Virus record (IMG/VR): IMGVR_UViG_3300009603_000019
Location: 1 to 51,939 of that record
From: a virus
Taxonomy: Duplodnaviria; Caudoviricetes
Reading direction: 5' to 3' (one strand)
DNA length: 51,939 nt
Positions within the stretch are counted from its first letter, which is position 1. Every line of letters starts with the position of its first letter. A program made the position numbers and the translations under genes. The notes beneath the pieces were generated by a model. The model was not told the origin of the DNA and searched no databases. It saw only the letters and a program-made list of their open reading frames with translations. Shown piece by piece: positions 1 to 51,939 of the stretch.

Positions 1-230
1 AAGAAGTAGGATCTACGTCTGGATCTACAGCCTTAGGAATTAAAGAAGTAGGATCTACGTCTGGATCTACAGCCTTAGGAATTAAAGAAGTGGGATCTAC
101 ATCTGGATCTACGGCCTTGGGAATTAAAGAAGTGGGATCTACATCTGGATCTACGGCCTTGGGAATTAAAGAAGTGGGATCTACATCCCTTCTCGTAGGA
201 ATTAAAGAAGTAGGATCTAGACCTCCTACG
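1..230. repeat. 42-bp coding tandem repeat (about 4 full copies plus degenerate ones) encoding LIPKAVDPDVDPTS on the minus strand
   Basis: Unit aagaagtRggatctacRtctggatctacRgccttRggaatta; variants fall at synonymous positions. Confidence 0.95.
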
Positions 231-2368
231 TCCGTCGGCATTAGAAATCCACTCTGTGCTGCCGACCACGGATGAGTAATACTCTCGGCTTGGCCCATCA
301 TCATACCCGGTGCAGCCCTAAGTCCAACACTTCCCTTTAAATCCCATGCCATGCGATTGTGGTATTCAAAATCTTTTTCGCCATAAATCCTAGGATTTGC
401 TTCTCTCCATTCAGCCACCTGTTGCTGAACCTCTTCGGAAGAACCCTCAAAGCCTGTCAACTCCTCTGGGTCTGCCTCCACACCACTGATCCGATTCATT
501 TCATCAGTGAAACCCTCATCTCCATACATTTCTTGAGCATTTCTCAACGCCGTCTTTTGAGCCTCAGTGAGACTCAACGGCAAAGCATTGATCTTTTCAT
601 CAAGGGCATTCCTTACCCTCATCTTACTCATATGATCTATACGAGCTTGAACCTCATTTCTTTGTACATCACTCAATTGAATTGATTCAAGCTCATATTC
701 TTCAATGTCCTCATTGTTCATAATACGACCCATGAGATCATTAAAATTTGTTTGCTGTAGCGTTACTCTATCAGCATCAGCTTGCACCCTTTCTTGCTCT
801 CTGCTATACGTAGTAAACCGAGCCATTAAATCAGATCGTTGAGAATCGTTTAACTGCATATTCCCTATTTCATACTCAGATACGGCATCCCCACCCATAA
901 AACGAGTGATCAATTCATTATAGTTTTTTACTTCTAGTGCTTCTCTTTCTTTTCTTGTTGCTGTCTCATTTTCTATTCTGAGTCTTTCTGCTTCAGCCTC
1001 TTCCCAATCATCCAATTGTCGTCGTACGTCAGCGCGTTGGGCATCACTCATATCTATATCATTGAGTTCATTCTCTGATATACCGCCCCCATCTCCACCC
1101 ATCAATCTACCAATCAATTCATTATAATTAACATTGCGAGTAGCGTCCCTTCGCTCTGTTTCCTTGCTTGTGATTAGGGCAACCAAGCTATCTTTTTGTG
1201 ACTGACTTAAATTTGATGAAAGTATTTCTGATCGTGTAGGAGCTTCATCGGCATTGATTCGATCTGTATAAGACTGATTCAATTCCAATTGCGTTGCCGC
1301 TCTTCGTTCTGCTTCAATCTCTTCGTTTCTTGTATTAAGAGTTTCCGTCAATTTAGCTTTCTGAGCATCATTAAGATTAACATTCAAACCTATGTCATAC
1401 GCAGTAGCTCTCCCATCTTTTATCGCATTAAGAATTTTATCATAGGCATACGGATCTCGTACAAATGATGACTCTGGGACTTCCTCTTCTCCCGTGGTGT
1501 CAGTTTCTTCAACAACGTCGCTATAGTCCTCACCTTCCGCAAAAGATATTGCATACTCTGAATTGGGATCTTCCATCCAACGCTGTATAGCTTTAGCCAC
1601 TTCAGGATTTTGCATATACAACGCATTAAATCCTATATCTGCATTAGGATCATCTAGAAGAATCCCTTTTAGTCTTCCAAGCTCAGAAGCGTCCGACTGC
1701 TCCTTCGCACTAGCCGCTTCCGACAACCTAGTAGCTTCGGCAGCCTTCTCAGCCCTGCTTGTAACACCCTCATTGTAAAGTGCCGTTAATTCCGCTGTGG
1801 CATTATCACGAAGGTTTAATTCTGCGATAGCGTCTATATCCAACATGCCAGATCGCGCACGTTGCTTAGTATCTTCATATATATGGGGAGGTTGTACTAC
1901 CTTTGACTTATCGACAGTTCTAGCTACTTCTTCATCTGATAATCGATCAAAGGCTTGTCCTCTTGGAATCTCTGCTGTAGGAGGAGCAGTCCCTAAGGCT
2001 GAAGCCATACGGGCGTTATATTCTGCATTAGTCTCGCCGTACGTTGGCCTGTTTATTCTTTTCCATTCGGTTTCGGGATCTTGCGTTGCAGAAGGAATTA
2101 AAGACGTAGGATCATCCCTATCATCTGCTCTAGGGACATTTACTCTAGTAGGAACTTGTGTCATTCTGCCCCCTCCGCTATAAGGGGACTGTACATAAGA
2201 AGTGGGAGTATCCTTATTCTCTCTATCCATCCTTTCCCTAGCCAACCTCTTCTTTTTCTCTTCTTCAGTTTCAAAAGACGCAGAGGTAACTCCATTTTCG
2301 CCGGGAAGGGTAGATCTTGCAGACGCATCCCCGATATAATTTTTTATTGATCTTATTCCCCATGCCAT
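1..2368 (-). CDS. N-terminal part of a giant internal virion/ejection protein; runs off the window start and is absent from the ORF track
   Basis: Manual translation from ATG 2368 (MAWGIRSIKNYIGDASARST...) found no stop codon down to base 2. The frame ends in LIPKAVDPDVDPTS repeats, which also precede ORF 48024..51722 in frame. Confidence 0.85.
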   Translation of the reverse strand, partial: MAWGIRSIKNYIGDASARSTLPGENGVTSASFETEEEKKKRLARERMDRENKDTPTSYVQSPYSGGGRMTQVPTRVNVPRADDRDDPTSLIPSATQDPETEWKRINRPTYGETNAEYNARMASALGTAPPTAEIPRGQAFDRLSDEEVARTVDKSKVVQPPHIYEDTKQRARSGMLDIDAIAELNLRDNATAELTALYNEGVTSRAEKAAEATRLSEAASAKEQSDASELGRLKGILLDDPNADIGFNALYMQNPEVAKAIQRWMEDPNSEYAISFAEGEDYSDVVEETDTTGEEEVPESSFVRDPYAYDKILNAIKDGRATAYDIGLNVNLNDAQKAKLTETLNTRNEEIEAERRAATQLELNQSYTDRINADEAPTRSEILSSNLSQSQKDSLVALITSKETERRDATRNVNYNELIGRLMGGDGGGISENELNDIDMSDAQRADVRRQLDDWEEAEAERLRIENETATRKEREALEVKNYNELITRFMGGDAVSEYEIGNMQLNDSQRSDLMARFTTYSREQERVQADADRVTLQQTNFNDLMGRIMNNEDIEEYELESIQLSDVQRNEVQARIDHMSKMRVRNALDEKINALPLSLTEAQKTALRNAQEMYGDEGFTDEMNRISGVEADPEELTGFEGSSEEVQQQVAEWREANPRIYGEKDFEYHNRMAWDLKGSVGLRAAPGMMMGQAESITHPWSAAQSGFLMPTDVGGLDPTSLIPTRRDVDPTSLIPKAVDPDVDPTSLIPKAVDPDVDPTSLIPKAVDPDVDPTSLIPKAVDPDVDPTS

Positions 2369-2400
2369 TATATAAACCCCTTGTCAAACAACTTTTGATA

Positions 2401-2607
2401 TTAATTCGCTATTACATCCTGCTCTTCGCTGCTATGCCCGTTCTTTAACTCAGTTAACCCAGTCAAAGCTCCATCCTGACGATCAATCATCTTACGCAAA
2501 TTCATTACCGCACTCTCTGCTTCTTGCAATCTCTCTACAACTTCCTTTCTATTCTGTGTAATTTCTTCAATCTTCTCATCGATGCTCTCCATCGTCACTT
2601 CAGACAT
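2401..2607 (-). CDS. Small acidic coiled-coil protein
   Basis: 68 aa, heptad-like, GGAG RBS upstream. Confidence 0.75.
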   Translation of the reverse strand: MSEVTMESIDEKIEEITQNRKEVVERLQEAESAVMNLRKMIDRQDGALTGLTELKNGHSSEEQDVIAN

Positions 2608-2616
2608 GATACACTC

Positions 2617-2847
2617 CTATGTGTGTTTGGCAACGAATTGCCTTACTGCGTTTATTATGGATGATAGTCCTGCCACCACATAGGGAACCGTATCGGGCGC
2701 AGTGAGTGCGCTTGGCATATAACCAAAATCGACAATAATCGAATAGGCTACAGCCCCTACCCCACCGATTGCTACTCCCTTAGTTGTCTTTGATACTTCC
2801 TTCTTCCCAAATCCTATGCTAACATTATTTTTTATAAAATTCTTCAT
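2617..2847 (-). CDS. Small membrane protein, holin-like (start re-called to ATG 2847)
   Basis: Two hydrophobic segments and a basic N-terminus; lies just downstream of the 2850..3263 stop. Confidence 0.5.
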   Translation of the reverse strand: MKNFIKNNVSIGFGKKEVSKTTKGVAIGGVGAVAYSIIVDFGYMPSALTAPDTVPYVVAGLSSIINAVRQFVAKHT

Positions 2848-2849
2848 GT

Positions 2850-3263
2850 CTATTCTGCTCCGTAATAACTCCGCGCTACCCACGCAAAAGTTGTCGTTGC
2901 GAACCAGCATACGGCCCCATAAAAAATCTCAGACTCCATCAAAAACGGAGGGAGAGGCGATCCATAGTGTTGCATGGCTTGCCACGTGAGGGTCACGCAT
3001 CCAATGGCGGCACCCGACCAGCCAGCCGTAGATTTCAGCTTTTCTGACGCCGCTTGCTTACGTGAAATAACATCCATCTTGCGGACAAGCTGACGTTTCT
3101 CTTTTTTTAATTCTTCTGCCTCAAGACGTCTATCCCGCGTTATAGACTCCATTGCGTGTAGATTACGCTGAAGTTCTTTTTTCTCCGCGAGGAGCCTGTC
3201 TACTTCGACCCTGCACTCCGCAAAGGTGGCAATATCTTTGCTCGATTCTGGGCGTGGCATCAC
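2850..3263 (-). CDS. Coiled-coil protein with two C-terminal hydrophobic helices
   Basis: 137 aa; charged helix followed by AGWSGAAIGCVTLTW and IFYGAVCWFATTTFAWV. Confidence 0.7.
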   Translation of the reverse strand: MMPRPESSKDIATFAECRVEVDRLLAEKKELQRNLHAMESITRDRRLEAEELKKEKRQLVRKMDVISRKQAASEKLKSTAGWSGAAIGCVTLTWQAMQHYGSPLPPFLMESEIFYGAVCWFATTTFAWVARSYYGAE

Positions 3264-3676
3264 TCATCTTTCCTCTTGCCATTTGGTCCTTCCGACCATC
3301 GCCAGTAATCCTCAGACTCCAGATTTTCCAGCGGCTTCTCAATCCGCATATCTTTGAGTGCTGTATTCGGGACTGCCAACTTGGTTCCACCAACCGCAAT
3401 GCCATCCCGATAACTAGTCAAATAAAAAACTGTTTTAGTAAGTCCCACTCTTGCTATTCTACCGGGACGCCCGTCAACGATGACTACATCGTCTTCGTCG
3501 TAATCGGTGCCAAAAAATACTTGTAACCCCGCTACGCCATTTTCGATACTCGACTTGAACAGCAGCAGCGCAAACGCGATTACCGCAATCCAAGAATATT
3601 CGCTTACAAGATTCGCAACGCCACTTTGCTCACCAAATTTTGTAAGTGCCGCAGTTGCGTCAGTATCCACGTCCAT
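3260..3676 (-). CDS. MscS (small-conductance mechanosensitive channel) beta-domain-like membrane protein
   Basis: TM helix followed by SSIENGVAGLQVFFGTDYDEDDVVIVDGRPGRIARVGLTKTVF...VPN, which matches the MscS pattern N..aG......f..GD.I.i....G.V..igl..T...vPN. Confidence 0.65.
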   Translation of the reverse strand: MDVDTDATAALTKFGEQSGVANLVSEYSWIAVIAFALLLFKSSIENGVAGLQVFFGTDYDEDDVVIVDGRPGRIARVGLTKTVFYLTSYRDGIAVGGTKLAVPNTALKDMRIEKPLENLESEDYWRWSEGPNGKRKDE

Positions 3677-3776
3677 CTTTTCGACGCTGGACAGCGGCCC
3701 AAATCACAAGCGCACTCATCCACAGAATGGCCGATCCCAGCATGAAAATTATCACCGCTTCGCAGGTGTGAGTCAT
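3660..3776 (-). CDS. Tiny single-TM peptide (38 aa)
   Basis: MTHTCEAVIIFMLGSAILWMSALVIWAAVQRRKDGRGY; fills a gap in the minus-strand operon. Confidence 0.4.
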   Translation of the reverse strand: MTHTCEAVIIFMLGSAILWMSALVIWAAVQRRKDGRGY

Positions 3777-3842
3777 GGCCGCATCATCCACCGAAGAAGG
3801 CGAATAAATGGGCGTAGAAGACGGTCAAGAATTGGAGTAAGC

Positions 3843-3980
3843 CTAATAACCCTTAGTCCGTGCTTTAGCTTTGGGTTTTTTGGCTTGCTTCATTGGCTTG
3901 CCCGTGCGTTTGGCTTCCTTCTTAGCCGCCGCTACGCCTTTTTTACTGTAGCTATAAGTCTTGCTTCCTACTTTAGGCAT
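3843..3980 (-). CDS. Small basic protein (45 aa), paralog of 19394..19522
   Basis: MPKVGSKTYSYSKKGVAAAKKEAKRTGKPMKQAKKPKAKARTKGY; GGAG RBS. Confidence 0.75.
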   Translation of the reverse strand: MPKVGSKTYSYSKKGVAAAKKEAKRTGKPMKQAKKPKAKARTKGY

Positions 3981-4049
3981 GATCAGGTTCTCCGTGGTTT
4001 AATTACCGTAACGGTAATCCCCAATGCCGCGAAGATACTCGCAAGGAAT

Positions 4050-4259
4050 CTACGCATCGTCAGTTACCTTGCCGTTAGTCGATGTGAGGGCCGTAAGAAT
4101 ATCCCGCTGCCCAACGCATCGCTGGTAGATCGGGTCGTTGGCCGCGAGGACGTTTAAACGCTCTTGCATCTGAGCCTCGACTATCGCCAGTTGCTGCTCT
4201 GGCGTCGTCGTCTGGGGCTGAGACTCGGTGACTTCTTCTTCGATTGCTTCGGTTTCCAT
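4050..4259 (-). CDS. Hypothetical protein
   Basis: 69 aa; start overlaps the tail-fibre stop; GGAGG upstream. Confidence 0.7.
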   Translation of the reverse strand: METEAIEEEVTESQPQTTTPEQQLAIVEAQMQERLNVLAANDPIYQRCVGQRDILTALTSTNGKVTDDA

Positions 4260-7200
4260 TATACGGCCTCCAATACGGCAACTTTAGCGGACAATTCTTG
4301 GACTGCGGCAACTAAATACATATGCAAATCATGCGGCGTATAAGTTTTTAGATCAGTCATCAGTGTCTCAGATATTTCCTCAGTTCTGACATCGCCAACG
4401 GCCTTGTCATTAGGTATGTCGTTATCACCGGCCCGATACAGTACGGCAGGGGTGGTCTTGACCAGATCGCCGCCCACTGATACGGCATCGGGAAATACTG
4501 TTGCGTACTCTTCTGCAATGAAGGAGTTATACGTTTTTGTGCCGTCGATCTCGTCGTGAGCCGATAGATATTGGTCCGTATACCGAAAACTTACTGGGCG
4601 CAAACTATTGATTTTCGCCAATGCTCCCGAAATCGTCTGAACACTGGTTTTGATGCGACTGTCTGAGGTATCTGTCCATGCGGTACCGGTACTCAATCCC
4701 GCAGTACCCGTGACTGTAATAGCGGGTGACGCGGATGCGTTTATCCGCATCCGCTCTACTGAGCTATACACACCCGCTGGTACTGTTCTAAACGCTAAAT
4801 ACGTCGGTAGATTGTCGTCAGACCAATCAGCAGCCGCAAACGCTTTAAATTCAGCCCCATAATAAAAATAACCATTATCGGGCCAAGCTCCTGCAAAGCC
4901 AATCTGCCCTAAGCCGTCACCCGATTCTGGGTACGCCAAAGTACCCACGGTAGCACTGCGTGATTTTTGTAAGATTAGTGAGCATGGATTAGTGTCAGCA
5001 CTATAAAGAGTCATTATTGCTGACGGCCACGCTGTAGTCGCTAAGTCGAGCTTCGCGGCTGAGACTCCCGAATTATTAGTTCTGGCGGTAGTATTTATAA
5101 GAAACCCTCCACTACCTGATACCGCAGGTAGCAAGATGGCATTGGAATTATCATAGTAGAGATCCGCATCGCCACCCGTGCCGAGCGTGACTTTTGCATT
5201 ATCGACAAACGTCATATCGCCCGATATAGTCGAGGTGCTGGATAGTGTCATCGACCCCGTCACTGCCAGCGTCGAGCCGTCGAAGGTCAGGTTGGCCTCG
5301 ACATCAGCTACAGAAGAGCTTGCGTAAGTGGCTACACCATTCGCCGTACTACCATTAAAGGAGATGCCGCTACTGGGCAATGCCTCCCAAGCTGGTGGTA
5401 GATTAGCACCTGCGGAAGTTAAGACTTGACCGTCAGACCCATAATTTGCACCTCCAATACCTATCTCGCCTTGACTGGTAAACCTAAACTTCTCCGTAGC
5501 CGCTTCAGAATGTCCAGTATAAAAAATTATATCTGTCGCATTAGAGCTAGCACTAAAAGTGCTTTGTGCAACAGCTTGGATAGAGGCCGCTACCGCAATT
5601 GCATCTGTTCCTGTCTCATGCGGAGCTTGAAAGTCTATTTTCCCCAAAACATCATTGGCATTAATGTCTGTCAAAGAAGTGGCCAACAAAAGTTTGCCCG
5701 TGCTAGTCGTTGCATCTGCTGAAGCACCCATAATACGAAGCTGATCGGCACTCTCGTCCCACTCCATGTAAGCTCCTGCAGAATCTCCAAAAAACTTTAC
5801 ATCTTTTCCTGTGCCATCAACTCCTACGGTAACCGTTCCAGTAAAAGTCTTATTGGCAGTGAAAGTCTGCACTACACCAAGGTGAGCAGTATCGTCGTCA
5901 AGATACGCAGAGGCCACTTTCGTGCCTTGCCAAGTGCCTGTACCAATTGTACCTACGGTAGCAATACTACTACTGCCAGCTATAGGGCCATATATAGATC
6001 CTATAGCCGTATCGCCAATCGTTATAGCATCCGCTTCAAGAGTTCCATCTACGTCAATATTACCTGCAAGGTCTATGTGTCCCGGTATCGTGACTATACT
6101 TGCACTGCCATTGCCTATAGTCACATCCACTTCGTCTTCAGCACTGCCATCTTCAATAAGGAGTCCTTGATTTAGCTCTGCATCATGTGAAGCTACAGAA
6201 AACTTTATTTGACCTCCTTCCTGTCCAGCAGTAGCTGTCTCAACAATACCTTCAATCTTAGCAAACTCTTCGTGGGTAGCTTCCCCTGCATCTGTCCCAT
6301 AGAAGGAAATAGTACCCATGACATCACTGTCGTCACCACTAGCAGAATCTTTTGAGAATTGAATAATTCCAGCCGTAGCACCAGCATGGGTATTTTTAAG
6401 CTCTATCTTAGGAAGATTTGCGGAAGTCGAAGTGGCAGTAAGGATATCACTGGCAAAGGTCAAGGTGGATGCAACAATGGCAGAAGAGCTACTGCCATAA
6501 GTAACCATACCATCAGCAGTAGACCCACTAAAAGAAATGCCACCTCCTACTCCAGATGCCTCCCAAGCAGGAACGGCTCCTGCTCCTGTTCCCGTTAGCA
6601 CATATCCATCTGCACCAGAAGCAAGTCGAGCAAGAAAACCAGAGCTATCACGATAGTAGAGATCTCCAGTAGCATCGGTTGATCCATTTATTGCAATGCC
6701 AGCATTGGCAAAGACCAAGTCATCTGCCGATTCGTCCCAAGTAAGACTGGATGATGCGGTATCTCCATAGAAGATTACATCCTTACCAGTTCCATCTACA
6801 CCTACGGTGACTGTCCCTGTGAATGTTTTATCACCAGTAAATGTTTGAGTAGTTGAAAGATGTGCCGTATCCGCATCGAGATAAGCAGAGGCTACTGCTG
6901 TTCCTTGCCATGTTCCCGTTCCTATAGTCCCCACAGTAGCGATATTAGTACCGCCAACGCTATGACTAGCGAAGTAAGTGCTAACCGTATCTACATTGGT
7001 CATACGCATCGTACCTGCGTCATTGACCAACAACCCATCACCAGAAGCTACCGCAGTCGTCCCCCTAGACGTTCCACCATCTATTAGATTCAATTCAGCG
7101 GTAGTAACCGTAGCCCCATCCAGTATTTCCAGTTCAGCTTCGGTGATTACAGCAGATCCAATAGTAAAACCTGTTGCCGTCACCACCCCACTGCTGGTAA

Positions 7201-7897
7201 TAGCTCCAGACCCTATAGTGCCTATAGTGGCAATATTTTTTGAAGCGTCTAAGACCACAGCTTTTGAAGCTGCCGCAGTACCGGCAGTTATACCGTCCAA
7301 CATCTCTAACTCAGCTTCACTTATTGCCGCACTACCTACTGTCAAAGCACCAAAAACACCTGTTCCCGTAACGGTAAGGCCTCCACCAATAGTAGCATTG
7401 GTTCCAATAGCCACCGTGGTAGTTGTCATCGTTATAGCTGTAGAGTTAACTACAAGGGGAGTTACTGAAGAAGCATTAGCTATCGTGGAAAAACGCCACT
7501 CCGAATCCTCTGAAGAGGCTGAGGCATCCGTCATCTTTAGGTCTACATAACCTATAGCCGTAGCGGCACCACCCGCATCATCTGCGGTAAAAGTTAATCT
7601 CAATCCATCATTATTTGCAGGAGTTCCAGACGATGGATTGATCTCAAACTTAGCTACCTCACGCAATCCTCCAGCCGCCGCAGACGTTGTGCTGAATGTT
7701 TTTAGACCCGTAATAGTCTGAGCAATAGATTTTCCTACGATACCATCACTACCTGAAGTATCGACATTGGCTTCATCTATATTGGTTGCCTCAAGGAATG
7801 TCCTAATATTAGTAATCCAATCCTTGAGAGGAGCCGCCTTGATTTCTGCTCCAGCTACAGGTAGCGTTGAGTCACTAGGAACTGTAATCGTTGCCAT
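4259..7897 (-). CDS. Tail fibre with C-terminal intramolecular chaperone (Peptidase S74-like)
   Basis: 1212 aa, Gly/Ser/Thr/Ala-rich, internal duplicated blocks; C-terminal WTDTSDSRIKTSV...LRPVSFRY...FIAEE...LVAAVQELSAKV. Confidence 0.88.
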   Translation of the reverse strand: MATITVPSDSTLPVAGAEIKAAPLKDWITNIRTFLEATNIDEANVDTSGSDGIVGKSIAQTITGLKTFSTTSAAAGGLREVAKFEINPSSGTPANNDGLRLTFTADDAGGAATAIGYVDLKMTDASASSEDSEWRFSTIANASSVTPLVVNSTAITMTTTTVAIGTNATIGGGLTVTGTGVFGALTVGSAAISEAELEMLDGITAGTAAASKAVVLDASKNIATIGTIGSGAITSSGVVTATGFTIGSAVITEAELEILDGATVTTAELNLIDGGTSRGTTAVASGDGLLVNDAGTMRMTNVDTVSTYFASHSVGGTNIATVGTIGTGTWQGTAVASAYLDADTAHLSTTQTFTGDKTFTGTVTVGVDGTGKDVIFYGDTASSSLTWDESADDLVFANAGIAINGSTDATGDLYYRDSSGFLARLASGADGYVLTGTGAGAVPAWEASGVGGGISFSGSTADGMVTYGSSSSAIVASTLTFASDILTATSTSANLPKIELKNTHAGATAGIIQFSKDSASGDDSDVMGTISFYGTDAGEATHEEFAKIEGIVETATAGQEGGQIKFSVASHDAELNQGLLIEDGSAEDEVDVTIGNGSASIVTIPGHIDLAGNIDVDGTLEADAITIGDTAIGSIYGPIAGSSSIATVGTIGTGTWQGTKVASAYLDDDTAHLGVVQTFTANKTFTGTVTVGVDGTGKDVKFFGDSAGAYMEWDESADQLRIMGASADATTSTGKLLLATSLTDINANDVLGKIDFQAPHETGTDAIAVAASIQAVAQSTFSASSNATDIIFYTGHSEAATEKFRFTSQGEIGIGGANYGSDGQVLTSAGANLPPAWEALPSSGISFNGSTANGVATYASSSVADVEANLTFDGSTLAVTGSMTLSSTSTISGDMTFVDNAKVTLGTGGDADLYYDNSNAILLPAVSGSGGFLINTTARTNNSGVSAAKLDLATTAWPSAIMTLYSADTNPCSLILQKSRSATVGTLAYPESGDGLGQIGFAGAWPDNGYFYYGAEFKAFAAADWSDDNLPTYLAFRTVPAGVYSSVERMRINASASPAITVTGTAGLSTGTAWTDTSDSRIKTSVQTISGALAKINSLRPVSFRYTDQYLSAHDEIDGTKTYNSFIAEEYATVFPDAVSVGGDLVKTTPAVLYRAGDNDIPNDKAVGDVRTEEISETLMTDLKTYTPHDLHMYLVAAVQELSAKVAVLEAV

Positions 7898-9462
7898 TAT
7901 AATACCCCTTGACCACTTATAGAATATTCCACTTGGTAGCCCATTAATTCTGCTGGATTAGAACCCGTTATTTCTAGTTGTATATTTTCTGCTGTTCTAT
8001 TTATCGAAAAAAGAGCCTTATTAGCTCTTTCATCTGGAAATAAAAGGCCTGAATCGTATTCATAATCATCATCGTATACGTAATCGGTTCCTATTGTAAG
8101 TGTCTTTTCCTTGGTACCCCTAACCCCTTGATCGCGTTTTAAGGTGACTCCTATGGTCGATAAGACGCCCGTATTCTTGTAGTATATAATAATAGTCTTT
8201 ATAATCTTAGATGTGCCGGGAGATCCCAAATCATTAGGTGCCGTTTCATATGTATAACTGTAATTGGTGGAATCGTCATCGGTTCCTGTATTGCCCTTAT
8301 ATACATAACCCGTACTATAAGATCCTAAGAAATCAAACTCAGAGTCACTGACAAAAAAATTACTTATAACATTGAGAGAGGCCGTATATGATTCGATCTG
8401 TATTTCATTAGTCTCCCAATCCCATACAAGAACTTGATCATGTCCAGTGCTATTGGACGTAGAAGACATAAGAACTCTTACCTGATGATCTTTCTCTCTT
8501 ACAGTAGATACAGCATATTGAAGCCTTGCCAAATTAAACTTAGATTGAAAGTCGATCTCTCTCGTCACAACCCTGTATTGCATGTCAGGTGTTATAACAA
8601 AAGCTCCTTCTGTGGCTATCCCAAAGATAAATTCTGGACGAACGATAATACTCATCTTTGAAACTGGAGAAAAGCCCCTCATTGTATTGCCGGGAACATA
8701 TTCCAATGCCCCTACATGATATACAATGTCTCCTATATACGCCCCGTCTTTCTTGAAGATAAAGACCTTATCCCACGCAGAAGCACCAGCTACTATATCG
8801 GTACCTCCAGCATCAACCTCAAACCTGTTGTTATCTAAGACCCTGTCTATATCTACACCAAAAGTATCCGTATTTACGTCACACCAGTAAAGTCTTGTCG
8901 GATACTTGGTGCTGCTTATCGTCGGAGCTATGAATAGTAGTACGTTCTTATGAACTATAAGATCTTCACAGGTAGCTAGGACTACAGGCGCAGTAGTCAT
9001 AGCAACCGCACTATTAGACGTGTTCCCATCCCACGTCCAAATGTTATTTGTTCCATTTACCGCTATTAACTTGCTGTCTAAATAGGCAAATCTATGTCTT
9101 CCCTCTGCTCCTGCATTCAGCGTCACTGAGCCAGTCAGATCTGTCCTTGTAGTTCCGTTGTCGGCAAATATTTTTGTAGTCGTAGTATAGACATTACGCA
9201 ACCCCTGAGTGCCTATAAGCTGATGCCTGAACCCAGTTAGTGCAGGAGATCCACTTATCTGACTGGTATTGTATTTTGCATACCCGCTTCTTCGTCTTGC
9301 CATTCTTTGTTCGGACAAGTCTATATTGTCCATTACAATAGCAGATTCTGGACCCAAATCTGGAGACGGGTAGTTGTGGACATCCTTAAGACCCCTGAAC
9401 ATAAAAATTTGGGATCGCTGAAGATCAGGAAATACACGGGGTTCTGGTAATGCTACAGTCAT
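7897..9462 (-). CDS. Tail stabilisation/nozzle protein (P22 gp10 / tail tubular B-like)
   Basis: 521 aa, beta-rich; lies between adaptor and fibre; N-terminal FRGL...P..ES..MDNID pattern. Confidence 0.65.
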   Translation of the reverse strand: MTVALPEPRVFPDLQRSQIFMFRGLKDVHNYPSPDLGPESAIVMDNIDLSEQRMARRRSGYAKYNTSQISGSPALTGFRHQLIGTQGLRNVYTTTTKIFADNGTTRTDLTGSVTLNAGAEGRHRFAYLDSKLIAVNGTNNIWTWDGNTSNSAVAMTTAPVVLATCEDLIVHKNVLLFIAPTISSTKYPTRLYWCDVNTDTFGVDIDRVLDNNRFEVDAGGTDIVAGASAWDKVFIFKKDGAYIGDIVYHVGALEYVPGNTMRGFSPVSKMSIIVRPEFIFGIATEGAFVITPDMQYRVVTREIDFQSKFNLARLQYAVSTVREKDHQVRVLMSSTSNSTGHDQVLVWDWETNEIQIESYTASLNVISNFFVSDSEFDFLGSYSTGYVYKGNTGTDDDSTNYSYTYETAPNDLGSPGTSKIIKTIIIYYKNTGVLSTIGVTLKRDQGVRGTKEKTLTIGTDYVYDDDYEYDSGLLFPDERANKALFSINRTAENIQLEITGSNPAELMGYQVEYSISGQGVL

Positions 9463-9465
9463 ATA

Positions 9466-10458
9466 TTATGCGCTGGCGTTAGGTATTTTGCCTCTCGTAT
9501 AAGAAGAAGGCGGGATATAAGGGTTGGTTACATTCTTAAACTTCCTAGAGGTAACCTGTTTCTGTTCCCTATGTCCTAAGAAATCCTCTTTTCGCTGCTC
9601 ATACTTTCGTGCTGCTAACTGCCCTGCCTGACCTTTTCCTACTAGAGGAAGAAGAATGGCTTCTGAGCCATAAATAAGAAGATCGTGAAAACGATTGTCC
9701 AACTCAGGCCAATCATCGTCGTTAATCAATGGCGGCTTCTTCGCCAAGGTGCGGACAATATACGTAATAGCCGCATCTGGAACAGGATATAACTCCCACC
9801 ATTGATAGGATGGAGAATCGCCCCAATAAGGAGGAATGACCGATAATATATTGCTATCTGTATCTTTAACGGTCACCGTCCCAACAAAGGTAACGTTATT
9901 AGTTTGCTGCAAGACCACCCTGCGTATCCCAATACCATTTGCAACAGCATCAAAACTAGAAGTCGAGGTTGCTGGCGTTATTCCAGTAAAAGTGATCTCT
10001 TCTCGCAGATCAACGCCGCTAGACATTCCATGAACAACTGCCTTGTAATTGCTTCCCGCATCCAGTGCCGAAGAGCTTACCACTGACACGGTACCTGCCG
10101 AAGCAGGTTGTTTCTGCACCCCAAAGTAGCCAAAAACATAGGCTTCTGTAGGAGTACCACTGCTACTCGACCCTGCCCGCTCTCTGTCAAAGTCCTGAGA
10201 GGTCTTTAATACCAACTGCCTATCATTGGTATCGTCTTCTATATTCAAGACCTGTTGGACGTAGAGGGGCATACCATATTTGCTGGTGCCAGACACCGTA
10301 GCAAAGGTATACTCTCTACGCTCAAAGTCGGTATCCGTCTCACTGAGAAGCTCTTCGTAGATGAGATTGACGGCACGTTTGGCCATTGTCTCAAACTCAT
10401 CACCAGCCTCCTCAGAGGCCGCTTTATTGAGATAAGATATGATGTCAGAGAATTTCAC
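9466..10458 (-). CDS. Head-tail adaptor protein
   Basis: N-terminal helices, TVSGTSKYGMP, LYPVPDAAITY, PELDNRFHDLLIYG; typical of the phage adaptor family and position. Confidence 0.7.
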   Translation of the reverse strand: MKFSDIISYLNKAASEEAGDEFETMAKRAVNLIYEELLSETDTDFERREYTFATVSGTSKYGMPLYVQQVLNIEDDTNDRQLVLKTSQDFDRERAGSSSSGTPTEAYVFGYFGVQKQPASAGTVSVVSSSALDAGSNYKAVVHGMSSGVDLREEITFTGITPATSTSSFDAVANGIGIRRVVLQQTNNVTFVGTVTVKDTDSNILSVIPPYWGDSPSYQWWELYPVPDAAITYIVRTLAKKPPLINDDDWPELDNRFHDLLIYGSEAILLPLVGKGQAGQLAARKYEQRKEDFLGHREQKQVTSRKFKNVTNPYIPPSSYTRGKIPNASA

Positions 10459-10845
10459 TTAGTAATCACCCTGTTTACGCTTCTGAGATTGACGAGTGCC
10501 ACCACTGGCCTTAGTGCGCCTTTTCTTTTCTGCCTTTCGTTCTTTTTTTATCTCCCTACCAAAAGCTTCTGCCTTTTGAGCCTGTGGGTCTTCAATTCCA
10601 AAAATGATAGCTTGAAGGGGTCTAAATCCTGCTTCCATTGAATGTTTATAAGAGACAACTTGTTTTCGTCTCTCTTCCTTAGTCATTCTAGGTTGCCTTT
10701 GGGCCTTTGGCTGCTTCCTGAAAGTAGATTCAGCCCTTGCCGTTTGCTTCTTAGTAGCCTTCTTCGCAGCCCTCTTTACCTGTGATGTACCCCTTGAAGA
10801 AGACTTACTTTTCTTGTAAAGGCTATGATACCCCTTCTTAGCCAT
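10459..10845 (-). CDS. Highly basic hypothetical protein
   Basis: 128 aa, Lys/Arg-rich, translationally coupled to its neighbours. Confidence 0.7.
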   Translation of the reverse strand: MAKKGYHSLYKKSKSSSRGTSQVKRAAKKATKKQTARAESTFRKQPKAQRQPRMTKEERRKQVVSYKHSMEAGFRPLQAIIFGIEDPQAQKAEAFGREIKKERKAEKKRRTKASGGTRQSQKRKQGDY

Positions 10846-11684
10846 TACTTACCTTTTCTTGGACGTCCACGTTTCGTGGAAGCAGGAGCCGCTTCCTCCA
10901 ATATCCCTTCTTCTACCAACTTCACTACCTCTTTATCCTCAGAAGGTTCTGGTTCTGAAGAAGAGGCCATGATCTGCTCCGTATGCTCCTGCTGAAGCTC
11001 CTTCATATCGACCATAGCCTTAACTTGATCACCCGAATACTGGCTCATCAAAAGCTCTATGGCACCATCTTCAGATAGGACGGGAATCTGACCTGTTTCG
11101 CCAGCCTGACCGTCAAAACGCTCAAACATTGTTTTAAAGACCTTATCCATGCTGGACAACATGCTGCTCTGCTCATCGTTCTTACGCTCTTCATAGGTCT
11201 GGTGAAGCTTCATCCTGCGCTCTGGACCATCTGTAAGCTTTGCTGAAGCAAGTCTGAACTCCCATCTCTTAAACATGGGATAACTAGCCCCCATCGCTTC
11301 CTCTTCAAGCTCCTGCTGCTCTTCCGTCAACATACGCCCCGACCTTGTATCTATAGCCACTTCTCCATTAGGCGTACCCTCAAACCTGAGAATGATACCA
11401 TCATCTTCCTGTATATTGCGATTCTCTGATGCATTATTGAGATTATCGCCATAGACATTCACTCTATTACTGACAATCGTCTCCTCTGTCCATGTGCTGT
11501 GATGAATGACATCGGTGACGCTTGGGTCTGTCCCTTCAAACTTTCTGTATACCACTGTATTTTTATCAGCATCAGAAAGAGGAAGCTCTATTCCATTAGC
11601 TAGCTTCTCCTCACCATGCTCCAATTTTTCTTGAAGCGCAGCAGTAAGATTTGTATCAAGGACAACGGATGGTTTGCGATTCAT
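10845..11684 (-). CDS. Acidic hypothetical protein with C-terminal KRGRPRK (AT-hook-like) tail
   Basis: 279 aa; AAGGAG RBS. Confidence 0.75.
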   Translation of the reverse strand: MNRKPSVVLDTNLTAALQEKLEHGEEKLANGIELPLSDADKNTVVYRKFEGTDPSVTDVIHHSTWTEETIVSNRVNVYGDNLNNASENRNIQEDDGIILRFEGTPNGEVAIDTRSGRMLTEEQQELEEEAMGASYPMFKRWEFRLASAKLTDGPERRMKLHQTYEERKNDEQSSMLSSMDKVFKTMFERFDGQAGETGQIPVLSEDGAIELLMSQYSGDQVKAMVDMKELQQEHTEQIMASSSEPEPSEDKEVVKLVEEGILEEAAPASTKRGRPRKGK

Positions 11685-11694
11685 AACATTCTCC

Positions 11695-12012
11695 TTATAT
11701 AGTGAATCCGCTTATATTGACTTGGCAATCAGCACTTGACGAAGCTATGTTGCCAGTTACTGCCTCCCCCGGTGTACTTGCTACATTATTAACATTAAAT
11801 GAAAACGAAAACCCCTCTACCGACAAATCGATCTTACTTTGCCAAATAATAGTTGACGCACTCTTAATGGTAATAATAGAATCTGCATCTATATGGCCAG
11901 AAATAGAGGATACAAAATGCTGACTGCCCGTTATAGCAGCCTTGCTGGCCGAAGCACCAGAATCGGTTCCAGCCGCTGTTGCAGACCAAGGACTCGCCTG
12001 TGAAAAATCCAT
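11695..12012 (-). CDS. Small Ser/Ala-rich beta-type protein, probably a virion component
   Basis: 105 aa; AGGAG RBS; composition. Confidence 0.65.
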   Translation of the reverse strand: MDFSQASPWSATAAGTDSGASASKAAITGSQHFVSSISGHIDADSIITIKSASTIIWQSKIDLSVEGFSFSFNVNNVASTPGEAVTGNIASSSADCQVNISGFTI

Positions 12013-12021
12013 TATACTCTC

Positions 12022-12969
12022 CTATGCCGATAGCTTAATACCAGCATTTGTAATGATTTTATTCATACGAAGTTCATATGTATGAAACTTACGACACTTC
12101 TCATGTCCAGATTTAGCAATGGATTCTCTCTCTACTGGATTATCCAATGCCCATTGAATCTTATCTTTCATTTCGGCCTTATTCGTATAGCCTAAAAAGT
12201 CTTTTCCCTCCTCAAATCCAAGCTCTTCTATTCCGTCTACCGTAGTATTTGTCAACAAGCATGTTCCAGTAGATAAGATCTCAAAAAATCGCATATTCAA
12301 ATCATTTTTAATGCTGACATTAAACCCTACTCTAGACCGTATGTAACGTACGGACATGTCTTCAAAGAAACAACTAAAAGAAAACCAGCTATTGGGAAAC
12401 TCCTTGAACAAAGAATCCAAATAATCAATTCTGTTATTTTGATCTTCTTCGTAGTCTCTCATAAAATGACCTACAAAAGAAACGTCCCATTCTTTTTGTA
12501 ATGTCCACGTCCCCAAATGTGATTCTTTGTTTGGGTGAACCATCATTTCACTGAGGCTTGGATGGGCCATAGTATTACAAGCCAATGGCAACCATGTAGC
12601 TGATTCTATACCATCTGCCCTCATTCGCTCTGCACCCTCTTTTTGAGCGCAATAAACGTACTTGAATTGTTTGGCCTTTTCCTTTCTAAAGTCATACCCC
12701 ATATGCGTATCAATAGAATAGTAGGCACTATTTTCGGGAGCGGTCCAATTCAAGTCATCTCTGCCATCATCTATATGAATATAAAACTCAGCAGGAGGCA
12801 ATTTTTTTGAATCATCATCTGGTGGTCTATACCTGCATACGCCCTCTCCCCACCCCAATTGATATTTCACAGCATTAAAGCATAGGGTGGGAGTCCCATT
12901 ATTTCTTATATCACTATTATAAACAAAAGCTAAGCGAGGATGTCCTTCAATTGCTTGTATGCTTTTCAT
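12022..12969 (-). CDS. Glycosyltransferase, GT-B, CgeB/Glyco_trans_1_2-like
   Basis: WLPLAC, DVSFVG, DLNMRFFEILSTGTCLLT, IAKSGHE...HTYELR. Confidence 0.88.
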   Translation of the reverse strand: MKSIQAIEGHPRLAFVYNSDIRNNGTPTLCFNAVKYQLGWGEGVCRYRPPDDDSKKLPPAEFYIHIDDGRDDLNWTAPENSAYYSIDTHMGYDFRKEKAKQFKYVYCAQKEGAERMRADGIESATWLPLACNTMAHPSLSEMMVHPNKESHLGTWTLQKEWDVSFVGHFMRDYEEDQNNRIDYLDSLFKEFPNSWFSFSCFFEDMSVRYIRSRVGFNVSIKNDLNMRFFEILSTGTCLLTNTTVDGIEELGFEEGKDFLGYTNKAEMKDKIQWALDNPVERESIAKSGHEKCRKFHTYELRMNKIITNAGIKLSA

Positions 12970-13750
12970 ACAAATCCTCTTGGTGGCTAAGTCCTTTTTT
13001 CAACCTATAATTTTTCCACGTATGTCCCGTACAAGTCACCCATTTCTTTAGTCCATGCTTTTTAATAATTGCATTGTTAGTTATCTCTTGATGTATGCCA
13101 GAATCCCAATAGCCCTCAAAAACTCGCTTCCCTGTCTGCTGTCCTATATGATGCAAGTATGATGTCCTATTGGCGATTAATTTAAGACCTCGATCACGCA
13201 ATCGTATCGACAAGTCCAGATCGTCTCCTCCCGGCAAAGCCTCGTCCAATCCCCCTATTTCACGAAAAAGTTTTGTCTTTACAACCAAACACATTCCTAT
13301 TAAACAAGTAGTTTCTACTATAGATGGTGTTTCTACGTTGAAAAGATTTTGATTTCCCGATACAAAATTACTACATGGACCCACTGCGCCCACTAAGGGA
13401 TCTTCAAATACATCTATCAAATTCTTCCAAAAGTCTTTTGATTCTGGTATAAAGACTGTGTCGTCATTCATCATACAAAAATATTCTGACTGCGCTGCGT
13501 GAATATGATGAAGACCTATATTGATAGACCCCATCCACTTTAAATTCGATCCCGGTTGGACTATCGTTATTGCATCTTCTGGCAAATCCTGTATGATATT
13601 TTGAATGCTCTTATAGGATTCTATGGCCGACTCATTATCGATCACCAAGATTTTATAATTGTAATCGGTATGTTCAAATAAAGAGTGAAGACACCAATCC
13701 AATTGTTGGTGATTATTATACGTGGGTATGCATATAGATAGAAATGCCAT
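12947..13750 (-). CDS. Glycosyltransferase family 2 (GT-A)
   Basis: SICIPTYN, VIDN, MNDD, VGAVGP, GGLDE...DDLDLSIRL, YLHH. Confidence 0.92.
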   Translation of the reverse strand: MAFLSICIPTYNNHQQLDWCLHSLFEHTDYNYKILVIDNESAIESYKSIQNIIQDLPEDAITIVQPGSNLKWMGSINIGLHHIHAAQSEYFCMMNDDTVFIPESKDFWKNLIDVFEDPLVGAVGPCSNFVSGNQNLFNVETPSIVETTCLIGMCLVVKTKLFREIGGLDEALPGGDDLDLSIRLRDRGLKLIANRTSYLHHIGQQTGKRVFEGYWDSGIHQEITNNAIIKKHGLKKWVTCTGHTWKNYRLKKGLSHQEDLYEKHTSN

Positions 13751-14592
13751 TACCTTTCAAGAGCCTCTATAAGATTGAAGGTCATTGCATCATTAGGCCA
13801 ATTGGATGTGTATAATTCTTTATTATGCTTTATATACTCTTCGTAATAGGATTCTGATACAAAATCAACATCCCACCTCTTATGTGATGTCTTTATTGAA
13901 GTATCAATATATCGTGGGATACCAAACTCATGGCATCTAGTGCAGAAATGAAAATCTTCCCCACATCCAGTAGAATAGAACCACGGTTGGGGGATCTGCT
14001 TAAATATATTCATATCCAATAGTATGACGCTAGCTCCAAAAGCTATTGCTCCTCCCACATCTACATTGGTTATCAACTTATTTTTGGGATAATCAAATAC
14101 TATATCCGATGTAAAAACAGGTTCATTATTAGTGCCTGTTTTTTCTATTATTTTCATTATTACTGGATAAAATGGAGGTCGTGCCGTAAAAGCTAATGCC
14201 CCCACCATAGGCAAATTATGCCTCCAAAGATTTAGAAATGTAGAATACTCAAATTTCATATCGGCATCCCACATAAACAAATAATCTGCATCCCATGATA
14301 GGGCTTGCTCTACAATCATATCCCTAGCCTTACCAACCAATGACGTTTGCGAATAATCAACTAGGGCAATATCCAACTTCCCCATTCGATCATAATCCTC
14401 TATGGTTGGATCTGCATTGGGGTGCAGTGACGGAAGAGAGGGCAGTAAGGCATCGAACTTATCTTTTCCTAGGGAATTTCTGGAAATAGTTCTCTCCCTC
14501 AATTGGCCAAAGTACATAAACATATCTTGATACAAGGCAAAGGTTTTTACATCTGGCCCATCGTACCAAGGCATTCCTATGGCCAACTTCAT
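13750..14592 (-). CDS. GT-A fold glycosyltransferase-like protein
   Basis: ARDMIVEQAL, YLFMWDADM (DxD), PWF, GEDFHFC. Confidence 0.8.
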   Translation of the reverse strand: MKLAIGMPWYDGPDVKTFALYQDMFMYFGQLRERTISRNSLGKDKFDALLPSLPSLHPNADPTIEDYDRMGKLDIALVDYSQTSLVGKARDMIVEQALSWDADYLFMWDADMKFEYSTFLNLWRHNLPMVGALAFTARPPFYPVIMKIIEKTGTNNEPVFTSDIVFDYPKNKLITNVDVGGAIAFGASVILLDMNIFKQIPQPWFYSTGCGEDFHFCTRCHEFGIPRYIDTSIKTSHKRWDVDFVSESYYEEYIKHNKELYTSNWPNDAMTFNLIEALER

Positions 14593-14786
14593 TTTATAAG
14601 ACCTAATTTCATTTTAATAAATTCGAAATAGGTACCGCCCGTAGCAGGACTATACCTATGTCCATCGTGAGATTTTAAGACATCTTGCGGCGAATCTTCC
14701 CAAAAAAGCTTACTACAATCACATCTCATCAAAGTACGAGCCGTAGACTCATTCTTGGATAACATTGATTTGATAATATTAATCAT
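14589..14786 (-). CDS. Small hypothetical protein (CxC ... HxxH)
   Basis: 65 aa; 4-nt overlap with the next gene. Confidence 0.6.
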   Translation of the reverse strand: MINIIKSMLSKNESTARTLMRCDCSKLFWEDSPQDVLKSHDGHRYSPATGGTYFEFIKMKLGLIK

Positions 14787-14787
14787 A

Positions 14788-14825
14788 TAAAAATTAGGGG
14801 AGGGAGGTCGTTCCTCCCCTCCCCC
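14788..14825 (-). terminator. Intrinsic terminator after the capsid/decoration genes
   Basis: GC stem ggggagggagg / cctcccctcccc followed on the minus strand by TAATTTTT. Confidence 0.65.
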
Positions 14826-14833
14826 AATCTATT

Positions 14834-15301
14834 CTACAGGTTGCGAATAAATACGTGATTGGCATGACCAGTGGCATTTAACTGCATCGTGGCAGCAACA
14901 ACGGTATCCAATACAACTACAGGACCGTTTGTATCGCCATATCCGATTGAAGTCAAGCCCAATGACGCTATGGTCACAGGTGGACCCCAACAAGTTCCAC
15001 AATGCTCTACTCCAGCACTGCCCCTACCAGCTACTTGGCACGAAGCCTTATAGCCGTATACCTGCACTCTGCCTACTGCGTTGTTTACAATATCCTCATC
15101 CGCAAGACCAATAAATGACCCTGCACTGGTAATCGTCCTCTTAATGGACGTTACGTTGTTATTGCTCCCAACGCTAGCCAGATTCTGTGCAGCCGTAAAA
15201 GCAAACACAGGTTGATTATTGGTGCATGTCTGACCACCGACATTCGTAACATTCACGAACACCTTTTCAGCGTCAGACCGATTGACTGTCTGTAGCTGCA
15301 T
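14834..15301 (-). CDS. Capsid decoration/cement-like protein
   Basis: 155 aa; GLADEDI...GRVQVYG pattern; downstream of the capsid gene; GAGGAG RBS. Confidence 0.6.
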   Translation of the reverse strand: MQLQTVNRSDAEKVFVNVTNVGGQTCTNNQPVFAFTAAQNLASVGSNNNVTSIKRTITSAGSFIGLADEDIVNNAVGRVQVYGYKASCQVAGRGSAGVEHCGTCWGPPVTIASLGLTSIGYGDTNGPVVVLDTVVAATMQLNATGHANHVFIRNL

Positions 15302-15329
15302 GATTAGTTCTCCTCAAATAACTTTTGAA

Positions 15330-15623
15330 TTAAAAAGGTCCACCACTTACAACTGCCGTGAAGATGACTTCGCAGGCAGATGACGCTTCAATCAATACGG
15401 TTCCATTTACCGTATCCAGTGAAGTGTTTGTATTTATTACCACCAGTGGATCAGTTGTAAGTTCTTCTTGCGCCGCCACTTGACATGCTAAAATAAAACC
15501 AGTTGAAGAAGGCAATAGTGTCATGTGATTTTTATTCGCATCGGGAATGGTAATCGTTCCCGTAATCACTGCATTCTCGCCCACTGGACCATATGAAGAT
15601 GTAGAATGCGTTAAAGCTGCCAT
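15330..15623 (-). CDS. Small virion protein downstream of the capsid gene
   Basis: 97 aa; AAGGAG RBS. Confidence 0.65.
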   Translation of the reverse strand: MAALTHSTSSYGPVGENAVITGTITIPDANKNHMTLLPSSTGFILACQVAAQEELTTDPLVVINTNTSLDTVNGTVLIEASSACEVIFTAVVSGGPF

Positions 15624-15655
15624 TTTGGTATCTCCTTAAGCCTTATCTGCCTAGT

Positions 15656-16654
15656 TTAGGTAATACCAGTAAGCTTACCAAGCTTACGACGATTGTTGAC
15701 AGCAATATTGCCCTGAAAAAGAATCTGGGCAACCAACGCATCCTGATCGATGGGCTTCTGAAAACCCTCATCAGTCATCGCCATATTAGCCTTCGCGTGA
15801 ACGAAAAGCATGATATGCGAACCATTAAGCATGTACATGTTGCCCGAACCGCAAAAATTGTCCATGACAACCGTAGCACCCTTGAACAGCAGCTTCTCAA
15901 CGCCAGCATCTGCACCACCCGAAGGGTTGGGTTCATAGCGTACGCGAGGAGCAATCAACGCCTCAAACGATTCGTGAACCGTCTGAGTAGTGACGATGTA
16001 ATCGGGCGAAGTATTAGAACCCGATTTCCCTTCACCGCAGTCATTCCATACCGTCCGCATATTAGAAATGAGATTAGTAGCGGCTGCTCCAACACTGCTT
16101 TGAATCTGACTGCGCCACGAAGTGTTATCTTTCTGATTGATGTCAGCATAGGTCGTATCAGAAGTCGGATCATCTGGACATGCTGCTTCCAAACCCGTCA
16201 TCTGCTTATTGCTGGAACCCGTTCCATCAGAGAAAACACCAGTAGCAATACCGTCCACCAAACTAAGTTCGGCCTGACGGGATTTTTCCTTCATAATGTC
16301 AGCAATCTGTGTCGGACCCATGTTCTGACGAACGGTAAGACCGTCAATAGCGATGCTGACTGCGGCTTGCTTCCACTGATACCATGCCGTGGTAAAGCCG
16401 ATTGAAGGAGTGATATTAAGAGTATCCAACTGCGAATACCACTTAAATGTACCATTCGTACCCGTCATCACAGGAATGCGAATACGTTCGCCTCCCTGCA
16501 ATACCTTGATACGATTTCCAGAATTGAACCAATCCAGCGTGGGATTGGCCTGATAAACATTGTCCTGTATTGCTCCCGATGAAAGGATCTCATCCAAGGT
16601 CATCGTGAGCAACGGACCATATGTTCTACTTAGGCTACTTTCTCCCGTTGCCAT
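15656..16654 (-). CDS. Major capsid protein (HK97 fold)
   Basis: 332 aa; IQDNVYQANP, GGERIRIPV, FSDGTG, GL, LLFKGATVVMD, NRRKLGKLTG; follows the scaffold gene. Confidence 0.88.
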   Translation of the reverse strand: MATGESSLSRTYGPLLTMTLDEILSSGAIQDNVYQANPTLDWFNSGNRIKVLQGGERIRIPVMTGTNGTFKWYSQLDTLNITPSIGFTTAWYQWKQAAVSIAIDGLTVRQNMGPTQIADIMKEKSRQAELSLVDGIATGVFSDGTGSSNKQMTGLEAACPDDPTSDTTYADINQKDNTSWRSQIQSSVGAAATNLISNMRTVWNDCGEGKSGSNTSPDYIVTTQTVHESFEALIAPRVRYEPNPSGGADAGVEKLLFKGATVVMDNFCGSGNMYMLNGSHIMLFVHAKANMAMTDEGFQKPIDQDALVAQILFQGNIAVNNRRKLGKLTGIT

Positions 16655-16674
16655 TAGAAAGCTCCATCAAATAT

Positions 16675-17592
16675 TTATTGACCCAAGGCACGAAACGCTT
16701 TTAATACGGCACGTTCTGTAACCGTATCCAAGCTGTCTCCTTCCCTATAGATCGATTGATTGTCAGGCGCACGATGTGACGACTGGTCTATAGTCCTCGC
16801 ATTGGCCGCACGAGCCACGCGATTCGATATGCCACCCCGTCCTTCCGTAGCACCACGATTATATGCATCTTCAAGAAGATTATCGAAATGATAGATTTTG
16901 TACAGTTGCGTCGGTGTGATTCCTTTGTCTTTGGAAAGCATATCCGAGTACAACTCACGAACTCCATCATATATGTCGGGGTTCCATACAAACTCTCCCC
17001 CCTCCATATGGCCAAAGTTATCTCCCCACGCATCGACACCCTCATTAATGGTATCTACCGTGTATTGATAGGCTTCACGATCCACTTCCTGATCTTCAAG
17101 ATCTTGGCGAGACACATACCCCATCTCATCCAATAAAGCTTGAAATGCTTCTTGCTGCTGCTTGGGAATACGATTCACTAATGCCCTACGACGCTCCGTA
17201 TCTGCATCAACCTGTTCGGGCTGATCTTCCGTCAATGCTTGCTCTAAATCATTCAATCTACCTTCAAGGTTATTATTCGATTGACCCTGTTGGGAGATCG
17301 TGCGTTGCATCTCACGAAAAGCTTGTGCGCCACCGGGGATATTATGAGCGTTATCCTCCAAGTATTGAAGCACTTGGTCCCTGCCAGCAGATTTCTCCCC
17401 CGTAGTATCGGAATTGGAGTTTCCATTAGAAGCCGCATCCGATCTGGGGTTAGTGGCAGACGCGGTTGCTCCCCCGCGTCGAGCATCCATAGCCGTATCG
17501 ATCTCACTTAACCGTTGGGACGCCTCCATCTGCTGTAAAGCATCAGCAGGGTTATCCATGGCTGGATCTATCGGTATAGTTGCCTCAGTCAT
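16675..17592 (-). CDS. Capsid scaffolding protein
   Basis: 305 aa, acidic and helical, directly upstream of the capsid gene. Confidence 0.65.
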   Translation of the reverse strand: MTEATIPIDPAMDNPADALQQMEASQRLSEIDTAMDARRGGATASATNPRSDAASNGNSNSDTTGEKSAGRDQVLQYLEDNAHNIPGGAQAFREMQRTISQQGQSNNNLEGRLNDLEQALTEDQPEQVDADTERRRALVNRIPKQQQEAFQALLDEMGYVSRQDLEDQEVDREAYQYTVDTINEGVDAWGDNFGHMEGGEFVWNPDIYDGVRELYSDMLSKDKGITPTQLYKIYHFDNLLEDAYNRGATEGRGGISNRVARAANARTIDQSSHRAPDNQSIYREGDSLDTVTERAVLKAFRALGQ

Positions 17593-17603
17593 TATACATC
17601 TCC

Positions 17604-18011
17604 TTATCCATCATCATAGGTAAAAGAATCTTTAGCCTTCTCCATCACATCTTTTTTGCGATGGATGTCGTCGATCTTTTTACCCCGTAGCTTGGATGAA
17701 GGGCGAATAGCAGTGGGATTACCCGAATCCCAATTACGCCCTCCATGCTTCCTATCTCCCGACTCATGCACATTAAGTGCATTCATCACATCTTTCTTCT
17801 GCCTACGTCCAGTAATGTCGCAATCTAAGGACTCATCATAATATTCCTCAAAAGGCACAAAACTTTTGAGGGCATTCATGGGAAACATACGCTCTGTTTC
17901 CTCGCCACAATCCTTGCACGTATGGCTACGCTCTTCAAATAAAGCGAACCTCTCCTCTACCTTTTCACAGGCCTTGCACTTAAAATCATATAATTTTTGA
18001 CCTTGTTTCAT
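17604..18011 (-). CDS. FmdB-like zinc-ribbon protein
   Basis: YDFKCKAC...TCKDCG; a common phage gene between portal and scaffold. Confidence 0.75.
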   Translation of the reverse strand: MKQGQKLYDFKCKACEKVEERFALFEERSHTCKDCGEETERMFPMNALKSFVPFEEYYDESLDCDITGRRQKKDVMNALNVHESGDRKHGGRNWDSGNPTAIRPSSKLRGKKIDDIHRKKDVMEKAKDSFTYDDG

Positions 18012-19384
18012 TATCTACGAGCGCGTCTTCCTTGCGTTTGTCCAGCCAAAATACTTCTAAATTGCTGACCGTAGTCTTTCAATATTCTATTTACTATCAC
18101 TTGCGGTAGCTTTTGCGCTCCAGAACCTCCCACGGTAGTCTCTAGCTGTCCTTGGCCGGGACGAACCCTAGGTCCACCTTCTGCTCTGTCAGCTTGAGAC
18201 GTAAGGTCGGCGTGTATTTTTGACAACTCCTGCTTTGAAGCCCTATCTCCTCCTTGGGCCTTTTGAAGTAGGGTATCTATTTGATCCCGCACCTGCTTTT
18301 CCTCTACATTAAACCTAGCCTGTCCACCACCATATTGATCACCCGCAGCATACATCTTTTCATCCTTACCCCTTGCTCCTATGGCCCCAGCCCTTTGCGC
18401 CCCTGCTTCCATCGTGCCTTGTAATCTTGCTGCGGCAGGACTATATCCCCCTCCCGCTACTCCTCCAGACTTCTGAAAATCACCAAAACCCATGGCCCTT
18501 GATCTACCTACTCCACCTAATGCCGCTGGCAAACGAGCCTGATCAAGGGTTAATGGCGGTTGCGGAGCAGCCTGAGGGGGTCTTTGGGGTGCCGACTGCG
18601 TTGGCCTAGAACCCTCCTGTCCTGCTGAACCTCTCTGTGGTCCCGATCTTGGTCCTTGTTGTATAGGAGGTTGACCCGCAGGAGGCATTGCACCAGAAAA
18701 CCCCGCCGATTCCATTAACTTCTTACGCTGAGCAGCCGTTACCGCACCTCCTGTGGCCACAGGAGGTCTTTGGAAGTCTCTACCTTGTCTTGGATCAACA
18801 CTTGGTCCCCCTTGGGCTACCTCACCACCGCGACGTAACCCTGCTGCTGCTGGGGCCGTAGGTGAAGCAGTTAAAGGTTGCGTTAAGGGTGACGTTGGCT
18901 GCATAAGACCTACACTAGGCTTTGCAACCTCAGGTGCTGGCTGTCTCCGTTGGACGTTTCTACCCTCTATGCCACCTCTTCCAGAAGCCAGCCAACTGCC
19001 AGCCCTACCTGCCAGCCCTTTCAATCGATCTAGTCTACTTTTGGCTTGTGGGGCTGCTATACCCGCCTCTTCCCTCGCCTGTTTGCCTAACCCCCTCCTG
19101 AAAGCTTCATTGGTAGAAGCCCGCACATCCTCTCTACTCCGAATCCCCTCTGGTCCTCCTCGCAAAGACCACTTATTATCAAATTGTGAAGCAGGAGCTT
19201 CCGTCCCTACGCTCATATCCCCTTGCAAGCCACCCGCCCCCTGCTTCCTTTCTGCTACAAATCCTCTGATTTCATCAGCTAGAGGACCGCCACTAAGCCC
19301 CTTTAGAAACTCTTCCAACTTGTCTAGGTCGCTTTTCTTCGACTTACTCGACTTACTCGCCTTACGTTGTTGTCTGGTAGCCAT
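18011..19384 (-). CDS. Low-complexity G/A/Q/P/R-rich hypothetical protein
   Basis: 457 aa open frame coupled to its neighbours. Confidence 0.75.
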   Translation of the reverse strand: MATRQQRKASKSSKSKKSDLDKLEEFLKGLSGGPLADEIRGFVAERKQGAGGLQGDMSVGTEAPASQFDNKWSLRGGPEGIRSREDVRASTNEAFRRGLGKQAREEAGIAAPQAKSRLDRLKGLAGRAGSWLASGRGGIEGRNVQRRQPAPEVAKPSVGLMQPTSPLTQPLTASPTAPAAAGLRRGGEVAQGGPSVDPRQGRDFQRPPVATGGAVTAAQRKKLMESAGFSGAMPPAGQPPIQQGPRSGPQRGSAGQEGSRPTQSAPQRPPQAAPQPPLTLDQARLPAALGGVGRSRAMGFGDFQKSGGVAGGGYSPAAARLQGTMEAGAQRAGAIGARGKDEKMYAAGDQYGGGQARFNVEEKQVRDQIDTLLQKAQGGDRASKQELSKIHADLTSQADRAEGGPRVRPGQGQLETTVGGSGAQKLPQVIVNRILKDYGQQFRSILAGQTQGRRARR

Positions 19385-19393
19385 GATATACCC

Positions 19394-19522
19394 CTAGTAT
19401 TTGCGCTTGGATTTGGGCTTGGAAGATTTGGTTACTTTCTTCTTTTTCTTCTTAGCGTATGCTTTGGCCTGTGCCATCCCCTTAGAGGAATAGGCAAAAT
19501 GCTTTGATCCTACTTTTGGCAT
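19394..19522 (-). CDS. Small basic protein (42 aa), paralog of 3843..3980
   Basis: MPKVGSKHFAYSSKGMAQAKAYAKKKKKKVTKSSKPKSKRKY; fills the gap after the portal exactly. Confidence 0.78.
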   Translation of the reverse strand: MPKVGSKHFAYSSKGMAQAKAYAKKKKKKVTKSSKPKSKRKY

Positions 19523-19524
19523 AA

Positions 19525-21609
19525 TTATCGTCCTTCCACATTCTGACGGGGCGGTGATGGCGCACCCTGCCCTTGCGTACGTTGGGCATCTCCTAAAATA
19601 TTGCTGGGTGTCTGTGGAGGCTGTCGCATCATACTCGGATTTACTGCACCGCTCGGTACTCTTGCCCCACCCCTCGCGCCGCCGGGAGCCTGTCCCGGTG
19701 CCGCCTGAGCCTCAGGCGCAGCAGGATTAATGACCTCCTTGGCGGGTTTATCAAGGAAGGGAAGGATACGCTCTGGATCATGGATCTCATAACCTCGCAC
19801 CAACAGCAACCGAACCAATTCACCCAGATTAGGAGGTTCTCCATAAATCTGCTGAATCTTATCTGTTAAACCACCCATTAAGTTGATCAAGTCCAGATAC
19901 TGCTTACGCTCTAAGGCTACAGCCTTTGCCCCAGAAGTTATGTCGATCTCAAAATCATATTCACCCTTTGCCATATCCTCTGTAATGGATACATACTCAT
20001 CGGCATTAGGGTCTATAAGAAAAATTCTCTCTGGCTTGAACTCTGTCGTAAGTTGCCAGAACTTCATCGCCTTACGAACTTGGAAGTACTTAAAAGCCTG
20101 TGCGCGTTCATCCTCTCTGGCCGAATTACGCTTATCCATTATATTGGCTTCAGTAGCCGTATCGCTCTGGGGCAATGCTACGGGTTGAGGAGTACCCGCA
20201 CTGCGATCAAACATTGTTTGAACCATGTTGAGCAACTGGCCCTTGTCGCTCTGCACATCCCCAAACTGCACCGCTTGCACAGCACGACCCTGTGACTCTA
20301 CCAGCCCCTCTACCTCAAAAGCTTCCATGTCATCCGCTTGAAGGATGTCATTGATCTCTGTATCTGACACATAACGTGGATCATAGAGAAAGAGATTCTT
20401 CTGCTTGCGTATGACCGACAGGAAAGAGTCCAGTATCTCATTTACCAGTGACTGCAACGCATCCCCTCCCGCCAATAGAAGCGGAGGCTTATTGAACCAC
20501 GTAGTCAATGAATTATTAAAGTTCAAGACCTCACAGGGGAACCCCTCTACGTGCCTGAAAGGCCAATCTTCTTCATAGCGAAAGAACTTATTGTGAGAGG
20601 GGGAGAAGTTGAGAAATAGGTTGGAGCGACTGCCCTGTCCTATGACCATATTCCTTGCATAGATCTCATACCCCTCTACCATGCCAAAATCATCTATTTC
20701 ATAGATGTTGTCTTGCTCAGGGGCATTGGCAAACCGTAACTCTTCCGATGGTTCCAAGTCGGCGGTATTATAGAGGGAATCGTCTGCCATCATCTCGTCT
20801 ATATGGCGCACGTATCTAAAAGCCACCCACTTGGCATCATGTATGCCATCAGAGGCAAAGGGGTCCATGAGAAAGTCACCGGGGTTCCACCTTCGTCCAT
20901 AGGGAGCTTCCCATTTTATAGACGTATGCTCTCCCGCATCTCCCCTGTCCAAAATTATTTGATGGTCTTGAATGTGGGATTCTAAGATAGCCTGAAAGCG
21001 AGGGTCGAGGTCGGGCTGCTGAAGGAACTCTGTATGGACCGCAATATGCTCTTCGTGACTCTGTTCAGCGGTGACCGTCGTTATCTCACCCGAAGTGAGA
21101 AACAGCGACTCTGTATTGGGATCATCCATCACCTTGCCGGGGTTCAAAAGCTGGCTGGTGACGATATCCGTCTCCAAGTCCATGGTGTAGCCAACCTTAG
21201 TAACACCCCAAGGACTGAGAAAAGCATCCAATAAAACCCGCTTATCCTGCTCCAACTGCCCCGTTTCACGATACCAATAATCGCTTATCTTAGCGACAAA
21301 TCGCTCTTGACCTACACCATCTTTATTGAAAGGAGTTATTTTAAACTTGGGATCGTGCGCGGCTATATTAGAGACACTCTGGTCGATCCACCCATAGATC
21401 AAATTAGTTTTGATCCTCGTACCGGGATCGCCCGTTAAAGACAGGTCTTCCAAGTCCTTTTCTCGCTCAGTAGCCGCTTGCATATTGTACTGATCGAGTA
21501 AGACCTGTGAAGCATCGAAAAAAGGTCGGTAGAAGTCCGTAGCGTGTTGAATCCTACGCTTCCACCACTCCAATTGATGTTCGCGTTTATTTGGATAAGA
21601 TACCGGCAT
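19525..21609 (-). CDS. Portal protein (P22-like)
   Basis: 694 aa, immediately after terL; DFLMDP, TATEANI, EYDFEIDITSG, Q/P-rich tail. Confidence 0.85.
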   Translation of the reverse strand: MPVSYPNKREHQLEWWKRRIQHATDFYRPFFDASQVLLDQYNMQAATEREKDLEDLSLTGDPGTRIKTNLIYGWIDQSVSNIAAHDPKFKITPFNKDGVGQERFVAKISDYWYRETGQLEQDKRVLLDAFLSPWGVTKVGYTMDLETDIVTSQLLNPGKVMDDPNTESLFLTSGEITTVTAEQSHEEHIAVHTEFLQQPDLDPRFQAILESHIQDHQIILDRGDAGEHTSIKWEAPYGRRWNPGDFLMDPFASDGIHDAKWVAFRYVRHIDEMMADDSLYNTADLEPSEELRFANAPEQDNIYEIDDFGMVEGYEIYARNMVIGQGSRSNLFLNFSPSHNKFFRYEEDWPFRHVEGFPCEVLNFNNSLTTWFNKPPLLLAGGDALQSLVNEILDSFLSVIRKQKNLFLYDPRYVSDTEINDILQADDMEAFEVEGLVESQGRAVQAVQFGDVQSDKGQLLNMVQTMFDRSAGTPQPVALPQSDTATEANIMDKRNSAREDERAQAFKYFQVRKAMKFWQLTTEFKPERIFLIDPNADEYVSITEDMAKGEYDFEIDITSGAKAVALERKQYLDLINLMGGLTDKIQQIYGEPPNLGELVRLLLVRGYEIHDPERILPFLDKPAKEVINPAAPEAQAAPGQAPGGARGGARVPSGAVNPSMMRQPPQTPSNILGDAQRTQGQGAPSPPRQNVEGR

Positions 21610-21668
21610 AATATTAATATGTTTCCATTAGGTATAGTTTGTCAAGTAGTAATAATTCTTGGTAGTTA

Positions 21669-23234
21669 CTATTCTACACTACTATAATGCTGGTCATAAG
21701 GAATAGGATCGTGTGACCCTATGATAGGAGCCTCCCTAACGACTCTTTTACCCTGCCTACGCAACTTGCTTCTGTGCATCAACTCTTCAAAAGTATATGT
21801 CCTAGCTCCCCATGGATTATCTTCGTCAGGTAGCGGCTTGCCGGGCGTAAGCTCTTCCAACATAATACCCAGCAAAGAAAAACAATCTACCTCATCATCA
21901 TGCTTCCCCACGGGGAAATTGGTTAACGTCTGCAACACCTCTTGTGTCCAACGCCTCTTAGAAGGAAACAAGATCATCTTCTGCTGCGCCCTCCCCTGAA
22001 TAGCTCTAGCTCTAACTGTCTTATCCTTACTCGGCGTATACTGCTTCCTATAGCAATAAGCGTCACGCTCCTTCATCCGCTGTGATAAGTAAGGACCAAC
22101 AGAATTCAAGATCTGACCACGCTCCTCCCCCCACTGCGTGATCTTCCACTTCTTCATCATATCGATGACCGACTCAATCCATTCCTGTGGCTTAGCTCGC
22201 TTCTTCCAAAAATCAGCCACATAAATACGGTCATATGGATCTACTGCAAAAACGACATGCACCGTATAATCCGCACCAGAACGCTCTGATGTTGCATAGT
22301 CACTAGTACCATAAAAACGCAACGTAGTATGAGGAGGGAGATGCTCATACATATCAAACCAGTCTATGTGGAAAAAGGCTCCTTCCGCACGGGTAGGCTC
22401 CTGCTGGTAAAGTGCGTGATACTCTCTTTCCCCCAAGACCCCACGAATTTCTTTTAACGCTTTCTCATCATACCATCCCGGCCAGAGAGCCTTACCCTTG
22501 TCCCTACCCAAAGGATCGTCATCCATCGCTTCTGCCGCAAGCTTCAATACCTCCCAATCCCGTACCTCCTCCGTATCATCCATCTGCTGAATCAGCCTAC
22601 CACTCAAGTCGTCGTCATGCCAGCGTGTTTGGATGACAATGATCTTTGCATTAGGCTGCAAGCGAGTAAAGGCCGTAGAGCGATACCACGCCCAGACCCT
22701 CTCTCGCTCCGATAACGAATCTGCCTCCTCACGATTCTTAATAGGATCATCTATAATGAGTAGGTCTGCTCCTCGTCCCGTGGCTGCCGTGCCAACACCC
22801 ACCGCAAAATACTCACCCCGATAATCAGCAATACGCCACTTATTAGCGGCAGTAGCATCCTGAGAAAGCTTCTTCCCCTCAAAAATCTTTTGATACTCTT
22901 CGCCGTTGACGATCTCCCTAACATCACGACCAAAATCCGTAGCTAGCTCCTGACCATATGAAGCATGTATTATAGATGAATTAGGATTGCGACCCATAAA
23001 CCATGCCGGGAATCTGCGACTAGCCAACTCACTTTTGCCATGTCTAGGCGGCATAAAAATCATCAAACGATGACACTCACCCGACTCCACCTCTTGGAGC
23101 TTTTCACAGATAACACGATGATGATCCGCTACTACGAACTTGGGGAAGGTAAACGTAGTGAAATCTAGCAACGTATCATAGGCCGACTCCCGCTCTAAAA
23201 GAATCTCAGCCGCTTGCTGTGCAGGATCTCTCAC
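21669..23234 (-). CDS. terL: Terminase large subunit
   Basis: Walker A MPPRHGKS, GRGADLLIIDDP, QTRWHDDDL, YQQEP, nuclease D..., FPVGKHDDEVD. Confidence 0.97.
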   Translation of the reverse strand: MRDPAQQAAEILLERESAYDTLLDFTTFTFPKFVVADHHRVICEKLQEVESGECHRLMIFMPPRHGKSELASRRFPAWFMGRNPNSSIIHASYGQELATDFGRDVREIVNGEEYQKIFEGKKLSQDATAANKWRIADYRGEYFAVGVGTAATGRGADLLIIDDPIKNREEADSLSERERVWAWYRSTAFTRLQPNAKIIVIQTRWHDDDLSGRLIQQMDDTEEVRDWEVLKLAAEAMDDDPLGRDKGKALWPGWYDEKALKEIRGVLGEREYHALYQQEPTRAEGAFFHIDWFDMYEHLPPHTTLRFYGTSDYATSERSGADYTVHVVFAVDPYDRIYVADFWKKRAKPQEWIESVIDMMKKWKITQWGEERGQILNSVGPYLSQRMKERDAYCYRKQYTPSKDKTVRARAIQGRAQQKMILFPSKRRWTQEVLQTLTNFPVGKHDDEVDCFSLLGIMLEELTPGKPLPDEDNPWGARTYTFEELMHRSKLRRQGKRVVREAPIIGSHDPIPYDQHYSSVE

Positions 23235-23449
23235 AATAACGTAGTAACCGTCTTACCATGCTCATCCTCCTCATACACCACCCGCTGGTCCTCATCCGTA
23301 TGCGGCTCTACCTTTTCACCTAATTTTGGGAATATTTTTTTAACGGAAAATGAACCCAACGATTTCTTGACCCTTTGATACTCTTCCATTGTTTCACGTG
23401 GAATACCCGCCAAACCATACACCGCGTCTATCCATCTATTACTATTCAT
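23231..23449 (-). CDS. Hypothetical protein (start re-called to ATG 23449)
   Basis: MNSNRWIDAVY...; overlaps both neighbours. Confidence 0.6.
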   Translation of the reverse strand: MNSNRWIDAVYGLAGIPRETMEEYQRVKKSLGSFSVKKIFPKLGEKVEPHTDEDQRVVYEEDEHGKTVTTLL

Positions 23450-23630
23450 ATTCCCTCTTTGCAAAGTCACTTTTAGGCAACAAAAGACCCATCGCATGAA
23501 TCATACGGTTCTTTCTCTCCCTTGACATAATAGAGTCGCAATCCCTCAAATACATATCCACAACGCCCAATGCCTCCCCAACAGTAGGCTTCACCTCTGT
23601 AGATTCAAGCAACCTATCCAGATTGCTCAT
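23442..23630 (-). CDS. Hypothetical protein
   Basis: 62 aa; GGAGAGGTGG upstream. Confidence 0.6.
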   Translation of the reverse strand: MSNLDRLLESTEVKPTVGEALGVVDMYLRDCDSIMSRERKNRMIHAMGLLLPKSDFAKREYE

Positions 23631-24201
23631 CCAACATCACCACCTCTCCTATCTCAGAAACCTCCGACTCAACAGACAACGCCGCCTCCGTCTTACGCTT
23701 CTGAGCAATCATCATCAACTCCTCCCTACTTAACTCCTCCAAAGGACGATCTATCTTACTATGCGTCATCGCCACCTCCTTAGGAGCGTGGAATCCCAAA
23801 ATCTTACACCGCTGCTCTACACACCACGAAATTTTGTCTAACCACTTGGCATCCCCAGAACTTGAAGCCTCCTTCTGTGTTACCGTCCTAGGATTGACCT
23901 TCTCGTCATAATGCGTAGTACGGCGATGCTCACCCTTCGATGCCTCATACGCCTCCCATGCCGCCCTCTCAATCTCGTCAATCTTAGCCAACTGCTCCAT
24001 CTTAGCCGATCTAAAATCATACGAAGCACCATTGTGCCACTCATCACGCAACTTACGCAAATCTACCTCTATAGTACTCAGACTAACCTTCAACTCCTTC
24101 GCCATCTCCGCTTGCTTCATACCCCGCAAATACATCGACGATAAAAGCTGCCTGTCAAACATTCTTTGCATCCTACTCCGCTTAATCGTGTTCATACCCA
24201 T
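23614..24201 (-). CDS. Probable terminase small subunit (N-terminal HTH)
   Basis: YLRGMKQAEMAKELKVSLSTIEVDL HTH; RCKILG; C-terminal LEELSREEL; upstream of terL. Confidence 0.65.
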   Translation of the reverse strand: MGMNTIKRSRMQRMFDRQLLSSMYLRGMKQAEMAKELKVSLSTIEVDLRKLRDEWHNGASYDFRSAKMEQLAKIDEIERAAWEAYEASKGEHRRTTHYDEKVNPRTVTQKEASSSGDAKWLDKISWCVEQRCKILGFHAPKEVAMTHSKIDRPLEELSREELMMIAQKRKTEAALSVESEVSEIGEVVMLDEQSG

Positions 24202-24207
24202 ACTATC

Positions 24208-24441
24208 CTATACGTGAAGCGTACCACCCTCCAAAATTAAAGAAACTTCCTTGTTAGAAGCCGTACGACCCAATACCGTAGGCAAAATATCAGCCAACCT
24301 GAAAAACTTATCAAAATCACCCAACTCCGAAGCAATACCCAACGTCTCTAACGAAATACCCTCCTCGCCTAACTCATCCCGCAATACCTTGATAATGTCA
24401 TCCGCCGCCGAAATCATCTTTACTATATTACGACTGTCCAT
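24208..24441 (-). CDS. Hypothetical protein, first gene of the late arm
   Basis: 77 aa; GAGGTGG RBS. Confidence 0.6.
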   Translation of the reverse strand: MDSRNIVKMISAADDIIKVLRDELGEEGISLETLGIASELGDFDKFFRLADILPTVLGRTASNKEVSLILEGGTLHV

Positions 24442-24827
24442 CCAAAACCACCTCTCTAATATAACCGCGATAATGCGGATAATACTCTAATATACTATAC
24501 CACAACAAGCGCAACAAGCCAAATATGACTTTTTAGACCAAAAATGATACGCTTGGTAGGAGTGCCATATATTATAACAAAAATCGTAAGTCGGGGATGA
24601 CGTTTGCGGAGGGGGCCAGATGCCGGGGCCATGGCGCGGGAAGCCGCCTAAGCTCCGAAGGAGCCGCGTGGGCTTTTTCCCCGTCGTTGAGGGGTCAAAT
24701 GGCAGCGGACCCTGCATAGACTCAGCGACCTTTTCGCGCATCCCTAAAGGCTTCAGCCTTTAGTGTGTCATTGCTTTGTTGGAACTCTTCTAAAAAGCTA
24801 AAGCTTTTGTTATTGGGAGGCTGAACC

Positions 24828-25072
24828 ATGGGGTGGATGGTTGTTGGGAACTATGGGGTGGATGGTTACCAGACCTAACTCCCTCTCTCTGCTACTCAGA
24901 GAGGGAGTAATGCGATGACCCCCTCTCTCTGCTTCTCAGAGAGGGGGTAGGCTGATTTCTTGGAGGACTGCTTACAGAAAACTTGTTTTCTGTAAGTAGT
25001 CCTCCAAGTCAACTCTTGTCAAGAGGTTGTAGTAAATAACTTGTTATTTACGAAACCTCTTGACAAGAGTTG
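24828..25072. repeat. Cluster of direct repeats and four long inverted repeats in the divergent intergenic region
   Basis: ATGGGGTGGATGGTT x2 (24828, 24853); twin 11-bp hairpins (24878-24908, 24918-24948); 24-bp stem (24959-25008); 19+9-bp stem (25010-25072). Confidence 0.9.
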
Positions 25073-25176
25073 GTAGGGTGCCGTAAGTTTGGGGTCCGAT
25101 CATCGCAACTCTGTGTTGGTCGGTTGTATTGCAGTTCACCCCGTGAAAGTCCCAAAGGGACTGAAGGGAGCTTCAA

Positions 25177-25680
25177 ATGGCTAAGTTTAGCCTGTCCAGC
25201 CTCAGCAAAGCTGAGGAGTCGAAAGTTCGTAAGTCCGATTCAAAGAATCGGATGAAACTCGAAACAGCGGCTTTGCCGCTGGACAGTAGCAAACCGACGA
25301 TGAATCTGCTCCTGAAGGGAGCAGAACTGGCTGAGTTCAGCAAAGCTGAAAGGGACCTGCTGGATCAAGCCTCTGGCTTGATCTGCCGGGGAGAAGCTTG
25401 GAGCGTCATCGGAAAGGTTAAAGACGCCATCAAAGATGGCGACACTGCACTATCCAAAGCTGAGCTTTGGTCGTTGATGGCTTTGGCTGAGGGCCGAAGC
25501 GAACTTCCAAGGTCTTCTAAGAAGACCTCCAAGACTCCAAAGGAGTCTTCGAAACCGAACATCGACGTATCTTCGCTGAAGGCGAAGATTGACGAGGTCG
25601 TTGAAGACGACTTGAAAGACGCTCTGGAAAGAGCGTTGGAAGGCCTCTTAGATGCCTTGGTCCTGATTGACGAGGCCTAA
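25177..25680 (+). CDS. Hypothetical protein, first gene of the early arm
   Basis: 167 aa; AAGGGAG RBS; helical, K/S/E/L-rich. Confidence 0.75.
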   Translation: MAKFSLSSLSKAEESKVRKSDSKNRMKLETAALPLDSSKPTMNLLLKGAELAEFSKAERDLLDQASGLICRGEAWSVIGKVKDAIKDGDTALSKAELWSLMALAEGRSELPRSSKKTSKTPKESSKPNIDVSSLKAKIDEVVEDDLKDALERALEGLLDALVLIDEA

Positions 25681-25719
25681 AGGCCTCCGAAGCAAGATAG
25701 CCTGAAGGGCTATCGTGCT

Positions 25720-26595
25720 GCCGACCTCCTCCCTTCGGGGAGGGGGTTGGTCCCATCGGTAAGAGATGGGGCATCCCTTAAGGGATGTCGGCGTATCCCT
25801 TCTAAGATCTTTGAGCTACTTCGTAGCTACGCCATCCTACCCTTGCTCCCTTCGTGGAGCCTTCGTATAAATCCCTTCGTGGATAAGTCATAGCTCCCTT
25901 CGTGGAGCCTTCGCCTCACCCCCTTCGTGGATAATCCCATAGGGTTTAAGACCCTTAGGCCAGTGAACTGTTCGTCCTTCGTTGACGGATCGTAAGCGAC
26001 ACCGCCGCTGGTACTCTCTTAAGCCCCTTACATCAGCTTTGGATAGTGCAGTTGAAGCTGCAACCACTGGTTAACTCCCTTCGTGGAGTTCCAGCTTGGT
26101 AAGCGACCAGAGCGTGTCCTTCTCAACGGAGAAGTGACGAGTCCCTTACTACGTAAGCATCTTGCCCTTTGTGGCCTTCGGAGATCATCTCAAGATACTT
26201 GACGGCATCCCTTCGTGGACTATGGATCACCTGTTAGCCCTTCGCGGCCTTGATACAGGACGAGATCAACGCTCCGCTCATAAGCGGAGACTTCGTCAAG
26301 GATTAAGAGATAGAGCATTCGTAAGCGTAGTGGACCCCCTGAGTGAGAGACAGGGTTGGGCAAATAGTATGTGCTTAGGTAGCTGACTGAAGGCCTAAGC
26401 ATGTACACTCATCAGTCCTTAAGGACTGTCTTGATCTTCAAAAGTTGTTGGCTGGTAAGCCTACCTGTCGGAACCATTTAATCACGGTGACCGAAGGTAA
26501 GCTTGCTTGTTGACAAGCAGTTGAAGATCAAGGGGCATCCCGCAATAGCGAAAGTCCTGTAAATGCCATTGAGCTATTGCATCATTCGCTGTTAA
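25720..26595 (+). ncRNA. Candidate large structured non-coding RNA or regulatory region with 6 CCCTTCGTGGA hairpin repeats
   Basis: About 900 nt with no credible ORF; repeated short stems closing CTTCG loops; nested long-range stems near 26430-26530. Confidence 0.45.
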
Positions 26596-26613
26596 GCGAA
26601 AAGGAGTTGTACC

Positions 26614-27102
26614 ATGGAAGTATTGACGAATGCCTTGACCTTGCTACGTAAGTTCGTAGCTGGCTTGGCAGAAGAAGTCAAGGCTGCCGAACAGGATACC
26701 GTTGAGTTTGGCAAGATGGATCTGCGGGTCAAGGACATTGACCAATGCCATGAGCTAAGCACATCGCTGTTGTGTGCTTGGCAGATGCAGTTCGGTGACG
26801 AACTACGAAAGGCTATAGTCCAAGGTAATAAGCCGAGGATTAAGTCTTTGTGGGACGTGATTTGTAAGATCACGTCTTCATGCCTCAAGGAAGACGAAGC
26901 ACTCTGCAATATGGTAGAGATTGCCTACGAGTTAGGCAAAGAAGCCTCAGATTCTTTGGTTAAAGACTTAAGAGAAAACGTCTTGGATATTAGACTTGAA
27001 AAACAAAAAGCTATCCGTGAGAGGAACAGACTTTCCTTAGAATTAAGGGCTAAGGAGAAGCAAGCACGGTTAGACTGGCCCCACTCAACGTCCAACGTTT
27101 AG
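26614..27102 (+). CDS. Hypothetical protein
   Basis: 162 aa; AAGGAG RBS. Confidence 0.75.
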   Translation: MEVLTNALTLLRKFVAGLAEEVKAAEQDTVEFGKMDLRVKDIDQCHELSTSLLCAWQMQFGDELRKAIVQGNKPRIKSLWDVICKITSSCLKEDEALCNMVEIAYELGKEASDSLVKDLRENVLDIRLEKQKAIRERNRLSLELRAKEKQARLDWPHSTSNV

Positions 27103-27113
27103 GAGGATTAACA

Positions 27114-27290
27114 ATGGCTATAACAACTCAACAAGCCAATGCTTTAATAGCAATCAACACCCTTCTCAACAGAGCAACCGTTGAGGAGTTCAATCGTCAC
27201 CCCGAACCGCTTCGGCTTCACCAATCGGTGGACCGTTACGGCAAGGTCACCTTTAAGGAAGCGTCCAGCTTGGACGCAGAGGAGGTTTAA
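27114..27290 (+). CDS. Small hypothetical protein (58 aa)
   Basis: AGGAGG RBS; MAITTQQANAL...; stop abuts the next ATG. Confidence 0.65.
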   Translation: MAITTQQANALIAINTLLNRATVEEFNRHPEPLRLHQSVDRYGKVTFKEASSLDAEEV

Positions 27291-27656
27291 ATGAAAGACA
27301 CCATAGACTTCAGCCAAATCTGGAGCATGGCTTACGAAGCAGGGACCGAAGCGGGTAATGCCGCTCAATGCACCCCGATGATAATCACTGAAGAGATCGG
27401 TCCCAATCCCGGTCAACAGTGGATGGTCCCTGATGGTCCCTGTGGATTTGCTGAGATCAAATTTGCCGGGAATACTCAATGGGGCCGATGGGCCAAGAAA
27501 GAACGGGGCTGTACCAAAGCCTACCCGAAGGGATTGCACTATTGGGTAAGTGAATTTGGACAGAGCTATACAAGAAAGAGTGCCTTCGCCATAGCCTTTG
27601 CTAAGGTGCTAAACAACTATGGCATTGACTGCTATACAAGCAGTCGATTGGATTAA
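27291..27656 (+). CDS. Conserved phage hypothetical protein (GPCGFA motif)
   Basis: 121 aa; GAGGAGG RBS; DGPCGFA...QS..RK.A.A.AFA.VL...GI...SRLD. Confidence 0.75.
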   Translation: MKDTIDFSQIWSMAYEAGTEAGNAAQCTPMIITEEIGPNPGQQWMVPDGPCGFAEIKFAGNTQWGRWAKKERGCTKAYPKGLHYWVSEFGQSYTRKSAFAIAFAKVLNNYGIDCYTSSRLD

Positions 27657-27663
27657 GTGAGCC

Positions 27664-27695
27664 GGGGAGAGGGGTTTAATTCCCCTCTCCCCTTA
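27664..27695 (+). terminator. GC hairpin, possible terminator
   Basis: GGGGAGAGGGG-tttaatt-CCCCTCTCCCC; weak U-tract. Confidence 0.5.
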
Positions 27696-27710
27696 ACCTA
27701 AGAGGAAATT

Positions 27711-27974
27711 ATGCCACAGATCACTGATGTCAAGGTGGAGCGAAGTGAATATAACACCACCCTTGTTACAGCACGAAGCATCCTCAGCGGCGATCAGAGT
27801 GTTCAGCTTTGGGACATTCCCTTCTTACAATTTCAACGGGGCTATGCTAAGTGGCTGAACACAGGGACTCTGATACAGAATGCTTTGCCTATGTTGGATG
27901 ACAATCAGCGGGAATTCCTGATGACAGGAATAACTGAAGACGGTTGGGATGACCTGTATGATCTATCAGAATAG
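27711..27974 (+). CDS. Conserved phage hypothetical protein
   Basis: LIQNALPML...QREFLMTGIT...W motif. Confidence 0.75.
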   Translation: MPQITDVKVERSEYNTTLVTARSILSGDQSVQLWDIPFLQFQRGYAKWLNTGTLIQNALPMLDDNQREFLMTGITEDGWDDLYDLSE

Positions 27975-27985
27975 GAGGCTTGTGA

Positions 27986-28180
27986 ATGAATTACATTCAC
28001 CAGTTGCAGCAACAGGTGAAAGAGTTAGAGCAGATGCGAAGCGAAGCGGACCAATTGGTCACTGAGTTTCGCGTCTACTTGGAATCAAATAAGTTTTGGG
28101 AAGACACCACCATCGAAGTGGCCGATGTCCAGAGAAGGTTAATGCCACTGCGTCACTTACTCTTAGACTCATACAACTAA
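27986..28180 (+). CDS. Hypothetical protein
   Basis: 64 aa; AGGAGG RBS. Confidence 0.7.
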   Translation: MNYIHQLQQQVKELEQMRSEADQLVTEFRVYLESNKFWEDTTIEVADVQRRLMPLRHLLLDSYN

Positions 28181-28192
28181 GGAGGTAGCACA

Positions 28193-28354
28193 ATGAACAA
28201 AGACCAGCGCATTGAACGAGCCGAAGTTCGTCAGGGGGAACGCTTGGAGCGTTCCCCCGAACAGCAACTCCAACTCCTTGATAAGCGATTGGGTAAGGGA
28301 GTTGGTGCCTCTAAGGAGCGAGCTAAGTTACTCGCTCAGATAGGGAGTAAGTAA
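28193..28354 (+). CDS. Small hypothetical protein (53 aa)
   Basis: AAGGAGGT RBS; MNKDQRIERAE...LDKRLGKGVGASKERAKL. Confidence 0.7.
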   Translation: MNKDQRIERAEVRQGERLERSPEQQLQLLDKRLGKGVGASKERAKLLAQIGSK

Positions 28355-28356
28355 AA

Positions 28357-28896
28357 ATGAAACTTCCTTGGGTAGATGACGGAAACCTGCAGGAAAAATT
28401 GGGATGGTGGTTAACCTTAGAAGAGTTGGAAAGCTGGCTGAAAGAGGCAGAGCTTCCTGAGCTTATGGCTACTCAGTCTTGGGAGGCTTTCCCTAAGGAG
28501 CCAGTAGACTGGAACGAATCATGTTTATGTCCTGTCTCCCTCTGCATTAAGGAGACTAAGTCGATGGAAGAGCAGAAAGCATTTAGCACAACGGTAGGCA
28601 TTCGGCTTAGGGCAGACTTCACAGAAGGAGGAAGCGGAGTATGGCCGGTGCCTTACCACCTAATGGAGTTCACACAAAGGTATGACCTCAGGTGTGACGA
28701 TCAATGGGCTGACGAATGCCGCAATAAGTGTTCGCTTAGCACTGAAGAAGGACACGTTCAAAGCCAAGGAGGTAAAGAAGTAAGACCCTATCAAGTAGTT
28801 CCAGCGGAGACAGCAAGACTGCTGGCCTTATCGGCAATTGAATCCATGAAAGAAAAGACGGAGGAGTCGAATGAAGATTACGCAGCATCGCTCTAA
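28357..28896 (+). CDS. Hypothetical protein
   Basis: 179 aa within the operon. Confidence 0.65.
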   Translation: MKLPWVDDGNLQEKLGWWLTLEELESWLKEAELPELMATQSWEAFPKEPVDWNESCLCPVSLCIKETKSMEEQKAFSTTVGIRLRADFTEGGSGVWPVPYHLMEFTQRYDLRCDDQWADECRNKCSLSTEEGHVQSQGGKEVRPYQVVPAETARLLALSAIESMKEKTEESNEDYAASL

Positions 28897-29605
28897 GTCG
28901 TTGCCCCGCAAGCTCTTAACGTGGGGCGAAGAGAATCCTAAGTTGGCCAAGGCGGTCAACTGGTATCAGGTGGGGCTTAACCTGATGCCAACGAAGAAGC
29001 TGTGTCCCTATCAGACAGAGGGATGCACTGCACCCTGCTTAGTGCATCAAGGTCGTGGGGCTATGGCTTCTATCATTAATGCACGAATGCTTCGCAACTG
29101 GATCTTGGAGAATCATCCAGTGATGTTCTCCGATACCATTCATACGGAGCTATTGAATGCGAAGCGAAGAGGTGAGAAGAAACATCTTCCCCTCTTAGCC
29201 CGAATGAATCTCACCAGCGACAAGATGTGGTATAGGGACAAGCTGTTTAAGCAGTGGTATGATATCGAAGAGATCTGGTTTGAGGAATACACTAAGATCC
29301 CCATTCGATACTATAAAAATAAGCCAGACCATATGCATCTCACCTTCAGCCGAAGCGAAAGCAACATGGTTGACTGTTGGGAAGCATTAAACCATGGAGT
29401 TAACGTAGCAGTGGTCATGGAAAAGGAGGATGGAGCATGGCCACAATCATGGATGGGGTATCCAACCTTGGATGGTGATATCTCAGATGAACGAATCGAT
29501 GATCCTTCGGGTCATTGGGTGCTACTTAAGCCGAAAGGCTCTATAAAAAACGACACCACTGGAATGGTGGTGCGAAAGGAAGAATGGAATGCCAAGTCCG
29601 CATAA
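28871..29605 (+). CDS. GP88-like phage protein (Cys triad, radical-SAM-like)
   Basis: LCPYQTEGCTAPCL, RMNLTSD, YTK, HLTFSRSE, NVAVV, DGDISDER..D, LKPKG. Confidence 0.7.
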   Translation: MKITQHRSKSLPRKLLTWGEENPKLAKAVNWYQVGLNLMPTKKLCPYQTEGCTAPCLVHQGRGAMASIINARMLRNWILENHPVMFSDTIHTELLNAKRRGEKKHLPLLARMNLTSDKMWYRDKLFKQWYDIEEIWFEEYTKIPIRYYKNKPDHMHLTFSRSESNMVDCWEALNHGVNVAVVMEKEDGAWPQSWMGYPTLDGDISDERIDDPSGHWVLLKPKGSIKNDTTGMVVRKEEWNAKSA

Positions 29606-29753
29606 CTTAAGCAGGATGACGGCTCAAACATTATTTGAACACCTCTTGCAGAATGATGTTATCAGTGAGGATGATATCTACGAAGATCTCAATGAAGAGA
29701 TAGCCGACATCATATTTTCTGCCATAACTCTTTCCCTTAAGGAGAACAAATAA
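29589..29753 (+). CDS. Small acidic hypothetical protein (54 aa)
   Basis: Fills the gap and overlaps both neighbours. Confidence 0.5.
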   Translation: MPSPHNLSRMTAQTLFEHLLQNDVISEDDIYEDLNEEIADIIFSAITLSLKENK

Positions 29754-30196
29754 TGGCTTCTCACGAGTTCAGAACCGAAGTAACCGCCGAAGTAGAGGTT
29801 GAGGTTGACATCACCGTTTCGGATGAGCATGGCAACGATATTGACTGTGACACCGAAGGTTACGGCACAGACATCACCGTCAATATAGACCTGTCAGATG
29901 TCAAAGAGAATCTCAAAGAGGAATTGTGGGCAGAGGTCAGGCAGCAGATCATAAATGAGATCAGCGATGCCGCCAACCCCATGCAGTCCCTTGCAGAGTT
30001 CATCTTGTTGGTCGGTAATGGTTACACGGTCAACAAAGAAAGGACTGACGACAGGCTGAAGGATCTTGGTGCAAAAATACGTGCCTTTGAGATTGTTGTG
30101 GAGGAGAAGAACAAGGAGATCTCAACATTAGCACAACGGGTTGTTGATTTGGGATTGAAGCAAAAAACCACCATCCCTAGTGAGGAGACGAAGTAA
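29753..30196 (+). CDS. Hypothetical protein (acidic N-terminus, coiled-coil C-terminus)
   Basis: 147 aa; AAGGAG RBS. Confidence 0.7.
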   Translation: MASHEFRTEVTAEVEVEVDITVSDEHGNDIDCDTEGYGTDITVNIDLSDVKENLKEELWAEVRQQIINEISDAANPMQSLAEFILLVGNGYTVNKERTDDRLKDLGAKIRAFEIVVEEKNKEISTLAQRVVDLGLKQKTTIPSEETK

Positions 30197-30390
30197 TGAA
30201 GATCACCATTAATCTGGACGAAGAAGATCTTCGTATTGCCCAAAGTATTGTGGCTAACCAATCGCACTTCGTGATAAACAGCCACACCATTGAGGATGCA
30301 GTGATCACAGGTATTCTCCAACAGATTCAAGTCTTAGCCTTTAAGGCTCAACAAGGGGTAGATAATCCTTGCCCTTCTAACAAGAAGTAG
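30196..30390 (+). CDS. Small hypothetical protein
   Basis: 64 aa; TAATG coupling. Confidence 0.65.
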   Translation: MKITINLDEEDLRIAQSIVANQSHFVINSHTIEDAVITGILQQIQVLAFKAQQGVDNPCPSNKK

Positions 30391-30526
30391 TTAAATTTAA
30401 AACTATAACAAAACTATTACAAAACTCTTACAGCCAAGGTGCCAAGGAAGGAGGTGTATGGCATCTTGCTTGTTGACAAGCAGAAGAGATTCCCTCTTCC
30501 GCTACCTCTCAATATGGAGTTTCAAA

Positions 30527-31597
30527 ATGAAAAAAGGTCGTGACCTTCAGCCGTTAGTAAGTGAGTTGACCCGTCAGATGGATTCCAAATTGGATTTGCT
30601 TGCTGATACCAGATCTATCCAAGCCGTCCCTCATACATTGGAGGGAGCATCCGATGGAATCGCTCTGGCCATTAATGGTCGAGGTGCATTTCCTACTAAC
30701 TCTATAGCTGACGGACAACTCAGTAGTCGGTTGAAGATTCCTAAGAAGTATTACGACAGGATGAACGCTGCATGGCCCGAACTCCTTTGCACCAACATTA
30801 ATCACTGGTTCAACACCGAACCAGAGAAAAGGCTGGTGCGAACCTTAGATGGTGGAGCGAGAGCTTTTCTCAGCGAGAAGTACCGCCCCTTGGACAACTG
30901 GTTTCTCTTAGAGGCCATACTGCCCTCGCTAATTGAAGCGAAAGCAGAGGTGGTTAGTTGCGAAGTGACAGAAACTCGCCTTTACATTAAGGCAGTCACC
31001 GATCACGTTCAAGGAGAGATCAAGAAAGGAGATGTTGTAAAGGCCGGGGTGGTCATATCCAATTCTGAAGTTGGACATGGGTCACTAAGCGTTACTCCTT
31101 GGCTACTTAGGGTGCTTTGCATGAATGGAATGAAAGCCCACTCGTGGGGCAAACGGAAGTATCACACAGGAAATAAGATGGGTCACAACGTGACTGATCT
31201 TGATAATGCTTGGGAGCTTTACACCGATGCCACTAAGCAGAAAACGGACGAAGCTTTCTGGATGCAAGTTCGTGATCTGGTGAAGTCGGTTATGTCTCAA
31301 GCAACTTTTGAATGGATCTGTAATGAGATCCGTCAGACTACGGACAATCAGATCGAAGGTGATCCGTTGGCCGTAATTGAAAAAACCCAGAGAAAATTCA
31401 ATCTAAATCAAATTGAATCCTCTGGAGTCATGCAGCATCTTTTAAAGGGGAACGACTTGAGCCAATGGGGATTGGCTAATGCCGTAACCCGAACCGCAGA
31501 AGATGCTCCTTCCTACGACAGGGCTACTGAGTTGGAAGGAATCGGATGGGATGTCGTTGAGCTTCCTCGCAGTGACTGGAAGATTATGACAGCATAG
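30527..31597 (+). CDS. DUF932-like phage/plasmid protein (start re-called to MKKGRDL)
   Basis: RAFLSEKYRPLDN, GVVISNSEVGHGSL, RVLCMNG, WGLANAVT; GGAG RBS before 30527. Confidence 0.75.
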   Translation: MKKGRDLQPLVSELTRQMDSKLDLLADTRSIQAVPHTLEGASDGIALAINGRGAFPTNSIADGQLSSRLKIPKKYYDRMNAAWPELLCTNINHWFNTEPEKRLVRTLDGGARAFLSEKYRPLDNWFLLEAILPSLIEAKAEVVSCEVTETRLYIKAVTDHVQGEIKKGDVVKAGVVISNSEVGHGSLSVTPWLLRVLCMNGMKAHSWGKRKYHTGNKMGHNVTDLDNAWELYTDATKQKTDEAFWMQVRDLVKSVMSQATFEWICNEIRQTTDNQIEGDPLAVIEKTQRKFNLNQIESSGVMQHLLKGNDLSQWGLANAVTRTAEDAPSYDRATELEGIGWDVVELPRSDWKIMTA

Positions 31598-32198
31598 TCT
31601 CAGCCGTAAGCGTCATATTGACCCTGCCCCATGGCAACTTAAACGTTACTTCTTCGCTGTGGTGGATAGGTTTATATACCGCCAGAGCTTCCATAAACCC
31701 TGACATGGCCTTACGTAATTCATTTGACATATGCTCAGGCATCTCAAGGGATGGAAGCTCTGGCGCATCTCCTACATTGTTATTCCTTAATTTGCGAAGC
31801 TGAATGGAAGACAGTCCCTTCTCTTCTGCTTGAACAAGCAACCACTTACGTTCCTCTGGACTCTTAACGCTGGCCACTTCAAAGTGGTGAGTATAAGACA
31901 ACAAAGGATGTCGATCTTCAGGTGGAAACACATTACAAACCCATGCACTATTACGTAGCGTTACATCAGATTTGCCCGTCAAGTAAATGGCTTGACTGAA
32001 TTGATCGGGCCATGTCTTTTCACCATGAAGTATCCAATCCCCAATCCACCAGTTAATAGATGTTTGAATGTCGGTTAGTAAGCTACCTGCCCGTTGCCAA
32101 TCCTCAAACTTCATAGTTTCTGACGGCAGGTAAGCGTTCTCTGTTAATGTGCCGGGGATGGGAATGTGACTAGTTTGACTTAAGCTTGCTTCGCTCAT
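31584..32198 (-). CDS. LmbU-like DNA-binding regulator
   Basis: FEDWQRAG, NWWIGDW, TLRNSAWV, LSYTHHFEVA, WL..A....S...LR. Confidence 0.7.
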   Translation of the reverse strand: MSEASLSQTSHIPIPGTLTENAYLPSETMKFEDWQRAGSLLTDIQTSINWWIGDWILHGEKTWPDQFSQAIYLTGKSDVTLRNSAWVCNVFPPEDRHPLLSYTHHFEVASVKSPEERKWLLVQAEEKGLSSIQLRKLRNNNVGDAPELPSLEMPEHMSNELRKAMSGFMEALAVYKPIHHSEEVTFKLPWGRVNMTLTAETMLS

Positions 32199-32313
32199 AC
32201 AATTTCTCCAATTAAAAGGGGGAAGTGGAATGGCTAGAAACCACTTCCCCCTTTGCGAGACAACGTGGCTCCGTCAGTCACGTTGATACTTAAATATAAC
32301 TAATACAAAACCC

Positions 32314-32342
32314 TTGACAAGAGGTTATTTTATGGTTAAATT
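32314..32342 (+). promoter_or_regulatory. sigma70-type promoter for the SSB/ParB operon
   Basis: TTGACA-17 nt-TAAATT with an AT-rich upstream tract. Confidence 0.6.
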
Positions 32343-32514
32343 TCTTGGTAACAAGAATAATAAATTAGCCTATTTTTTCCTCCTCGCCAGTGCCATTATA
32401 CTGGCGGTTAAGATAGTCCCATCCTTAATCAACCCACCTGAAAGGAAGGTAAGTGGGGTCTCATTAATCGCAAACTCACCATACAAGGTGCAATTGCACA
32501 AAGGAGATAAGTAA

Positions 32515-33006
32515 ATGTTAAGTTTTCCGAAGTCAGCTTTTGTTCCTCACCCCACAGGACAGCACCAAGGTCATATCTTTGAGGTAGAAGTTCGCTACCA
32601 AGAAGAGACACCTTGGGGCTTGAAGGATAAGATCATCCTCAAGATCGAATCCGAAACTCCCATGTTAGATGACAAAGGGAAGCAACGCACCGACAAAGAA
32701 GGCACTCCCATGTTCTACAACTTGTGGGACTTCCTTACCGTTACTCGCAAAGGTAAACTGGCGAGTCGAAGAGAGGCCATCCTTGGAAGACCTCTTACTC
32801 CAGAAGACTTCCCCGATGACTACGATCCTGAGTTGGAGTTCTTGGATCGCAAGATCGGTTACGTAGTTAAGCACACCGCAGGAAAGGAGCCAGACACGGT
32901 GAGTGCTAGCATCGAAACGCTTTGGTCGTTAGGTGAAGGACCGAAGTTGAGCTTGAGTAATAAGCCGTCCGAAGCAAAAGCAAAAGACGACGACTTACCC
33001 TTCTAA
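32515..33006 (+). CDS. Probable single-stranded DNA-binding protein
   Basis: 163 aa, beta-rich, acidic C-terminal DDDLPF. Confidence 0.65.
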   Translation: MLSFPKSAFVPHPTGQHQGHIFEVEVRYQEETPWGLKDKIILKIESETPMLDDKGKQRTDKEGTPMFYNLWDFLTVTRKGKLASRREAILGRPLTPEDFPDDYDPELEFLDRKIGYVVKHTAGKEPDTVSASIETLWSLGEGPKLSLSNKPSEAKAKDDDLPF

Positions 33007-33033
33007 ATTACCCCTTTAAGGAGACTTAAAAAA

Positions 33034-33870
33034 ATGGCTACTAAAGAAAGAACCTCTGAGTCGATGCCCTACATCACTGACTACACCCAGATTGAAGTCA
33101 TTGATGGATTCAATCATCGCACAAGTTTTTTGAATATCGAACAGTTGGCAACGAGCATTCGTGAAGTTGGGATGCTTGACCCTATCAAAGTTACTCGCAA
33201 TCCGAAAGGATCGGACTTTGATTTCCGACTGATCGACGGGGAACGTAGGCTCAAGGCAGTGCAGATGTTGCACGAACAGGGCGTAGAGATTTCATTTCCC
33301 GTTCGTATCCTTCAAGGAATGGATGACGAATCATCGGTCATCGTTGCCGCTACCTCTAACATGGAACGTAGCGACATCACTCCGCTGGAAGAAGGAAACA
33401 TCGTGGCTAAGATGGAAGCGTATGGATACGACACAAAAGAAATCGCTTTCAAGCTAAGCCGTAGTGATCAGTGGGTTCGGGACCGTAAGGCATTGGAAGG
33501 AGGATCTCGTAAGATTAAAAATGCCTTAGGGAATAATCGCATCCCTGCTGATGTGGCTGTAAAGTTGATCCGTAAGCACAAGGATCACAAGGAACAGGAC
33601 AAAGCACTGGCCGAAGTAGTTACTGCGGCGGGAGGACAGAAGTCCAACACCCGCAAAGCGGCAGCTAAGAAGGGTCACGGTGGGTCATTGAAGCCTACCG
33701 CCAAGGAATTGGAAGCTATGTCCGACAACCTTAAGACCCTTGACATCTCAGACACCATCAGAGATGCGGCGAATGCTTCACTGGCTTATGCAGATGGATC
33801 GCTTCCACCCGCTAAGTATAAGAAGTATCTCGAAACCCTACAGCTAGAGGCTTACAAAGTAGCTAGCTAA
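33034..33870 (+). CDS. ParB/Srx N-terminal-domain protein with HTH
   Basis: LATSIREVGMLDPIKV, LIDGERRLKA, NMERSDITPLEE, EIAFKLSRSDQWV. Confidence 0.9.
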   Translation: MATKERTSESMPYITDYTQIEVIDGFNHRTSFLNIEQLATSIREVGMLDPIKVTRNPKGSDFDFRLIDGERRLKAVQMLHEQGVEISFPVRILQGMDDESSVIVAATSNMERSDITPLEEGNIVAKMEAYGYDTKEIAFKLSRSDQWVRDRKALEGGSRKIKNALGNNRIPADVAVKLIRKHKDHKEQDKALAEVVTAAGGQKSNTRKAAAKKGHGGSLKPTAKELEAMSDNLKTLDISDTIRDAANASLAYADGSLPPAKYKKYLETLQLEAYKVAS

Positions 33871-33890
33871 ACCATCTAACCTTAGTGCCG

Positions 33891-33928
33891 AAGGGGAGGG
33901 GGCGAATTCCCCCTCCCCTTTCTCTTTT
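33891..33928 (+). terminator. Intrinsic terminator-like hairpin between parB-like and RAMP genes
   Basis: AAGGGGAGGGGG-cgaatt-CCCCCTCCCCTT followed by TCTCTTTT. Confidence 0.65.
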
Positions 33929-33946
33929 AATTGAAAGGAACCCAAC

Positions 33947-34684
33947 GTGGAAAACCTTGCCCAGAAATTCATCAACTCTGATCTGTTCTCTGTCTATACG
34001 ATGACCCTTGACTTCAAGGAAAAGCTCTGTGGTGGTATCCCCAAGTCAGAGAAAGCCATCGAAGGCTGGATACGAGCTAACGTAGAAGACAAGAGCAAGC
34101 TGGAGCAGATGGTAGCAGACACTAAGGAGTCCATGAATGTAGACAACCTTAGCGAAAGCGATCTGGAAAACCTCGCCAAGTCTGCATGGAATGGATTCAA
34201 ATCTGATGAACGCGGACTCTACATAGAGGGCAGACAGATCAAGTCTATGTTTAAAGAATCTGCAAACGTAATCAAAAATGTTTTGAATGTCTCTGCTTTC
34301 AAGGCGAGAATAGCGGAGAGGGTCTTTGTCGTAGAGGACAAGGTGCATCTCCGCTATTCTGGATTGGATATCGCTTTGGCAGACATTTTTCAAGAACCTT
34401 CTGGATCATACGAAGGGATGGTTCATGCGATGACTGCCATGGGTAAAATCTCCGCATTGAAACGAGTTGATTACGTAGAGAAAGCTTATATAACTTTCAC
34501 CTTAAAGATCTTAAATGAGAAGATCATAACGAAAGATAAGAAACGTCTGGATGTCCCACAGTATATCATGCATTTGATTACGCACTCTCAAGAGAATGGT
34601 CTTGGGGCAGAGCGTAGTCAGGGCAATGGCAAATTTAATTGCTCTTTCTTTGGCCTCAAGGAGGAGATTAAGTCTAATGAATAA
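33947..34684 (+). CDS. Solitary Cas7/Csm3-like RAMP-superfamily protein
   Basis: First strand YTMTLDFKEKLCGG; GLYIEGRQIKSMFKE (cf. P.IPGSSlKG.lR); C-terminal glycine-rich loop GLGAERSQGNGKF; AAAGGA RBS; no other cas genes. Confidence 0.82.
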   Translation: MENLAQKFINSDLFSVYTMTLDFKEKLCGGIPKSEKAIEGWIRANVEDKSKLEQMVADTKESMNVDNLSESDLENLAKSAWNGFKSDERGLYIEGRQIKSMFKESANVIKNVLNVSAFKARIAERVFVVEDKVHLRYSGLDIALADIFQEPSGSYEGMVHAMTAMGKISALKRVDYVEKAYITFTLKILNEKIITKDKKRLDVPQYIMHLITHSQENGLGAERSQGNGKFNCSFFGLKEEIKSNE

Positions 34685-35009
34685 AGCTTTTACCACTGAG
34701 CAGTTGCTCCATATTGTTAACAAGAACATAGACAAAAACAGGGGGCCAAGCGAAGAAGCTTTAGAAGATTTAGCCCCTAATGGATGGCACTTGGTGCATA
34801 GGATCATGGTGCATAATAACGTAGAGTATAGATGTCGAGTTGCTCTATGCGTTCAAGGCACTAAGACACCAAGGATTGTCCTTATGGACATGGAGTTCGA
34901 GGACTACGAGCAGGGTCACGATCCTGATCATATCATTAAGCAAGCCGAAGAGCTTAATAATAAAATGAATAATCTTGATTCAGGGGAGATAGACGATGCT
35001 ATTATTTAG
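34677..35009 (+). CDS. Hypothetical protein coupled to the RAMP gene (start re-called to ATG 34677)
   Basis: AAGGAGGAG RBS; 8-nt overlap with the RAMP gene; 110 aa. Confidence 0.7.
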   Translation: MNKAFTTEQLLHIVNKNIDKNRGPSEEALEDLAPNGWHLVHRIMVHNNVEYRCRVALCVQGTKTPRIVLMDMEFEDYEQGHDPDHIIKQAEELNNKMNNLDSGEIDDAII

Positions 35010-35012
35010 AGC

Positions 35013-35041
35013 TTGACAAGAACATGACTCTTTAGTATCTT
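35013..35041 (+). promoter_or_regulatory. sigma70-type promoter upstream of the leader and pentamer array
   Basis: TTGACA (35013-18)-17 nt-TATCTT (35036-41). Confidence 0.7.
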
Positions 35042-35048
35042 AGGTATA

Positions 35049-35335
35049 GTCAGTGCCGAGTGAGTGAAGTGGACAACGAACGTAATATGCCTTATCATTA
35101 CCCCGTAAGGCTATTGCTTCCTATTCCCGGTCACGTTCGTTGACTACTGATCCCACTTCGGCACTGGCATCCTAGGGAAGAAGCAATAGCCTTCTTTCTT
35201 TAAAAGCCTTAGCGGGTCTGAGTACGGGAGTACCAGCACACCGAAGCACGGCAACATACTGGTGTATAAAGATAGTGCCGTGAACGATGGAGAGAGATAG
35301 CTTCAGCGAAGCTTATCGATAGCCGCCATCTTAAA
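35049..35335 (+). ncRNA. Structured leader RNA candidate
   Basis: Complementary pairs 35049-62/35154-68, 35074-83/35133-42 and 35107-20/35180-93 (14 bp perfect); further hairpins up to ~35330. Confidence 0.55.
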
Positions 35336-35381
35336 CAAAGGGTGAGGGAGTTTAGGAGGGGTGTATGGGACAGGTCTGTAC

Positions 35382-35519
35382 GACATTCCATATCGAGTCC
35401 GCTCCGCTCCGTTCAAATTGACTGATCCAATCCACTCAATTCCTGTCACTAGACAATTCTACTCCTTTCGTCTCCTTTCCATAGACTAGCCACACCACTC
35501 CTCTCCGTCCCTTATAGAC
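35382..35519 (+). repeat. Pentamer array part 1: 4 units of GAC-(NNNYC)5-6-N4-5
   Basis: GAC at 35382, 35420, 35452, 35484 and 35517; all 21 internal pentamers end in YC. Confidence 0.9.
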
Positions 35520-35600
35520 TTTTTCTCTTTACGCCGTAGGCGTACTGTACATCCTGTCCTACGGACAGTAAAAGAAAAGAAAAGAAAGGAAAGTAAGTAA

Positions 35601-35855
35601 GTGAAAGAAGTACGTACAAAGCAAGAGTTGATAAACGTACTGGAGGAACTGGATGCCCCCAATGAGGTTAAGCGTAGCATTTACTTCGACACTACAGGAG
35701 GAGGAGGCTTTGCTTTACACAACGAAGAGGCATTACGATTAAATAAAAAGAAGTATCCTGTATACTCCATAGTCTTACCAGACTCCAGCGGCATAGTTAT
35801 TACTGGAGAATTGAGAAAGTCTATGATAAAGGAGGCCAAAGCAAAAGTTTTTTGA
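35601..35855 (+). CDS. Hypothetical protein inserted between the two array parts
   Basis: 84 aa; GTG start after AAAGGA; normal coding composition without the pentamer period. Confidence 0.65.
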   Translation: MKEVRTKQELINVLEELDAPNEVKRSIYFDTTGGGGFALHNEEALRLNKKKYPVYSIVLPDSSGIVITGELRKSMIKEAKAKVF

Positions 35856-35863
35856 GATGAAAC

Positions 35864-36600
35864 GGCCCGTTTCATGCCAAGCCTCACCCCGATGACGTGA
35901 CATACCAAGCTAAGTCTAACCGTACCCAACCAACCTCTATCGACAAGCCGATTCGAGTCTTCTCAGATCTACTGACGGAGCGGAACTTTCCTATCCCTAT
36001 CGACAAGTCTTATCCATCCGATGCTATCCTATCCCTATCGACAAGCCGATGCTATCCTATTCTTATCGACAAGCCGACTCTACCCCTGTCGTACCAGACC
36101 ATATGACGAATCGAGCCCAGCCTCTTCGGACCCCTTTGACGTTTCAGGTCGTTACGAACCTTGTCTCCTCTAATGACATGCCAATCCGCTTCTATCTAAG
36201 CCCCTTGACCTTCCTAGTCGAGTCAAGTCAATTCGATTCTAGTTGACGATCCTAGTCGAGTCAAATCAAATCAATTCGATTCTAGTTGACGAGTCCATCC
36301 GTCTCTTGCCCCATCAAACCTGCCCTAATGACTGGTCATACCGCGTCCACTCTTATCAAGTCCATAGACATGCCGATTCCGCTCGACCCCGTTTGACTGG
36401 CCGCGTCCTTTCATTTCTTTTCGAGCCTGTTGACACCCCGTGTCCCCCCGTGCCAAGCCCGATGACTAGCCAGACCTCACCACCCCCATCTAAGTTGACA
36501 GATCTTATCCATGACAAGCCGAGCCAAGCCAAAAAACATTTGACGAGTCAAGTCCATCCCTACCAAGGGGCAATCCTCATCGACCCTTTCCATTTCCAGC
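35864..36600 (+). repeat. Pentamer array part 2: about 20 units of GAC-(NNNYC)n-N4-5
   Basis: GAC anchors at 35894, 35942, 35974, 36002, 36040, 36068, 36105, 36138, 36175, 36207, 36245, 36288, 36330, 36367, 36395, 36432, 36464, 36497, 36513, 36542 and 36582. Confidence 0.9.
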
Positions 36601-36631
36601 CAAGGGTTTTCCATTAACGAAAGGAGATAAC

Positions 36632-37084
36632 ATGGAAGACTTCAAGGGAAGCAAGAAGCACAACCGATCTGATACAGAGGATAGAGCATTCTCTTACAGG
36701 TCGTATCGTAGAAACTTTGGTGAAGGATTATACGTTAATGACCTTGACCATGTAGAATGGAGATTGGTAGATGGTGTGCCTACTCCAGTAGCCGTCCTTG
36801 AACTTACCAGAGTAGACAATGCCTTCTACAACGAAGACACAAAACGAAAATACCAGCAAGCTATCTTGGATCGTTTTGCCAGAGATGCTCAGCAGGACTT
36901 CGTTGTGGAGATGGCATATAGGCTAAGCGTATCAGCCTATATCATCTTATTTAACAAGGATCTCACTGACTTCTGGACCTATAACCTTTCGAGAGACGAT
37001 TATCCTAACACGGGAATCGTCAACGAATGGCATCACTATAGAGAATCGGGGTATAGATTATGGATAAAAAATCTGGAAGCTTAG
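36632..37084 (+). CDS. Possible PD-(D/E)XK-fold nuclease-like protein
   Basis: NDLDHVE...PVAVLELTR...Q...A..L...AYII pattern; AAGGAG RBS. Confidence 0.5.
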   Translation: MEDFKGSKKHNRSDTEDRAFSYRSYRRNFGEGLYVNDLDHVEWRLVDGVPTPVAVLELTRVDNAFYNEDTKRKYQQAILDRFARDAQQDFVVEMAYRLSVSAYIILFNKDLTDFWTYNLSRDDYPNTGIVNEWHHYRESGYRLWIKNLEA

Positions 37085-37875
37085 ACTTTGGATGGAATGC
37101 AGCCTCAGGTCTTTTGACAAAGGTCTACAGGAGATTCTATAAAAAGAATCCTAGTGAATTGGATAACGACATACGCAATCTCTTCGACCACATAAAAGAA
37201 TACGGCAAGTTCAAGTCACTGGATGTGACAGGATCTGACGTAGAGACTGCGGTAAAGAATTATATCTTCAGCGACGACAACAAGGGAGGGAATGAAGGAG
37301 GTAAGTTCTTCCCTGACATATCATCCATAGTAAACGAATTAAGATATGTCATCATGCATAGAAAGAAAATGCGGGGCGAAGAGATAGCAGACAAGATGGT
37401 TTCCTTTGACGAGAATAAAAACATGGTCACTATTCCCATCAAAGGAACACCCTTAGAACGATGGTTTAAGGAGGACTCCATCGAAGCATTAGGATCTGCT
37501 GGTAGCAAATGTAGTGATTGCTTTGATACGGGAACCATCAGATTTTATTATATTAAAGGCCATGCTCATCATGTATTCGCAGCAAAAGAATGGCTTGACC
37601 TATCCGACAAGGATGAGGCCAAGGCTTCTATGTTCACTTGTGCAATATGTTATTGTGACCATTGTGAGTTGGGCCGTTTAATCTATACACGATTTCAGCA
37701 GAACGATCTCAGACCTCCTCTCTATAGCACCATATTAACCCTTGTAGGAAATCGAAAGAAGCGTAAAAAGGAGAGGGATATAGTGCGGGAAATTGAGGAT
37801 GGGGGAGAGCAAGGTGATATGCTTCACAGTCTTGACGAAGAGGGTGCAGCAATCGATCCTGAAACCAGACTATAG
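37060..37875 (+). CDS. Replication-associated protein candidate (helicase-loader-like N-terminus, Cys/Zn motif)
   Basis: KFFPDISSI motif, CSDCFDTG...CYCDHC. Confidence 0.45.
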   Translation: MDKKSGSLDFGWNAASGLLTKVYRRFYKKNPSELDNDIRNLFDHIKEYGKFKSLDVTGSDVETAVKNYIFSDDNKGGNEGGKFFPDISSIVNELRYVIMHRKKMRGEEIADKMVSFDENKNMVTIPIKGTPLERWFKEDSIEALGSAGSKCSDCFDTGTIRFYYIKGHAHHVFAAKEWLDLSDKDEAKASMFTCAICYCDHCELGRLIYTRFQQNDLRPPLYSTILTLVGNRKKRKKERDIVREIEDGGEQGDMLHSLDEEGAAIDPETRL

Positions 37876-37929
37876 GTAACACGGGAGTGACTGGTTTCCT
37901 CCCCCATTCTCATCACCTTAGGAGATGCT

Positions 37930-38226
37930 ATGTCATCAAAAAGAAGTTATTCTCAGCATAAAAGAAACGTAGGAGCATTAGACCCATACGCTAGGTTGAG
38001 TGGTGCAGTGTATATGGATGCTTTTAACACACTGAGGAAAGCAGTAGACCTCCTCGACATGGATGAATTAAACAAAGAAGCACAAGGCAGGAAGGATAAC
38101 GCCTTAACCTTTTTATATTCTGATAATCCTTTTAGAAAGTATTTGGAAATCAGGGGTCACGAGATGCCGATTCAAAAGGGCATAGATGGGATTATTTTAA
38201 AGAGGGAGGATCGATATGAGTCGTGA
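37930..38226 (+). CDS. Hypothetical protein
   Basis: 98 aa; AGGAG RBS. Confidence 0.65.
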   Translation: MSSKRSYSQHKRNVGALDPYARLSGAVYMDAFNTLRKAVDLLDMDELNKEAQGRKDNALTFLYSDNPFRKYLEIRGHEMPIQKGIDGIILKREDRYES

Positions 38227-38953
38227 TCGTGTAGATGAAGTCTTTCAAGCTTCAGACAAGTACTCTATGGTGATGCTGGATACGCCTAACAAGAAAGGAA
38301 GGAGAAGGCTGGATCAAATAACTCTTGGCGTTATTCACTACACGGGATCGTCCAGCTTAGAAGGCACCCTTGCTTGGTTCCAAGACCCCGAAGCTAAGGT
38401 GTCCGCCCACTATGTCATCGCTGCGGATGGTGCTGTGGTGCAGTTTGGAGACTTAGAAGATGTGTTGTGGCACGCTGGTCGTTCAGAATGGCTGGGCAGG
38501 AAGTGGTGCAACAAGTACAGTATCGGATATGAAGTGGTCTGCGGCCCTAAAGGACGCTTCACCCCATCGCAGATAACGTCATTGCATTACCTGCTAAGGA
38601 TGAACATTCAATCTACAGGAATGACGGCTGTCGTAGGACATGAACACATAAGTCCCGGCAGGAAAATAGATCCCGGTAACTGTGTCAACTGGCACACCGA
38701 TTTTAAATTAAACATAATAGATCCTGACAATCAGTTGGAGTATTTCTCCAACCAGCGAATCGATCATACTGATGTCATAGAAAGGTATTTAAAGGAGGAT
38801 CAAAGTCTGGCATCCAGCAGAAACATTCCTATTGAACACGCCAAAGAATTAAATGAGATGAATCGTGCTAAAGAGATGACCGATGGAAGAGGGGGGTCAG
38901 ACTTCAGTTGGTTGCCCCGCCTCCTCAAGGCTCTCTTTCAACGCAGCGTATAA
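38216..38953 (+). CDS. N-acetylmuramoyl-L-alanine amidase (Amidase_2, AmpD-like) endolysin
   Basis: VIHYTG, VSAHYVI, WHAG, SIGYE, GHEHISPGRKIDPG. Confidence 0.93.
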   Translation: MSRDRVDEVFQASDKYSMVMLDTPNKKGRRRLDQITLGVIHYTGSSSLEGTLAWFQDPEAKVSAHYVIAADGAVVQFGDLEDVLWHAGRSEWLGRKWCNKYSIGYEVVCGPKGRFTPSQITSLHYLLRMNIQSTGMTAVVGHEHISPGRKIDPGNCVNWHTDFKLNIIDPDNQLEYFSNQRIDHTDVIERYLKEDQSLASSRNIPIEHAKELNEMNRAKEMTDGRGGSDFSWLPRLLKALFQRSV

Positions 38954-39238
38954 CTCTACGAAGCGACCCCACGGTAACACAACCGTGGGGTCTGCATTAT
39001 TCCTTTTGAGAATTAAACAATCATTATCCCCCAACCATTCCTCGATCTGCTTAAACCCCCCTCCGTTCTTCCTCGCTTTAACCTCCGCTATCCACCCTCC
39101 GAAGCTTATATCACCCGTGTAAGAGCCTCCTGCGGCCCCTGAGAGGGGAACGCGCTCAGCCCCTATCCCTGCCTCGTTCAGCCTATGCACAATCTCACGC
39201 TCTACGCGCAAACCCTTGTTGCGCTCACTCCGTCCCAA
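38897..39238 (-). CDS. Hjc-like Holliday junction resolvase
   Basis: KG.R.ERE, ERVPLSGA, GDI, AEVKAR. Confidence 0.85.
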   Translation of the reverse strand: MGRSERNKGLRVEREIVHRLNEAGIGAERVPLSGAAGGSYTGDISFGGWIAEVKARKNGGGFKQIEEWLGDNDCLILKRNNADPTVVLPWGRFVELYAALKESLEEAGQPTEV

Positions 39239-42200
39239 TGTTCAATCCCATTAGCTTAGCTCGCTTTCTGATTCGCCCCTTGATTTCAGCCACTCTCTTA
39301 CTGCCCTTCTTTTGAAACTCAAACCGTCTATGCCGCACCACAGCATCCACGTCAACCGTTCGTATTGGTACCCCCGCCACTCTGCCCCACACTTCCAACG
39401 GGGACTTACCCTTTGATAGATCTCTCGTAATAGACTTGATTTTAGAAGCAGGGGGCAATAGAGAATTTACTAAATGATCCATGTTAGGTCCATAGATGGC
39501 CGTTAAGTCTATATCCCCTACAAAGGTAGGATCATCTGCACCATACTCCTTTCTGATGGGCGCACCCGTCATCGTTTTCTCATTAGCCACTAGCTCATAG
39601 GTTGTCTTTAGTATGGGATGCATCCTCCCTATCCAAGCGTTCAAGTCTAAGATGCCCTCTGCTGTTTCTATGTCCAGATATGGTAGATCTGGCACGGCAT
39701 AGGTAGGCTGGTGGTCAATCATAAAAGGCAATCGTGTCGCTAGGTTCTCTTTAAAATAATCTGGAGTGGCAGGATCGTCTTGATACTCAACCTGAGACAA
39801 CTCGCCCAACTCCGCACGGGCCTTAGCTGCACTGGCATACTTGGCGGGACGATTGATGATAGATTCTATTTGCAGAGGAATATTCTTTCTTAACCATGTG
39901 TAGAAAGGAATGATGTTCCTCATAACATTTTTCTCAAAGTCGGTCAGTTCACTGTAGTCGAACAAATATTTTTTGACGTTGAATGCCGCCTCTGCCCCCG
40001 TCATTCCATCCAACATAGACTGTATGAACAAAGCCCCTCTGGCATTGTGTTCCGTAATACGTGCTGCCCCTCTTGTAAAACGCAGGTAAGCGTTATTGCC
40101 AAGAACCCTCTTCAACCCCTCCGCACTCAATGGGACTCTACGCTCCCCCGTGGCGGGATCTTTCCAACCCCTCGTTACTGTCTCCCCCTCCAACCCAAAT
40201 AGATAGTTCTTAGCCCGTTGACCAACCCCCGCTTCATGGGGGTCTTCTATCTGACCTAACTCCACCATCTGACTAAACAACTCACCCTTCTCTGGCTCAG
40301 CCTCGACCCCCTGACCAAGGAGATTGTTTATCTTCTGCTTAACCTCCATTGGCAATTCGTCAGGCAACAGTTTCTCCATGCCATTCGTCTCATAGATCTC
40401 CTTCATAGAGATCGTAAGCCTTTCAATGGCTGAGATATGATTGCTGGATAAGCCTACAGGTTTTAATGCCCCCTCCAAGATATACTTCTCTATGGCCAAT
40501 GCGAACTTCTCCTCCGCATTGACCTTTTCCCCCGGCAAGGGATCTGGGTCAGGCCACATGATCTGATCGACAAAATCACGGGTATCATCCTCACTGAATT
40601 GACGACCCAACGGTCTTGCCTCCCCATAAGCATCCTCGCTGAATGCCTCAAGACGCTTCTTCACCAAGTCCCTGCCCTTCGGCTCTCCCATCCCAAAGAT
40701 CCATCGATTGATGACATCCTTATCCCCATTCTCCAGCAAGTTGGATCGACGCGCCAAGTGCGCCAACTCATGGATCATCGTAGAGACATCACCACTCTTG
40801 AAAGCCACTATGGTTGCCCTGCCACTATCTAAAAAGTTGGTAAGTCCTTTGATCTTCTCTATTTCCCCTGACTTTTCCTTCTGGAAGAAGGTCATGCCGC
40901 CATTAAGAGCCTTGTTCGACAAGTCTTCGGAGATGTCTATGGCATTATACTTTCCCGTTTCATGTTCTATTGTAGACAATTTTAATGAAGGTCTTTCACC
41001 CACTGCCTTGGCAGGATCAGCAAGGTCATCTGCTTTTGCATCGACTCGATGGATAATCTTCCGAAAGGTATCACCTACCCCACCGCGTTCATTATTCTTG
41101 ATATAACGATCAGCCACTCTTTGATATTCATACTTAGCTACCGCTGCTGGACCCCAAGCCTGTGCTGTTGCTACTTGCTTCAGATTTGAGGCCCAGATTA
41201 TCTTTTTATAACCACCTTTTGCCGCCTCTTGTATAAGCAACTTTTGAGCTACCATAGGAAATGTGCCGGGACTCAGTGGAATTCCCCAACCACCCATATT
41301 CTCTTCGACACCTTGAAAATAATCACTTTGCAATTCGTGTAATACTAAATACTTATCATCATTATCAGGGTTGGGGTAATAATCACTTATTTTATAATGA
41401 CCTATAGCATTCTGTCTTGTCGAATATGGGGAAAAAGGCTCTTCTCCAAGCTCTGTGTATCCCGACCTTCTCGCACCAGACTGTGTCGCATCATCTATCA
41501 TAAATGGTCCCTCCTCAAGCACCTCTTCAAAGCGGGCCTTAGGACCTAAATCATGTTGAACGGCTTGCACGAAACCTTGGTCTAACCCTTCTGCTGCCAA
41601 CCTGTACTCATCAATACTTGCACCGGGTGATGGCATTCCTTCTGCCACTATGTATCCTGTTCTAAATCCAACATCTGAACGACCCCTAGATTCACCTAGG
41701 TAAGCCGCTCCTTGCGCCCTCTTCGCCGCTTCCTTAGCACGAGCCTCATCACGAGGATCGTCTAACTCCCATGGATCATAACGGATGTCATCTTCTGTTT
41801 GAAGTAACTCATCTTTTCTCCTTGCCGATAGGACTGCTTCCTTGCTGGTGATTGGAAGTTGTTTTTTATGGATGTTGTGAGGCCTCATATACGCCCCACT
41901 TGAATTTTGTCTAAACCAATAACCAGCCGCCCCTTCTTTAACCCTAGAGAGCTTAATAGAATTTTGAAGAATGATATCTGGAAACGCGAACATTGGCTTT
42001 TCAAGTCGTTGCCCTACTGTCACTATATTTTGTAGGGCTTCCGATATGAGAGCAGATGAATTATCCAATCCAAATTTCGGCTCTTCTAGATCCCTCATTC
42101 TTATAGTAGACTCTTGCAACTTCCCTCCAACTCCCCGGCGATACTTAGCTCCTGTTCTCGGTTCCAGAGCGGTGGGCAACTTATGTCCAGCCACCGGGTC

Positions 42201-45200
42201 CGCTGCATAAAAAACATTTTTATCTAACGAGCCATTTTTTATCATCTGGTCTATCAACACTTCAGATAGGTCAGATCGTATCGTTAGGTCTAAGGGTTCT
42301 GTAAAATCCTTTGTATTTGCGGGATTCAAAATTCGCCAAATGATCTGATCGTTTTTATTAGAAGGATTTAATCGTATCCTCATGGGAGAAGTAGCATAAC
42401 GTATATCATCTTGATAGCTTGATGGCTCTCTAAATGTGTGTCCAAAAGAGCTTTCTGTAGTAGGCTCTCCCGATGCAGTTAGTGGAGAACCCTTCCCGTA
42501 GAAATCTGCCTCCCCCTTAGTTAACCCCGATGAGGGTTCAAGTCCCCAACGATGAGAAAGGCGCGGTGACAATTGAGGAAGTCTGTGTCCAAATATTATT
42601 TGACCGTCATCCAAGCGTTGCTCCAATGCTAATTCCCCATTGGGGCTTAACATTTGTCCCTGCGAAAGCTCTGCTGGCCTTACGCGAAATAGACCACGAT
42701 CCATAGCGTTTACTAAATTGTTCTTTGTAATCTTTTGATTGGGAAAGTTTTCAACCGCATAATTCAACCAATCGTCAAACATCATAAATTCTTCACCTTC
42801 GCCGGGATGTCGTAAGGAAGTCCACTCTTTTTCTTTTGCCAGTCTTCTTGGATCATCTGGCCAAGCCTTGCCCTTCTTTTCTGTTTCAACCAGTCTCGTT
42901 TTAGGTATATTGGTTCTGCTGCCCTCAATTACGGGACCAAGCTTTTTCTTTAACTCTGCAAAGGTAAGCATCTGCTCCCCACTCTCATCTTTGCGCCATA
43001 TGGATTTCTTACGCTTGGATTCCTCCTCAACAAAAGAGGCCATCATACTACGCAATGCTGGCATCGCCTCCGTCTTCTCGTCCCACCATGGTTTCCATCC
43101 CGAATCATCCGTAGCTGCCTGAGGAAGGACATCAAAAATGTTTTGCTCCACATACTTGGACTTGACCTGATTGAAATCACTAAACCCTTCGATGGTAAGT
43201 TTATTCCACCACTCTGCCGGGACACCCCCACTATACCACGCCCACTGTCTGGCCATGCCATCGTATAATTCGGCTAGGGCATGAGCCTCCTCTTTTGAAA
43301 TCTCCTCATTCTTGATGCTGGCAAACACCTCCTGTATGTGTCGGGTAGCATTGTTGACCCGCTCTTTTGTATCACCCCACGATGGCATCCCCTGTATCCC
43401 CTCACGGATAGCCCCGACAGGAATAGTTCTGGCACTGTGGTAAATGCCATAGGCAGCACTCTCCACACCAGCCAGTTCAGCCATCTCATTCGTGCTAAAC
43501 GTCTGGGCGAATATACCGTGTTTGTCCATCTCACTTCTCATGTCCTTGAGACTTAAGACTCTTCCATCTTTCAGCTTGAACTTATAATCTTGAATAACCT
43601 TAGGACCACCCACCTTGAATTCTACATAAGACCTTAGTCCGCGAGGCATGTTGTCTGTACCACCCCATTGGAGCATAGCTGCCTCAAGGTAACGCACTGG
43701 ATTCGTTACGCCAGCTACGTAGTTGGTGAATATATTCGATTGGACATTACGCGCTACGTAACCCCAACTGCCTAAAGCCCATTGCCGCCATAGAGTTGTC
43801 CCCATCTGCCACTGTTTCCAAAGCTTAGACCACCCTCCAGACTTCGACACATCTACAGCCCCCTCCATAAGTTCATTAGTAGTCTTAAGGGCATTGACCA
43901 TATCCTTGGGCATGGCGTAAAAAACAGCCCCCTCACCCTTCCACTCTCCCGCTGGAGAATAGAAATCAAAACCCTTTGATAAAAACTTCTTATGCAGAGG
44001 ATGTGCTTTATCTGTAGCTATAGCCATATCTACAGGGATGGTAAGCGTCCTGTCGTTGAGTATATACTCCTGAAACTTCTTTGTATTTCTCAATCTCAAA
44101 GACTCAAAGGAGCGATTCCCATACAACAATGCATAGTCCATTTCAGAAGGACTCAATCCCAGCAGCTTACTATACAGATCTTTATATGTAGCTTTGTTTT
44201 GAAATGTAGCTTTTACGTCTCCCTCCATATGAGAGAAAAAACTCTGCCTACCCTCAGATGACATGATCTTCTGCATTATATGCTCTATGTCCGCTTCACT
44301 ATCCATGCTTGTTTCAAGAAATCGGCGCATAGTGCGTTCGCCAGAAGCACTTAGGGGGGCTCGACTTGGCAAGTAATCGCTTCTCAATTCTGTTTGATCT
44401 AAGAGGCCATGTTTTAAATCTTTATCTGTCATCTCTTTGGTAAGAGACTTAACGAGATTCAACATCTCGTACATCTTTTCCTTGAAATCAGCATCCCCCG
44501 GCCCCTCGTCAATCATTCTCTTTGCCGACTTCGTATTGGCTGCAAGGAGACTCATAGCATACCGTGCATCCAGACCGTACACCTTAGTCATGTGCAGCAT
44601 CGCATTCTTAATAGCTTGTGATTCAGAAGCACTATCAAGAGAAGCCTTGTTAACAAACCCTAAGTATTTGGAGGCATTGTTTTGGATAGACTCATCAAGA
44701 GCCTCATCTGACAAACCCGTAAGATGCTCCACCAACTCTCCCTTATCTACGTTAGCACCTTGTGCGCCAGCTATTTCTTCTGCATTCTCTTTTAAAAACT
44801 TTCTGAAAGTAGCAGCCGTCGCTGGATTCTGTAGCCTCTTGATCACATTATTTTGAATAAACAGCCCGCCAAATCCCCTTTTCGGTAGATGGGCATCCAG
44901 TTTCCCCATAGTACTAAGGACCAGATTGACATGATTAGAAACCCCCTCTGGCACCGTGTACCCTTCCTCTCGTAAGCTTGGAATAACCTTGCCAAGCTTC
45001 GTCCTGCGTGGCTCTAATAAAGCTTTCTCAGCGGCTGTCTCCTCCATATCAAAAATACGCAACTGCTCATGCATATCCTCTTCAATGAAGGGCTTGCCTG
45101 ATTCGTCTGTCGCACCAATTTTCTTTTCAAGATCTTCTTCTAGATTGGCTCTTCGTATGGCCACATCTTGCTGTGGATCAGCAAGTTTCGTATTCAACGC

Positions 45201-46091
45201 CTTCCTTGCCCTGAACTCTGCTTCTACCGTTGTCTCCACGCCCCTTAGAAATCGCCCTCCCTTAAGGGCTCTTGCGCCCTTTCCTATAAACCCAACGCCC
45301 GTATACGTCAGTGGATCAAGCATTATATCTGCTAGCAGGCCTAGTGCGGCTAGCTGATAATTTTCAGCCGAAGATAGGGGTATGGTATTCAGCCGCGCTG
45401 CCTCTGACGTACGATAATCCTTATCCGCCACCACCCTTATTAAATCACCCCACTTCATCATTGCCTCCCAAGGATTCGTCGCTCTAGTCTCCTCGTATAT
45501 CCCAAAACCAGCATCTAATAATTTTTTACCAATAATTCCATTGTTGGATCTAAGGATCTGACCCCACTCTGCACGGTAGGCGGGCCTATTGAGTATAGAT
45601 CCATATTCTGGATCATAATCGTCATCAAAGGTATAACGCAACTCGCTCAAAGATTGTTTGAAAGCTTCCCCTACATCACCCGTCCTCATCATCTCCAGCA
45701 CCCCACCCGTAATCATATACAGAGGCGTTTGAAGAACATCAACCGTTGTTTGTAGGAGCCCCTCCGTTTTATGTCTTTTTGAGTCAAGAGCAATTTCGTC
45801 GGAGAAATCATCCAGATAGTTCTCACCCGGCTCTATATCGCCCGTCAAGATGCCCTGCTGCGTCAACATTCCCTCTGGTCCCATAGTCTGTATATTGCGC
45901 TGGCTAGAGGTTAACGCACTCCTCTCGCTTCTATTTTGATTGCGCCTTGTAAGAGCATCGATGTCACGGGTAACCCTATAGCCGGGGAACTGCGTTGACT
46001 CAAGAGATACAAAATCATCCGACAATGGATAGCCCTGCTGCCGCTGCTGATCTGAGACAGACTCTCTGATTAAATCGGTAAAAATGGCCAT
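39225..46091 (-). CDS. Giant internal virion / large polyvalent protein
   Basis: 2288 aa; DPLTY N-terminal motif, ELQSD, DVSTMIHELAH...EEKFA...Y..EG, C-terminal FDYSELT...IPFYTW.RKN. Confidence 0.75.
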   Translation of the reverse strand: MAIFTDLIRESVSDQQRQQGYPLSDDFVSLESTQFPGYRVTRDIDALTRRNQNRSERSALTSSQRNIQTMGPEGMLTQQGILTGDIEPGENYLDDFSDEIALDSKRHKTEGLLQTTVDVLQTPLYMITGGVLEMMRTGDVGEAFKQSLSELRYTFDDDYDPEYGSILNRPAYRAEWGQILRSNNGIIGKKLLDAGFGIYEETRATNPWEAMMKWGDLIRVVADKDYRTSEAARLNTIPLSSAENYQLAALGLLADIMLDPLTYTGVGFIGKGARALKGGRFLRGVETTVEAEFRARKALNTKLADPQQDVAIRRANLEEDLEKKIGATDESGKPFIEEDMHEQLRIFDMEETAAEKALLEPRRTKLGKVIPSLREEGYTVPEGVSNHVNLVLSTMGKLDAHLPKRGFGGLFIQNNVIKRLQNPATAATFRKFLKENAEEIAGAQGANVDKGELVEHLTGLSDEALDESIQNNASKYLGFVNKASLDSASESQAIKNAMLHMTKVYGLDARYAMSLLAANTKSAKRMIDEGPGDADFKEKMYEMLNLVKSLTKEMTDKDLKHGLLDQTELRSDYLPSRAPLSASGERTMRRFLETSMDSEADIEHIMQKIMSSEGRQSFFSHMEGDVKATFQNKATYKDLYSKLLGLSPSEMDYALLYGNRSFESLRLRNTKKFQEYILNDRTLTIPVDMAIATDKAHPLHKKFLSKGFDFYSPAGEWKGEGAVFYAMPKDMVNALKTTNELMEGAVDVSKSGGWSKLWKQWQMGTTLWRQWALGSWGYVARNVQSNIFTNYVAGVTNPVRYLEAAMLQWGGTDNMPRGLRSYVEFKVGGPKVIQDYKFKLKDGRVLSLKDMRSEMDKHGIFAQTFSTNEMAELAGVESAAYGIYHSARTIPVGAIREGIQGMPSWGDTKERVNNATRHIQEVFASIKNEEISKEEAHALAELYDGMARQWAWYSGGVPAEWWNKLTIEGFSDFNQVKSKYVEQNIFDVLPQAATDDSGWKPWWDEKTEAMPALRSMMASFVEEESKRKKSIWRKDESGEQMLTFAELKKKLGPVIEGSRTNIPKTRLVETEKKGKAWPDDPRRLAKEKEWTSLRHPGEGEEFMMFDDWLNYAVENFPNQKITKNNLVNAMDRGLFRVRPAELSQGQMLSPNGELALEQRLDDGQIIFGHRLPQLSPRLSHRWGLEPSSGLTKGEADFYGKGSPLTASGEPTTESSFGHTFREPSSYQDDIRYATSPMRIRLNPSNKNDQIIWRILNPANTKDFTEPLDLTIRSDLSEVLIDQMIKNGSLDKNVFYAADPVAGHKLPTALEPRTGAKYRRGVGGKLQESTIRMRDLEEPKFGLDNSSALISEALQNIVTVGQRLEKPMFAFPDIILQNSIKLSRVKEGAAGYWFRQNSSGAYMRPHNIHKKQLPITSKEAVLSARRKDELLQTEDDIRYDPWELDDPRDEARAKEAAKRAQGAAYLGESRGRSDVGFRTGYIVAEGMPSPGASIDEYRLAAEGLDQGFVQAVQHDLGPKARFEEVLEEGPFMIDDATQSGARRSGYTELGEEPFSPYSTRQNAIGHYKISDYYPNPDNDDKYLVLHELQSDYFQGVEENMGGWGIPLSPGTFPMVAQKLLIQEAAKGGYKKIIWASNLKQVATAQAWGPAAVAKYEYQRVADRYIKNNERGGVGDTFRKIIHRVDAKADDLADPAKAVGERPSLKLSTIEHETGKYNAIDISEDLSNKALNGGMTFFQKEKSGEIEKIKGLTNFLDSGRATIVAFKSGDVSTMIHELAHLARRSNLLENGDKDVINRWIFGMGEPKGRDLVKKRLEAFSEDAYGEARPLGRQFSEDDTRDFVDQIMWPDPDPLPGEKVNAEEKFALAIEKYILEGALKPVGLSSNHISAIERLTISMKEIYETNGMEKLLPDELPMEVKQKINNLLGQGVEAEPEKGELFSQMVELGQIEDPHEAGVGQRAKNYLFGLEGETVTRGWKDPATGERRVPLSAEGLKRVLGNNAYLRFTRGAARITEHNARGALFIQSMLDGMTGAEAAFNVKKYLFDYSELTDFEKNVMRNIIPFYTWLRKNIPLQIESIINRPAKYASAAKARAELGELSQVEYQDDPATPDYFKENLATRLPFMIDHQPTYAVPDLPYLDIETAEGILDLNAWIGRMHPILKTTYELVANEKTMTGAPIRKEYGADDPTFVGDIDLTAIYGPNMDHLVNSLLPPASKIKSITRDLSKGKSPLEVWGRVAGVPIRTVDVDAVVRHRRFEFQKKGSKRVAEIKGRIRKRAKLMGLNIGTE

Positions 46092-46104
46092 TTTATAACC
46101 CTAG

Positions 46105-47985
46105 TTATAGAGTTGTTACGGATTGCACGTTAGATGGTCTAGTCTTTACTCCCTCAAGGTGATCAAAGGATTTGTCAGTAAGAGAATTACCGCTTCCACT
46201 ACGACCCCTACCTCCTGACGGAGATGCTCCCGCCTGAATCCTTCCCCTTCCCCTTCCAGTGGCAATCCTTTTCTCCTCTTTTTCCTTCTCTGCTTCTTTC
46301 TCTTTATCAAAGCTTAAGTCAGGCCAGTAAAGTGATAGAGCGTTAAACAACTCATCCACTCTACGTATAGCCTCATCACGAATCTCCGCATTCGTCACGC
46401 CGTCCCCTATTTTTACTTTTAAAGCATTTTTTAATTTATTTCTCTTTCCTTCCGTGGCAACTGCCGCATTTTTTGCCATAGACTTTACTGTCATTTCATC
46501 CAACTGACTGAATCCCGGCAGGTCTGTTAGCTCAAAGGCATTTAACATACCGCCAAGCCCCATCATAGCAGACTCAGTAAATTTTGGCTCATGGGTATGT
46601 ATCTGTTGCGCTACCCTATCCCTTTCCCAAGAACTCAGAAATTTAATATCACCAAGAAAGCCTAATACTTCGTCTTTGCCATAAGCTCCAGCATCAATCA
46701 GGCCAGTATACTGCTTTGCCATCCTATCGGGTAAATTATCGGCAGTGCCTACGGGTATCTGGAGTTCTAATGACCTGTCCCATTCAAATCGATCAACCAT
46801 CCATTTCTCTATCCCAAACGCAGTGGGGTTGTTTTCTATATCCCTAATAGCCTTATTCATTGCTTCCAAAAAATTTGTAAATCGTCCACCTTGCATATGA
46901 ATTTTTGCTTGAGCTAGAATTGTTTGTGATACCCGAGACTTTGATTCTATTGCCATAGAGCTAAACTTATTTTTGATATTTCTTATAAGTAACTCTTTTT
47001 TAGACTCTCCTATGTTCGGATTCTTTAATAGGTCATCATACACGCGAGTCAATGTCCCATAGTCCCTAGCCCCTTCTATATCAAGAGTTGTTATCTCACC
47101 CGCCTGTATACTTTCATGCTCAGATACTATATTGTTGAGAGTTGGACTATCCCCTGCAAACACATATGCTTGATCCACATCCCCAACCTTTAGTGCGTTC
47201 AGGATTTTTTCTCTCATAGCACTCGATATTCGAGCTTGTTGCACTGAAGGTGTGTAATAAGTGCCTCCTTGTTGGTTCATCAACTGTATGGCATAATCAT
47301 AATTCTCGTTCTTTAGGGCAATCTCGACTGTCGCATCATAATCTTCTCTGCCCATAAGATATTTATTATACCCCGAACTATGTGCGTTGACCTTTTCTAA
47401 TTGTCTCTCTATATCATCTAGTCGTTCGTTGTATAAGGCAATCGTCTTATCATCGGCACCGTATTCAAAGTTCGGGTCTTCCATTACTGCAAGAATATTC
47501 TCTTTGGTGCCTTCAAGTTGTCCTACTATATCTTGGAAGGTTTCTGCATTTGTACCACCAGCTTGTAACTGCCGATAGTTTTGACTCTCCAGCGACTTAG
47601 AAAAATCTAAAGCTACATCTGCCAGACGAAAACTTTGTTCAGATTTCTGATGTATATTATCTACAATAAATCTTATCTGAGATTGAGCTTCGTCATAAAG
47701 AGGATCGTCTTCGCCAAATTCATCAGCCAGACCTTGTAAATTTCTAGTCTGCCCCAACTCCTCAAGAAGACGCAATCTCCCTTCATACTCTCTTTGCTCC
47801 TCTTCCTCTTCGCGTGCATACTCACGACTCTCACCTAGCAACCTCTCCTGATACTCACGCTTTTCCAGCATTTGCCCTCTCTCATATTGACGCTCCATAT
47901 TCCGCGTATAGAGAGGGACAAAGGTTTCTGCTGCACCTTCAGCAAAACCTCCAGCAAAGTCACCAAGCTTATCTAGAAAAGACAT
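46105..47985 (-). CDS. Internal virion (ejection) protein candidate
   Basis: 626 aa, helical; N-terminal FAGGFAEGAA; lies between two giant genes. Confidence 0.65.
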   Translation of the reverse strand: MSFLDKLGDFAGGFAEGAAETFVPLYTRNMERQYERGQMLEKREYQERLLGESREYAREEEEEQREYEGRLRLLEELGQTRNLQGLADEFGEDDPLYDEAQSQIRFIVDNIHQKSEQSFRLADVALDFSKSLESQNYRQLQAGGTNAETFQDIVGQLEGTKENILAVMEDPNFEYGADDKTIALYNERLDDIERQLEKVNAHSSGYNKYLMGREDYDATVEIALKNENYDYAIQLMNQQGGTYYTPSVQQARISSAMREKILNALKVGDVDQAYVFAGDSPTLNNIVSEHESIQAGEITTLDIEGARDYGTLTRVYDDLLKNPNIGESKKELLIRNIKNKFSSMAIESKSRVSQTILAQAKIHMQGGRFTNFLEAMNKAIRDIENNPTAFGIEKWMVDRFEWDRSLELQIPVGTADNLPDRMAKQYTGLIDAGAYGKDEVLGFLGDIKFLSSWERDRVAQQIHTHEPKFTESAMMGLGGMLNAFELTDLPGFSQLDEMTVKSMAKNAAVATEGKRNKLKNALKVKIGDGVTNAEIRDEAIRRVDELFNALSLYWPDLSFDKEKEAEKEKEEKRIATGRGRGRIQAGASPSGGRGRSGSGNSLTDKSFDHLEGVKTRPSNVQSVTTL

Positions 47986-48023
47986 TGTATACTCCAGTAT
48001 TTATCACAGTTATGCTACTATAT

Positions 48024-51000
48024 TTATGGCTGCGTTGCTGTACTTAATGCACTTGCCGCGTTAGTCGCTACTCCTGCTGGATTACCTGTTTTTGCCGCTA
48101 CCACAGCACCTACTACATTTCCAGCAATAGCTCCGAACTTAGCCCATCCGCTGGTACGAGCCACCTGACGCTCTGGAGTAACATTGCCTCCATTAAGAAG
48201 AGCAAATATCCCCTCCAACTGACCCTCACCCTTATAGTTATCTACCCAGTTTTCTGGTATCAACCGTGTGGAAATGTTTCTATGGCTATTCATGCCAAAT
48301 TCTGTAGAGCCTAGATCTATCTCTCCATCATCAATAAAATTCATAGCCTCAGCTATCGACATTGGTCTGCCCCATATCTCCTCAAAACGGCCAGAATAAG
48401 CTTTCAATGTCCTCATTCCTTCTTCTGAAAACACATCTGTAGACTTTTTCAGGCCAGAAAATTCTGGTATAGTCATAGATGAAAACTCACGGGCATAATC
48501 TTGATTAGACGCTATTCGATCCCTACCTGCTGGAGTTATAAGATCCAATGCCCCGAATATAGTATAGTCGGCAAACTGATTCCTAACAGAATTCCAACCA
48601 CCTTCATCTCGTTTCTCTGCATTTAACCACGATTTTCTATCTTCAACAGATGGAAGTATTCCTGTTTCGGTAATATGACTCAATGAAAATGACTCGCCAT
48701 AAGATTGGGTAATTTTCTCTGCCAAAGCTCCAGCTACAAATTGTTCTAATATATCTCTTTTAATAACATCATCAACTAATCCATAATTACCTTCTATGGA
48801 ATCAAACAATCTTGGAGGAGGATTTTCCATTAAACTATCTACAATAGTAGACACGCTTCCCGCATCTGCAATTAGAACTTCTCCACTGTCTAATTTCGGT
48901 ACCATCTCTCGCGCATTCGCACTTGCTATATATCTCCTAATATTACTAGCAGCTCTATTTCTATGATCATCCCCGGTTTCATCATCAAATTTAGGATTTG
49001 CTTCCCTCCATCTACTAATCAACGCATTGTAATCACTCTCTGTTGCAACCTCTGGATCATAGCCTGACATTACTTCAACCATATTCCTTCCATGAGATTC
49101 TGTTGCCAGTTCTCTATAAACTTTTTCCCAATGAGCGGGAATGGATGATCCTATATCTGTATATTCATTTATATAACTCATAGTGTCATTAAACAATATT
49201 CTGTGACTATCATACAAGTCAATATTTGTAGCTTCCTCTTCTCTAGCTCCCATCAACCCTCCCCATACCGCATCATACTTCTCCTCTTGTAAGTCTGCCT
49301 GTTCGTTCGCTCTTAAGAATTTACTCTCTTCAAACTTATTTGCCTGTGCAATATCCTTTAATTGATTGCCAAAGGTATTGTCAAAGACTTCATTGGCTTG
49401 TCTCCAGTTTGAATTAAATGTCTCTTGTTCAGTCAAATACTCATCAGTTCCCGGCTGGAACCCGAGGGCTCTCATATACGTTTCTTTAGCTTTAGTTTCT
49501 GCCATATAGCGCAAGTCAGGATTTTCATCACCATTCTTTGCGGGGTCAGGAGATAGGGGATCATACATCTTATCATACTGGTATTTAGCATCTCTGAACC
49601 CATCATTACTCATTCCAAAGGTTTCAGATACATCACCAATACCTATATACCATGCCCTGTCAGCCTCTTGCTTTGCATTTTGAAATCTTTCTACATCCAA
49701 ATCATTCTCTTTGGAAATGGCATCATACTTATTCATACGATCAAGGTTCTGCATCACAATAGCCGTAGCTATTTGTCGGGATTCTAAAGTAGGTATTCCC
49801 GCCACAGTCAGGTCTTCACCATTTACTAACAACTCCAATTGATCTAAGGTTGGTAAGGCACCCGTAAGAGCCTGAAAGGACTGAGAGATCGTTCGACCTA
49901 CGTCTGTATCGACCAGATGCATTCCCGGCAGTTCCTTTGTCTCAGCATCGATCTCCGAAAGTGGAATGCCTAAATCGCCAAGGTTTATAATACCCTCCAT
50001 GTCTCCAGCAACGCCCGTTATGCCAGCCCATCCTTGAGCGATCTCTGCCGATAGGGAGCGAGTCTGATTGATAATATCAGAGTTCATCTTTTTCAACATG
50101 GCTGCCGTTTCCATCTCACTCAAACCATATTGTGCCGCAAACTCATTGATCTTATTCCCCAACGTCTTATTGAACTGGCGAATATTTTCATATATCTGAG
50201 TCTGCGTTATATCCAACTCCCTGCTTCGTAAGGCCAATGAATCAGTACTCTCTTTCTCCTGTGCCTGAATGCTGGCATCAAACTGTCTACCTCGCTCTTC
50301 CAAGTCCTCGGCTTCTAACCCCAACTTGTCAGTGCTAATATCAATATTGGCCAGCGAGGCAAAGGAATCGGTTAACGTAGTTACCTGTAACGCCGCATAC
50401 TCAGATTTCTTTTGACTGATGGCTAAATCTATGTCGCGTAAGCTGGTTTGATAATTACTGGCCAGATCCTCATATTGCCGCTGCTCTTGGCCACTCCCAG
50501 AAAGCCCATTGACTAGAAAATATCGGTTCGCTTCTTCCAACTGATCATCGTAATCCTCCCTAGCCTGTTCCCGCATCAACCTCTTTTCTTCATCTAGGTC
50601 ATAATTGCCAAAAGAAGTGAGGGCACTTGATAAGGCTGTTGAAAAATCTTTCCTCAAATCACTTTTGGTGAAAGCATCTGTATTTTGAAATCGCTCTAAC
50701 CCCGCTAGAAAATTAGCGACCTCAGGGGAATCTGTAAGATTCTTACCCAGCGTCTCTATCATCAATGCCACTATATCATCCGACTCAGTAGGGCTAACCG
50801 ATGAATAAGTGACATTGCTATCTGGGTCTTTGAACTCTGTCAACCATTCTGCCCCCTCCGCTCTTTCCCAAAAATCTTCCTCTGACTCTCCCGGCCTTGA
50901 GGCTATGTTATATACATCATCTTTATAAAAGGGATGACCGTAGCCGCCATACTCTGGAGTCAAATTAAAAACTTCTACCTCTTCTACCTCCTCAGACCCA

Positions 51001-51939
51001 TCCGCATTAGTCGTAACGACTTCCTGTTTTACCATTTTTCCTGCTGGAGGCGCACCCGACCCTCCAGCATTCTTGAATACCGTATACGCCTCTGTAGGAG
51101 TAGCCCCCTTTTCCAATGCCTGATGATATGCTTCCTCAGGAGACACCCTCATCTGATCGAAAATATCAAACTTGTCAAACAAAGCATTTACTGCAATCAT
51201 AGGATCAAGCTCAGTGGCAGTAACTGTACTGCCATCTCGTGCTTTTACCTCTAACTCTTTTCTTTCTACAAAGGTTAAAGGCCTGACCCGTGTTCCTTGA
51301 AAATGAGCAAAATAACCTCTCCCTATATCTGCTACCGTATTGAGAAGAGTAGAAGAATCCACATGCATATTATTGCCATCCAACCTAGCTTGAACCAAAC
51401 TGACTATTTGTTCTTCTGTCAAGGTGCCAGCCATATTATCAAACACATCATTAATCACATCACTTAAGGCTTCTGGCTCAATAAGTTGCTTGCCATCATA
51501 AAGGGCTATATGATCTTCCGTCGCCTTTGTCTGGTCATTCCTTAAGACCTCTTCTTCTAAAAGTTGTTCGTCCGTCTTGGGCGGCAGGAGCATGGCCTTT
51601 AGCCGCTCCTTCTCACCCTCTGACAGATTAGACCTTTCTATATCAAATAGAGAAGGAGCAGGTATTTCTGGATTAACTTGAGAAGCCCGTATCTTATTAG
51701 AGAAATCGTTGAATAGACCCACCCTTGCTGGATCAGCAGAAGGAATTAAAGAAGTGGGATCTACGTCTGGATCTACAGCCTTAGGAATTAAAGAAGTAGG
51801 ATCTACGTCTGGATCTACAGCCTTAGGAATTAAAGAAGTAGGATCTACATCTGGATCTACAGCCTTAGGAATTAAAGAAGTAGGATCTACATCTGGATCT
51901 ACAGCCTTAGGAATTAAAGAAGTAGGATCTATACTAGGA
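48024..51939 (-). CDS. C-terminal part of the giant internal virion protein; frame open to the window end
   Basis: The frame of 48024..51722 continues without a stop through LIPKAVDPDVDPTS repeats to 51938; acidic and helical with a C-terminal Gly/Ala hydrophobic segment. Confidence 0.85.
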   Translation of the reverse strand, partial: PSIDPTSLIPKAVDPDVDPTSLIPKAVDPDVDPTSLIPKAVDPDVDPTSLIPKAVDPDVDPTSLIPSADPARVGLFNDFSNKIRASQVNPEIPAPSLFDIERSNLSEGEKERLKAMLLPPKTDEQLLEEEVLRNDQTKATEDHIALYDGKQLIEPEALSDVINDVFDNMAGTLTEEQIVSLVQARLDGNNMHVDSSTLLNTVADIGRGYFAHFQGTRVRPLTFVERKELEVKARDGSTVTATELDPMIAVNALFDKFDIFDQMRVSPEEAYHQALEKGATPTEAYTVFKNAGGSGAPPAGKMVKQEVVTTNADGSEEVEEVEVFNLTPEYGGYGHPFYKDDVYNIASRPGESEEDFWERAEGAEWLTEFKDPDSNVTYSSVSPTESDDIVALMIETLGKNLTDSPEVANFLAGLERFQNTDAFTKSDLRKDFSTALSSALTSFGNYDLDEEKRLMREQAREDYDDQLEEANRYFLVNGLSGSGQEQRQYEDLASNYQTSLRDIDLAISQKKSEYAALQVTTLTDSFASLANIDISTDKLGLEAEDLEERGRQFDASIQAQEKESTDSLALRSRELDITQTQIYENIRQFNKTLGNKINEFAAQYGLSEMETAAMLKKMNSDIINQTRSLSAEIAQGWAGITGVAGDMEGIINLGDLGIPLSEIDAETKELPGMHLVDTDVGRTISQSFQALTGALPTLDQLELLVNGEDLTVAGIPTLESRQIATAIVMQNLDRMNKYDAISKENDLDVERFQNAKQEADRAWYIGIGDVSETFGMSNDGFRDAKYQYDKMYDPLSPDPAKNGDENPDLRYMAETKAKETYMRALGFQPGTDEYLTEQETFNSNWRQANEVFDNTFGNQLKDIAQANKFEESKFLRANEQADLQEEKYDAVWGGLMGAREEEATNIDLYDSHRILFNDTMSYINEYTDIGSSIPAHWEKVYRELATESHGRNMVEVMSGYDPEVATESDYNALISRWREANPKFDDETGDDHRNRAASNIRRYIASANAREMVPKLDSGEVLIADAGSVSTIVDSLMENPPPRLFDSIEGNYGLVDDVIKRDILEQFVAGALAEKITQSYGESFSLSHITETGILPSVEDRKSWLNAEKRDEGGWNSVRNQFADYTIFGALDLITPAGRDRIASNQDYAREFSSMTIPEFSGLKKSTDVFSEEGMRTLKAYSGRFEEIWGRPMSIAEAMNFIDDGEIDLGSTEFGMNSHRNISTRLIPENWVDNYKGEGQLEGIFALLNGGNVTPERQVARTSGWAKFGAIAGNVVGAVVAAKTGNPAGVATNAASALSTATQP
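51741..51930. repeat. 42-bp coding tandem repeat (about 4.5 copies), same as at 1-230
   Basis: Same unit sequence as at the window start. Confidence 0.95.

What the first reader, a model, noticed from the sequence alone, without database searches (positions are those of the whole stretch)
35382..36600. Array grammar: GAC + (NNNYC)n + short tail, unit lengths quantised in 5-nt steps
Examples: gac attcc atatc gagtc cgctc cgctc cgttc aaatt | gac tgatc caatc cactc aattc ctgtc acta | gac aagcc gattc gagtc ttctc agatc tact | gac gagtc catcc gtctc ttgcc ccatc aaacc tgccc taat | gac tggtc atacc gcgtc cactc ttatc aagtc cata. Anchor spacings cluster at 28, 32-33, 37-38 and 42-43 nt, with degenerate units at the 3' end. 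Only pentamer positions 4-5 and the (Y)GAC junction are conserved; positions 1-3 differ between units. That is an information-bearing pattern which simple microsatellite slippage would not give, and repeat or CRISPR finders would probably miss it. On the minus strand it reads GR-NNN with GTC junctions, so the functional strand is not proven, although the promoter and gene orientation favour plus.
Basis: seen in the sequence. Interest (0 to 1): 0.88.

Follow-up and report, generated by a model that had tools for sequence, protein, structure and literature searches.

The report
VIPR-like guide-RNA array in phage
This non-coding stretch of a marine phage genome holds about 24 short pentanucleotide-repeat units beside a Cas7-like (Vipr) gene, so it is a divergent example of the VIPR RNA-guided silencing systems, described in 2026, that phages use against rival genetic elements.

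Summary
C recurs every 5 nt (z = 5.5 and 9.4 against shuffles). GAC(NNNYC)5 occurs 13 times, all on the + strand, against 0.08 expected. Unit lengths fall in 5-nt classes.

It is not a one-off. A two-unit pattern found 59 viral stretches. A ~220-260 aa protein lies beside the arrays, here at 33947-34684. Its model matches Cas7-type RAMPs. Its profile matches relatives of the solved SUSP1 Vipr protein.

2026 preprints describe this kind: VIPR systems, a Vipr RAMP plus vrRNAs of pentanucleotide repeats whose variable NN bases pair with DNA, skipping one base.

This locus departs from the characterised type II form:
- The fixed bases are YC on the vipr sense strand, or GR on the antisense strand.
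- Units hold 3-7 repeats, against 9-16.
- GAC punctuates the units, and there is no structured tail.
- The G-loop residues that read GG in SUSP1 are replaced.

The RNA strand is unproven. I put about 0.9 on a VIPR-like system and about 0.7 on the + strand. No targets were found. Unseen supplements may already cover this subtype.

The parts
33947..34684 (+). vipr-like gene (245 aa), a stand-alone Cas7-like RAMP
   Evidence: No Pfam or PHROG family. The AF2 model has pLDDT 81 and pTM 0.76. Foldseek top hits are Cmr4, Csm3 and type VII Cas7, with E from 2e-7 to 1e-5. The C-terminal G-loop reads G-L-G-AERSQ-G-N-G. The family profile matches SUSP1-Vipr-like proteins with hhalign probability 94% and E 1.4e-7.
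34677..35009 (+). 110-aa ORF whose start overlaps the vipr stop; candidate accessory gene of unknown function
   Evidence: The start was reset to MNKAFTTEQ by comparison with relatives. tblastn finds it in 4 relatives (L062, L063, L064, L068) and it is absent in L067. No family hit.
35013..35041 (+). sigma-70-type promoter, TTGACA-17 nt-TATCTT
   Evidence: Found by the consensus scan. The -35 box and the T-A-T-x-T-T of the -10 box are invariant in 7 of 7 aligned relatives, while the spacer varies.
35048..35335 (+). conserved structured leader RNA, not in Rfam
   Evidence: The single-sequence fold has z = -5.9. RNAalifold on 7 sequences predicts 74 pairs, 17 of them with compensatory changes and many with G-U pairs that exist only on the + strand. 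No Rfam match.
35382..35516 (+). array A: 4 units of GAC + 5-6 NNNYC pentamers + a 4-5-nt tail (starts 35382, 35420, 35452, 35484)
35530..35568 (+). two 6-bp hairpins with 3-nt loops, followed by a polypurine tract (35569-35610)
   Evidence: Read from the sequence. Both are kept in L063 and L067 with compensatory changes, seen by eye.
35601..35855 (+). 84-aa ORF between the two arrays; candidate accessory gene of unknown function
   Evidence: Homologues of 49-64% identity sit at the same place in L063, L065 and L067. No family hit.
35852..35880 (.). hairpin between the 84-aa ORF and array B, with no T-run on either side
35899..36581 (+). array B: about 20 units of 16-43 nt, degenerating towards the ribosome-binding site of the next gene
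   Evidence: Two local unit duplications lie at 36018-36077 and 36205-36277.
36632..37084 (+). 150-aa ORF that starts directly after array B, with no room for a promoter of its own
   Evidence: homologues in L063 and L067.

Best explanation
The span is the guide-RNA array of a divergent VIPR (Viral Interference Programmable Repeat) system. The gene at 33947-34684 encodes a Vipr-like, Cas7-type RAMP protein.

Inferred by analogy with the solved SUSP1 system: one protomer binds each pentamer of the transcript. It sequesters the fixed bases and exposes two variable bases. Those bases read a DNA target while skipping every third base, and this silences genes of competing phages or satellites.

In this locus the transcript is most likely the + strand. 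It would start at the conserved promoter at 35013 and run through a structured leader into the arrays. The scaffold would then be N-Y-C, with N1N2 as the reading bases, rather than GGY. GAC would mark the start of each short guide of 3-7 repeats.

Shown here: the periodic grammar, the RAMP fold, the homology to Vipr, the array-gene linkage and their co-orientation, and the turnover of units between relatives.

Inferred only: expression, processing at GAC, protein binding, the pairing rule and the targets.

I put about 0.9 on a VIPR-like system. The 0.62 given here is for that identity together with the + strand reading.
For: Grammar and statistics.

Same grammar elsewhere: the two-unit pattern found 59 viral stretches. 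One array is about 2.9 kb long, with 73 pattern matches; its units are exactly 3+5n nt long.

Linked protein. A conserved protein lies beside the arrays in 22 of 60 sources: 21 of the 59 pattern-found viral stretches plus the window. It has a RAMP fold. Its profile matches the profile of 6 proteins that hit PDB 36pp_D 'SUSP1 Vipr protein' at E 1.6e-32.

Published description of VIPR: sections read.

Strand evidence:
- The C-rich strand is the vipr sense strand in 21 of 22 pattern-found sources.
- The same holds in 46 of 70 loci found by protein alone; 0 are opposite and 24 have fewer than 3 units.
- It holds in the cultured Microcystis phage Mae-JY09, with 5 units against 0.
- It holds in 2 of 2 cellular genome loci.
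- In canonical loci the G-rich strand is the sense strand in 6 of 6.
- Contig L072 carries one system of each kind, with both genes and both arrays on one strand: GGYNN beside the canonical gene and GAC(NNNYC) beside this kind.
- A + strand promoter is conserved in 7 of 7 relatives, followed by a leader with + strand-only G-U pairs.
- In several loci the array begins at the stop codon of the upstream gene and ends about 30 nt before the next start.
- The only promoter-like site on the minus strand downstream of array B is kept in 1 of 3 relatives.

G-loop. The Asp and Trp that read G1 and G2 in SUSP1 align with Ala and a variable residue here.

Units differ completely between relatives.

The N1N2 composition fits codon positions 1-2 better than any other frame. 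The log-likelihood relative to background is +17 against -15 or lower in 250 marine pentamers, and +9 against -142 or lower in 1722 GC-rich pentamers. N3 adds nothing.
Against: No RNA data exist for this phage, so the strand, the processing and the expression are untested.

Read on the minus strand, the motif is G-R-N-N-N. That is close to the published alternative consensus NNNGG and keeps the canonical order, with the best-conserved base furthest from NN.

One locus, L050, has the opposite orientation.

N1N2 looks like sense codons only. An antisense guide from the minus strand that reads mRNA would explain that bias more simply. The bias could also come from selection against out-of-register YC.

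Guides of 3-7 repeats carry only 6-14 informative bases under the NN rule, which is weak specificity.

Local target scans gave nothing above shuffled guides.

A long untranslated C-rich RNA should attract Rho.

Foldseek TM-scores are modest, at 0.38-0.54.
Confidence: 0.62

Rival explanations
1. It is the same VIPR-like system, but the functional RNA is the minus strand: (G-R-N-N-N)n ending in GTC. That is the published 'NNNGG' kind of vrRNA, transcribed antisense to vipr.
For: The published alternative consensus sequences are all G-based: NNNGG, YNNNG, NNNNG. The minus reading keeps the canonical layout of fixed bases followed by NN. The sense-codon look of the + strand N1N2 would make minus-strand guides antisense to coding strands. 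L050 has the G-rich strand on the gene strand.
Against: It needs an antisense promoter inside whichever gene lies downstream, in every lineage. Arrays abut different + strand genes with gaps of 0-30 nt. The one candidate site here is not conserved. The orientation count is 71 to 1, whereas canonical arrays share the gene strand. In L072 the two systems would have to be read in opposite directions. The residues that read G are missing.
Confidence: 0.27
2. It is a DNA-level element: iterons of a replication origin, a ParB centromere, or a row of -35-like TTGAC boxes that titrate a DNA-binding protein or sigma factor.
For: A ParB-like gene lies 1.5 kb upstream. Many junctions read TTGAC or TGAC.
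Against: ParB synteny is limited to the 7 close marine relatives. The arrays follow the RAMP gene across loci of 42-70% GC. The strict one-strand polarity suits RNA better than duplex sites, as do the 5-bp period with only 2 fixed bases and the complete turnover of the variable bases. Promoter-like sites are no more frequent than in shuffles: 4 found against 3.8 expected.
Confidence: 0.04
3. It is a C-rich, G-poor RNA that works by composition: a Rho-loading (YC) region, or a decoy for an RNA-binding ring protein in the manner of TRAP sites. It would not be a guide.
For: The composition is 34-37% C and 11-17% G. That Rho's primary binding sites bind YC dinucleotides is recalled knowledge, not tested here.
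Against: It does not explain the GAC punctuation, the quantised units, the unique variable bases, or the linkage to a Cas7-like protein.
Confidence: 0.03
4. It encodes a repetitive protein, for example the listed ORFs 35897-36106 and 36243-36617.
For: Mechanical ORFs of 69 and 124 aa overlap array B.
Against: A period of 5 is not a multiple of 3, and units of 28-43 nt shift the frame. The arrays of relatives share no units, so no protein is conserved.
Confidence: 0.01

Closest known systems
VIPR systems, type II (Escherichia phage SUSP1, Pseudomonas fulva prophage). bioRxiv 10.64898/2026.04.26.720920 and 10.64898/2026.04.26.720927; outline, Results, Discussion and some Methods sections read; figures and supplements not seen.
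   Same: It is carried by a phage. It has a small stand-alone RAMP with a G-loop and a helical insert. Pentanucleotide repeats with fixed and hypervariable positions lie directly beside the gene. The locus is minimal, and the guide content differs between relatives.
   Different: The fixed bases are Y-C on the sense strand, or G-R on the antisense strand, instead of G-G-Y. There are 3-7 repeats per unit against 9-16. Units are packed head to tail, with GAC and a 0-5-nt tail between them, instead of roughly 100-nt RNAs with a structured pseudoknot tail. There are 24 units here and an array with 73 pattern matches in a relative. The protein is 220-260 aa, only about 13% identical in the profile alignment, and lacks the Asp and Trp of the G-loop. 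A structured RNA lies 5' of the array.
Other VIPR types and non-canonical VIPR repeats. These are types I and III-VII, with NNNGG, YNNNG or NNNNG repeats and 'staggered' arrays, in 10.64898/2026.04.26.720920. They also include the GAC/NN, CAC/NN, WGT/NN and TGH/NN clusters in 10.64898/2026.10.21.760802 (passages and one Methods section read).
   Same: The fixed motif is relaxed or is not GG. The arrays are compact with no long tail. A Vipr-like fold lies next to them. GAC appears in both, as a fixed trinucleotide there and as the unit marker here.
   Different: I could not see the logos or locus diagrams (figs S16-S18, S10, data S4). I therefore cannot say whether this exact subtype is among them. 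Those non-canonical clusters are described as about 10 repeats per array, not as rows of 3-7-repeat units.
Class 1 CRISPR-Cas backbone (Cas7, Csm3, Cmr4 on crRNA)
   Same: The protein fold is shared. So is the idea of a protein filament that breaks the guide into short paired segments.
   Different: There are no direct repeats or spacers, no other cas genes and no adaptation genes. The period is 5 nt with 2 reading bases, instead of 6 nt with 5.

Membership tests
VIPR (broad sense) | A stand-alone RAMP (Vipr) protein homologous to the solved Vipr | tested here: met
   Foldseek hits Cas7-type RAMPs at E 2e-7. hhalign against SUSP1-like Vipr proteins gives probability 94% and E 1.4e-7. The direct profile hit to 36pp_D is only E 0.87.
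VIPR (broad sense) | Tandem pentanucleotide repeats with fixed and hypervariable positions next to vipr | tested here: met
VIPR (broad sense) | Mainly viral or proviral context | tested here: met
   The window is a phage record 98% complete, with a terminase and a major head protein. Only 2 of 120 cellular-genome pattern hits carry this gene.
VIPR (broad sense) | Repeat RNA is expressed and co-purifies with Vipr | not testable with these tools
   No RNA run holds this sequence.
VIPR (broad sense) | NN bases match natural targets with a 1-nt skip | tested here: inconclusive
   Scans of the sequence held locally (about 0.5 Mb; 1.09 million positions counting both strands), of the window itself and of its relatives gave nothing above shuffled guides. 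The N1N2 composition is like codon positions 1-2. Public collections were not scanned.
VIPR (broad sense) | An accessory vap gene | tested here: inconclusive
   No neighbour is shared across the whole family. A 172-aa protein is shared by 11 loci. The 110-aa and 84-aa ORFs here are limited to this clade and have no family.
VIPR type II (SUSP1-like) | GGY fixed trinucleotide on the vipr strand | tested here: not met
   The sense strand reads N-Y-C and the antisense strand G-R-N, with no purine or pyrimidine preference at the third position. True SUSP1-like loci show GGYNN on the gene strand in 6 of 6.
VIPR type II (SUSP1-like) | 9-16 repeats followed by a conserved structured 3' tail | tested here: not met
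   There are 3-7 in-phase repeats per unit here, and a mode of 4-6 in 84 loci. The tails are 0-5 nt.
VIPR type II (SUSP1-like) | G-loop Asp-Trp-Arg that reads G1, G2 and Y3 | tested here: not met
   Asp aligns with Ala and Trp with a variable residue; Arg is kept.
CRISPR-Cas | Direct repeats alternating with spacers, plus cas genes | tested here: not met
   There are no repeat families beyond two local duplications. The RAMP is the only Cas-like protein.
Type III toxin-antitoxin RNA arrays (ToxI-like; features recalled) | Near-identical tandem repeats of about 36 nt beside an endoribonuclease toxin | tested here: not met
   The units are all different, and no such toxin family was hit.

The most novel reading that the evidence does not exclude
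This Vipr clade reads a pyrimidine scaffold: N-Y-C per pentamer, with GAC as the unit start, on the sense-strand RNA. That would be a second RNA 'alphabet', orthogonal to GGY. One phage could then run two VIPR systems without cross-talk, as contig L072 suggests. Dozens of very short guides of 3-7 repeats could be packed head to tail behind one promoter and a structured leader.

If the published types do not already include it, it is a new sub-code of noncontiguous RNA-guided recognition. It would also be a much more compact multiplex guide array than the characterised one.
Probability: 0.35. Interest if true: 0.75.

Novelty: new variant of a known kind. Interest (0 to 1): 0.62.

Why it matters
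VIPR systems were reported only in 2026 as a CRISPR-related way for phages to silence rivals through a gapped RNA code.

This locus shows that the code and its packaging vary more than the characterised type II form. It has a different fixed motif, far shorter guides and rows of 24 to 73 units. Its protein has lost the residues that read GG.

If the sense-strand reading holds, two orthogonal scaffolds exist in nature. That bears on how the systems evolved, and it would give a second, independent channel for programmable DNA binding.

A cultured carrier, Microcystis phage Mae-JY09, makes the strand question directly testable.

If the published supplements already list this subtype, the finding is an ordinary new member in a marine phage.

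Tried and rejected
Searches that found nothing:
- Rfam at gathering and at E-value thresholds found nothing relevant in the window or in 15 related loci. No ribozymes were found.
- No tRNA.
- blastn of the region against cultured phages: no match.
- Single-protein locus searches with the two neighbouring proteins: none.
- Alignment A1 was too diverse for a locus search. A narrower alignment, A3, was used instead.
- A3 against the genome collection: none.
- RNA runs: no RNA holder is listed for this sequence.

Weak evidence from laid DNA contigs. Relatives' contigs break at 35362-35375, leave 35933-36146 uncovered, and one contig skips 36364-36600. I take this only as a weak sign of array polymorphism.

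Target scans. Eight pairing registers were tested in the first scan and seven in the later one, against shuffled guides, on all held sequence, on the window and on relatives. No excess appeared. The apparent depletion of sense stops, 60 observed against 99.7 expected, is probably explained by N1N2 alone.

A scan of the public collections with guide-derived gapped patterns was not run. It would need joined or changed sequence to be typed, so I left it out.

Other blanks:
- ESM Atlas and Pfam/PHROGs gave nothing for the 84-aa and 110-aa ORFs or for the 172-aa neighbour of GC-rich loci.

Ideas considered and dropped. These rest on recalled knowledge and were not tested beyond what is stated:
- TRAP-like triplet sites: the conserved dinucleotide is in the wrong order.
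- T7-type primase GTC sites.
- GANTC methylation sites.
- Two-tier G-quadruplexes on the minus strand: the window has GA as often as GG.
- A separate promoter for each unit: the spacing is too variable.

Two literature searches on pentanucleotide periodicity in phages found nothing useful. The VIPR papers were found only through the PDB name 'Vipr'.

Full report
**The observation**

The window is a whole IMG/VR phage record of 51,939 bases, estimated 98% complete. It encodes a large terminase subunit, a major head protein, a ParB-like protein and an amidase.

Between 35010 and 36631 there is almost no coding sequence. Within that stretch C recurs every five bases:
- The lag-5 autocorrelation is 0.46 in 35382-35520 and 0.34 in 35860-36600.
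- Against 2000 dinucleotide-preserving shuffles this gives z = 5.5 and 9.4.
- The 19 strongest of about 1035 windows of the record all lie in this stretch.

GAC(NNNYC)5 occurs 13 times, always on the + strand, against 0.08 expected. There are four units in 35382-35516 and about twenty in 35899-36581. Most are 28, 32/33, 37/38 or 42/43 nt long. Tandem Repeats Finder reports only two local duplications.

One correction is needed. The span holds two arrays. They are separated by two hairpins, a polypurine tract, a conserved 84-aa ORF (35601-35855) and another hairpin.

**It is a class, not a curiosity**

A two-unit version of the pattern had 7 matches in the window and 0 in shuffles. It found 59 stretches in the viral collection. 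Many of these hold long one-stranded arrays. One from a GC-rich 118-kb contig is about 2.9 kb long, with 73 pattern matches; its units are exactly 3+5n nt long. Over 84 related loci, 460 of 816 unit spacings are 3 mod 5.

**The linked protein**

All-against-all comparison of ORFs in these stretches gave one family present in 22 of 60 sources: 21 of the 59 viral stretches plus the window. Here it is the ORF at 33947-34684.
- It has no Pfam or PHROG family.
- It ends in a RAMP-type glycine loop, G-h-G-xxRSQ-G-x-G.
- An AlphaFold model built from 17 sequences (pLDDT 81, pTM 0.76) matches Cas7-type backbone proteins first: Cmr4, type VII Cas7 and Csm3, with E from 2e-7 to 1e-5. The TM-scores are modest, at 0.38-0.54.

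A second, smaller family in six of the stretches hits the PDB chain named 'SUSP1 Vipr protein' at E 1.6e-32. The two family profiles align with 94% probability and E 1.4e-7 over 137 columns.

**What is known**

That PDB name led to three 2026 preprints on VIPR systems and to a fourth that mentions them. I read the outline, Results, Discussion and some Methods of 10.64898/2026.04.26.720920, and the Results and Discussion of 10.64898/2026.04.26.720927. I read one Methods section of 10.64898/2026.10.15.759431, and passages plus one Methods section of 10.64898/2026.10.21.760802. Figures and supplements were not available.

They describe the following:
- Phage-borne Vipr RAMP proteins act with vrRNAs of 9-16 YNNGG repeats and a structured 3' tail.
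- One protomer binds each repeat and hides the GGY.
- The NN bases pair with DNA while every third target base is skipped.
- The effect is silencing of rival phages and satellites.
- There are seven types, with alternative repeats (NNNGG, YNNNG, NNNNG), 'staggered' arrays and ribozyme-spaced arrays.
- The fourth preprint adds non-canonical fixed trinucleotides such as GAC/NN and CAC/NN.

The finding is therefore a VIPR-like guide array.

**How this locus differs**

On the vipr sense strand the fixed bases are Y-C. The third variable position shows no purine or pyrimidine preference, so neither strand reads GGY. Units have 3-7 in-phase repeats, with 0-5-nt tails and a GAC at each start. In one AT-rich relative every junction reads CATAATT-GAC. 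The Asp and Trp of the SUSP1 G-loop that read G1 and G2 align with Ala and a variable residue here.

**Which strand is the RNA?**

No RNA run holds this phage, so the argument is indirect.

For the + strand:
- The C-rich strand is the vipr sense strand in 21 of 22 pattern-found sources (17 distinct proteins).
- The same holds in 46 of 70 loci retrieved by protein similarity alone. None is opposite, and 24 are too short or have fewer than 3 units.
- It holds in Microcystis phage Mae-JY09 and in 2 of 2 cellular loci.
- SUSP1-like loci have GGYNN on the gene strand in 6 of 6.
- Contig L072 carries both kinds in tandem, with both genes and both arrays on one strand but with opposite scaffolds.
- In the window's clade a sigma-70-type promoter is invariant in its boxes in 7 of 7 relatives. 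It is followed by a structured RNA of about 290 nt with 17 compensatory pairs and many + strand-only G-U pairs, which runs into array A.
- Arrays abut + strand genes on both sides with gaps of 0-30 nt.
- The one minus-strand promoter-like site beyond array B is kept in 1 of 3 relatives.

For the minus strand:
- G-R-N-N-N resembles the published NNNGG and keeps the canonical order of conservation.
- One locus, L050, is inverted.
- N1N2 resembles sense codons only. An antisense guide would explain that most simply.

I put about 0.7 on the + strand.

**Function**

Units are unique. None is shared between the window and four relatives whose flanks are well conserved. DNA contigs of relatives diverge exactly at the array start (weak evidence).

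N1N2 composition fits codon positions 1-2 far better than any other frame, in the marine set and in the GC-rich set, and N3 adds nothing. This agrees with a wobble-skipping NN code. Selection against out-of-register YC could also produce it.

I found no targets in the sequence I could hold locally. I did not scan public collections, because that needs derived sequence.

No accessory gene is shared across the family. The 110-aa and 84-aa ORFs here are limited to this clade and have no known family.

**Rivals**

A DNA-level role (origin, ParB site or promoter row), a composition-driven RNA (Rho loading or a decoy) and a repetitive protein all fail to explain three things: the linkage to a RAMP gene across 42-70% GC, the strict polarity, and the quantised units with unique contents. 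Together I give them under 0.1.

**Verdict**

This is a real, non-random array and a divergent member of the VIPR kind, which is now known. The variant features are the YC/GR core, the GAC-punctuated short units, the long compact arrays, the altered G-loop and the 5' structured leader. They justify 'new variant of a known kind'. The caveat is that figures and supplements I could not see (figs S16-S18 and data S4 of the first preprint, fig S10 of the fourth) may already include this subtype. In that case it is a new member only.

Noticed in passing
window 35013-35335 (+): A promoter with invariant boxes is followed by a structured RNA of about 290 nt. It is conserved in 7 marine relatives, with 17 compensatory pairs, and has no Rfam family. 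Two invariant 14-nt stretches (35107-35120 and 35180-35193) are perfectly complementary and could form a long-range helix or a pseudoknot. Its role is unknown; it could be a leader, a processing element or an antitermination element.
   Followed up: partly
L072 1-3700 (metagenome contig of 4199 nt): Two VIPR systems lie in tandem on one strand. One is a SUSP1-like Vipr flanked by GGYNN runs. The other is a Vipr of the window's family flanked by GAC(NNNYC) units. This suggests two scaffolds that do not cross-talk.
   Followed up: partly
L131 6001-7170 (Microcystis phage Mae-JY09, PP395641.1 37713-38880): A cultured cyanophage carries the same protein family, annotated as hypothetical. It is followed by an array of about 400 nt with the same grammar and then a GC-rich hairpin near the right genome end. 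This phage could serve as an experimental model.
   Followed up: partly
L053 2795-3075: A canonical-type array is packed as (GGTNN)6-15 units. Each unit ends in GGCAG and is separated from the next by 4 nt, with no long tail. This is the G-type counterpart of the compact layout seen in the window.
   Followed up: no
L050 (viral contig, 10.7 kb): This is the only locus where the vipr gene lies on the G-rich strand of its flanking arrays. A further array on the other strand lies 5 kb away. A cassette inversion is possible.
   Followed up: no
window 35569-35610 and 36406-36422: A polypurine tract, roughly (AAAAG)n, lies ahead of the 84-aa ORF and is conserved in relatives. It is 94% complementary to three pentamers of one unit of array B. 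This is probably a low-complexity coincidence.
   Followed up: no
L010, L019, L020, L024, L028, L029, L035, L037, L044, L047, L050: A protein of about 172 aa with no family lies directly upstream of the arrays in 11 GC-rich loci. In several of them (L010, L020, L029, L037, L047) its stop codon TGA overlaps the first GAC of the array. It is a candidate accessory gene of that sub-clade.
   Followed up: partly
window 36364-36600: One DNA contig from a metagenome run that holds this phage skips 235 nt inside array B (depth 4.5). This hints at array-length polymorphism in the population, but it could be an assembly artefact at repeats.
   Followed up: no
window 39225-46091 (-) and 48024-51722 (-): There are two very large ORFs of 2288 and 1232 aa. 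The first has only a faint tail-fibre hit and the second has no hit. They were not studied.
   Followed up: no
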